Source: Eledone cirrhosa
Taxonomy: Eukaryota
DNA length: 64,000 nucleotides
Direction: 5' to 3'
NCBI GenBank assembly: GCA_964016885.1
Contig: OZ024740.1
Location: 140,244,001 to 140,308,000 of the forward strand
Shown: positions 1 through 64,000 of the stretch, piece by piece
How the letters are laid out: the number at the start of each line of letters is the position of its first letter
Position numbering within the stretch: the first letter of the stretch is position 1
Notes under the pieces: model-generated
Seen by the model: only the letters and a program-made list of their open reading frames with translations
The model's database searches: none
Told to the model about the DNA's origin: nothing
Position numbers and translations under genes: made by a program

Positions 1-624
1 AACATAGGATAGATAGACGGTCAATAAAATAAACGCGTCTGTCAAGCGCAAGGAAGTTTGTTTATAAGATTCCGGCGGGGGATTACAAACCTTAGACTGT
101 CAGTCTGGAAACTGTGTTAAAGTAGGGGTTTCATTTCCAGTAGAACAAACATGATGCTGGCCACCCAATCACATGTCTCACGACTCTTCCTCTAAGCATA
201 TCTTTGGCTCAACTTTATTCCCTTTCCGTTAGATCTCATATTTTCTTTATTTTTGTTATATTGTTTCTTATCATTTGTTTGTTTTTTTAATCTTTTCCTC
301 CACTCTTAAACTCACTGAGTGACCTTCAAAGATGCCCCTATCTTCCCATGACCCCTACTTCAAAATAAACAATCATTCAAGCCAGGTTACTTCTATTCTA
401 TTTCATCTAGAATTCTAACAGACGCCATTTTAATGTGTACCCCGCTCGCCACCTTATAACTTTGCCATCTCTGTTGTCAGCCACCATCACAACGTCTGTT
501 TAACTGGGGTCTTTAGCCGTTTGTGGAAACCATGCTGTTTGGTGATGTTTTCCTGTCAAAATCATGTCCTATGCTTATGAATTATCTTCTACTTAGAAAG
601 AAACCGTTATCATTTTTACATTTA

Positions 625-691
<67 letters not shown>

Positions 692-769
692 TGTTGGATC
701 TCCGGTGGTGAGTACATGAGTTGTCCGAGCAAGCGAAATGCCTGTTCATAAACTTAATGTGCAAGAAGA

Positions 770-847
<78 letters not shown>

Positions 848-1032
848 CTTCCATTACTCCTTTTAGATTGCCAAGTGCAACAGGTTCCTCATTCGAATTC
901 ACACACATGGCTATATCATCGAATTGCCATCGGGAATAGTCACCGTAAAAATATACAAAGCAATAACAAAGCAAACGACACAATATAATGAAGAAATATG
1001 TTATTAGTTTTACGCTTGGAATAGTTGGAAAA

Positions 1033-1070
1033 GAGACTTAACGTATCGGACGCTAGTCCTTCATCAGAAG
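1033..1070 (-). ncRNA. Degenerate minimal hammerhead ribozyme motif (PLE pLTR-like)
   Basis: Minus strand reads ctt-CTGATGA-a-ggac-tagc-gtcc-GATA-cgtt-aag. Stem II ggac/gtcc pairs, but the GAAA box is mutated to GATA. Confidence 0.4.
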
Positions 1071-1452
1071 ATAGAATGAGAAATTAAAGAAGATATAGAA
1101 AGATTAAGGAGACGAGCAGGGTGGAAACAGGAAAAAAAAATTGATTGCTGTAAATAATAGCTAGGGAAACCAGGTAAAATACCCCTATAGACGGACAAAA
1201 TTGGTCATGAGTCTGGAGCCATTTAGCTCAATGGTACAGAGCGCTCAGTTGAAATTTGAAACTGACAGAGTTTGATTCTCTCTGGTGGCTGCTGGCCACT
1301 TTTCTCCATTTTGACCGATTTTCTAAGCTGTTATTTATAGCAATCGATTGTGTTTACAGTTATTTTCTACGTTTAAGATGTTCTATATTTTCTGTGAATT
1401 TCAATCAATTCAACGCTCTGATGGTTTATTTACGGATGGTGTTACTCTCACC

Positions 1453-1519
<67 letters not shown>

Positions 1520-1529
1520 TATATATATA

Positions 1530-1960
1530 TACACTTCGTTTTTTTAATTTGTTTTGCAAGTTTTTTTTATCTGAAAACGTGTGTCGAAACAGATATAGTT
1601 AGACTTTGGGAGGGTCATGCTGCCAATAAAAACACACGCACCTGTTGGTTTTCACTTCAATTTATTATAAATTTCCGGTTTGCTGATTGGTCCGATAACC
1701 GGGCGGTTGTTTATATATTATCAAAACTCTTTCTCACACATTCTGTGACCAGAACAAAGGAGGGACACAAAATAAAAACCTTGTAACTGAGGAGGTCACA
1801 GAATGTGTGACGAAAGAGTTATGACAATACATAAACAACCATCCGGTTATCAAACTAACCAACCAACCAGAAGTTTATAATAAATTGAATAGAAAACTAA
1901 CAGGTGTGCGTGTTTTTACTGGCAACATGACCCTCCCAAAGTATAACAATATATATATTG
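1530..1960. mobile_element. Fold-back remnant of a Penelope-like element terminus with a hammerhead-like motif
   Basis: Imperfect inverted arms at ~1596-1750 and ~1794-1950. At 1781-1827 the sequence is ttgtaa-CTGAGGA-g-gtcaca-gaatg-tgtgac-GAAA-gagtta-tgacaa. Related sequence occurs at ~4680-4830, ~21365-21415 and ~34870-35020. Flanked by (CA)n/(TA)n. Confidence 0.5.
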
Positions 1961-2338
1961 TATATATATATATATATGGGGGGGGGGGGGGGTCCTTATT
2001 GCGAGAGTAAGGGAGAACCGTTTCAAATAAGTACTCGATACAAAATAGTAGCAAATATATATTTATCCAATACAAAAATATCATCTTGTTTCGCTCGGTA
2101 AGAAGATATATCACTCTCTCTGTCTCTCTCCATTCTGCTCCTCTTTCTCTCGCTCTCTGCCTATCTACCTACCTATCTATCTATGTAAACTTCTTACCGA
2201 ATCTATCTCAAATGAGACATAAAGTACAATCGATATTTCCATCACCAAGAATCTTAACACCTGTTTCGCCTACCCCTCCCGATTTCTTCAATAGAATAAT
2301 CGATGTAATTAATATATATATGTACATAAGTGTATATG

Positions 2339-2377
<39 letters not shown>

Positions 2378-2637
2378 AAATTTAGTTATTTTGTTGTGAA
2401 AAGGTGCCACAACTGATATTTTAACTATACTATAGTCGAGTAAATTACTCAACTCACGGAGGCGGGAAAAGTTAGACACAGAAGCCTGCGAAAATCGAGC
2501 CATGTAACATTGGCGGGAGGCTGCTATGTATGTATCTATCTATCTATCTATCAATATATATATATTAGCATAAAGTACCAGTAATGAACTGGGTATTTGC
2601 TGGCCTTGTGCCTAAAGTAGAAACAAATATATATATA

Positions 2638-4056
2638 TTAGCAGAATGGCCCGTCGTTGCTCGGGCTTCTAAACATAGATTGGCAGGTTTATCCCTCCTT
2701 TCTGAAACAATACCTCGGCCTGGGGATAGTGTCGACATTTTGTGCTTAGACAAATAATTTTCCATTAAGATTTTTCAAAAACCTGTAATTTTGTTCCCCC
2801 TCTTTTTTGTTGTTGTTTTTGCTGCTGTTGGTGTGATAGCAGCCGTTGGTCGTACTACTAACACAGTCTCGTCCTTCTTCAGCCTATCGTGTATATCCCC
2901 TTCTGCCTTGTCTACCTAAACATTGATTGTAGTACCTCCTTGTACACAATGTCCCTTGTTCTTCCGTGTCGGGCATATGCAAAGAGATTTGTCTTGCTTC
3001 CCACTCTTGAGCAGCCAAGGTATAATTGCCCATGTGAAAAACATGACTCTTCGAAAAGACCAACAACAGCTAGGGTCTGACCCTGGGATTTGTTGATAGA
3101 CATTGCAAAGCTGACACGGTTCGGCGAATGGTTCGTTGGTTGTCTGTTTCAAGTGCTCTTCTGGTTCAGCATCTTGCGACCGTCGAATAGTAAATTGCAC
3201 TGACGATTCGTTTGCCCGCCTTGTTCTTTTTCTTGCCGCTTTCGCAGTATTTCGGCCAATGTAGTATCTCTTTCTTCGAGGCATGACCTAAAAGCAGGAC
3301 GAAGTACACTAAGACTAACTGGCAGAGTAAGGAGTAAACTCGTCAATGATGCATGTGATTTCCGAACCGTTGACTATGTAATTGCTGGCCTTGTGCCAAA
3401 AGTAGAGCGACTTTTTGGGTGGCATATCGGCAGTAACAATGACGATAAGCCGTCTGTGCTTTCGTGAAATAAATACGTTTGTTTACATTTTGTTTTTGTG
3501 TATGCAAAAATATCTGTACACGAATATATAATTGTAAATATATATATATTAAAATAACAGATTAAAGTTTAAGCAAAGAATCGCTGCTTTCACCCTTAAC
3601 GGGATCTTCTGAAACTAAAAAACTCAATCTGTGAACATAGAAGTAAATATTTCGAAAAACGTTGCAACTGAAGGAAAACAGGAAGACGATACTTTGGTTC
3701 GTGAAGACGTTCCCTGGCAATGAACGGAAAATAGCGAAGATAATACGTCAGCAATGAGAACATTGTTTTCATAATGTCGTAATGCAGACAGCCAGACATA
3801 TAGACAGATATTATAAGGGCGCGACGTTATAGCTATGTATCTATCTAAAAAGACAGACTAAGAAAGAGAGAGAGATAGCTAACCGGCGCCTAACACCAGA
3901 AAATTGAAAAATAAATGCTGCAGTTAATATCTTTAGACCTCAAGGAATATATAAATGCAAGTTTGAAGTCAATCGGAGTAGAAATGTGAATTTGTATAGA
4001 CTTTGCAAAAATTAGGACACACACACACAGAGACAATTTCAGTTTTATATATATGT
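2638..4056 (-). mobile_element. Non-autonomous, internally deleted Helitron
   Basis: 2912-3103(-) encodes a PIF1-type helicase C-terminus (SINKSQGQTL..VGL..CFSHGQLYLGCSRV...DIVYKEVL). It is joined out of frame to a basic N-terminal peptide MPRRKRYYIGRNTAKAARKR (3284-). The 3' end has a GC hairpin (gcccg/cgggc, 2649-2666) followed by CTAA (CTRR) then T. The putative 5' end near 4056 resembles (T)ATATATATAAAA..TGAAATTGTC-type Helitron starts, but the terminal TC is not clean. Confidence 0.75.
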
Positions 4057-4058
4057 AT

Positions 4059-4130
<72 letters not shown>

Positions 4131-4132
<2 letters not shown>

Positions 4133-4318
4133 CGAAGGAATTGTGGTAAGGAACCAGATGGACCATAACGCACCAGAGTACTCAATACTTAGGGTAGTAG
4201 AGTGGGTAATAGCAAAAAGTATGACCCCGACGGCAGAGCTCAAGCCGTTTCGACGGCTATTTCAGTTCAGAAATAGCCGTCGAAACGGCTTGAACTCTGT
4301 CGTCGGGGTCATACTTTT

Positions 4319-4320
<2 letters not shown>
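4131..4320. mobile_element. Short (TA)n-flanked repeat family, copy 1, ending in a ~49-bp-arm hairpin (PLE-terminus-like)
   Basis: Inverted arms at 4215-4263 and 4270-4318. The shared core ggtaaggaacca(g)..ggaccataacgcaccagagtactc also occurs at ~5135-5297(-), ~5647-5768, ~21540-21655 and ~37810-37968(-). Confidence 0.6.
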
Positions 4321-4399
<79 letters not shown>

Positions 4400-4829
4400 T
4401 ATGTGTGTGAGTGTGTATAGATTAGGAGTTGTAACATCAAGTTACTGTTGGTTCACCAAAGTGAGCACGCGATGCGTAGTCTCCAGTATGTGATTGTATA
4501 TGGTAAATTCTTATTATACACATATTATATATATATGTGAGTGTGTGTGAGAGAGTGTGTAAGTATATGTATGTATATATTTATGTATGTATACAGCTTG
4601 TTTTTTTTTGTTGTTGTTTTTTGTAGTGGGTAAATAGAAAAAGAGCAGAACAAAGAGAAAAGACTGAGGAGCAAGAATAATCATTGAGAAGGTCACAGGA
4701 TGTGTGACGAAAAAGCTTTGACAATTAACCATTAAACAACCACTCGGTCACTAAATTAACTGATGAAAGGATTAGTTACTCAACTAATAATGAACTGAAG
4801 TGAAACTCAACTGGTGAGTGGGTTTATTT

Positions 4830-5132
4830 TGGCATGTGGTTAGAATGTCTCAGGACAGATTTTACGGGCAAAACCAACAGGTAGGAGACCCAGGGGTAAG
4901 CCCCGCGCAAATGGTTGGATAATATCCATGAAGTCGTCTGATCTCGTTTGGAGACCTAGCCAGATAAATTGGAGACGATTGCTTCTGACAGGACCCGCTG
5001 GAAAGAATGTTTAAGGATTCTGCCTCCACGACCCTTCCAGGAATATGTGGGTGAAGAAGAAGAAGAAGAAGAAGAAGAAGAAGAAGAAGAAGAAGAAGAA
5101 GAAGAAGAAGAAGAAGAAGAAGAAGAAGAAGA
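4830..5132 (+). mobile_element. RTE-clade LINE 3' end with (GAA)n tail
   Basis: Frame-disrupted translation gives HVVRM..GRRPRGKP..WLDNI...ASDRTRWKECL, a typical RTE ORF C-terminus, followed by (GAA)n at 5053-5132. Homologous copies lie at ~35035-35212(-) and ~60528-60715(-). Confidence 0.7.
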
Positions 5133-5293
5133 TATAGGAAAAGAGTCAGGAACCCGACGGCTAAGCTCCGGCCGTTTCGACAGCTAGATCCGAACTAAAG
5201 TATACTACTGCTTTAGTTACCCACTCTACTACCCTAAGTATTGAGTACTCTGGTGCGTTATGGTCCACGTGCTTCGTTACCACACTTTCTTCG

Positions 5294-5339
<46 letters not shown>

Positions 5340-5367
5340 GTAATCTGAGTTTTTCGAATATTAATAA

Positions 5368-5462
5368 CTGTTTCTACTTTTGGCACAAGGCCAGCAATTA
5401 CCCAGTACATTACTGGTACTTTATTTTATCGACCCCGTAAGGATGAAAGGCAAAGTTAACCT
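5368..5462 (-). mobile_element. tRNA-derived SINE family A, 3' part
   Basis: Reverse complement of the conserved gcctttcatccttacggggtcgataaaataaagtaccag...ggccttgtgccaaaagtagaaac segment seen in the fuller copies. Confidence 0.7.
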
Positions 5463-6210
5463 TTTCGAATATTAATAACATTCGATTCGTTTGCAATTTT
5501 GCAAACGAGCCTCAATTTTATAGCCATGTCAGGAGAATGAACCCCTCATTCTTGCTCTTGTGTTGGCATGCGAACAGAACTGAAGACACTAATGTTTCAG
5601 CCATGTAGAGCGAAATTTTCTTTTATATATATATATATATATATATAATGAAGGAGGTGTGGTAAGGAACCAGATAGACCATAACGCACCAGAGTACTCA
5701 ATACTTAGGGTAGTAGAGTGGGAAATAAGAAAATGTTAGACCCCGACGGCAGAGCTCAAGCTGTTTGAATTTCGTCTCCTGCCATCACGTAAATTTATAA
5801 ATCGGTGGCCACTCAGGGGACAGCATTGTGACGCGTAAAAATTCCTGTTGCTAATCGTTTTACTGTGTTGGCCGTCACATACAGTCATAGCCGACACGGA
5901 CTGGAGTCGAATTCTGTCGATTGATTGGTTATCGATTAGGTGAAGCCTGCTGATGAAGCTAAATGCGCCGATTGTGCATTGTTGCATAATATATGCGGAC
6001 AGAGTGTGTTGTGCACTCTATTGTGTGCACTCTATTTAAGTGTGGCCGACCCCGAGTTCGGGAACAATTGAAGGTACCCGTTTACGTCTGTTGTATTGAA
6101 GTGAATAACTATGTGTATATTCTGGGAGTTTATTTAACATTACCTATTGAGTACGCTGAGATGCAACCGCTCCTAGCAGTGATACCTATGCAACTTTTTA
6201 TTATATATAC

Positions 6211-6386
<176 letters not shown>

Positions 6387-7179
6387 CAAAAATTTAGGTA
6401 CGAAGGAATATTTTCGTGTGTGTGTGTATATAAATATATATTTATGGGTGTGTATAGAGTGACAAATAGACTGCTAGAAATGTATATTTCTCTCTTAGAC
6501 TGCTAGAAATATAGACAGCTAGTTTGTAATTGCAACTCTTATGTAATATTAATAAGATATCAATAAGTGGGTCTACTGTCTAATTATCTTCAAGCAAGGT
6601 GTGAACATGCCGTAGTATAACCACAACTTCACCGTGTTAAATATCTTGAACATCTTAGACAATACATAACCACTAGTGACCACTACCACAAACTGACCAG
6701 GGTTAGCCAAGTTCTTAGGACATTAACTGAAATAATGCACAGCTGACCACTTGACAGACAATTGAAGTTGTGAGGTGAAGAGGTGAGTAATGAAGTATGT
6801 AATATTGGTTTAATTGGGAGTGGTGGTGGTGGTGGTGGTGGTGGTGGTGGTGGTGGTGGTGGTGGTGGTGGTGGTGGTTAAGAAAATGAAGACGAAAGCA
6901 ACGTTGATGATGACGACAATGTTGATGATGATGATGATGATGAGGATGGCAACGATGATGGTGATGATGATAACGATGATGACGATGATGATGATGACGA
7001 TGGTGATAGCGATGGTGGCGGTGGTAATGCTGATGAGGATGATGTAAGGAGCTGCACTTGAACTTGAAGAGCAGAAGTGAATAGTGTTACTCAATGATAC
7101 TTTAATGAAATAATTAACCATGCTGGAATTTATGATTCCACGTTCACACGCACGCGTCTGTTTGAGCTTCGTTGGTTCC

Positions 7180-7440
7180 GACTTGAGCGTTCCAATCAAT
7201 ACAAACAACTATCGTTCAAGTGGCTGAGTATTCCACAGACACGTTCACCCATAACATAGTTCTCAGGAAGATTCAACGTGACACCGTGTTTAACAAAGCT
7301 AAATTTGTTTAATTACAGGTACAATTTATTTTTGTCAGTTGAATAGCCTGAAGCAATGACACAACGGATCACCGGGAAATGAACTCTTCACGTTTGGATC
7401 GTGTGTCAAATACCTTAACCATTAAGCAACGTACTTTCAC
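7180..7440 (-). mobile_element. tRNA-derived SINE family B (CORE-SINE-like), degenerate
   Basis: Minus strand begins gcttaatggttaagg..gagttcatttccc (A/B-box-like). The body is shared with 9110-9275(-), 11705-11882(+), 16220-16470(-) and 62560-62830(-). Confidence 0.55.
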
Positions 7441-7877
7441 AACATACATACATATATACATACATACAGACAGACACAGACAAACATTAAGAAATCACAA
7501 GTTCAAGCCATTAATGGAAGTGAAAAAACATTCAGATGTTTAGTATGTAATAACTGCATATACACACGTATAGATATAGAAACATATATAATTAAAAATA
7601 TACAGATTCACACATACATACATACATACATGCATACATACATACATACATACATACATACATACATACATACATACATACACATAATTCAAAACATCCA
7701 TACCTGCGCACATACACACACGCATACAGACATACATAATTAACTAGTTGATGTTTAAATTACAATGAAAGAGTCTCGCTTCTGGGTTAGGAACCGATTC
7801 TCTAATTGGTGAAACATTTTTTTAAATAAAGGTAGAACACAGAGACATACTGATACAAAGAGAGGGAGAGAGAGAGG

Positions 7878-7922
<45 letters not shown>

Positions 7923-8603
7923 CAACAACAACAATAACAACAACTTTCCTCTTTACTAAAGCCACCACCACCACCCACTCCACCACCCGAAATAATTGAC
8001 ATGAATATGCAAAAACATTGAGGTTAATTTCTCAGAGACGACAACTGCATGAAAAGCAAACAGTCAAGTAGAAAGAGGAAAGTGTACGAGAGAGAGAAAG
8101 AAAAAGTAAGAGTGATTGAAAAAAAAAGCTCAGTCCTTGAACAACACTTGCTCTTTATAGTTGTGTCGTTAATGTGATGATGATGATGATGATGATGAGG
8201 AGGAGGAGGGGGGGGGGTATTGTGGTCCTGATCATCATCATTATCATCATCATTATCCTCATCACCACGCTGGTGATGATGGTGGTAGGATAATGTTTGG
8301 GGTGGTTATTGTTTAGTCTCAGGTTTGCCCTAATTTAACAAAGCTTTGATCAAAAACATTCCAGCCATGACCTTCCAATATGTTATTCTCAAACATACAG
8401 TAGTTAGGACTGTATTATCTAAGATAATCAATCTGATGCTTAAATACTCGTTGTGTACCGAACAGAAAAAATGTGTGGCCTTTTGTCTTTGTTAGAATTG
8501 TTGTTGTTGCTTAGCCCCACGATAGCTCTGACCTATGTTCAACGCCTTCCAGTTATTAATATCCCATCTTCATGTAAATCTAGGACTGCATTATCCAATG
8601 TAG

Positions 8604-8880
8604 GCACGTGACCTGGTGGTAAGGCTGTTGGACCTACGATCATAATGTCATGGGTTCGATTCCTAGGCTGGGTTGCGTGTTGTGTTCTTGAGCAAAACAC
8701 TTCATTTCACGTTGCTCCAGTATATTCAGCTGAAAATGAATAGCAGCAATATCTGGGACTTTAACCCTCAGATGGACTGGCGTCCTGTCCAGGGGGAAGT
8801 CTTGTACTCTCAATCGCTTCACGCCATTTAACCGAGATAAACACCGGCCTAACGAGTCCTCTGGCTTAAGGCAGACTTTA
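8604..8880 (+). mobile_element. tRNA-derived CORE-type SINE
   Basis: A-box-like tgacctggtggtaagg and B-box gggttcgattcc, followed by tgtgttcttgagcaaaacacttcatttcac..gctccag, which resembles the CORE domain. Confidence 0.6.
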
Positions 8881-9311
8881 TAATTAGAATTGTCTAAAGT
8901 GTTCTTCCTTTTCAAAAGCAGCAAAATATAATTTGAGGGAGATTTGATTGCTATTTCAAGTAGGGCGAGCAACTATATTCACGCTCCCTCATTGACTCAC
9001 CTTAATTATTGTTATTGTGGATTAAAACCGGATCAGCTTTGATCGAATTTGGATTCCAGTCAGGACTATTCCATTTTATTTCGAGATGAACGGGGAATGT
9101 ACCTCCGTATATTTAACGATGAATATTCCAGTTGCTCGATCAACAGAACAGCTCGCTCGTGAATTTGATATGTAAGTGGCTGAGCATTTCATAGATATGA
9201 GTACCCGTTATGTAAGTCTCAAAGAGATTCAGCTTGACTCAGTGTTTGACAAGATTGGACCTTCGAATTGCAAATAGTCTATCTGACGGGCTACTAAACA
9301 CTTTTCGTCTC

Positions 9312-9516
9312 CAGACCTGTCAAGTCTCCCCGTACGACGGGGAGATCCCCCACCCACTTTGGGGTGGGTGAGAGATGTCTTCTCTTGTGAAAATGGGTAT
9401 AGTTTTCATTATGTAAAACTTTGACTCATTTGGGGACATTTGGTAAAATTTTGCCCCGTTTGGGGGCATTTTTTCATGGTACGCCCCGTTTGGGGTTTTA
9501 GAGGTTGGCAGGTCTG
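9312..9516. mobile_element. hAT-like MITE (~205 bp)
   Basis: TIRs cagacctgtcaa / ttggcaggtctg. The flanks cgtctc and cgtctac form an imperfect TSD. Internal subterminal repeats of ccccgtttgggg. Confidence 0.6.
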
Positions 9517-10504
9517 CGTCTACCCTTTGGGTTGACCTGAAGCTGTTGTGAAACGAACATCTTAACCACCCAGTCATTCTTGTGTTGATATTATGCAGCT
9601 AGATTTGACGTCGTTTCTGAGGTTGACTTTGCATATCATATTCGGGAGAATCGAACCCGGGACTTTATGATTGTAAAACGAACATTTTAACCATACGGCT
9701 ATGCTGCATCCAGATAATATATGAAGGACAACATTGTCTAAAATGTCCTTCCATATTTAATGATGGAAACTTGGTTGCTGCTATTTCTAGCAGAGTCAAT
9801 GCTCACATACCGTATTTCCCAACTCTATGGGTGCACCCCTGGCCCTATTTTGAATTTAACAAGAGGCAAGGTGAATTTTCCAGGTATATTTGTATGGGAG
9901 AGGGACAGCGTTTTTGTTGTTATTACTGTGATTGCTGTTGTTGTTGTTGGTGGTGGTGGTGGTGGTGGCGGCGGTCGTCGTCGTCGTGATGGTGGTGGCG
10001 TTGGTTGAGATGGAGTTGTTCACTTTAATTATTACTGTTGTTATTGTGGCTATGGGTTAACGAATGTGTTACGGCTGCAGTAAGGTTAGTGTCGGGCCAT
10101 GACGACAGCTGTTCTGGCTTCTGTGGCTTCCCTCAAAACTGTTGATGATATATTGATTTATTTATTCAACTGGAAGCTAAAACACTGGGGGTTATGGTGG
10201 TGGTGGTGGTGGTGGTGGTGGTAGTGGTGGTGGTGGTGGTGGTTGAAAGCGACGATCTCAACAGATGTTTTCTCACAGTCAACGATACCATCATCATCAT
10301 TACCATCATCACCAACATCCCTATAATCATTATAACGAAACATCAACAGCATCATTAGCATAATCGTTAAAATTGTCATCATCACCATTATCATCATCAT
10401 CGTCACTATCATTATAATCATCACTACCACGACCATTGCCATCATAGTCATTATCTTTATCATCATAATCACCATCACTACTACCACCAGATACATGAAG
10501 TTTA

Positions 10505-10596
10505 TGCATTTATATGAGTGTGTGTACATGTATGTATGTATGTATTTATGTTTGTATGTACGTATTTATGTTATATATGTATGTACGTATTTATGT

Positions 10597-10630
<34 letters not shown>

Positions 10631-11705
10631 TGTATGTATGTATGTATGTATGTATGTATGTGTGTATGTATGTGTGTATGTATTTATGTATGTATGTGTG
10701 TATATATGTATGAATGTATGTGCGTATGTATTTATGTATGTATGAATGTATGTGTGTATGTGTGTATGTATGTATGTATGTATGTATGTATGTATGTGTG
10801 TATGTATGTGTGTATGTATGTATGTATGTATGTATGTATGTGTGTATGTATGTGTGTATGTATTTATGTATGTATGTGTGTATATATGTATGAATGTATG
10901 TGCGTATGTATTTATGTATGTATGTATGTATGTATGTATGTATGTATGTATGAATGTATGTGTGTATGTATGTATGTATGTATGTATGTATGTATGTATG
11001 TATGTATGAATGTATGTGCGTATGTATTTATGTATGTATGTATGTATGTATGTATGTATGTATGTATGTATGAATGTATGTGTGTATGTATGTATGTATG
11101 TATGTATGTATGTATGTATGAATGTATGTGTGTATGTATTTATGTATGTATGTATGTATGAATGTATGTATGTATGTATTTATGTATGTATGTGTGTATG
11201 TATGTATGTATGTATGTATGTATGTATGTATGTATGTATGTATGTATGTATGTGTGTATGTATATGTGTATGTATTTATGTATGTATGTGTGTATGTATT
11301 TATGTATGTATGTATGTATGTGTGTATGTATGTATGTATGTATGTATGTATTTATGTATGTATGTGTGTATGTATGTATGTATGTATGTATGTATGTATG
11401 TATATGTGTATGTATTTATGTATGTATGTGTGTATGTATGAATGTATGTATGTATGTATTTATGTATGTATGTGTGTATGTATGTATGTATGTATGTATG
11501 TATGTATGTATGTATGTATGTATGTATGTATGTATGTGTGTATGTATATGTGTATGTATTTATGTATGTATGTGTGTATGTATTTATGTATGTATGTGTG
11601 TATGTATGTATGTATGTATGTATGTATGTATGTATGTATGTATGTATGTATGTGTGTATGTATTTATGTATGTATGTGTGTATGTATTTATGTATGTATA
11701 TATGC
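10505..11705. repeat. Imperfect (TATG)n microsatellite array
   Basis: About 1.2 kb of tatg with tgtg, ttta and tgaa variants. Confidence 0.95.
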
Positions 11706-11882
11706 ATTGTAATTCGAAGGGCCAGCCTTGTCACATTCTGTGTCACGCTGAATCTCCCTGAGAACTATGTTAAGGGTACGCGTGTCCTTGGAATGCTCAG
11801 CCACTTGCACGTTAATTTCACGAGCAGGCTGTCCCGTTGATCGGATCAATTGGAACACTCGTGGTCGTAACCGACGGAGTGG
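11705..11882 (+). mobile_element. SINE family B, 3' portion
   Basis: gtcacgctgaatctccctgagaac...gctcagccacttgcacgttaatttcacgagcaggctg matches the other family B copies. Confidence 0.6.
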
Positions 11883-12204
11883 CATCCATATATGGATGTA
11901 TTCACTGATGGGACCTATATACAGCGAGATATATCCCTCTCTTTCTGTTGGTTTATGTATCAATAATTTATCGATTTATCCATGGTAACTACAGCTGTGT
12001 GCAGTGGGTTAGTTGGCTACCGGTATATCTATCACAAATATATGTATATAAATATTTATGTCTGCATATGTGTATGTATGTGTGTGTATGTATATGTATA
12101 TGTATATATGCATGCATGTACGAATGTATGTATGTATGTATGTATGTATGAATGTATGTATGTATGAATATATGTATGTATGTATATGTATGTATATGTA
12201 TGTG

Positions 12205-12812
12205 TCAGGTCACCAGTTGGTGCTACTGGTAACATGTATCCCAGTACAACCTGTCTCATGGTCGGGTCGTTGGCGACTAAACTGGCAACCCCACCAAGGT
12301 TTCTTGGTGAGGAGAGTGACTTTGGACATCCTGCAGGACTAAAAACAAAACCTGTCAAAGGGCAAAGGAGCTCTTAAGAGTCAATGGCCATCCAAAATCA
12401 CCGGGAGAGATGACCCCTTAGCCTTTGTCAAGGCAGAATTCTAGGAGAGGGAAAACTCTGATATAACACCTGCAACCCTGATGGTATCCAATGATGTTGA
12501 CTTGTTCTTCTTTTTGGTAAATATCATCTTGGTTAAGAAAGTGGGACTGGCTTTGTGCAGTGCCTTTGCTCACTATAAAAGCTTCACGGCACAGGCATTG
12601 CTTTATATCTGGAGATCTCTCTGCACTTGTCGTCACATGGTACCATGCGCCCAGCACTATGTGTCAGTAATTGTCACAAGTGTAGTGTTTGTACCAGAGT
12701 TTTCAAGTCGCTGGCTGGACTAAAAAGTCACACTCGTTCAGCGCATCGGTAGGGGTTCTCCTATATGGATATAAAGTAGTGGCCGTACTCGAAAACGAGT
12801 TGGCAGCCACCA
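12205..12812 (+). mobile_element. Decayed RTE-like LINE fragment
   Basis: Remnant peptides KKVGL and LFSASVGVLLYG resemble the RTE thumb motif LF.A.VESVLLYG. The GC-richer block is embedded in (TATG)n. Confidence 0.4.
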
Positions 12813-13020
12813 TGTATATGTATATATGCATGCATGTATGAATGTATGTTTGTATGTATGTATATGTATATATGCATGCATGTATGTATGAATGTATGTT
12901 TGTATGCATGCATATATCTATCTATCTCTCTACATTGTGTGCGTGTGTGTGTGTGTGTGTATGTATGCATGTGTATGTAGGTATGTAAGTATGTGTGAGT
13001 GTATGTATGTATTATGTATA

Positions 13021-13111
<91 letters not shown>

Positions 13112-13266
13112 TGTACGTATGAACGTATGAACGTATGTTTGAGTGTATGTCTGCATGTATATACATGTATGTATGTATGAATGTATGTATATCACTCTCT
13201 GGATCTGAGTGATATGTTGAATGTTACAGCTGTAGCAGCAACGAAACAGCTTGCCCTTGAAATTGA

Positions 13267-13341
<75 letters not shown>

Positions 13342-13503
13342 TGCCTGCTACCATCTAAATCCAGGATAGATCAACAATTGTCAAACTGTGTTTAACTACA
13401 AACATGCACGCTATAGTGTCACACCCTCGATATATATATATATACCATCACATATGCCCAAACACCCCCACCACCACCAACAAAATATACACACACACGC
13501 ACT

Positions 13504-13542
<39 letters not shown>

Positions 13543-13553
13543 ATATATGTATA

Positions 13554-13589
<36 letters not shown>

Positions 13590-13596
13590 CACACAC

Positions 13597-13700
<104 letters not shown>

Positions 13701-13893
13701 ATGTATGTGTGTATATATATATATATAATATAAAACGAAAAATCAGTGATGCAACTGAACTCAATTTATTGTGTGTTACAATTGTTTCGCCGGCGGACAG
13801 CTCGAGACGCGATCATTGTGTGGATCTGTCTGATTCTGGACCCGCAGGTTCGACGGACACGTCTAATGATTTCGGAGCAAATTCTTTCACTAT

Positions 13894-13973
<80 letters not shown>

Positions 13974-14119
13974 GTTTCGTTATTTGTTTTTATCGTCTCC
14001 GTTGAACCGGTACGTACTCACACTCTATGCAAATTAGTCTGCCCACTACTAATTTTCATAGAAAAAGCATATAACGATATGTGCTTTTACGATTCTCCAG
14101 AAAGGCCGGTAGATAGGTA

Positions 14120-14164
14120 AATATTGCTGATGAGTTGTAACAACAACGAAACTAGTTCATTATT
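14120..14164 (+). ncRNA. Minimal type-I hammerhead ribozyme motif
   Basis: aatattg-CTGATGA-gttg-taacaa-caac-GAAA-CTAG-TT-cattatt. Stem II is perfect, stem III is the palindrome ACTAGT, the cleavage triplet is GUU, and stem I has one mismatch. Confidence 0.65.
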
Positions 14165-14413
14165 CCTTGTCTGGCTTTCTGGGGAATAGAGGAAAGGTGT
14201 TTCCTCAAAAACCAGTATGACTCTAAAAACCGGTTTGTCTGTGTGTTTACATACAGAATAGCTGGACACTCACGGTAAAGTGACCAGTGAAAAACTTGGT
14301 ACATCTACAAATGTATACGTGTGTGTATTCATATGCATACTAGTATTTCAGTATACATATGTGGATGTACATTTTTAACTTAATTGTTCATATATATATA
14401 TATATATATACAT

Positions 14414-14523
<110 letters not shown>

Positions 14524-15146
14524 AATTATTTAAACTGAATTTTGATTCATGTAATTTCTATATAACTGCTCTGTAAAACAACTGATGTTATTACATTGAG
14601 CTATTTATCTTACTGGTAATAAGATAGTAATGAATTACTGTCTTCCACTATTTAGGGTTTAAAATATATATAACTATATAAGGTTTTATTATATACATAA
14701 CCATAAAAAGTATCCTTAATACTATATATATATATATATATTTCTTTATTTACCATAAAGGCATGAACTATATATATATATATATAGTTAGGGAAGCAGG
14801 AAATTGCCTATTGTGATCTAGTTCGTGGTTAAGAAAACCAGTTTCATTGACGGTTTCAACGTACCTGTACAGATATATATATATATATATATACACACAC
14901 ACCCCCATATATATATATACATATTTTACAAAATGTTTTTACCCATATAAATATAGATATATATATAGAATGATAGATAGATAGATAGATAGATGAAAAT
15001 GTATTTGAGTAATTATATGCAGTTATATTATATATATATATATCAACTGCATACATGTATATGCATACAAACTTATAACATTTGTATTTTAAGTATAGTG
15101 AATTACGTTTAAATGTATTAGCATTAAGAATATTCTTAGATCTACT

Positions 15147-16100
15147 TAGGCTTTCATCCTTCTGGGCTCGATGAAATTAAAGTACCAGTCAAGTACTGAG
15201 GTCGACTTAATCAACTTCACCACCACAAAAAAACTGCTGGGCTTGTATGTAAATTAGTATTATTTGGATGGTGGATTGGCAATACCGGAAGAGCGCCGGA
15301 CAACATACATTGCAGCATAGAGTTATGTCCCCTTACGTTCTACGTTCAAATAGAATAAACAGTTATTATTAATTTACATATAATAATTGTTTCTACTTTA
15401 GGCACAAGGCCAGCAATTACTCAGTACATTACTGGTACTTTATTTTATCGACCCCGTAAGGATGAAAGGCAAAGTCAACCTCGGCGGCATATAACAATAA
15501 CTGTTTATTCTATTTGACCGTGAAACGTAAGGGAGGACTGGCAGTATCGGTAGAGCGTCGGAGACCATGCTTTTCAACACAGAGTTACGGCCCTTTACGG
15601 TCTGAGTTCAAATCCCGCCGAGGTTAACTTTGCCTTTTATCCTTACGGGGTCGATAAAATAAAGCACCAGTAAGTACTGGGGGTTGATTTAATCGACTTT
15701 CCTCTCCACTAAAATTGAAGGCCTTGTGCCTATATAAGAAACCATTGTGGATTGGCAGTATCGGTAGAGGGTCAGCATAGAGTTACGGCCCTTTGTGGTC
15801 TGAGTTCAAATCCCGCCGAGGTTAACTTTGCCTTTCATCCTTACGGGGGTCGATAAAATAAAGTACCAGTAATACACTGGGATAATTGCTGGCCTTGTGC
15901 CTAAAGTAGAAACAATTATTTGTTCATCTATAGGCTTATGGATTTGCAGAATCAGAACATCAAAGAAACGCTTTGTGGTATATATTCCAGCTCTTTAGAT
16001 CCCAAGTTCCCATCCCGATGTGGTCAACTTTATCTTTCATCTTCCAAGGGTCGATAAAATATAATACCAGTTATATACTGCAATCGATTTAATAAACTTT
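15147..16100. mobile_element. Cluster of SINE family A copies (tandem and inverted)
   Basis: Plus-strand copies at 15535-15742 and 15748-15918 have A box tggcagtatcggtagag, B box gagttcaaatccc and the central gcctttcatccttacggggtcgataaaat. A minus-strand copy lies at 15387-15490, and degenerate copies at 15147-15260 and 15945-16100. Confidence 0.75.
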
Positions 16101-17624
16101 CCCTCCTCATCCCTAGCCATTATTTATTCATTATATAGGTGATTCGTAAAAAATAATAATAGTGTGTGTATATGTGTGTATGTGTGTATGTGTGTGTATG
16201 TGTGTGTATGTGTGGTAATCTTCTGTCGGTTCCGATGACGTGTGTTCCAATTGTTTGGTCAACGGTATACTTTGCTCATGACATTCACAGGAAACTTGTT
16301 GAGCATTCTATAGATATGTGTACTCTTAACGTAATTGTCGGGAAGATTCAGCATGACATAGTGTGTGACAAAATTCGCCCTTTGAATTACAAACACAACT
16401 AATTTTTGCCAGCTGTGTAGACTAGAGCAACATGAAATAACGTCTCTTGCTACGATCTTCAACCAAACACCATAACCTCTAACACACGAGTCTTTACATT
16501 CATACAATACTCTAACGACATTTTTTAAACGTGCTTATGCCTATCCTTACAGGTAAATTAAATTATACTGGGGTAACGTGTTATTATGTATTCAGCCATC
16601 TCTATCAGCACAGTTTTCTACGCTGGGATAGGACCCTTGTCCTTTATAGTGGCTCTAGATTCGTATAACTCTTATAGGGACGGCCTAATTTCATTCCTTT
16701 TGAGTAATTTTTTTTTCTTGTAGGTTATTTTAATGAGGGTATTCTTTTTACATGATTAATTCTACGTAAAATTTCCCTGTGACTGGACCCCTAGGCTTTT
16801 ACATATTTCGGGTTCCCTAAGGCTCAGGCAATAGTGCCCCGGCAAAAAAATATTCATGAGTTGCTTGTATCTGCGGGGCCCCTAGACAACTTTATGGCTA
16901 TGGTGAAAGAGGGTGTATGAGGAACAACATTGAAAAGACCTGAGAATGGAAGTTTTCATATTTGACCAAGTCCTTTTTTAATTTATACGTGTAGAGAATA
17001 GCCGGCATAAAAAGTGAGGTGCTACTTTTCGAATAAATTTGATCAGAGGTGAGTGAGAGTAGCGAGTATGGTCCGAGTGAATGAGTCTACTCTTAGCATG
17101 CACCTAACAAGTTACGGCGGGAAAAACCTCACACAAACATAGTCACAGGAGAATAATTTACATTTTATTTAAATATAAAAAAGAGTAATCTATTAGACAA
17201 TAGAAATTTTCACTAAAGTAAAAGAAATATGACTTTTTTTCCTAGGGTTGCCATTTTCCTATGATTATATTTCCGTTCACTGCACCTACTGACAAGAAAA
17301 TACACCTGGGAGAGGGCACTTACCCTCAGTAGTCAGGGTACTTCAGGATCTGCAGAGTTCCTAGATTAGCCCCTGCTTTAGGGACTCTGTTACATACTTG
17401 TATATCATATATAACTTTTTTTCATTCATCCGATTTCTGGAAAAAAAAAAACTCGCACATTTTGTAACCTGTTGTTGTAGGTCCCCTTATCCAATAGCCC
17501 GGTGGCATTATTTGTATTGCATGCTGTCACTACATTATGAGCACTGATCTATGTGCTGTGGGTACATGCAGTGTTATGTCTTGGTGGTGTGCTTTCTGTT
17601 GTTTTGAAAATGTGGACAACATAC

Positions 17625-17992
17625 TTTACGACATAGAGTTACGTCCCTTTACGTTATGAGTTCAAATCCCACCGAGGTTAACTTTGCTTTCATCCTTACA
17701 GGGTCGATTAAATAACATACCAGTAACGCACTGGGTCGAGTTAATCGACTCCCATAAATTGCTGGCCTTGTGCTTAAATTAGAAATTATTATTATTTTAC
17801 AGCGTCTCACAGAATGCTTTGCGGTACTTATTCCGACCCTTTAAGTTCTGCGTTCAAATCCTGTCGAGGTTAACTTTGCTTTTCATCTTTCTGGGAGGTC
17901 GATCAAATAAAGTACTAATCAAGTTCTGGGTCGACGTAATCGACTTTCCACCCTCCTCAAATTATTGGTCTTCTGCCTAAATTAGAAACCAC
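17625..17992 (+). mobile_element. Two tandem SINE family A copies
   Basis: Two occurrences of gttcaaatcc..cgaggttaactttgc..tcatc..gtcgat, each ending gcc(t)taaattagaaa. Confidence 0.7.
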
Positions 17993-18198
17993 CATTATCA
18001 TCATCATCATCGTCGTCATTATCATTCGTTATTGTCATTAGTATTAGTATTAATGTTAATATTATTAATAATAAATATTTACCTGTGGCAAGTAAAATGC
18101 TTCAGCCTTCGGATAAGAAAACCAAATATTCTGTGTAGAAAATTCACGCCGTAAACACGACTTCATACTCCGCTGACGTCTGGGTATGTGAAGTGAGT

Positions 18199-18302
<104 letters not shown>

Positions 18303-18803
18303 TTTGTGGTGGTGATAACTAATTAGCCTTTTCTCTTCATGCAAGCAGTGTGTTTATGTGTGAGCGTGAAGTTGATGTTCTTGTTATTCTTGTTATTATT
18401 ATTACGCGTCGTAGTCGTAGTAGTTGTAGTAGTAGTAACAACAGCAACAGCAGCACACGCTGTATATTGAAGGGGAAAATACTTTCTGACAGCCTCTTGG
18501 ACTGACGATTGCCTTTATAGACTGTGGCATGAGAGGCGAGGCTTAGAAGAGGCTTCTAGTATCAACAGTCGATGGAATGGGATAGGATAGGTGAAAGGGG
18601 AGAGGGAACAGTAGGTGCGAGAGATGGGGGGGGGGGGAGTAGAATTAATAAGGAAAAAGGATAAGATAGGATATTCGTGCATAGAGTAGATGGGTGGATA
18701 AATGGATGGAAGTCTGTATGTGTATATATATGTGTGTGTGTGTGCGTGTGCGTGTGTGTGTGTCTGTGTGCATGTATGTATGTATGTATATTTGTATGTG
18801 GAT

Positions 18804-18901
<98 letters not shown>

Positions 18902-18974
18902 TGCACATATAGATATATTTATCTATGCCTGTATATGTGTAAACATACATATACATATAAATATATATGCATAC

Positions 18975-19203
18975 ATATGTGTGTGAGTGTGTTTATGCAT
19001 ATGTGTGTGAGTGTGTTTATGCATGTGTGTGTGAGTGTGTTTATGCATGTGTGTGTGAGTGTGTTTATGCATGTGTGTGTGAGTGTGTTTATGCATGTGT
19101 GTGTGAGTGTGTTTATGCACGTGTGTGTGAGTGTGTTTATGCATGTGTGTGTGAGTGTGTTTATGCATGTGTGTGTGAGTGTGTTTATGCATGTGTGTGT
19201 GAG
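18975..19203. repeat. 24-bp minisatellite (gtgagtgtgtttatgcatgtgtgt)n
   Basis: About 9 tandem copies. Confidence 0.85.
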
Positions 19204-19289
19204 AAAAAGATAGAATAAATAAATAGATAAAAAGATACATAGGGATGAAGAGAGAGAAAGTCAATGAGAGAGAAAGGCGGTTTCTCCAC

Positions 19290-20695
19290 CAACACTCACA
19301 CATACACACATGCACATACATACATACATAATACATAGATACATACATACACATACACATACACACGTACACATATACACATACACTCATGCATACTTGC
19401 TCACACACATACCTACACACACATAGATCCCCACATACTGATATACATACGCACATTCACACACACACACGCACATAATCAAACATACACATACAAATAC
19501 ACAGATAGAGGCATACACTTATACACATATCGCAGTCAGAGGCATACACGAACACACACACACATATATATATATACACATGACCATACACACATATACG
19601 TAGACAGAGACATACACACACACATACACATGACCATACACACATATACGTAGACAGAGACATACACACACACATACACATGACATACACACACACACAC
19701 ACATGACCATACACACACACACACACATACACATGACCATACACACACATATGCACACACACATACACACACATATGCACACACACACACACACATATGC
19801 ACACACACACACACACACATACACATAACCATACACACACATATGCACACACACACACACACATACACACATATACAAACACACATACATACATATGCAC
19901 ACACACACATACATACACATACACATGACCATACACACACATCAGCACACACACACACATGACCATACACACACATATGCACACACACACACATATGCAC
20001 ACACACACACATAACGATACACACACATATGCATACACACACACATACCCATGACCATACACACACATATGCACACACACACACATACACACATATACAA
20101 ACACACATACATATGCACACACATACACATACAAACACACATACATATGCACACACACACACATACATACACATACACATGACCATACACACACACACAC
20201 ACACATATATGCACACACACACACATATGCACACACACACACACATAACGATACACACACATATGCACACACAGACACACACACATACGCATGACCATAC
20301 ACACACACACATACACACATATACAAACACACATACATACATATGCACACACACACACACATACACACACACACATACTCACACACATACATACACACAC
20401 ACACATACACACACACACATACTCACACACATACATACACACACACACATACACACACACACATACTCACACACATACATACACACACACATACATACAC
20501 ACACATTAAATATACACTTTCAAAGTGGTTTATAGAAGTGTTAAGAGAAAAGGGCAATTATAATGTGTAGAGAATGGAGGTGGGTGTGGGAAGGTGTGTT
20601 TTGGTTGGAACTGTCGCAAAGGAGGCTGGAATTTTTGAAGTGCTACATGTGTCATCCAGTATACCATTGTGTGTGTGTGTGTGTGTGTGCGTGTG

Positions 20696-20728
<33 letters not shown>

Positions 20729-21230
20729 TTGTGTGTCTGTGTGTGTCTGTGTGTGTCTGTGTGTGTGTGTGTGTATGTGTCTGTGCGTGTCTGTGTGTGT
20801 TCGTTTGTGTGTATGTGTATAAGTGTGTGAATGTGTATAAGTGTGTGTATGTGTGGGTATATGTGTGTTTCTTTGTGTGTGTGTATGTGTGGGTATATGT
20901 GTGTTTCTTTGTGTGTGTGTATGTGTGGGTATATGTGTGTTTCTTTGTGTGTGTGTGTATGTGTGGGTATATGTGTGTTTCTTAGTGTGTGTGTATGTGT
21001 GGGTTTGCCTCTGTGCGTGTGGATATTTGTGTATGCAAGTATTTGTGTGCGCATCTTCATACAGCTGTTGATATATGTGTGTTCATGCGTGTGTATGTAT
21101 GCGTAATATTGTCGTGTTAGTTCATACATGTGATGTGTGTGTGTGTATATGTATGTGTGTGTATGTATGTGTGCGCATGTGAGTGATGATCTTGGTGTGT
21201 ATATGTGCGCGCGTGTGTATGTGTGTATGT
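19290..21230. repeat. Degenerate (CA)n/(TG)n compound satellite blocks
   Basis: A CA-rich block at ~19300-20505 and a TG-rich block at ~20668-21230, both with higher-order repeats. Confidence 0.85.
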
Positions 21231-21331
21231 GATAACTGTCAGGAAGACACTTGCTAATAAAGGTGTGTATGCTGGTGCATAATAGATGCATGTGCCTATG
21301 TAGTCATGTATGTATGCATCTGTTGCTTTTC

Positions 21332-21362
<31 letters not shown>

Positions 21363-21459
21363 ATTCGTCTTTATTGGCAACATGACCCTCCCAAAGTATA
21401 ACAATATATATACCATTTGTACTGCCTCTCTGGTTTTTGTTCTATGTTCATTTATTCAA

Positions 21460-21543
<84 letters not shown>

Positions 21544-21680
21544 AAGTGTGGTAAGGAACCAGGTGGACCATAACGCACCAGAGTACTCGATACAGTTCGG
21601 ATCTAGCTGTCGAAACGGCCGGAGCTCAGCCGTCAGGGTCCTGACTCTTTTTCTATATATGTATATATATATATATGTGT

Positions 21681-21807
<127 letters not shown>

Positions 21808-22417
21808 CGCGTGTGTGTGTGTATCCTGCTCGTTTATATCTTTTATAAATATATACGCATATACATATACACACATACAGACAAACTTTACCTTCTCGTT
21901 TATATATATATTAAAACGAGAACGGTTAAGTTTGTCTGTGTTATGTTGTTGCTTACATGCATGAATGTATGTATGGCTATTTAAGCTTGTTTACATTTAG
22001 TTATCCATGCGTTACTTAATGGCGAAACATTAGGATACCTGTATTCAAAACAGATGAACAGATATATAGATAGATAGGGAGATACATAAATATATAAATA
22101 GATAAATAGATAGATAGATAGATAGATATAGATAGATAGATAGATAGATAGATATATTTCTTTTATTTGCCACTAGGGCATCAAAAGTGGGACAAGTACA
22201 AAGGGGGGAGTTTACACAAAAAGGCGTCCTCAATAAGGAGGAGGCAATAACAAAATATAAAAATAAAATAAGATATAACAAAAAATAAAATTTTTAACAA
22301 AATCCTCAATAGAGAGGAGGCGCCTTGGGGGGTCGCACACACCCCCAAAAAAGTGTGCAACCCTTCTCCTCAGGAGCACAGAGAAGGGGTGCTCCCTTGG
22401 TCTTTCATCTTCCTCAC

Positions 22418-25400
22418 CTATAGTCTGATGTAGAGTGAAGGCCCATTCACACGGGCCATTCTCGCCACTTTCACCCATCTTTCATAGAAACGGCTGGGGT
22501 GCAGCACCTCTCTCTCCATCCTGATCCTTCTTCCGAAATGATATCGGAAGAAACGGACCAGTTGTTGGCCAGAGAGAAAGGTGCCCGACCTCAGTCCTTT
22601 CAGACGCGTCCACCATACAACCTCTTTCGCCATGGCTATTACGCACAGAAACACCGCCTCTGCTTCATCTTTGAAGGGGGGAGGCGGCTTGATCATTACA
22701 ATAGACTCGGTGGTCAACCGGATCGGTCCCACCCTTGACAGCAGTTGTTCGACATAGCCCCACAGATCGGCTACGCCCGAGCAGTGTACTAATGCGTGTG
22801 CAACGGTTTCCTCGTCGCACACGCATCTGGGACAGATCTTTTTGGCGGGGTCCCTACCCGGGCGCCCGTGTCTGTAGAGCCTTTCTCGAACGGGTAAAGC
22901 CCCTCGGTAGCACTGCCAGGCCAGGGACTTCTGGAAGTTGTCCATAGGTCCCGGGCTGAATGTCCTACCGAACAGGCTGGCCAGTTCGTCCTCCTCCATG
23001 TCTAGGGCTTCTCCGAGGGCGTCGTCGCACCTGCTGCGTACCAGCCCTCTATAGAATGTTGCGGTGGAGTCTCCACTGATAACCGGATCCGCCTGCCAGA
23101 GGGCGGTGAGCGCCTGGGCACACTCAGTGTGCCAGGCGCCCAGTTTTCTCGGTCTTTGCTTGACCCAGGATTGCAGCTCGGTGAGTGAGACGAGTCTGGG
23201 AAAGGTTCGTCTCACAAACGAGGCCCACACCGGTTGTCCGGTGAGGAATACGTAGAGGTGCCGTAGCCTTAATGCGTGTTTACGCATCATTAGCCACGGC
23301 ATCCCCAGCCCTCCTTTCGAAGGGTGTTGACAGCAGATGGATCTCCTCACCATAGGAGCCCGCCTCTTCCAAAGGAATTGGAAGAGCGCGCGCTCCATCT
23401 TGGTGAGGGTTTCCCTTGGGCAGGGCACTACGGTCAGGCGGTAGTAGATGACGGACGCTATGTAGGTGTTCGCCACCTCCGCCCGACCTTTCAGGGATAG
23501 TTTGCAACTGGCCCACTTCTGGGTCAGTGCAAACACCCTGTTCGTAACCTCCGCCCAGTTTTTCTCCACCTGGAGGTCCGGTCCGAACCAGACCCCGAGC
23601 AACTTCACCGGGCCCTCCGTCCAGCGTCCGACGACGCTATCGGAGGGCATCGGTCTGCCCCTCCACGTGCCGAGTTGCAAACCGATCGACTTGTCCCGGT
23701 TCAGCTTAGCCCCTGTGAACTTTTCGTACTCCTCCAGTAAGGTGCCGACCGCCTCGATTTCGGAGGCCGTCGACACCATTACTGTCACGTCATCGGCGTA
23801 GGCCGACACCGCTTTCCGCAATCCCGGTTCCAAAGGGATGCCCTGCAACAACTCCAACTTCCGCAGTAGTGGCTCGAGAGTCAACACATACAGAAGGGAG
23901 GAGAGAGGGCACCCTTGTCGGATGGACCGCGCGATTTTGAACGGCTCCGAGAGGTAGCCGTTCACCTTGACCCTAGAGCAGATGCGGCTGCTGTGCATAG
24001 CAGTGATCCAGCCCCTGAAAACGTGTCCGAAGCCTGCCGCCGCTAGCACCGCATCCAGGTAACCATGGTCGACCCTATCGAACGCCTTAGATTGATCCAA
24101 GTTGATCAGAGCCCCACCAAAGCCGGGTTCGTTCCCAACCCTCTCTATGATGTATCGCATGAGGTGGAGGTTGTCATGGATGGACCTGGACGGGATAGCG
24201 CATGTCTGCGCATCTCCCACCAGGTTGCCCACGACAAGCGCCAACCTCTTTGCTAGCACCTTGGCCAAAATCTGTAACTCTGTATTTAGCAGTGTTATGG
24301 GCCTGAAGTTACTTATTTCGTCCCCCTTGTTCTCGTCCTTCCTCACTAGCGTGACTACGCCCTTGGTCACAGTACAGGGAATTCTCCCGTTCTGTTGCCA
24401 GTTGCAGTAGACCGCCTCGAGGAGATCGGGGAACAAGTCCGGCATAGCTAGATATAATTCGTAAGGAAGACCATCGAGACCCGGGGATTTGCGTTTGCCG
24501 CATTGGCTCAGCACGTCCTCTATCTCAGCGGCCGAAATCGGCTCCTCGCAGGACTTCGCCTCCCTGTCCGAGAGGCGCGCAGGCCGTCGAGGTATGGACC
24601 GAAGTCCACGTTCCCAACCGGCTCCCCGCCCCTCCCGAACAATCCGGCAAAGTGCCTTTGAAAGGCCTCACACATCTGCTTAGGCTCAAGAATCGCCCGT
24701 CCATCCAGGTCTCGCAAAGACCGGATGGTGGATTTAGTTCCACTGTTGGCCTCTGTCACGCGGGCCCAGCTAACAGCTTTAGTCCCCTCGTTCCCTAGAG
24801 CACGTATTTTACTTCGGACAACGCAGCCTTCGTGCTTCGCGTCGAAAAACTGGCTCAAAGCCGTTCTCGACGCTAGCACTCTGGCCACGTCGCCGCTTCT
24901 AATTGCCTCTTCTACTCTATCTATTAGCTCCCTTTCGTTCCTATTCCTATCCGCAGCTAGAACCTTACTAAATTCTATCGAGACTACTCTAATCTCTCTC
25001 TTTAGAGATACCCACCACCTGCTGTTGACGATCGCTCCAGTCAACCGTTCCTTAACTAACGTACTAATCCGATTCCTGTAGGCTCTACTTGCCGGCAAGG
25101 ACAAGTTGAGCTTCCAGTAACCGGGGCCCTGTCTATGAGTTCTGTCAAGGTTGACCATGCAGGTCACTAATTTGTGGTCTGAATAGCCAACCATGCGCAT
25201 TTTTGGACAACTTAAAAAGTCCTTATCCTTAATTCTAACTAAGAACCTATCTAGGTACGACCTAGATGATCCGCTGCGATTTGCCCAAGTCCAGGTTGGC
25301 GCAGTCGGAAAATCTAGTCGATATCTATCGGCCAGGTCAAATCGACCGATTAACCCTTTGAGGCTATTACACCCCTCTCTATCGGGGCAGGCCCCTACGT

Positions 25401-25854
25401 AGTCCCAGCGTGCATCTAGGATACCATTCCAGTCCCCCACTAATAGCAAGGAGCGGGACGTCCCTAGAAAAGTCTCCAGACGATGGAAGAAGTCCGGCCG
25501 CATTGACCCGAAAGGGCCGTAGGCGGCTACCAACCTAAATGCTCCGCCTTTACCACTGCCAAGGTCCAGAACCACTAGTCGACCCTCCGGGTCCAAATGT
25601 ACCATCTGTGTTGCGAGACCCAGATGTTTTTGCAGCAGAACGACAACTCCACCCCCACCTCCGGGCTGACAGAGAGATGCGTGCATCTCAAAGTCATCAA
25701 AGGTGGGGGCCAGCTGTCGCACGTTGCTGATCCGGGCCTCGCAAATAACCATCACATCTATACGTTGTGACCTGAGGTCATTTAGAAGCATTGCTTGCTT
25801 CCAAGTTGAGCCCAGGCCACGCGCATTTAAACAGCCTACTCTTAGCATAGCCAT
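22418..25854 (-). pseudogene. LINE ORF2 (APE endonuclease + reverse transcriptase + C-terminal CCHC) with a single 1-bp frameshift near 24579
   Basis: EN motifs LNARGL, GDWN, SYLDRF, SDH. RT motifs KSPGLDGL, NFRPITLLN, DQSKAFDRVDH, RQGCPLS, YADD. C-terminal CPRC..ETVAHALVHC. Copy B has gcggcagg where copy A has gcgcagg, a one-G loss. Confidence 0.9.
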
Positions 25855-25878
25855 GTTGGTGGTGAAGAGAAAAGGCAC

Positions 25879-27666
25879 TTACCTCTCTGCGTACCGGGTA
25901 TCGGGCTGCACAATTTCCATTAGGGTGGGGGATGGGTTGTTGGGTGGGGTGGTGGTTTGTGGAAGTGTGGGGGCATCAGTGTGTTGTGTGGTTGGGGAGC
26001 TTGGAGTTGTGAGGGTGTTTGGGGAGGGGGTGGGATAGTTTTTTAGGAGGACGCGGTTAATGGGCCCGACGCAGGGGGGACCCACGTCCTCTTTAAAATT
26101 GTTTTTTAAAGTTTTATAGGTGTCCTGTGGGGCCTTAATCATTTTGAGGTGGGGGAAATCCCCTGCCTGGGTGAAGTTAGGCCCTTGTGTTTTTATTAGA
26201 TTGTTGTTGTACACAATGTTTAACAGTTTTTTGTTTCTTGTATTTATGTATGTGTATGCATGTTTTTGTTTTTGTGTGGTGTTTTTTGTTTGCTGTTGTG
26301 AGCTCTTTTGTGTTGGTGTCAGTGTTATGTTTTGGGGAGGGTTTTTTTTCATTTGTGTGTCTGAGGTGTGTTTTCTTTTTTTTCTTTTGATTGTGTGGAA
26401 GTGCTCCTCCTCGTCTGACGACGAACTAGGGTCATCTTCCGCGTTGGAGGGGAGGGGTATATTTTCGGGTTGTGTTTGCGGTACGGGTGTTTTGGAAATT
26501 GTTTTTGTTTTTTGAGTGGAAGGGATGGGTTGGACATTGTTTTGTTTTGGTTTGAGCTGTGGTGGTTGTTTTTGTAGTGGTAGTTGTGGTGATTGTGTTG
26601 GTTGTGCAGTTGTTGGTGGTGTAGGCAGGATTGGGGTTTTCTTATTAAGTTGGGGACAGACAGCCCTCAGGTGACCTCTGGTTCCGCAGAGGTGACACGA
26701 GGGCCGTCTACCCTCAACGGTAATGTTGATGAAGGTTAGATCATCCAGTATGACGCGTTCAGGGATCTGGGCGATCCTTTCGGGCCTCATTTGAACTACA
26801 AGTTCGAGGCTCGTTCCACTGAACGCGTCACCCGATGCCTTTCCCATGGACACCAGCATGTCATCCTCCAGGTCCAGAAAACCTGTCAAAACCCACCATA
26901 TGTCCATAATCGGCAGGATGGTGTGGATTTTTATTTTTTGTGTTCTTCTACCCATGTACGTAGGGTAGAAGGTGTATGCGGTGGATGTGATTGGTTTGAT
27001 GGACAGTTTCACTGCTGTGTCCCTGTCCTTCATGAGAATGGATAGACTTCCGTAGAGTCTATCCTTCTGAATGAAGGTGATGTCCTTCATGACGTCTTTT
27101 AAAACCAGCTCTATCTCGCTCTGTGATGGTTGAGCTGGTTTTTTACTTTTGTTCGAGATTGTCCTAAACATGACCGTGTTTAGGAGTCTCTGGCTTTTTA
27201 GTTCCGGGGGGGAATGGATTGTGAATGAACCATTTTCCCCGTACACTATATATTTTTTCGCATCCGCCAGTAGCTCCTTCGCTTTTGTTATATCTACTGG
27301 CAGATAGTCGAGGGTTTTCCTTGTCGTCTCGGCGAAGGAGAAATTTTGTTTGTTTGTGTTGTTGTTGTCGTTGGTGGTGTTGTTGTTATCATTGTTGTTG
27401 TTGTCACCGTTATTGGTCTTGTTGTTGTTATTGTTATTGTTATTGGTGTTGTTTTCGTCCGTCGCATTGTTGTTGTTGTTGCTGTTGCTGCTGGTTCTTT
27501 GGGTTGTTGCCATGGCAACGTCAAGTTGTCGGTTAACAGGTGGAGAGAATTCTTCCTCTGGCTGACCTATCTTCTTGACCTCTGCTACTGTGACAGTGGC
27601 AGGGGGAAGCTGTAAGTTCATCTTCCCCTTTCCTCCTTCGAATTTTGGTGAAGAAGCTTCGGCCAT
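25879..27666 (-). CDS. LINE ORF1 protein (gag-like, single CCHC zinc knuckle)
   Basis: 595-aa open frame with CHLCGTRGHLRAVC knuckle, an Asn-rich N-terminal segment and a Pro/Gln/Thr-rich basic C-terminus, lying directly upstream of ORF2. Confidence 0.85.
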   Translation of the reverse strand: MAEASSPKFEGGKGKMNLQLPPATVTVAEVKKIGQPEEEFSPPVNRQLDVAMATTQRTSSNSNNNNNATDENNTNNNNNNNNKTNNGDNNNNDNNNTTNDNNNTNKQNFSFAETTRKTLDYLPVDITKAKELLADAKKYIVYGENGSFTIHSPPELKSQRLLNTVMFRTISNKSKKPAQPSQSEIELVLKDVMKDITFIQKDRLYGSLSILMKDRDTAVKLSIKPITSTAYTFYPTYMGRRTQKIKIHTILPIMDIWWVLTGFLDLEDDMLVSMGKASGDAFSGTSLELVVQMRPERIAQIPERVILDDLTFINITVEGRRPSCHLCGTRGHLRAVCPQLNKKTPILPTPPTTAQPTQSPQLPLQKQPPQLKPKQNNVQPIPSTQKTKTISKTPVPQTQPENIPLPSNAEDDPSSSSDEEEHFHTIKRKKRKHTSDTQMKKNPPQNITLTPTQKSSQQQTKNTTQKQKHAYTYINTRNKKLLNIVYNNNLIKTQGPNFTQAGDFPHLKMIKAPQDTYKTLKNNFKEDVGPPCVGPINRVLLKNYPTPSPNTLTTPSSPTTQHTDAPTLPQTTTPPNNPSPTLMEIVQPDTRYAER

Positions 27667-27877
27667 TTAAAAAAATATTGACTTTTCAACAAGAAAAAAC
27701 TTTTTTTTTAACTATTTCGCCTAAAGGCGTAGAATATTTTGAGAGACTGACCAGATCAAAGTTTGACCTGGCAGTCCCTCTACAAAATGGTACAAAAATT
27801 AAAGTTATCAGACAAGAATTTCTATAGAAATTTAAACAGAACTTACTCAGCAAGTTATACGCGTGTGTCCATCCCAG

Positions 27878-27930
<53 letters not shown>

Positions 27931-27931
<1 letters not shown>

Positions 27932-30900
27932 CTTTCTTTTTATTTGCCACCAGGGCATCAAAAGTGGGACAAGTACAAAGGGGGGAGTTTACATGCAAAG
28001 GCATCCTCAATATAGAGGAGGCAATAACAAGATATAAAAGTATAAAAATAAAATAAAATATAACAAAATAAATTTTATAACAAAATCCTCAATAGGGAGG
28101 AGGCGCCTTGGGGGGTCGCACACACCCCCGAAAAAAAGTGTGCTACCCTTCTCCTCAGGAGCACAGAGAGGGGGTGCTCCCTTGGTCTTTCATCTTCCTC
28201 ACCTATAGTCTGATGTAGAGTGAAGGCCCATTCACACGGGCCATTCTCGCCACTTTCACCCATCTTTCATAAAAACGGCTGGGGTGCAGAACCTCTCTCT
28301 CCATCCTGATCCTTCTTCCGAAATGATATCGGAAGAAACGGACCAGTTGTTGGCCAGAGAGAAAGGTGTCTGACCTCAGTCCTTTCAGACGCGTCCACCA
28401 TACAACCTCTTTCGCCATGGCTATTACGCAGAGAAACACCGCCTCTCCTTCGTTTTTGAAGAGGGGAGGCGGCTTGATCGTTACAGTAGACTCGGTGGTC
28501 AACCGGATCGGCCCCACCCTTGACAGCAGTTGTTCGACATAGCCCCACAGATCGACAATGCCCGAGCAGTGTACCAAAGCGTGTTCAACGGTTTCCTCGT
28601 CGCACACGCATCTGGGACAGATCTTTTTCGAGGGGTCTCTACCCGGGCGCCCGTATCTGTAGAGCCTTTCTCGAACGGGCAGAGCCCCTCGGTAGCACTG
28701 CCAGGCCAGGGACCTCTGGAAGTTGTCCATGGGTCCCGTGCTGAACGTCCTACCGAACAGGTTGTCCAGTTCGTCTTCCTCCATGCCTAGGGCTTCTCCG
28801 AGGGCGTCGTCGCACCTGCTAACCACCAGCCCTCTATAGAATGACGAGGTGGATTCTCCACTGACAGCCGGGTCCGCCTGTCAGAGAGCTTGGGCGCCTG
28901 GGCACACTCGGTGTGCCAGGCGCCCAATTTTCTCAGTCTTTGCTTGACCCAGGATTGCAGCTCGGTGAGTGAGACGAGTCTGGGAAAGGCTCGCCTCACA
29001 AACGGGGCCCACACCGGTTGACCGGTGAGGAATACCTTGAGGTGCCGTAGCCTTAATGCGTGTTTACGTATCATTAACCACGGCATCCCCAGCCCTCCTT
29101 TCGAAGGGTGTTGACAGCAGATGGATCTCCTTACCATAGGAGCCCGCTTCTTCCAAAGGAATTGGAAGCGTGTGCGCTCCATTTTGGCGAGCGTTTCCCT
29201 TGGGCAAGGCACAACGGTCAGGCAGTAGTAGATGACGGACGCTATATAAGTGTTCGCCACCTCCGCCCGACCATTTAGGGACAGTTTGCACTCGGCCCAC
29301 TTCTGGGTCAGTGCAAACACCCTGTTCGTTACCTCACCCCAGTTCTTCTCTACCTGGAGGTCTGGTCCGAACCAGACCACCGAGCAACTTCACCGGGCCC
29401 TCCGTCCAGCGCCCGACGACGCCATCGGAGGGCATGGATCTGCCCCTCCACGTGCCGAGTTGCAGACCGATCGACTTGTCCCGGTTCAGCTTAGCCCCTG
29501 TAAACCTTTCGTACTCCTCCAGTAAGGTGCCGATCGCCCCGATTTCCGAGGCCGTCGATACCATTACTGTTACGTCGTCGGCGTAGGCCGACACCGCTTT
29601 CCGCAATCCCAGTTCCAACGGGATGCCCTGCAACAACTCCAACTTCCGCAGCAGTGGCTCTAGAGTCATTACAGAAGGGAGGAGAGAGGGCACCCTTGTC
29701 GCATGGACCGCGCGATTTCGAACGGCTCCGAAAGGTAGCCGTTCACCTTGACCCTAGAGCAGATGCGGCTGCTGTGCATGGCATTGTTCCAGCCCCTGAA
29801 AACGGGTCCGAAGCCTTCCACCGCTAGCACCGCATTCAGGTAACCATGGTCGACCCTATCGAACGCCTTAGATTGATCCAAGTTGATCAGGGCCCCATCA
29901 AAGTCGGGTTCGTTCCCAACCCTCTCTATGATGTATCGCATGAGGTGGAGGTTGTCGTGGATGGACCTGGACGGGATAGCACATGTCTGCGCATCTCCCA
30001 CCAGGTTGCCCACGGCAAGTGCCAACCTCTTTGCTAGCACCTTGGCCAAAATCTGTAACTCTGTATTTAACAGAGTTATGGGCCTGAAATTATTTATATC
30101 GTCCCCCTTGTTCTCGTCCTTCCTCACTAGCGTGACTACGCCCTTGGTCACAGCACAGGGAATTCTCCCGTTCTGTTGCCAGTTGCAGTAGATGGCTTCG
30201 AGGAGATTGGGGAACAAGTCCGGCATAGCTAGATACAGTTCGTATGGAAGACCATCGAGACCCGGGGATTTTCGTTTGCCGCATTGGCTCAGCACGTCCT
30301 CTATCTCAGCGGCTGAAATTGGCTCCTCGCAGGACTTCGCCTCCCTGTCCGAGAGACGCGGCAGGCCGTCGAGGTATGGACCGAAGTCCACATCCCCAAC
30401 CGGCTCCCCGCCCCTTCCGAACAATCCGGCAAAGTGCTTTTGAAAAACCTCGCACATCTGCTTAGGTTCAAGGATCACCCGTCCATCCTGGTCTCGCAAA
30501 GACCGGATAGTAGATCTGCTCCCTCTTTTGGCTTCTGTCACGCGGGCCCAGCTAACAGCTTTGGTCCCCTCGTTTCCCAGAGCACGTATTTTGCTTCGGA
30601 CGATGCAGCCTTCGTGTTTCGCGTCGAAGAACTGGCCCAGGGCCGTTCTCGACGCTAGCACTCTGGCCGCGTCGCCGCTTCTAATTGCCTCTTCTACACT
30701 ATCTACCAGCTCCCTTTCCTTCCTATTTCTATTTGAGGCTAACTCCTTACTAAATTCTATAGAGACTACTCTAATCTCTCTTTTGAGAGATCCCCACCAC
30801 CTGCTGTTGACAATGGCGCCCGTCAACCGCTCCTTAACCAGAGTGCTAATCCGGTCCCTGTAAGCCTTACTTGCCGGTAAGGACAAGTTGAGCTTCCAGT

Positions 30901-32131
30901 AACCGGGTCCCTGTCTATGAGTTCTGTCAAGGTTGACCATGCAGCTCACTAACTTGTGGTCTAAATAGCCAACCATGCTCATTTTTGGACAACTTAAAAA
31001 GTCCTTATTCTTATTTCTAACTAAGAACCTATCTAGGTACGACCTAGATGATCCGCTACGATTTGCCCAAGTCCAGGTTGGCGCAGTCGGAAAATCTAGT
31101 CGATATCTATCGGCCAGGTCAAATCGACCGATTAACCCTTTGATGCTATTACACCCCTCTCTATCGGGACAGGACCCTACGTAGTCCCAGCGTGCATCTA
31201 GGATACCATTCCAGTCCCCCACTAATAGCAAGGAGCGGGACGTCCCTAGAAAAGTCTCCAGACGATGGAAGAAGTCCGGATGCATTGACCCGAAAGGGCC
31301 GTAGGCGGCTACCAACCTAAACGCTCCGCCTTCACCACTGCCAAGGTCCAGAACCACTAGTCGACCCTCCGGGTCCAAATGTACCGTCTGTGTTGCGAGA
31401 CCCAGATGTTTTTGCAGCAGAACGGCCACCCCACCGCCACCTCCGGGCTGACAGAGAGATGGGTGCATCTCAAAGTCATCAAAGGTGGGGGCCAGCTGTC
31501 GCACGTTGCTGATCCGGGCCTCGCAAATAACCATCACATTCATACGTTGTGACCTGAGGTCATTTAGAAGCATTGCTTGCTTCCAAGTTGAGCCCAGGCC
31601 ACGCGCATTTAGACAGCCTACTCTTAGCATAGCCATGTTGGTGGTGAAGAGAAAAGGCACTTACCTCTCTGCGTCCCGGGTATCGGGCCGCACAATTTCC
31701 ATGAGGGTGGGGATTGGTTGTTGGGTGGGGTGGTGGTTTGTGGAAGTGTAGGGGCATCAGTGTGTTGTGTGGTTGGGGTGTTTGGATTTGTGTGGGTGTT
31801 TCGGGAGGGGGTGGGGTAGTTTTTTAGGAGGACGCGGTTAATGGGCCCGACGCGGGGGGGGGGGGGGGGACACGTCCTCTTTAAAGTTGTCTTTTAGAGT
31901 TTTATAAGTGTCCTTTGGGGCCTTAATCATTTTGAGGTGGGGGAAATCCCCTGCCTGGGTGAAGTTAGGCCCTTGGGTTTTTATTAAATTGTTGTTGTAC
32001 ACAATGTTTAACAGTTTTTTGTTTCTTGTGTTTATGTATGTGCATGCATGTTTTTGTTTTTGTGTGGTGTTTTTTGTTTGCTGTTGTTGTGTGCTCTTTT
32101 GTATTGGTGTCTGTGTTATGTTTTGGGGAGG
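27931..32131 (-). mobile_element. 5'-truncated L1/Tx1 copy B (3' part of ORF1 plus disrupted ORF2)
   Basis: Colinear and highly similar to copy A. ORF2 spans ~28203-31636 with indels near 29669, 29378 and 28890. It is truncated inside ORF1 and abuts (GATA/GACA)n. Confidence 0.92.
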
Positions 32132-32170
32132 GATAGATAGATAGACAGACAGATAGACAGAGACAGACAG

Positions 32171-32201
<31 letters not shown>

Positions 32202-32284
32202 GACAGACAGATAGACAGAGACAGACAGATAGATAGATAGATAAATAGATAGATAGACAGACAGATAGACAGAGACAGACAGAC

Positions 32285-32325
<41 letters not shown>

Positions 32326-32472
32326 TGTTTCTTTTATTTGCCACTAGGGCATCAAAAGTGGGACAAGTACAAAGGGGGGAGTTTACATAAAAAGGCGTCC
32401 TCAATAAGGAGGAGGCAATAACAAAATATAAAAATAAAATAAGATATAACAAAAAATAAAATTTATAACAAA
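32326..32472 (-). mobile_element. 3'-UTR-only L1/Tx1 copy C
   Basis: Near-identical to copy A 22156-22302, with (GATA)n on both sides. Confidence 0.88.
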
Positions 32473-32522
<50 letters not shown>

Positions 32523-32546
32523 GCTAGTTAGATAGATAGATTTCTT

Positions 32547-32617
<71 letters not shown>

Positions 32618-33351
32618 TGTAAGTTTCCGAAGAGGTCAAACTTTATCTTATACAAATAATCAATTAAATAGAAAACGGTGTCAGCTTCTGAATGCCCTAA
32701 TCTCCGCCATTTTTTGTTACTTTTATTGTTGTTTATGTTGTTGTTCATGTTATTGTTGCTGCTGCTGCTACTATTGTATCGTCTGCTTTCTTGGAAATAT
32801 GGAAAAATGAATTACGACGATCATCAGATCCAACCAAAGAAACTATGTTTCTATTGGTTTTTCTATTGCTGATACAATCTGCCGGTCACAACTCCTGACA
32901 CAACATGCTGCTTTTTATCCCTTTACTTCCTTCTCTCCAAATCTCATTCTATATCTATCTAGCTAGCAAACTCACTCTCTCTATATATATAAATATATAT
33001 GTGTATGTGTGTGCGCGCGCGCGTGCGTGTGTGTGCGATATATATATGTGTGTGTATATATATATATATTGAAACTAGTACAGCGTTCCTTTGTCAGTGT
33101 TGAACAAATGAGCAACGATGGTTGCTAGACACTACGGCTTAATACGGGATGTTTGTTTGTTTACAAACACACCGAGCATTATAATAAATGTTCGGTGAAT
33201 CCATACGTACATATATATATGTGTGCATGTATGTATATATATATACATACTACTGTACGTCTGTATACATATATGTATGTACGTGTACATACTTATATTT
33301 AAGTAACAGCCGTACTAAGAGTGGGAAATGAAATTTCGTTTCATTTTTTCC

Positions 33352-33414
<63 letters not shown>

Positions 33415-33592
33415 ACATAAACAGAGAAAGCCTTAGGCGATACTCCGACCAACTCCATCTCACTCAACAAACATTAGGATATACTTAAGTATTATCCCAA
33501 TTTAGTGTTTGGGCTGCTAACTAATCAGTATTTCGTGGATAGCTGGTTGTATTATTTTATATGAGACATAATTAAATAAATATCTCTTTCCT

Positions 33593-33717
33593 TCCAGACG
33601 ATCGTTTCGTTATAAGATTTCTACAATTTGGGATAAATAATTTCCAGGTTATGTAGAAACTTGTATATAATCCATAGTTTTATACACAAGCGTGTTCTTA
33701 TAAACTCATCAGTGGAT
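33593..33717 (-). ncRNA. Type-I hammerhead ribozyme motif with an enlarged, branched stem II
   Basis: Minus strand: atcca-CTGATGA-gtttataaga...(two internal hairpins)...tcttataac-GAAA-CGATCG-TC-tgga. GUC triplet, palindromic stem III and stem I tcca/tgga. Confidence 0.65.
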
Positions 33718-34182
33718 GTCCAAATAATATCGATATAAAAATTACATCGACATTAATAGAATGGTGATTGTCACCTTCAGCGCTAAGAAGAGACTGGTAG
33801 ATTCGAAAATTCAGCAGTCTTCTCAAAGATAAAATACACGCTGCCCCCAAGAGGGTAAGGGGAGGTCATCTTAAAATAAAACAATATACACGCTGGTCAT
33901 TTAAACCTGTTAGGTATTAACCACGTGTATAAGAACTCAATTGGAAATTAAAAGAATAACCATATGTATACACAACCAATGCACACACAGAGATATTAAA
34001 ACATAATAAATACATGTATGGATCACCCATATACAAACATAGCCATTCTCTAAGGCTAAATCAGACATAGGATATAAGGAAGATCAATCAGTATTTCATA
34101 TAAAAAATAATAATAATAAAGAGAGTCATACCTTATATCTGGAAATCATATCAGGCCCCCAAGAGTATATATTCAATACATA

Positions 34183-34365
<183 letters not shown>

Positions 34366-34499
34366 TAGATCGATTTACATCCATGTCGTTTTTATCATTT
34401 TTAAAAATATAACCCAAAAATGAAGCATGTCATTTCTTGATAGCCGACTTCCACGCCATGTCTAGTGCACTAGACAGAGCAGATGTCTGATTTGACTTC

Positions 34500-34792
34500 A
34501 CCAAAACGTGTCTAACACAGGTAGTCTACTGTTAGGGTTTTTGGAAGGGTGTCGATAGTTACAGTTATACTCTGGTGTATGGAATTAACTATCTGCTGGA
34601 TGCTTTCCATTGTGCTACATTCTAAATCATACTTGTTAGTATTCTCTTGTGGGGATGTCCTTATTACTATATTAATGTCGTCTACGTAACGACAGTACAT
34701 GATGAGGTCTATGGAGCTCTCATCAAGGAGATCTTTGAGTCTCCTTTCCCACCATACCATAAAAAGGTTGGCAACGTCATCAGCTATGTGTG
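34500..34792 (-). pseudogene. Penelope-like element reverse transcriptase fragment
   Basis: IADDVANLFMVWWE...YCRYVDDINIV...IVNSIHQSITVTID contains the catalytic YVDD and a PLE-type NSIH.I..T motif. Confidence 0.7.
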
Positions 34793-35034
34793 TTTATATC
34801 TATATTATATCTGTATTTTTTACCGTTGGTCAGTCAATGGTAAACATTGAGGACCGAATGAATAAACTGATATAAAAGATACTGAAGCGAAAACCAACCA
34901 AACAGTGAGTGTGTTCTGTTATTATTTCTGGCAATATTATTACAACAATATGACCCTCCCCAAGTATAACAATATTTGTTTCGACACACGATTTCATATC
35001 AAAAACCTCGCAAAACAAATATATAAATATATAT

Positions 35035-35212
35035 TCTTCTTCTTCTTCGTCTTATTCTTCTTCTTCTTCTTCTACTTCGCCCACTTTTTCCTGAGAGAGT
35101 CGTGGGGCCAGAGTTCTTAAACACTCCTTCCAGCGGGTCTTATCAAAAGCAGCCGTCTCCAACTGATCCGGCTGGATCCCCAAGCGTGACCAGCCAAGCT
35201 CATGGATGTTAT
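35035..35212 (-). mobile_element. RTE LINE 3' end with (GAA)n tail
   Basis: NIHELGWSRLGIQPDQLETAAFDKTRWKECL followed by GAA repeats. Same family as 4830-5132. Confidence 0.7.
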
Positions 35213-36611
35213 GTATATATATATACGCACACACGTCCGTTAGTATTGACCAACGTGAGAATGAGTACTCGATATCATTGTACAGATTTATATTTCATTA
35301 CGGTTTTAACCAGTCCACTGTTACTCGGGATCAGCCTTGATAATATAGATACAATCTAGCCGGTCGGATTGATTGTCCCTACAATTCAAAGATTTTGCCT
35401 TGTAACATATTCTATTTGACGATTACATTATGGGTGCACACATCTGTGGAATAATCAACCTCTTACATATTAATTCACTTTTTTTCCGTGAGGGTTTATG
35501 TGTGGGCTGATCTAAAATGAAATCTAGACTGTAGCCCGGCACTCATGGTCATGTTTAGAGAACCTTAGAAAAACAATGGAACTTCCTTAATCTAAACTGA
35601 CATTGAAGAGACACGAAGGGGAAGAGATGGGTAACGTAAAAATAAAAACAAAAAAAACAACGTAAAGAGGTGAAACAGACGATAATAAACAAACATCACT
35701 AATGATGATTTTTTTTCCCTAACTTTGACACACACGACCAGACAACTGTAGAGAAATGTTATGGTAGAGTGAATTTACCATATTTTTCCGTATATAAGAC
35801 GCACTGGTCTATTAGATGTGACTTTATTTTGAAAAAGAAAAAGGGTTTATTTTAGAAGAAAACTAATAGTATCGAACTATCGAAGTGCTGAGTAGTTACG
35901 AAATCCATAGAAAATGTAGGAATTTCGGCTGAAGAAAATAACTGTAAGCACAGTCGATTGATATAAATAATAGCTCAGAAAACTGGGTAAAATATCTCTA
36001 TAGACGGGAAGAAAGTGGTCAGTCGCGCTACGAAGAATTGAACTTCGTATCTTCCGGAATTTGAGAGATACGAAGTTTGATTATTCGTAGGAATTGCTGG
36101 CTACATTTTTCTGTCCACAGGGGTATTTTACCTGGTTTTCTGAGCTATTATTTATAATTATTTTTTAAGTTTTAGATCCTATATTTTCTAATAATGTAGT
36201 GTTTATAATTATGTTTTAATAGTGTTTATAATTATTTTCTAAGTTTGCGATTCTACATTTTCTATGAAATAATAATAGTATTAATCACAGGTTAGATGTG
36301 TCTTTGCAGACATAAGCTCGCATATCTGATGAGATGTCGAAAAAGAGTCGGGCCCCGTCACCTTGATTGTACCCTGAGCTGATCGATATCGAAACAATTG
36401 AAATATACAAATAAAGTTTGTGCATATGCTGCAACACTGACTTCGTCTCTTTTAAATCTATTTACACTCTGCACACTACAGCCATAACACCGGAATACAA
36501 CCCAAACGAAACAGTCCGCCTAACAGCATCGAGTGCTTCAACCGGTGCACCGCCTGTACATTATACTATGGAGTTTGTCAGCTCCGTCATTTAGCTGAGC
36601 TCGACTGTCGC

Positions 36612-36745
36612 CAGCAATGGAGACCTGATCCCGGAGATCAACCGCAGATGTGGCCTGGCTGCCGGAGTCATGATGTCCCTCTGGAAGCCCCTTTGGCGCC
36701 ATCGCTCAATCTCCCAGAAGACGAGGCTCCGTATTTACGACGCTC
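36612..36745 (+). pseudogene. RTE-clade LINE RT fragment
   Basis: Translates to NGDLIPEINRRCGLAAGVMMSLWKPLWRHRSISQKTRLRIY, matching the EI.RR...A.....L...W....I...TK.R.Y pattern after the RT core of RTE elements. Confidence 0.6.
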
Positions 36746-36780
36746 TACCGATACTGCAAATCCGCTACCCATAAATGTAC

Positions 36781-36811
<31 letters not shown>

Positions 36812-37438
36812 CATAATTACATATACGTAAGTATATACTTACGAAGGTTTGTATGTATGTATGTACATATGTATGTATGTATGTACGTGCGTATATACAT
36901 ATGTATATACGTACGTGTGTATGTATGTACATATGTATGTATGTACGTGCGTATATACATATGTATATACGTATGTGTGTATGTATGTATGTATATATAT
37001 ATGTATGTACGCATGTACGCATGTATGTATGTGTATGTATGTATGTTTATATATATGTATGTACATATGTATGTGTATGTATGTATGTTTATATATATGT
37101 ATGTACATATGTATGTATCTATGTAGGTATGTACGTGAGTCGTTCTCCCTAATGTTTCATTTCCGAAAACTCAAAATGAATCATGTTATCATAAACACGT
37201 TTCTTTTCTCTTTTATTGTTTCATTTTCATTCCAATTCTTTATTTCTCTTTCATTTTTTCATTCGTTTCTTTCTTATTTTTTTTATTTATCATTCATTTA
37301 TTGTTTATCTTTATTTCCTCACCCTTCAAAAGCATCTTCCACCCGTTTTCCATTCGTTCATATTTTTCTCTATAATACGTTTTCAAATTATGTCACGCCA
37401 ATTTAACTTCGGTTCCAGAATGATCTCCTTTATATATA

Positions 37439-37490
<52 letters not shown>

Positions 37491-37586
37491 AGTCTTCACA
37501 TTTATTATTATTACTATATATATATATATTAGTATTGGTATATATATAATTATATATATATATATATATTAGTATTGGTATATATA

Positions 37587-37684
<98 letters not shown>

Positions 37685-38831
37685 TATATATATACCAATA
37701 CTAATATATATATATATATATATATAATTATATATATACCAATACAAAATATATATATATAGTAATAATAATAAATGTGAAGACTAAAATATATATATAT
37801 ATATATATATAGGAGTAAGTAAGACCCCGACGGCTGAGCTCAAGCCGTTTCGACGGCTAATTCTGTACAGGGGTCTTACTTACTCCTATTACCCACTCTA
37901 CTACTCTAAGTATTGAGTACTTTGGTGCGTTATGGTCCACCTGGTTCCTTACCACTTTTTCCTCGCTATATATATATATATATATATATATATAGATATA
38001 TATATATATATATATATATTTCTGCAGCAAATATTTCCCATATAAACCATATCTTTTCCGTTCTTTTCCAACCCTTATGTATTATCTTTAAAACCCCTTA
38101 TCCACCCCTATTCTTAGGATCCCCCATGTTTTCTTCACAAACACACCTACACACCCCACCCTCCCGTTTCATATTTAATCACCATAATAATAACTGAGCA
38201 GCCGACAGAACAAAAAGGCCCTAATTAATTCAATTATCCCCTACCTACACACATATACATACATACACGCAAGCACACATGCACAGAGACACACCTGCAC
38301 GCACCAATACACATGCAGAGACGTACATAATACATACGACACACACACGTACATAATACATACAACACACATACATTCATACAAACATACATACATACAT
38401 ACATAGATACATACATACATAAATACATACATACATACACACACACACACATACATACATACATACATACATACATACATACATACATACATACATACAG
38501 GCATATGTGTAGTGAGTGTGTTTGTATGGATATGTGTCTGCGGATATGTGTGAATATGTGTGTGGATGTATGAGTATGTACGGGGGAGTTTAATGAATTC
38601 TTTGATCCCTAATAATTGATGGTGTGTATGTATGTATGCTCTCTCTCTTTCTCTCTCTCTCGCTCTCTCTCTCTCTCGCTCTATATCTCTCTCGCTCTCT
38701 CGCTCTCTCTATCTCTCTCTCGCTATCTATCTATCTATTTCTCTCTCTCTCTATATATATATATATATCTATCTATCTATCTATCTTCTCTGTCTCTCTC
38801 TCTCTCTATCTCTCTCTCTCTCGCTCTCTCG

Positions 38832-38881
<50 letters not shown>

Positions 38882-39174
38882 CTCTATCTCTCTATTTCTC
38901 TCTCTCTCTCTGTGAGTGTTTGCGAGCGTTATTGTGTGTGTGTGTGTGTGTGTGTGGTGCGCGCGCGTGTGTGTGTATTTGGTGTCTGTGTATGTGTGTC
39001 ATGTGTGTGTGTATATGTGGTGTGTGTGTCTGTGTGTGTTTGTGTTTATGTGTGTGTTTGTCTGCCTGTGTGTGTGTGTGTCTGTCTATCTGTGTGCATG
39101 TGTGTGTATATGTGACGTATGTGTGTGTGTCTGTGTGTGTGTGTGTATGTGTGTGTGTATATGTGGCATGGTGT

Positions 39175-39210
<36 letters not shown>

Positions 39211-39419
39211 ATATATATTTGGTGTGTGTGCATGTGTGTGTGTTTGTATATGTGGTGTGTGTGTGTATGTGTGTGTGTGTGTGTAGGTGCGGTGCGTGTG
39301 TGTGTGTGTATATATATTTGGTGTGTGTGTGTGTGTATGTGTGCATATGCGGTATGGTGTGTGTGTATGTGTGTGTGTATATATATTTGGTGTGTGTGCA
39401 TGTGTGTGTTTGTATATGT

Positions 39420-39503
<84 letters not shown>

Positions 39504-39878
39504 AACGCTGGAAATAACGAAAGAAATAAGAACAGTACTCAATGTTGTGACGTAGAATATTGAATATTGATCCTTAAACTCAAGCAATCTTTCAGGGTGT
39601 CATATTGAAATACATATACACGCACACTCAACACACACACATACACCCCACGTACACACACACAAACATACACATATGCACATGTCTGTGTATTTATGTA
39701 TATGTGTATGTATGCATATGTGTATATATATATATATATATGCGTATGTGTATATATATATATATATATATGTGTATGTATGCATATGTGTATATATATA
39801 TATATATATGCGTGTGTGTGTGTGCGTATGCCTATGTGTGTATTATATGCGTATATATATATACGTATATATATATAT

Positions 39879-40620
39879 CACGATAATTTAATGGAGGCAT
39901 AGGCCCTCGCTATTCCCCGTAAATAATGTGCTCAAAGGAGAAGAGATCCTGAGCTCTTTAAAATACAATATGTTGAGAAGGTAACACACCAGAGAGAGAT
40001 ATACAGTGCGTTATCAATAATACAGGGAAAAACCACCAGTGTATGGAATCTATAACCTATGAAAGGCAGACTATAGACACGATAATTAAAAATATAAATT
40101 AAAGCGTAAATAAATACCTCTATAACTATATAACACACGTACAAATCCAAAGATATGTTTCACCAAAAATTTGTTGAAAGAAATGGTCTAGTCTCGGTTC
40201 ATCAGCGTGGTTAAGGCCATACATTTCAGACAACACTAAGAGAATTTTACAATTGACTGTCCAGCTACATGTGGGAGAGAGAAGTCACAGCGTGTTTAAG
40301 GGCAGTGAACCAGTGGCCTCTGAGGGACGAACTGCTAGAAAGGGCAGCCCAAAGCCACTCAGAGAAGTGTGCTCAACCAAGCAGAGATAGGAAAGACTGT
40401 TATTGGGAGCAAAATATCACGATAAATTAACGGAGGCATAGGCCCTCGTTATTCCCTGTAAATAATGTGCTCAAAGAAGAAGAAATCCTGAGCTCGTTAA
40501 AATACAATATGTTGAGAAGGTAACACAGCGGAGAGAGATATACAGTGCGTTATCAATAATATTATTATTGATAACGCACTATATATCTCTCTGGTGTGTT
40601 ACCTTCTCAACATATTGTAT
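39879..40620. mobile_element. PLE-terminus-like unit: ~140-bp direct repeat, terminal inversion and hammerhead-like motif
   Basis: 39879-40021 is repeated at 40418-40560, and 40567-40618 is an inverted copy of ~40503-40557. Minus strand 40147-40210 reads ccacg-CTGATGA-accgaga...ttttggt-GAAA-cata-TC-tttgg. (TA)n on both sides. Confidence 0.55.
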
Positions 40621-40734
40621 ATATATATATACTTATGTGTATATATATATGTATATATATATATGTGTGTGTGTACCCTTGGTGTAGTAGTAGTAGTAGT
40701 AGTTGTTGTTGTTGTTGTTTTGGTGGCGGTGGTG

Positions 40735-40814
<80 letters not shown>

Positions 40815-41002
40815 GGTGGTGGTGGTTTACGCACCCCATGGTCATCTTTGATCAGGCAGATCCATTTAATGTGTACATCACTGCTGCAACCGCTGAGACG
40901 TTAACTAATTGATTATCTTATCCTCGACACGGCTCGCCTCCTTCAAAACACCTTGGACGTTCATAACTGGAATTCCTCGTTGGGAGCTGATATAAAATTA
41001 AA

Positions 41003-42630
41003 CAGCAACTCTAGCAATGACGTGGGCAACTCCAGTAGCAACTCTAGCAATGACGTGGGCAACTCCAGTAGCAACTCTAGCAATGACGTGGGCAACTCCA
41101 GTAGCAACAACAGCAATGACGTGGGCAACTCCAGTAGCAACTCTAGCAATGACGTGGGCAACTCCAGTAGCAACAACAGCAATGACGTGGGCAACTCCAG
41201 TAGCAACTCTAGCAATGACGTGGGCAACTCCAGTAGCAACAACAGCAATGACGTGGGCAACTCCAGTAGCAACTCTAGCAATGACGTGGGCAACTCCAGT
41301 AGCAACTCTAGCAATGACGTGGGCAACTCCAGTAGCAACTCTAGCAATGACGTGGGCAACTCCAGTAGCAACAACAGCAATGACGTGGGCAACTCCAGTA
41401 GCAACTCTAGCAATGACGTGGGCAACTCCAGTAGCAACTCTAGCAATGACGTGGGCAACTCCAGTAGCAACTCTAGCAATGACGTGGGCAACTCCAGTAG
41501 CAACAACAGCAATGACGTGGGCAACTCCAGTAGCAACAACAGCAATGACGTGGGCAACTCCAGTAGCAACTCTAGCAATGACGTGGGCAACTCCAGTAGC
41601 AACAACAGCAATGACGTGGGCAACTCCAGTAGCAACTCTAGCAATGACGTGGGCAACTCCAGTAGCAACAACAGCAATGACGTGGGCAACTCCAGTAGCA
41701 ACTCTAGCAATGACGTGGGCAACTCCAGTAGCAACTCTAGCAATGACGTGGGCAACTCCAGTAGCAACAACAGCAATGACGTGGGCAACTCCAGTAGCAA
41801 CAACAGCAATGACGTGGGCAACTCCAGTAGCAACTCTAGCAATGACGTGGGCAACTCCAGTAGCAACTCTAGCAATGACGTGAGCAACTCCAGTAGCAAC
41901 AACAGCAATGACGTGGGCAACTCCAGTAGCAACTCTAGCAATGACGTGAGCAACTCCAGTAGCAACAACAGCAATGACGTGGGCAACTCCAGTAGCAACT
42001 CTAGCAATGACGTGGGCAACTCCAGTAGCAACAACAGCAATACGTGGGCAACTCCAGTAGCAACTCTAGCAATGACGAGGGCAACTCCAGTAGCAACTCT
42101 AGCAATGACGTGGGCAACTCCAGTAGCAACAACAGCAATGACGTGGGCAACTCCAGTAGCAACTCTAGCAATGACGTGGGCAACTCCAGTAGCAACAACA
42201 GCAATGACGTGGGCAACTCCAGTAGCAACTCTAGTAATGACGTGGGCAACTCCAGTAGCAACTCTAGCAATGACGTGGGCAACTCCAGTAGCAACAACAG
42301 CAATGACGTGGGCAACTCCAGTAGCAACTCTAGCAATGACGTGAGCAACTCCAGTAGCAACAACAGCAATGACGTGGGCAACTCCAGTAGCAACTCTAGC
42401 AATGACGTGGGCAACTCCAGTAGCAACAACAGCAATGACGTGGGCAACTCCAGTAGCAACTCTAGCAATGACGTGGGCAACTCCAGTAGCAACTCTAGCA
42501 ATGACGTGGGCAACTCCAGTAGCAACAACAGCAATGACGTGGGCAACTCCAGTAGCAACTCTAGTAATGACGTGGGCAACTCCAGTAGCAACTCTAGCAA
42601 TGACGTGGGCAACTCCAGTAGCAACAACAG
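41003..42630. repeat. 33-bp minisatellite, ~49 units, two interspersed variants
   Basis: Unit aatgacgtgggcaactccagtagc(aactct|aacaac)agc, grading into an (AAC/AGC)n tract to ~43000. Confidence 0.95.
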
Positions 42631-42997
42631 CAGCAACAGCAACCATAATAGCAGCAGAATCAGCAGCAACAAGAACAACAATAGCAACAGTAGCAACGAT
42701 AGCAGCAATAATACCAACAACTACAGCAACAAGTTCAATGACAGCAACAGCAACAACAAAAACAACAACGATGGCGACAACTGCAACAAAAGCAATAATT
42801 TCAACGACAGCAGCAACAGCAACAAGAACAGCAACAACAACGGCAACAACAACAACAACAACAACGGCAACAACAACAACAACAACAACGGCAACAACAA
42901 TATTACCAACAACAGTTGTGACGACAGCAACAACAGCAATGGCATTACCACCTTCACCAACAACATTAACAACAATAACAACGATGACGAACACAAC

Positions 42998-43165
42998 AAT
43001 AATGGTTTCTTATATAGGCACAACGCCAGCAATTTTGGGGGAGGGGAAGTCGATTAAAATGACCCCAGTGCATTACTGGTACTTTATTTTGTCATAAAGG
43101 GCCGAAACTCTATGCTGCAAAGCAAGATGTCCGACGCTCTACCGATACTGCCAATCCACCGCCAT
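42998..43165 (-). mobile_element. SINE family A copy (internally deleted)
   Basis: Reverse complement gives ggattggcagtatcggtagagcgtcggac...gtaccagtaatgcactggggtc...gcctatataagaaacc. Confidence 0.65.
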
Positions 43166-43319
43166 GGCGAACACAACAATAATAGCAACGATAACGACAA
43201 TAACAACGACCTCCATACTGGCAACGGCAACAGCAAAAATAACAACTACAGTAAAATTAGTAATGACATGGCAACCACCTCTTACTTAATATGGTGGTGA
43301 TAATGGACATTATGTCGTT

Positions 43320-43700
43320 TTGATCTTATATTTTCTCTTGGTGCCATTTGACGGTGTGAGGATGACTGTATATACCACAGCCTTTGAAAGACAGGATCGC
43401 CCTAGAGGACAGTTACAAGTTGGTGTATTTGGTGGAATCCGTGTAGGTGCGTGTCTTTTTCAGTTGTATCGTACGATGTTAGAAGCGTTGTTATCTAAAC
43501 AGGAATAGCTAACCTTAACATTATGATAGTTCAAGAGTTTATGATATGTGTAGTTGTTACGGAAGTGTTATCTGGTGAGGAGCAAGAATATATTAGCCAT
43601 GTTTTGTTTGTTGATACAGGTACATTGAATGGTGAGCTGGAGCCACTTTTTCTTCCTAACTCTCTTTGAGATGGAGGTTCGCCATGTATGCTAACTTTTC
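43320..43700 (-). pseudogene. Penelope-like element C-terminal / GIY-YIG-proximal fragment
   Basis: HTYHKLLNYHNVKVSYSCLDN...TCNCPLGRSCLSKAVVYTV resembles the PLE HK.FN..TVKVSYSCM.N...CNC..CPL...CL...VVY linker. Contains stops. Confidence 0.6.
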
Positions 43701-44288
43701 CATAAAACCACTTCTTGCTACTAATTCTGTAGGTGCAGACGATACGGTGCAACCAGTCACCGTGTTGCTATCTCATGTTACAATAGCAGATATAACGCCC
43801 GTGTTCTTAAAACGCCAGTTCCCTTGGTTCTTCATTTCACAGTTCTTTTTTTCTTCTTTTTATCGCACCAAAAACCCTTTGATACTGCAAAAAGTCAAAC
43901 TGTTCATATAAGTCAACTGCCACATTATGTATTGATTACTCTTCTGTTACGTTTGTACTCAAACTTGTGTAACGTTTCTATTGTTGGGCGCTACATGTAG
44001 ACGAAAAACAAGCAATTCAAGATGGAGATGCAATCACTTCAGTCCTCACTAAAGAGTATTCCAATGCCACATAGAAAAGTGTATCTCACACGACTCCTGT
44101 ACATATTCTTGCTGACAAAACAAAGAACATATACCAAACAAACACCACCAGACACAAAAGAATCCAGTCTAAAAACATAAACAAAACAACCAATAACACA
44201 AAATACGACATAAACACTGAAGCAAAGGAGATAGCTACTCTCCTTCAAATGGAAGACAAAATGGGGCTAGTCGCCACTCATCATCCAT

Positions 44289-44480
44289 GTCACCCTTAAG
44301 GAACATAAGCCAAACTTCCTTTCCAGCCCTAAATGCTGGCTGATTAGCCCTTCTAAGATTGAACTAGATAGAATTAGTAAGCATATTCTTGACAAGATCA
44401 ACACCGAAATGATAATGGCGACTACTCTAGTCCAATGGGACTCCAGCAACGCCGTCATCAAATAGTCCCATATTAAATGT
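44289..44480 (+). pseudogene. Penelope-like element RT N-terminal fragment
   Basis: VTLKEHKPNFLSSPKCWLISPSKIELDRISKHILDKIN...QWDSSNAVIK* resembles the PLE ITLKDHK.NF...P.CRLINP.K.E.G.ISK.ILD.IN...QW motif. Confidence 0.65.
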
Positions 44481-44590
44481 TAATTGCTCTTCTCTTTCGT
44501 TTGTATACAAACTTATATATATATATATATGCACGCATATTTTAGTATATACATATACATATATACATACACACACACCCACACATTTCC

Positions 44591-44718
<128 letters not shown>

Positions 44719-45115
44719 GTGTTTGTGTATTGGCCAGCCAAAGTCGCCGTCTTTCAAGATTTGCGATAATCATTTATTACGAAATAATGATAAAATGGCG
44801 TCTTCGACGTGCCAACACTCTCTGGGGAAGTCTACGCTTTGTCTTCAGAATGTAAAGGTCTAAATACTTCGTCAGTAGTCGGGGTGGACTAGTGGTTCCG
44901 GTGGTAATGATGTGTGAGGGGGTAGTAGTATTAGGAGTAACTGTCCCTCATGAATTACAGTGGCAGACAACAGCCAATAATGATTTCCTGCTTTAGGAAT
45001 TTGGCGATTAAGGTGATCAAGTAATATCTTTATATATATATATATACATATATATTAGAAAGTGAGGTTTTTTTTACAAAATGAAAAATAACCGAGGTGT
45101 CCTACACGAGTGAAA

Positions 45116-45270
45116 GTATAAAGAAAAAGAGATGAAATCGAAAATGCAACTGGAGTCTTATTTTTTTTTTAAATATATATATTTATTTGTTGGAACCAAA
45201 TAAATATATATATTTTTTTTTTAAATAAGACTCCAGTTGCATTTTCGATTTCATCTCTTTTTCTTTATAC
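45116..45270. repeat. Near-perfect inverted repeat (~72-bp arms)
   Basis: gtataaagaaaaagagatgaaatcgaaaatgcaactggagtcttatt... pairs with ...aataagactccagttgcattttcgatttcatctctttttctttatac. Confidence 0.85.
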
Positions 45271-45342
45271 ATATATATATATATACATATATATATATAC
45301 ATATATATATACATATATATATATATACATATATATATATAC

Positions 45343-45378
<36 letters not shown>

Positions 45379-45392
45379 AGATATACATATAT

Positions 45393-46074
45393 TCCCCCCG
45401 TTAGACTTGTGCGAAATTCCTTCCTTGCTCACATTTCAACCAGGTTTGATGGTCTTTTGTCTCTTGTTCACGATTTCACCGAGTTTATATTCATAGAGAT
45501 CTGGGACTTGTCTATTTCTTCTCACTTTCCGTTGCTTAAACCATTTTGTTTGTTACCCTAACGTCCCCTTTATTTACGTGTCCCAACGACTTTTTTTAGC
45601 CGTTGTTCGCACCAACCTGAGGCATATGGCCCTTAAAGCGATGAAATGCCTGGGACGGTTGGAGGGTCACTAATGAAGGACTCACTTTTTCATATGCACC
45701 ACCATTTGCAACGCGCAGCCATCATTATTATCATATTTACACATAATTTTTCTTCTGCTGCTACCCGTCCGTTTCGTTCTTTGTACCTTTTACCCTTTCT
45801 CGTTCTTTGTACCTTTTACCCTTTCTAGCAGTCTCTCTCTCTGTTAGCCTCCTCCTCAACTTTCACTCACTCATTCTCTGTCACTACCTCTCCTCCTCCT
45901 CTTTCCTCCTCCTCCTTCAAGTTTGACCTGTGTGTAATTCTTTTCTCGCGCGTTCCTGGTCAAGCTGGTATGGAATTTTTTTCTCTCTCTCTTTCGTCTG
46001 CGACTTCACAAAACTTATGTTTACCGAATTCGTAGACCAGACCCCTTCTTCTTTTTCTTCTTCTTCTTCTTCTT

Positions 46075-46105
<31 letters not shown>

Positions 46106-46461
46106 TTCTTATTCTTCTTTTTCTTCCCCCCGTTAGACTTGTGCGAAATTCCTTCCTTGCTCACATTTCAACCAGGTTTGATGGTCTTTTGTCTCTTGTT
46201 CACGATTTCACCGAGTTTATATTCATAGAGATCTGGGACTTGTCTATTTCTTCTCACTTTCCGTTGCTTAAACCATTTTGTTTGTTACCCTAACGTCCCC
46301 TTTATTTACGTGTCCCAACGACTTTTTTTAGCCGTTGTTCGCACCAACCTGAGGCATATGGCCCTTAAAGCGATGAAATGCCTGGGACGGTTGGAGGGTC
46401 ACTGATGAAGGACTCACTTTTTCATATGCACCACCATTTGCAACGCGCAGCCATCATTATT

Positions 46462-46466
<5 letters not shown>
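45393..46466. repeat. ~340-bp near-identical direct repeats separated by a pyrimidine-rich spacer
   Basis: 45393-45735 is repeated at 46124-46466. The whole unit is flanked by (TA)n. Confidence 0.85.
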
Positions 46467-46521
<55 letters not shown>

Positions 46522-46526
46522 TATAC

Positions 46527-46557
<31 letters not shown>

Positions 46558-46584
46558 CATATATATATACATATATATATATAC

Positions 46585-46662
<78 letters not shown>

Positions 46663-46670
<8 letters not shown>

Positions 46671-49600
46671 TTGGAATAAATGCTCTGAAATAGCGATATA
46701 TATGTGAATATAGACATAGAATATTCGAAAATATTCTGTATGTTTATAATAAACATTTTGAAGACCTAATCGCTATAGAATAGAATACGTCACGTATTAC
46801 AATTAGATTCTCGATAAAAGCAAGGGAAGTAATCTACGCGTTTCATTCTTGTTAGAATTCATCAGGACTACATATCCAGTGCTTTTATCGAGAATGACAC
46901 AGCTAGAGACTTATAGAATACTTAGCTGTGTACAGGAACTGGTTTGAAAGAGCGGTTGCCGGTCCGGCAGAAATTAGAAATTGGAATAAATGCTCTGAAA
47001 TAGCGATATATATGTGAATATAGACATAGAATATTCGAAAATATTCTGTATGTTTATAATAAACATTTTGAAGACCTAATCGCTATAGAATAGAATACGT
47101 CACGTATTACAATTAGATTCTCGATAAAAGCAAGGGAAGTAATCTACGCGTTTCATTCTTGTTAGAATTCATCAGGACTACATATCCAGTGCTTTTATCG
47201 AGAATGACACAGCTAGAGACTTATAGAATACTTAGCTGTGTACAGGAACTGGTTTGAAAGAGCGGTTGCCGGTCCGGCAGAAATTAGAAATTGGAATAAA
47301 TGCTCTGAAATAGCGATATATATGTGAATATAGACATAGAATATTCGAAAATATTCTGTATGTTTATAATAAACATTTTGAAGACCTAATCGCTATAGAA
47401 TAGAATACGTCACGTATTACAATTAGATTCTCGATAAAAGCAAGGGAAGTAATCTACGCGTTTCATTCTTGTTAGAATTCATCAGGACTACATATCCAGT
47501 GCTTTTATCGAGAATGACACAGCTAGAGACTTATAGAATACTTAGCTGTGTACAGGAACTGGTTTGAAAGAGCGGTTGCCGGTCCGGCAGAAATTAGAAA
47601 TTGGAATAAATGCTCTGAAATAGCGATATATATGTGAATATAGACATAGAATATTCGAAAATATTCTGTATGTTTATAATAAACATTTTGAAGACCTAAT
47701 CGCTATAGAATAGAATACGTCACGTATTACAATTAGATTCTCGATAAAAGCAAGGGAAGTAATCTACGCGTTTCATTCTTGTTAGAATTCATCAGGACTA
47801 CATATCCAGTGCTTTTATCGAGAATGACACAGCTAGAGACTTATAGAATACTTAGCTGTGTACAGGAACTGGTTTGAAAGAGCGGTTGCCGGTCCGGCAG
47901 AAATTAGAAATTGGAATAAATGCTCTGAAATAGCGATATATATGTGAATATAGACATAGAATATTCGAAAATATTCTGTATGTTTATAATAAACATTTTG
48001 AAGACCTAATCGCTATAGAATAGAATACGTCACGTATTACAATTAGATTCTCGATAAAAGCAAGGGAAGTAATCTACGCGTTTCATTCTTGTTAGAATTC
48101 ATCAGGACTACATATCCAGTGCTTTTATCGAGAATGACACAGCTAGAGACTTATAGAATACTTAGCTGTGTACAGGAACTGGTTTGAAAGAGCGGTTGCC
48201 GGTCCGGCAGAAATTAGAAATTGGAATAAATGCTCTGAAATAGCGATATATATGTGAATATAGACATAGAATATTCGAAAATATTCTGTATGTTTATAAT
48301 AAACATTTTGAAGACCTAATCGCTATAGAATAGAATACGTCACGTATTACAATTAGATTCTCGATAAAAGCAAGGGAAGTAATCTACGCGTTTCATTCTT
48401 GTTAGAATTCATCAGGACTACATATCCAGTGCTTTTATCGAGAATGACACAGCTAGAGACTTATAGAATACTTAGCTGTGTACAGGAACTGGTTTGAAAG
48501 AGCGGTTGCCGGTCCGGCAGAAATTAGAAATTGGAATAAATGCTCTGAAATAGCGATATATATGTGAATATAGACATAGAATATTCGAAAATATTCTGTA
48601 TGTTTATAATAAACATTTTGAAGACCTAATCGCTATAGAATAGAATACGTCACGTATTACAATTAGATTCTCGATAAAAGCAAGGGAAGTAATCTACGCG
48701 TTTCATTCTTGTTAGAATTCATCAGGACTACATATCCAGTGCTTTTATCGAGAATGACACAGCTAGAGACTTATAGAATACTTAGCTGTGTACAGGAACT
48801 GGTTTGAAAGAGCGGTTGCCGGTCCGGCAGAAATTAGAAATTGGAATAAATGCTCTGAAATAGCGATATATATGTGAATATAGACATAGAATATTCGAAA
48901 ATATTCTGTATGTTTATAATAAACATTTTGAAGACCTAATCGCTATAGAATAGAATACGTCACGTATTACAATTAGATTCTCGATAAAAGCAAGGGAAGT
49001 AATCTACGCGTTTCATTCTTGTTAGAATTCATCAGGACTACATATCCAGTGCTTTTATCGAGAATGACACAGCTAGAGACTTATAGAATACTTAGCTGTG
49101 TACAGGAACTGGTTTGAAAGAGCGGTTGCCGGTCCGGCAGAAATTAGAAATTGGAATAAATGCTCTGAAATAGCGATATATATGTGAATATAGACATAGA
49201 ATATTCGAAAATATTCTGTATGTTTATAATAAACATTTTGAAGACCTAATCGCTATAGAATAGAATACGTCACGTATTACAATTAGATTCTCGATAAAAG
49301 CAAGGGAAGTAATCTACGCGTTTCATTCTTGTTAGAATTCATCAGGACTACATATCCAGTGCTTTTATCGAGAATGACACAGCTAGAGACTTATAGAATA
49401 CTTAGCTGTGTACAGGAACTGGTTTGAAAGAGCGGTTGCCGGTCCGGCAGAAATTAGAAATTGGAATAAATGCTCTGAAATAGCGATATATATGTGAATA
49501 TAGACATAGAATATTCGAAAATATTCTGTATGTTTATAATAAACATTTTGAAGACCTAATCGCTATAGAATAGAATACGTCACGTATTACAATTAGATTC

Positions 49601-52600
49601 TCGATAAAAGCAAGGGAAGTAATCTACGCGTTTCATTCTTGTTAGAATTCATCAGGACTACATATCCAGTGCTTTTATCGAGAATGACACAGCTAGAGAC
49701 TTATAGAATACTTAGCTGTGTACAGGAACTGGTTTGAAAGAGCGGTTGCCGGTCCGGCAGAAATTAGAAATTGGAATAAATGCTCTGAAATAGCGATATA
49801 TATGTGAATATAGACATAGAATATTCGAAAATATTCTGTATGTTTATAATAAACATTTTGAAGACCTAATCGCTATAGAATAGAATACGTCACGTATTAC
49901 AATTAGATTCTCGATAAAAGCAAGGGAAGTAATCTACGCGTTTCATTCTTGTTAGAATTCATCAGGACTACATATCCAGTGCTTTTATCGAGAATGACAC
50001 AGCTAGAGACTTATAGAATACTTAGCTGTGTACAGGAACTGGTTTGAAAGAGCGGTTGCCGGTCCGGCAGAAATTAGAAATTGGAATAAATGCTCTGAAA
50101 TAGCGATATATATGTGAATATAGACATAGAATATTCGAAAATATTCTGTATGTTTATAATAAACATTTTGAAGACCTAATCGCTATAGAATAGAATACGT
50201 CACGTATTACAATTAGATTCTCGATAAAAGCAAGGGAAGTAATCTACGCGTTTCATTCTTGTTAGAATTCATCAGGACTACATATCCAGTGCTTTTATCG
50301 AGAATGACACAGCTAGAGACTTATAGAATACTTAGCTGTGTACAGGAACTGGTTTGAAAGAGCGGTTGCCGGTCCGGCAGAAATTAGAAATTGGAATAAA
50401 TGCTCTGAAATAGCGATATATATGTGAATATAGACATAGAATATTCGAAAATATTCTGTATGTTTATAATAAACATTTTGAAGACCTAATCGCTATAGAA
50501 TAGAATACGTCACGTATTACAATTAGATTCTCGATAAAAGCAAGGGAAGTAATCTACGCGTTTCATTCTTGTTAGAATTCATCAGGACTACATATCCAGT
50601 GCTTTTATCGAGAATGACACAGCTAGAGACTTATAGAATACTTAGCTGTGTACAGGAACTGGTTTGAAAGAGCGGTTGCCGGTCCGGCAGAAATTAGAAA
50701 TTGGAATAAATGCTCTGAAATAGCGATATATATGTGAATATAGACATAGAATATTCGAAAATATTCTGTATGTTTATAATAAACATTTTGAAGACCTAAT
50801 CGCTATAGAATAGAATACGTCACGTATTACAATTAGATTCTCGATAAAAGCAAGGGAAGTAATCTACGCGTTTCATTCTTGTTAGAATTCATCAGGACTA
50901 CATATCCAGTGCTTTTATCGAGAATGACACAGCTAGAGACTTATAGAATACTTAGCTGTGTACAGGAACTGGTTTGAAAGAGCGGTTGCCGGTCCGGCAG
51001 AAATTAGAAATTGGAATAAATGCTCTGAAATAGCGATATATATGTGAATATAGACATAGAATATTCGAAAATATTCTGTATGTTTATAATAAACATTTTG
51101 AAGACCTAATCGCTATAGAATAGAATACGTCACGTATTACAATTAGATTCTCGATAAAAGCAAGGGAAGTAATCTACGCGTTTCATTCTTGTTAGAATTC
51201 ATCAGGACTACATATCCAGTGCTTTTATCGAGAATGACACAGCTAGAGACTTATAGAATACTTAGCTGTGTACAGGAACTGGTTTGAAAGAGCGGTTGCC
51301 GGTCCGGCAGAAATTAGAAATTGGAATAAATGCTCTGAAATAGCGATATATATGTGAATATAGACATAGAATATTCGAAAATATTCTGTATGTTTATAAT
51401 AAACATTTTGAAGACCTAATCGCTATAGAATAGAATACGTCACGTATTACAATTAGATTCTCGATAAAAGCAAGGGAAGTAATCTACGCGTTTCATTCTT
51501 GTTAGAATTCATCAGGACTACATATCCAGTGCTTTTATCGAGAATGACACAGCTAGAGACTTATAGAATACTTAGCTGTGTACAGGAACTGGTTTGAAAG
51601 AGCGGTTGCCGGTCCGGCAGAAATTAGAAATTGGAATAAATGCTCTGAAATAGCGATATATATGTGAATATAGACATAGAATATTCGAAAATATTCTGTA
51701 TGTTTATAATAAACATTTTGAAGACCTAATCGCTATAGAATAGAATACGTCACGTATTACAATTAGATTCTCGATAAAAGCAAGGGAAGTAATCTACGCG
51801 TTTCATTCTTGTTAGAATTCATCAGGACTACATATCCAGTGCTTTTATCGAGAATGACACAGCTAGAGACTTATAGAATACTTAGCTGTGTACAGGAACT
51901 GGTTTGAAAGAGCGGTTGCCGGTCCGGCAGAAATTAGAAATTGGAATAAATGCTCTGAAATAGCGATATATATGTGAATATAGACATAGAATATTCGAAA
52001 ATATTCTGTATGTTTATAATAAACATTTTGAAGACCTAATCGCTATAGAATAGAATACGTCACGTATTACAATTAGATTCTCGATAAAAGCAAGGGAAGT
52101 AATCTACGCGTTTCATTCTTGTTAGAATTCATCAGGACTACATATCCAGTGCTTTTATCGAGAATGACACAGCTAGAGACTTATAGAATACTTAGCTGTG
52201 TACAGGAACTGGTTTGAAAGAGCGGTTGCCGGTCCGGCAGAAATTAGAAATTGGAATAAATGCTCTGAAATAGCGATATATATGTGAATATAGACATAGA
52301 ATATTCGAAAATATTCTGTATGTTTATAATAAACATTTTGAAGACCTAATCGCTATAGAATAGAATACGTCACGTATTACAATTAGATTCTCGATAAAAG
52401 CAAGGGAAGTAATCTACGCGTTTCATTCTTGTTAGAATTCATCAGGACTACATATCCAGTGCTTTTATCGAGAATGACACAGCTAGAGACTTATAGAATA
52501 CTTAGCTGTGTACAGGAACTGGTTTGAAAGAGCGGTTGCCGGTCCGGCAGAAATTAGAAATTGGAATAAATGCTCTGAAATAGCGATATATATGTGAATA

Positions 52601-53770
52601 TAGACATAGAATATTCGAAAATATTCTGTATGTTTATAATAAACATTTTGAAGACCTAATCGCTATAGAATAGAATACGTCACGTATTACAATTAGATTC
52701 TCGATAAAAGCAAGGGAAGTAATCTACGCGTTTCATTCTTGTTAGAATTCATCAGGACTACATATCCAGTGCTTTTATCGAGAATGACACAGCTAGAGAC
52801 TTATAGAATACTTAGCTGTGTACAGGAACTGGTTTGAAAGAGCGGTTGCCGGTCCGGCAGAAATTAGAAATTGGAATAAATGCTCTGAAATAGCGATATA
52901 TATGTGAATATAGACATAGAATATTCGAAAATATTCTGTATGTTTATAATAAACATTTTGAAGACCTAATCGCTATAGAATAGAATACGTCACGTATTAC
53001 AATTAGATTCTCGATAAAAGCAAGGGAAGTAATCTACGCGTTTCATTCTTGTTAGAATTCATCAGGACTACATATCCAGTGCTTTTATCGAGAATGACAC
53101 AGCTAGAGACTTATAGAATACTTAGCTGTGTACAGGAACTGGTTTGAAAGAGCGGTTGCCGGTCCGGCAGAAATTAGAAATTGGAATAAATGCTCTGAAA
53201 TAGCGATATATATGTGAATATAGACATAGAATATTCGAAAATATTCTGTATGTTTATAATAAACATTTTGAAGACCTAATCGCTATAGAATAGAATACGT
53301 CACGTATTACAATTAGATTCTCGATAAAAGCAAGGGAAGTAATCTACGCGTTTCATTCTTGTTAGAATTCATCAGGACTACATATCCAGTGCTTTTATCG
53401 AGAATGACACAGCTAGAGACTTATAGAATACTTAGCTGTGTACAGGAACTGGTTTGAAAGAGCGGTTGCCGGTCCGGCAGAAATTAGAAATTGGAATAAA
53501 TGCTCTGAAATAGCGATATATATGTGAATATAGACATAGAATATTCGAAAATATTCTGTATGTTTATAATAAACATTTTGAAGACCTAATCGCTATAGAA
53601 TAGAATACGTCACGTATTACAATTAGATTCTCGATAAAAGCAAGGGAAGTAATCTACGCGTTTCATTCTTGTTAGAATTCATCAGGACTACATATCCAGT
53701 GCTTTTATCGAGAATGACACAGCTAGAGACTTATAGAATACTTAGCTGTGTACAGGAACTGGTTTGAAAG
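46663..53770 (-). repeat. Tandem array of ~23 x 310-bp units, each with a hammerhead ribozyme (retrozyme-like satellite)
   Basis: attagaaattgg recurs exactly every 310 bp (46663, 46973, 47283 ... 53483), and the units look identical by eye. The last unit is truncated at 53770. Confidence 0.95.
46807..46895 (-). ncRNA. Type-I hammerhead ribozyme (first of 23 copies, repeating every 310 bp)
   Basis: attctcgataaaagca-ctggatat-gtagtc-CTGATGA-attct-aaca-agaat-GAAA-CGCG-TA-gattac-ttccct-tgcttttatcgagaat. The core is intact, stem II is 5 bp, stem III is the palindrome ACGCGT, the site is GUA, and stem I has a 16-bp perfect extension. Confidence 0.88.
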
Positions 53771-54101
53771 AATATTCTATGTCTATATTCACATATATAT
53801 CGCTATTTCAGAGCATTTATTCCAATTTCTAATTTCTGCCGGACCGGCAACCGCTCTTTCAAACCAGTTCCTGTACACAGCTAAGTATTCTATAAGTCTC
53901 TAGCTGTGTCATTCTCGATAAAAGCACTGGATATGTAGTCCTGATGAATTCTAACAAGAATGAAACGCGTAGATTACTTCCCTTGCTTTTATCGAGAATC
54001 TAATTGTAATACGTGACGTATTCTATTCTATAGCGATTAGGTCTTCAAAATGTTTATTATAAACATACAGAATATTTTCGAATATTCTATGTCTATATTC
54101 A
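53771..54101 (+). repeat. Inverted terminal copy (~1.07 units) of the 310-bp monomer
   Basis: Exact reverse complement of the array unit, followed by (TA)n. Confidence 0.93.
53911..53999 (+). ncRNA. Type-I hammerhead ribozyme in the inverted unit
   Basis: CTGATGA at 53941-53947, GAAA at 53962-53965 and GTA at 53969-53971. Confidence 0.88.
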
Positions 54102-54446
54102 TATATATATATATATACATATACAATGATATTAAATAAATGGAAACTATATTTATAAAACCATATTTATTCAATTATATATATTTCAAGGGTACCAACA
54201 TTTTGGTACGTTATCATCAGATAAAATACAAAATGTTTTATAAATATTTGACATGACCAAGGATAATATACCTTAACGGTTCAAGTTATCCCTGGAAAGT
54301 GAAGGGAAGAGAGAAAACAGATATTTAAAATTATTAATATGAGTATGCATTGAATATTTACCCCAGAAAGCTGTCGAGTGCTCTGAATCAGTTACAAACA
54401 TTTATATTTATTTGTCGTATTTCCAACAAATTAAATATCCCTTCTA

Positions 54447-54516
<70 letters not shown>

Positions 54517-55361
54517 TTACACGCGTGTGTGGTTTCTCATATCTACGTACATATTAATCCACACACAAATATATGAACATTTATATATGTGTGTGTGATC
54601 TAGATGTATGCGTGTTTTTGTGTGTCAGTGCGTGTATATGTGCGTATGGGTGTATATAACAATAATAACACTGGTGGTGGGAGGCGGTTTCATTGTTGTT
54701 GTTGTCGCTAAGATGGTTATATGTCGTGTAAGTTTGGTATATTCCAGCTATGACTTGGGACACACTGGTGTTGAGTAAAGAGAACCCAGGTTGCTTGGCC
54801 CATTGATTCTGCCGTCCACTCCTCTTTATAATAAAAATGACAACAATAACAAGAGGAAACATTTCGTGGTCCCCTAATCTGCTAGAAATTATAACCAATT
54901 CTCCATTACACCATACACTACTACTGTCTTTAAAACAAAACATACATTGAAGAATGCAGTTCTAGATATACAAAAAAAAAATCAGGATAACTATGACTGG
55001 AAAACTTTTGATTATAGCTCTGCTCTCATCAAGAGCTGACATGGGACTAAACAACAACAGCCACAACAGGTTTTAATATGGTAGCGGATTGTAGGTTCGT
55101 AAAATGTTGAAGTGAATACTTTGACTTTCGTTCCGACTTTGTGTCCTGAGTTTATGTCTCACCGAGGTCAATTTTATCTTTCATCCTTCGAGGTCAATAA
55201 AGTACCAGTCTCGTACTGGGCCGATTCTTCCTCTGACTCTCTTTCTCGACTTTTTAGGTTGAATTGATGAAAATGTGATGCGATAATATTCTGAGTTCGA
55301 GCCCATCATTCTCCATCACCTGTCACTGTACATAGGGTGTACATCGGATTTAACAGATGCA

Positions 55362-55522
55362 AGGCAGCGAATTGACAGAGTCGTTAGAACGTCGGACAGA
55401 ATGGTTTGATGTATTCGTTCCGGCTCACTGCTCTCTGAGTTCAAATCCCGCCGAGGTCAACTTTGCGTTTCATCCTTTCGAGGCCGATTAAAAAAAGTAC
55501 CAGTCTAGTACTGGGGTCGAAT
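55362..55522 (+). mobile_element. SINE family A copy
   Basis: gagttcaaatcccgccgaggtcaactttgcgtttcatcctttcgagg..gtaccag. A further degenerate copy lies at ~55120-55225. Confidence 0.65.
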
Positions 55523-56945
55523 CTTCCTCTATATCTTTTTTCTCATTTCCTCTCTCTCACTTTCAATCTTTCTCTGGAAGAAATCTGCTGTACTCAGGCC
55601 AGGAGAGGGATGGGCTCTGCCAAGCTTAAAATACCCAAGAAATGCCGTATGTTAATACGCCACCCCTACGTCTCTATCAGGAGTTACGGGACCATACATA
55701 CACACATAACAGATGCGTACTGTTACATCGAGGACTACTTAGATTTTTTATACCAAATCGCCTATAACCAGCCTTGGTTCTACGACACAAAACAATTTAC
55801 TTTGAAGTGTTTTATTTTAAAACATTTATCATAGTTTTATGTAAAAACCTTTATGTTCCAAATATCTTCTGTTCCAAATATCTAATGATGATAAAGTTAG
55901 TTATATTAGTTAATCTCTCAAAATTCTTAATTGATTTTTTAATGATTTGAAAATCACAGGCATTGCCTTTCATTAGAAACATGGTATCGAAAGGGTTAAT
56001 ATGAGGATGTGTTGGATACAGACGAGTTGAACGCCGATTATTGGTGAAACGTCACCAGACAACTAAGATTCTGATTGGTTGACTCTTGTTGTAACCTTTC
56101 TGAACTCTCGTATTTCAATCCAATTTTTGTTTATATTTATATTTCTACCACCAGCGTCACCAACATTACCACCATCATACCACCACCATCACCACCACTA
56201 CCACCATCACCACCACTACCACCATCACCACCACTACCACCATCACCACCAACACTACCACCACCACCACCACTACCACCATCTTACCACCACCACCACC
56301 ATCACCACCACTACCACCACCGCCACTTCCACCATCGCCATCACCACCACCATTAACACCATCGTACCACCACCACCACCATAACCACCCCTACCACCAT
56401 CTCCATCGCCACCACCACTACCATTACCTCCTCAATTCCATCATCGCCACCGCCTTACTAACAGATCACTCGCACCAGCCACCACCACCACAACAACCAC
56501 TCAATATCATTTTTTGGTATCTGTTTTATCTAAAAACTGAGTGGTTATAAATACAATAACAACAACAACAGCATGACAACAAAACTGTTTCAATATCAGA
56601 TTTCCTGTTAATATTTAGATATGAAGACAGTCAACCGATGCTCAGTGAAAATGTATACTGTTTTTAAAATGTCTCGGTACTTCTAGTACATATGCCCACA
56701 CATCAGTGAAGGTCTCGGGCAGCTGTCCACCGCCTACTCCTGTATATATTGTTCAGACAAGTATGCTCTAACTCTCCTAACACACTTATCCCGTGTCGAT
56801 TTTTGTTGCTCTTTTTAGGGCATGAATTTTTTTTTCTTTTCGGTTTGCAATGTTTGCATTATCGATTTATTCCATGTTTTCGTTTATTTTTCTGAAGAAG
56901 AAGAAGAAGAAGAAGAAGAAGAAGAAGAAGAAGAAGAAGAAGAAG

Positions 56946-56995
<50 letters not shown>

Positions 56996-57732
56996 CTACA
57001 ACAACAAAAAGTCACTACGTGGTTTCTCAATCTGTTAGAAATGACAACCAAATTTTTTTTCAAATCACTCCCTACCGTCATAAAAATTGAAGGGACACAT
57101 TAAATAATGTAATTTCTGATGCATAAAAAGAGCGAAGAGGTGATCATAGCTGAAACACCTTTGATTCTCTGTCAGAATGATCAGATCCGACTTGGGGTTA
57201 AACAGCAACAACAATATTAACTCTGTCACTTGATCTCGTATGTGACTCTTCCCATATTTAAACCTCTCACCTTTCAATGACATCAATCAATGAAGGACTT
57301 GTTGACACGATTCTTTCCAGTTAAAAATATAAAATATTTCTGTCATATTTATAATTTGTTCTTTTAAATATATTACAAATGTTTCTTCTTCTTCTGTTGT
57401 TGTTGTTATGATGATGATGATGGTGGTGATGATGATGGTGGTGATGATGGTGGTGGTGGTGGTGATGGTGGTGATGATGGTGGTGATGATGCTGTTGTAG
57501 ATAATCAATTTGCCGATGTTATTGTTGATACTATTGTTGATACTATTACTGTTGTTGTGATTATTGTTGTTGTTGCTGTTGTTTTTGCAATTGTTATTGC
57601 TGTTCATGTTGTTGCCACTGTTGTTACCCTTGTTGTTGTTGTTACCCTTGTTGTTGTTGTTACCCTTGTTGTTGTTGTTGCCATTGTTGTTGTTCTTACT
57701 ATTTCCGCTATTATTATTATTGCTGTTGCTAG

Positions 57733-57950
57733 GTCGGTAGATTGGCAATATCAGTAGAGAGTCGGACGCCATGTTTTGCAGCATAGAGTTATGGCCCTTT
57801 ATGATCTGAGTTCATATCCAGCCGAGGTTCACTTTGCCTTTCATCCTCACGGGGTCGATAAAACAAAGTACCAGTCACGCACTGGGGTCAATTTAATCGA
57901 CTTTCCCCTGCCCCAAAATTGCTGGCCTTGTGCCTATATAAGAAACCATT
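57733..57950 (+). mobile_element. SINE family A, near full-length copy
   Basis: attggcaatatcagtagagagtcggac...gagttcatatcc...gcctttcatcctcacggggtcgataaaa...ggccttgtgcctatataagaaacc with a (ATT)n tail. Minus-strand fragments lie at ~58135-58300 and ~58505-58620. Confidence 0.72.
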
Positions 57951-57978
57951 ATTATTGCTGTTGCTATTGCCACTGTTG

Positions 57979-58010
<32 letters not shown>

Positions 58011-60527
58011 GGTGGTGGTGGTGGTACTTAGACATTGTAAACCGAGGGCAATATTATCAGGTATGATCAGGTATGGAATTACGATTAAGATAGAGAGCAG
58101 AGGAATTCGTTATTAAATATTATTGTTGATAATAATGGTTTCTACAAAGTTAACCTCGACAGGATTGGAACTCAGAACGTAAAGGGTCGTAACTATATGC
58201 CGCAAAGCTTGTTGTCCGACGCTCTATTGTTGGTAATAATGATTTCAAATTTAGGCACAAGGCCAGCAATTTGGAAAAAAAGATCGTTTAGATTGATCCC
58301 AATACTTATATGTATAGGACTGTAACTCCTCGTTGGTAGTGGCGTGTATTCCGGTCTTGGATCATTTAAACTTGGCGGAGCCTATCCCCTCTCCAAGTCT
58401 GAACACAGCCGATTTCTTCCAGAGAATACGAGAAAGAGAGGGAGGGGGGAAGAGAGAGAGAAAGAGAGAAGAAGTGAGAAAGAGATATATAGAGAAAGAA
58501 TTGACTTGACTGGTACTTTATTTATCGATCCCGGAAGGATTAAAGGCAGAGTTGACCTTGGTGAGATTTGAACTCAGAACGTAACGAGCCGGGACAAATA
58601 TTGCACAGCGCTTGTCCTGACTCCCTAATCCATCACTACGCGTGTTGTTAATGATAATACAAATGTACTGTTGATAGTGGTAGTTGTAGTGTAATGATGG
58701 ATAATAGTTGATTGTGATGGATGTGAAGGAGATGTGGGAGGGGGTAGTGGCGTTTTAGATGGTGGTGCAGGATTGTAATGGTAATGATGGGAGTAATGGT
58801 AGGGGCTTTAGTGGTGTTGGTGATAATGGTGAATGTAGAAGTTATGATCTATTGACGTGAGTAATAGTACAATGGTAGTGTTCATATGGCTGCAATGGTG
58901 GTGGTGTGGTGGTGTGATGGTGGTGGGGAGGAGTTGTTGCGATGGTTGTGTTTTCGATAGTAACAGTGATGCTAGTTGTGATAGTACTGGTAGTGGTGGA
59001 GGTGGTGGTGGCGGCGATGGTGTCATTAGTGGTGATTGTTTGAGACAGTGATGGCCGTAATGGTAACGGCAGCGGCGGCAGTAGTGGTGGTGGTAGTTCT
59101 TTTGTGGCGGTCATAGTGCCAGCTTCATAGATTTTTTAGGGGAATGTGAGAGGAGGTATGGTGGTTGTTGTGACGTTCATGCCTTCCTTTCCACAAAGAA
59201 CGTTAACTGAGTTAAGGGGGAAATATGCTATAACCGGATAATTGAATTCCAAACTCTATGTTGCCATTTTCAGTACACACTGAGGAATATTTGAAAGCTT
59301 AACCCCGTTTTTGTGGGGTAGGGGGCTATGTTGTTAGTCACTGAGATCGATAAATCGATAAATCAATAAATAAAAACAAAGAGGCAGCTATATATATATA
59401 TATACACACACACAATACATACACACACGCACACACAAATATATAAAGCTATAGCTGGCGAGGGAGAAAAGAGGAGAGGGGAAAGAGAGAGGGTGAAAGT
59501 GAAGGAAAAAGTACAATGTGAAAACTTTGAAAAACAAAAACAAAAACAAAAATAGGCTGTTGGCTAGGACCCTACTTCTTTACAAATAACCCGTCATTCG
59601 CATTCAATCGATATGCTAGAAATAGCACTTACATTTCCCTTAAATCACACTCTACCATCTTAAAACAAAGGACACATTGGATAATATTGTCCTAGATACA
59701 CTATGCCAAAATGAAAGACAGGATTGTTACAGCTTGAATGACTTTGATCAAAGATCTACGGAGCATAGAACTGACCTGCTGTTAAACAACAACAGCAGGC
59801 CAGTGATAGAAAGACTTTATGCAGTTACACGGCTTGCTAGAGATAACAACCAAATCATTCTCATAACACAGCCTCCTCCTTTAGCTCCTTTTGCTCCCCC
59901 ATGGGGCATAGGGCAACAAGAGACTGCCATTCGGCACAGTTATATATCCTGTTACGTACCTGTCCCCACGTCAGACATCAACCAGTTCTTGGCGTATCTG
60001 TCGTGCTTGTCGTGCCTCCAATGTATATACGACAGGCTTCTGCAGTTTCTGTCAATCAAATTTCACTCACAAGTCATTGTTAAGCCTGAGACTATAGTAG
60101 AAAACACTTGCTCAAGGAACCACGCTGTGGGAAATGAACCCTAAACCACATGGTTGTGAGGCAAAATCCTTAACCATACAGAAGCTGTTTGTGCATATTT
60201 TTCAAGTAAAGTTTACACAGTCAGAGGACCAGTGGGAAAATGGAAGTAAGCCAATTTTGTTTATCAAAATGCAAATTTGTCAACAGATTCAGGAACTGCC
60301 GAAACAGATCCACAGTCTCCACCCCCTATCACACATCACTACTGGTTTATTTAGGATCATAGTGTCCAATAAGACAGCTAAACGTTGTCCTGGAGTACAT
60401 TACAAGACGAAAACAAAACAGAACTTACGTGAAATTACGAGTACATGGCGAGGACAAAATACGTAATTTAATGTTCGATATTTAAATCGAACAGTGATAT
60501 ACAAGTACTTTCAAAAATCGGTTATGG

Positions 60528-60715
60528 TTAGGGTCGTGGGGGCATAGTCCTCAAACACTCCTTCCAGCGGGTCCTGTCAGAAGCAACTATCTCCAACTGA
60601 TCCGGCTGAATCCCCAAGCGGGACCAGCCAAGCTCATGGATGTTATCCAACCATCTTACTCGGGGTCTACCCCTGGGTCTCCTGTCGGTTGGTTTTCTCG
60701 TCAAATCTGTCCTGC
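60528..60715 (-). mobile_element. RTE LINE 3' fragment
   Basis: KPTDRRPRGRPRVRWLDNIHELGWSRLGIQPDQLEIVASDRTRWKECL. Confidence 0.72.
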
Positions 60716-60937
60716 CAGATTTAAATACCGCAGGAGTTAAGAGATTCATGGACATGAACAGATTATATTTTTTAATAACCAATATATTAGTCTAATTCAG
60801 ATGAGAATAATACTTTCAAGAAATGAATGACAAACTATAAAGAAATCATCAACATAGCTGAACACTTATCAGTCATTCCTCTCTATTCGTTTGTATTTCA
60901 AATTTTCCCCTTTGTCAGATGCTGTATTACACACACA

Positions 60938-61066
<129 letters not shown>

Positions 61067-62094
61067 CCCTTCTCTTTATTTTATTGACGAAAGTCTGTTT
61101 ATATTTCCTTTCTTACGGCGTTACCATTTGCATTACTTGTGTGCAGCATATCCTGTTCTGTTTCCAGTCGTAAGACTTTTTATTGACATTTGCTTACGTA
61201 CTCGCTTTGCTGTCCTATGGAAAGACATACATTTTCCCAGCGGCTTTTGTTTTTAAGCCCTCGTGCAACATTGTTCCAATATTATACATTACCATCCTTG
61301 TGTACGAAATTACATGGCCTAGTGGGTAGCGTATGAGAAAGGGGTTGCTTTTGTTCTTTTTTTCTCACATATTTGTTTGTTTTTTCTTCATGTGTAAATC
61401 TGCTATTTATTACTACACGCTCATTCTTAGGTTATTAATTTTTTTTTTTACTGATTTCAGTCATTATATTGCGGTCATGCTGGAGCAGTGCCTTAAAGGT
61501 ATATAATCCTTCATATATACTACAGTACCAGTACTTTTTTTGCAAATCTGGTACTTATTTTGTCGAACCACGGGACATAAAGATAGACACAAACGTAAGC
61601 ATAGACACGAAGACATACATATATGCACATATAATACATATTATATACGACTAGTTTCTACACTTTCCGTCAACCAAATTCCACTCACAAGGCACTGGTC
61701 GACACGAAGCTATGGTAGAAAATATCTCCCCAAGATACTGTACTGCGCAACTGAACACGAAACCACATAGCTTCGAAGCAAACTCCTTAAAATCTTATCG
61801 AATGTCTATCAAGATACCCGAATCTTTCGGATCGATTTACCGAATGCTTCTAAAATATTTTCCAATGCTTCATTTCCTTCTATTATTGACAATTATGTTT
61901 TGTCGTCTTTACATCTGTGTCTTTACATCTGTGTCTTTACACAATATCATATCAATATAGAAAATTTTAGAAAAGGAGTCAAATGAAAAAAAGAACAAAA
62001 AAAAACAAAGAAAAGATTTTTTAAATGTAGGGAGAAATCATTGATTGAGGAGATATTTGACGTGTAGTGGTGGTATGTGACGTAGTGCCTTTGT

Positions 62095-62225
62095 GATTAT
62101 ATATGGCGTATTGTGGTTATATATGACGTATGTAGTTATATATGACGTATTGTAGTTATATATGACGTATTGTAGTTATATATGACGTATTGTAGTTATA
62201 TATGACGTATTGTGGTAGTATATGA
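62095..62225. repeat. 20-bp minisatellite (tatatgacgtattgtagtta)n, degenerating to ~62540
   Basis: About 6 tandem copies, then diverged copies. Confidence 0.75.
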
Positions 62226-63028
62226 TATATGCAGTGATATATGGTGTAGTGTGTTATATGACTTATTATGGTATATTAAGCTTTGCAGTATATGATATAT
62301 TGTTATACATAATGCATTGTGGTGATATATAACATAATGTGGTAATATTTGACGTAGTATGGTATGTCATATATGATAGTGTATGAGGTATATGACATAC
62401 TGTGCTAATATATAACATATTGTGGGAATGTAAAGCGTAATGTATAGCGTATGGTATATGATATATTGTGGTGTGTGATATATTGATATATTTTATTGTA
62501 TTAGGTAAATGATGGATTGTGGTTTATGACGTATTATATAATAACAAGATCACGTGTTGGACATCCGTCGGTTCAGACGATGAGCGTCTTAGATGTAGGA
62601 ATAACAGAACAGCCTGCTCGTGAAATTAACGTGTGAATAGGTGAGCACTCCATATACATGTTTTCAGGGAGATTCAGCGTGACATTATGTGACATGGTTG
62701 ACCCTTTGAATAACATATAGCAAGTTGAGTAGATTGGAGTAACGTGAAATAAATTGTTATTCTGAAGTACATAATGCGCTGCTGAGAATCGAGCTTACGG
62801 TCATCAGCCGAAAACTCTAACCACTATACCAGGCTTTTCATGGTATTAACAACTGCTGCATCAACAACGATAGTAGAAATAGTAGAAATAACAAATAACA
62901 ACAAACTCATTAATCCTGATTAAGTGTGAGAAGAAAATGCCTGACAATGAAAACAATCGAGAGTCTTATACAACATTATTTTTGGCAATAATACTTTCCG
63001 ATAAAACTTCAAATTAATTTATTTCGTT

Positions 63029-64000
63029 ATGACTCAAGAAACAACACCAACAACATCAACAACTCCCCCCACCATCACCACCACTACAAAAAACATTGTG
63101 ACAAATAATAGCAACAACATAAAGAACAAAAACAACACCAGGGACAACATGAACGCCAACAACAAAAGCGGGGACCAAAGCAACAATAACAACAGCAACA
63201 AAACCATGGAAAAAATGAATTACACCAACAACAGTACAACAACAAAAACGTTTTGGGACATCGTAAATGCAAATTTTAAAAAATGCTTCCATCAACACTG
63301 GAAAACAAAAACTCTGAATTGGCTCAAGCCAAAAAGATAATAAAATTTGAAGGTAGGAAGGCAGTAGTAATGGTGCCACCCTAAATAGTAGCAGAAATGG
63401 GGAGAACGGCCTCCTATGTACTCGGCGAGCCGAACCTGCTACAGTTACTCAAGTAGAAGGGGGCACTAAAAGACCTAATAGCAGATATGGCCCACGTACA
63501 AAGAGCAAGACAGTTCGCCAGCGTCGAGGTCGTCTTTAAAAGTAAGGACCTCACACGAAAACATTCGATAGTCTCCTGTTTGAGTGAGGAGTTCGTCCTT
63601 TATCCAACCTACCTTTGAAGAACTGTCAGGTTGAGAATACCAGGTATTCTGCTAGGCGTAAAAGTCTGGTGGATCTTGGTTTGCGTTGTCCTCGGGAATC
63701 CGTACACACTCCTCAAGGTTAAACGCAGCGAAATAAAAAAATTGGTCTGGATAGACATGGAGATTTTGCTTCAGGTGAAGCGAGACTAAATAGAAAAGAT
63801 ACCAGCCCTAATACAGCTGCCCAACGGAGTAGACCTCTGAATAAATATCGAAGGGAAAGTTAAAATGCCATTTGTATGGATCCACAAGCCACCCAAGAGC
63901 TTTCTGCCCACAAAAATTAGGAAACCACTGGCCATTGCTACTACCAACACCCCGACCTCAACAGAAGCAACAACAACGACAGTAAGCCACTCCTGCAGCA
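63029..64000 (+). pseudogene. Decayed ORF1 of a divergent relative of the L1/Tx1 element (runs off window end)
   Basis: An Asn/Thr-rich start is followed by LKDLIADMAHVQ..LYPTYL*..KVWWIL..IEKIP..INIEG and, after a frameshift, CHLYGSTSHPRAFCPQ. These align in order with copy A ORF1 LKDVMKDITFIQ..FYPTYMG..DIWWVL..IAQIP..ITVEG..CHLCGTRGHLRAVCPQ. Confidence 0.75.

Follow-up and report, generated by a model that had tools for sequence, protein, structure and literature searches.

Retrozymes without LTRs have been described in metazoans, i.e. in coral, mussel (350-390 bp) and axolotl (Rtz_331, with the hammerhead HHR_Amex1; text of Cervera & de la Pena 2020, PMC7229834). Their RNA was demonstrated, and their mobilisation by Penelope-like elements (PLEs) was proposed from co-occurrence. 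A preprint (main text of bioRxiv 10.64898/2026.07.22.740005) argues from vertebrate co-distribution and pLTR homology that retrozymes are non-autonomous PLE derivatives; it favours local tandem amplification after insertion, and it reports that 8 of 9 frog retrozyme dimers failed to cleave. PLE insertions are marked by partial tandems, an inverted 5'-truncated copy and a 30-40-bp tail, and the Hydra and Naiad clades of PLEs have a (TA)n target (Craig et al. 2021, PMC8557442, in the sections used here). In the experiments with Anolis Poseidon on which we draw (Frangieh et al. 2024, PMC11167929), purified PLE protein introduced nicks in both strands and extended them, two internal RNA start sites bounded the tail, and insertion took place without a need for ribozyme cleavage, uncleaved RNA being the main substrate.

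We analysed an array in a window of 64,000 nucleotides from Eledone cirrhosa, and we give a probability of about 0.7 to the reading that it represents a single insertion of a non-coding hammerhead retrozyme, young and 310 bp long, with an RNA that is predicted to be circular, copied into (TA)n by a PLE enzyme. The class to which the family belongs, metazoan non-LTR retrozymes, is already described (PMC7229834 and bioRxiv 10.64898/2026.07.22.740005, in the parts considered), and the family in the window is a new member. It consists of dispersed, non-coding, self-paired, low-GC head-to-tail repeats with a hammerhead in each unit, at a length within the range of about 150-450 bp that characterises such retrozymes. 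It resembles those in the text of PMC7229834 in having non-coding tandem units of about 300 bp with a GC content below 45% and a type I hammerhead per unit, in the weak stem III, the palindromic tetraloop and the self-paired monomer, and in the thousands of copies with PLEs in the same genome. The RNA of those retrozymes was demonstrated, whereas the E. cirrhosa unit is known here from DNA alone. The features of the locus are listed below; positions within the unit run from +1 to +310, counted from the cleavage site along the ribozyme strand.

46465..46662, no strand: left (TA)n target tract
46663..53771, minus strand (the ribozyme strand): main arm of 22.9 identical 310-bp units; outer end about +172 past the cleavage site (long end), inner end +194
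46670..46705, minus strand: 'tail', +130 to +165, the segment separating the two fixed insertion ends
46709..46749, minus strand: long hairpin, +86 to +126, immediately 5' of the short end
46807..46895, minus strand: 16-bp helix, 46807-46822 with 46880-46895, prolonging stem I past an internal loop
46829..46871, minus strand: first type I hammerhead (stem I, CUGAUGA, stem II, GAAACGCGUA), recurring every 310 bp
Between 46835 and 46834, minus strand: predicted cleavage site of the first hammerhead
53770..53771, no strand: inversion junction, a 2-bp microhomology (overlap)
53770..54101, plus strand: inverted arm of 332 bp, an exact copy of 1.07 units, from +109 round to +130 (short end)
53935-53977, within the inverted arm (53770..54101): the single hammerhead of that arm
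54102..54121, no strand: right (TA)n target tract

Tandem Repeats Finder describes 46663-53771 as a repeat of period 310 with 100% matches and 22.9 copies, a copy number that is taken from the assembly, and there are no mismatches among the 22 full units. A first-pass annotation of the window had reported about 23 identical 310-bp units lying between (TA)n tracts, with stem I extended by a perfect 16-bp helix; all of this holds, and (TA)n adjoins both outer ends. The annotation had also treated 46663..54101 as a single array. Its head-to-tail part is correct as far as 53771, but 53770-54101 is an exact inverted arm that had been overlooked.

The unit has a GC content of 34% and, as the annotation had said, no ORF, with at most 59 codons free of stops in a row and at most 30 in a frame starting with ATG. 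In this it differs from autonomous PLEs, and an autonomous PLE was rejected as an identity for the unit, which lacks an ORF for RT and GIY-YIG. On the minus strand the order of elements is the 5' side of stem I (GUAGUC), CUGAUGA, stem II (AUUCU-AACA-AGAAU), GAAA-CGCG-UA with the palindromic CGCG in stem III, the cleavage site, and GAUUAC. The hammerhead core is complete in all units, so that the type I ribozyme claimed for each unit, with cleavage predicted at 46835/46834, is borne out. Its likening to the minimal hammerheads of PLEs is not; we find a canonical type I ribozyme, in which stem I is extended and the loop is the palindrome CGCG. In the comparison with Rfam that the annotation had proposed, HH9 could be aligned over its full length, but at 23 bits (E 0.004) against a gathering score of 52, and at gathering thresholds Rfam gives no matches in the whole window.

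The monomer is predicted to fold at -73.9 kcal/mol, below 100 of 100 shuffled sequences (z -4.4), with a pair probability of 0.0 for stem III; the predicted fold of the dimer is a double hammerhead. The predicted confinement of stem III to the dimer agrees with the description of such ribozymes in the part of PMC4209133 used here, in which stem III forms in the dimer and is absent from the monomer. Two sister tandem families, of about 490 and 466 bp, retain the same ribozyme architecture. Among nine sequences from the three families, both sides have changed in 10 of 14 pairs, those of the palindrome (CGCG/CTAG) among them, a value that none of 500 shuffles equalled; we note that only three families are independent and that the structure was drawn from these same sequences.

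Dispersed copies, which the annotation had expected, are abundant. A degenerate pattern search for the ribozyme core yields 17,856 matches in the 3.0-Gb genome and none in the reversed control, which at 310 bp per match amounts to about 5.5 Mb, mainly as long inverted repeats. The junction of the long end (+165/TATATA) occurs exactly 1,041 times, and that of the short end (+128-130/TA) 814 times. We collected 105 insertions, i.e. the one in the window, 12 found via the ribozyme core, 80 via the +165 junction, 11 via the short end and one by chance; 104 of them lie on one chromosome-scale contig. Two arms are present in 91 (87 simple and 4 complex), nine are single-armed and five are cut by the edge of the fetched sequence. 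The arms are always divergent, with the 3' end of the ribozyme strand toward the flank on both sides, which is the polarity to be expected of a ribozyme-strand template with priming from both strands of the target.

The outer ends are confined to two narrow intervals. Short ends fall at +125 to +139 in 72 of 72 cases (modes 130 and 139), and long ends at +154 to +172 in 83 of 84, the remaining value being a fetch-edge artefact; the long-end mode of 165 is biased, as 80 of the 105 loci were chosen by the +165 junction. The modal ends, +130 and +165, are thus about 35 nt apart on the unit. Every one of the 47 adjacent divergent end pairs closer than 12 kb combines a short with a long end (85 short and 100 long ends on one contig). 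TA is found at both ends of 65 out of 66 loci (two loci were skipped); in L037, which departs from this, there is a 12-bp target duplication, the only clear one, three other loci being ambiguous inside TA tracts.

The inner ends, by contrast with these outer ends, are scattered over the unit. Of 87 inner arm junctions, 47 have 1-6 bp of microhomology, 14 are blunt, 24 contain filler and two have longer overlaps. The lengths of the two arms, with medians of 901 and 885 bp, show no correlation (rho 0.10, n=69, with long insertions under-sampled), and in 52 of the 69 insertions both are longer than one unit. Inner ends coincide with the cleavage site in 3 of 174 cases vs. 5.6 expected, and those of the long arm do not accumulate at the second priming site, where 11 of 87 are found vs. 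10.1 expected. The extension of both arms beyond one unit, together with the lack of enrichment of cDNA ends at the cleavage site, indicates that the template was continuous there.

The two arms, the tail of about 35 nt and the (TA)n target match the insertion marks of PLEs, and the insertion family is therefore very likely a retrozyme moved by a PLE. Partial tandems, the inverted 5'-truncated copy, a tail of 30-40 nt and (TA)n are shared with Hydra-clade PLEs as described in the sections used of PMC8557442. With Anolis Poseidon in vitro (the experiments cited from PMC11167929) the family shares two internal RT starts downstream of the hammerhead and the extension of both strands; there the strands showed no difference in start site, whereas here one end is short and the other long in 47 of 47 pairs. 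The helper class is the one concluded in the main text of bioRxiv 10.64898/2026.07.22.740005, from different evidence, i.e. insertion marks here and co-distribution and pLTR homology there. Comparing the monomer with PLE pLTRs, as the annotation had advised, we found no alignable sequence or pLTR homology between the unit and either of two PLE families (10 Neptune-type and 5 Hydra-type loci), the other PLEs being available as fragments only.

LINE-1 elements offer a further comparison: in twin priming, each target strand primes a cDNA and the two products, joined through microhomology, leave a 5' inversion, and the second priming site is variable and bounds the first cDNA. In the retrozyme the second site is fixed and the first arm runs many turns past it. 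Twin priming of the L1 type on one linear RNA was rejected on the anatomy of the insertions examined.

PLE remnants, which the annotation had reported, are present in the window at 43328-43627 and 44099-44399, but they are decayed, and two PLE fragments went unrecognised by Pfam; helpers elsewhere in the genome are likelier. The large RT ORFs at 22-31 kb in the window belong to APE-RT LINEs. A young Hydra-type PLE gave 34,758 first-look candidates, and the 150 that were scored are 98-100% identical, many with an open frame of 821 aa. In L221-L225 this frame has the RW and DKT motifs, a CxCX5C linker, together with GIY-YIG at the C terminus, and a hammerhead and the (TA)n target are present; judged on motifs, these loci show the characters that define the Hydra clade in the sections used of PMC8557442. 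A homologue search with the protein gave 18 relatives at 29-38% identity. The element shows the same two-ended geometry in (TA)n as the retrozyme, its ends lying +45 and +132 away from the hammerhead that it carries (both ends in L161, L165, L221 and L224), a tail spacing that differs from the +130/+165 of the retrozyme. It is possible, if somewhat doubtful, that this 821-aa family is the helper; an older Neptune-type PLE family is also abundant. When stem II was allowed other lengths, the ribozyme patterns found 15 and 27 matches, mostly variants of the family, and no PLE coding sequence linked to the unit. The short family 'D', with a near-identical stem II, had no ORF of its own in 16 loci, and its pattern matched variants only.

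Sequence variation within and between arrays was followed in 547 units, from the 77 arrays in which two or more units are complete. These arrays comprise 31 array-wide haplotypes; 20 of them occur once, and the commonest is found in 16 arrays. In 53 of 54 two-armed arrays the same haplotype occupies all units of both arms, the probability of a match between two arrays taken at random being 0.07. Array-wide haplotypes imply that new variants pass through a bottleneck of one unit and that both arms derive from one type of template. No sporadic change is seen in 38 of the 77 arrays, and the window array has 0 differences in 22 units vs. 3.2 predicted by the sample mean. Some arrays are less uniform: L062 and L183 switch haplotype partway along one arm, and in L052, L053 and L071 a variant is repeated in non-adjacent units, so that template switching or later conversion also occurs.

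Within the 43-nt ribozyme, the fold is kept by 9 of 9 array-wide substitutions vs. 28% of all that are possible and 2 of 11 sporadic ones (Fisher p 3e-4); tolerated change was defined by a rule of our own, and L183, being a case of haplotype switching, was not counted among the sporadic ones. This difference supports the view that the ribozyme fold is under selection among inherited copies. The annotation's suggestion that a PLE mobilises the unit in trans, by reverse transcription of the rolling-circle kind, gains support from the genome-wide anatomy, the homogeneity of each array and the selection on the ribozyme, while the covalent circle stays a prediction. Its picture of a single rolling-circle cDNA product gives way to a two-armed insertion with two fixed priming sites.

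These observations can be arranged as follows. Transcripts of the ribozyme strand would cleave through double-hammerhead pairing of adjacent units, and the monomers would be ligated into 310-nt circles. The PLE protein would nick both strands at a (TA)n site, and reverse transcription would be primed by one nick at about +165 and by the other at about +130 of the same template; the long hairpin at 46709..46749 (+86 to +126) is a candidate RT-binding signal. Each cDNA would then run round the template, the number of turns being independent for the two, and the two cDNA ends would be joined by microhomology or a few filler bases. A covalent RNA circle best fits the continuous template, the bottleneck, the selection on the ribozyme and the dimer fold, and it was probably the template. 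Several points weigh against the overall reading: ribozyme cleavage was dispensable for insertion in the in vitro experiments cited, most of the frog retrozyme dimers failed to cleave, stem III is absent from the predicted monomer and HH9 scores below its gathering threshold, haplotypes switch within L062 and L183, and the PLE families compared show no pLTR homology and a different tail spacing. The full proposal, that each insertion records a PLE protein dimer priming both (TA)n strands at two fixed points 35 nt apart on one ribozyme-made 310-nt circle, with the active sites rolling independently, is more tentative, and we put it at slightly short of even odds.

A PLE might instead have used an uncleaved linear multimer transcribed from an existing array, the ribozyme being uninvolved. 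Uncleaved RNA was the dominant PLE substrate in the in vitro experiments cited (PMC11167929), the commonest haplotype recurs in 16 of 77 arrays as from a master locus, and the haplotype switches in L062 and L183 are ordered. Such a template leaves unexplained the 20 single-array haplotypes that are fixed in every unit and in both arms; with such a template, variants that have lost the ribozyme should be tolerated or favoured, whereas the fold is retained in 9 of 9 inherited ones; and the missing pile-up of long-arm inner ends at the second priming site (11/87, 10.1 expected) also speaks against it, so that we consider it unlikely. More improbable still is a cleaved linear monomer with its ends held by stem I, on which a telomerase-like RT would jump from the 5' to the 3' end at each turn. 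The monomer bottleneck and the selection on cleavage would be unchanged under this reading, and both array-wide insertion variants do lie 2-3 nt past the cleavage site (6 arrays with +C and 2 with +T). Against jumping, junctions are uniform in the arrays, the 547 units having no sporadic insertion at the junction and two substitutions at +1, cDNA stops are not in excess at the cleavage site, and related retrozymes accumulate as circles (text of PMC7229834).

The remaining reading dispenses with retrotransposition of ready-made arrays, i.e. a short PLE-end insertion would have been expanded as an ordinary satellite by unequal crossover or DNA rolling circles, or the array would be an assembly expansion of a few units. 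The perfect identity of the 22 units in the window (3.2 differences predicted) could be taken this way, local duplication or conversion is visible in some arrays, and local amplification is proposed in the main text of bioRxiv 10.64898/2026.07.22.740005. The insertion marks argue, contrary to that preprint, that arrays arrive ready-made. Against an expansion, both arms are multi-unit with independent lengths (rho 0.10) in dozens of loci that are less than 2% diverged, arrays with zero sporadic change are common (38 of 77), and a DNA-level expansion supplies no reason for selection on the ribozyme. The 310-step repeat junction was moreover assembled in 4 of 4 public runs examined, and we regard the satellite reading as very improbable. 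These four belong to 20 public runs (18 organism labels, 17 studies) that contain 73-100% of the words of the unit, no RNA run being listed among the matches; on assembly the four gave the unit with 0-1 differences at a depth of 5-34, and two of them also gave fragments at a depth of 2-3 that resemble flanking repeats of E. cirrhosa. Horizontal transfer of the unit to the labelled organisms would account for the matches, but trace host DNA is the simpler explanation.

Returning to the circular template and its PLE-driven insertion, the closest accounts stop short of these structures. The text of PMC7229834 proposes PLE mobilisation from co-occurrence, and here the ends, the target and the inversion are defined; that text reports no insertion ends, a word search of it gave no 'inverted' structure, microsatellite, target site or cephalopod, and the main text of bioRxiv 10.64898/2026.07.22.740005 has no tail or inversion. 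In the literature covered, which included the texts of PMC7229834 and PMC7761336, the main text of the preprint and few subscription journals, we found no cephalopod retrozyme. In the same literature we found no two-armed arrays, insertion ends, short/long asymmetry or ribozyme selection among transposed copies, although supplements may show such features.

The family bears on how animal retrozymes are mobilised, on the role of PLE hammerheads and on the origin of the tandem, inverted and tail structures of PLEs, as these are set out in the parts of the literature cited. As it is young, numerous and only 310 nt long, every step leaves a countable trace, i.e. the asymmetric use of two fixed start sites, a bottleneck of one molecule and the purging of ribozyme-dead variants. 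The same genome has candidate helpers with intact ORFs, and the circle can be tested against the multimer in vitro. If the proposal is true, the unit would be a minimal 310-nt template for reconstituting the double-priming reaction, and the tail, the tandem and the inverted-copy structures of PLEs would come from one asymmetric reaction of this kind. The family would also give the first proof in vivo that circles are the form in which retrozymes move, with ribozyme cleavage selected in the cycle.

The substitution bias among arrays of the 310-bp hammerhead retrozyme family was counted on the ribozyme strand in 77 arrays with at least two full units (in the range L031-L220), by separating array-wide variants, i.e. 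those found in all units of an array, from sporadic variants. A>G changes outnumber T>C changes among the array-wide variants (10 sites vs 3), whereas the sporadic variants show 5 A>G and 10 T>C (Fisher p 0.03 for the contrast between the two classes). In the same arrays A276G and A259G recur on several backgrounds. Possibly the template RNA undergoes A-to-I editing, which would give the A>G excess of the array-wide variants; selection in favour of G-U pairing within stems could instead be responsible, and it predicts an identical bias.

At two loci, L062 and L183, the haplotype changes in an ordered way along one arm. The long-end arm of L062 has A276 in the four first-copied ribozymes and G in the next two, and in the short-end arm all seven ribozymes have G at this position. 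This single case would fit a long-end arm that is synthesised before the short-end arm.

A near-identical 310-bp unit is also found in public sequencing runs (X1-X20) spread over 18 organism labels, which may represent either trace DNA of the host or a real sharing between organisms.

Related hammerhead elements, and other repeats of the window, are as follows.

13970-14390, plus strand: sister retrozyme family, represented by a fragment with a TA tract on either side; its hammerhead lies near 14120-14170
22421-31660, minus strand: two APE-RT LINE copies in tandem, with zinc-knuckle ORF1
near 34691, minus strand: further PLE-like RT motif
41004-42625: 33-bp minisatellite, 49 copies, several frames open
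43328-43627 (minus) and 44099-44399 (plus): endonuclease and RT fragments of Hydra type, decayed and oppositely oriented
45500-46460: duplicated stretch; its two copies, near 45500-45730 and 46230-46460, are offset by about 730 bp
54122-54440, minus strand: older PLE-terminus-like element; hammerhead-like core at about 54175-54220
Locus L046, 100-2200: second sister family, unit about 484-502 bp with an internal TA tract
Loci L153-L168, L123, L124 and L221: element 'D', a short two-armed hammerhead element in TA tracts

The family of the fragment at 13970-14390 also occurs at L182, where its tandem unit is 466 bp, and at L123. The second sister family is two-armed as well and adjoins a main-family array, and stem II of 'D' is a near match to that of the 310-bp family.

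The 310-bp array of the window is inserted in the TA tract that ends the PLE-terminus-like element; we note that the duplicated stretch lies directly left of the targeted tract. The Hydra-clade PLE (L221-L225), the candidate helper, is very young and abundant, with intact 821-aa frames, a tail of 87 nt and a variant hammerhead core (GAAAU-GCGC-AUA). By eye, a TCT(T)ATATT-like motif is common to the short ends of 'D', the 310-bp family and the Hydra-type PLE, and is a candidate start signal.
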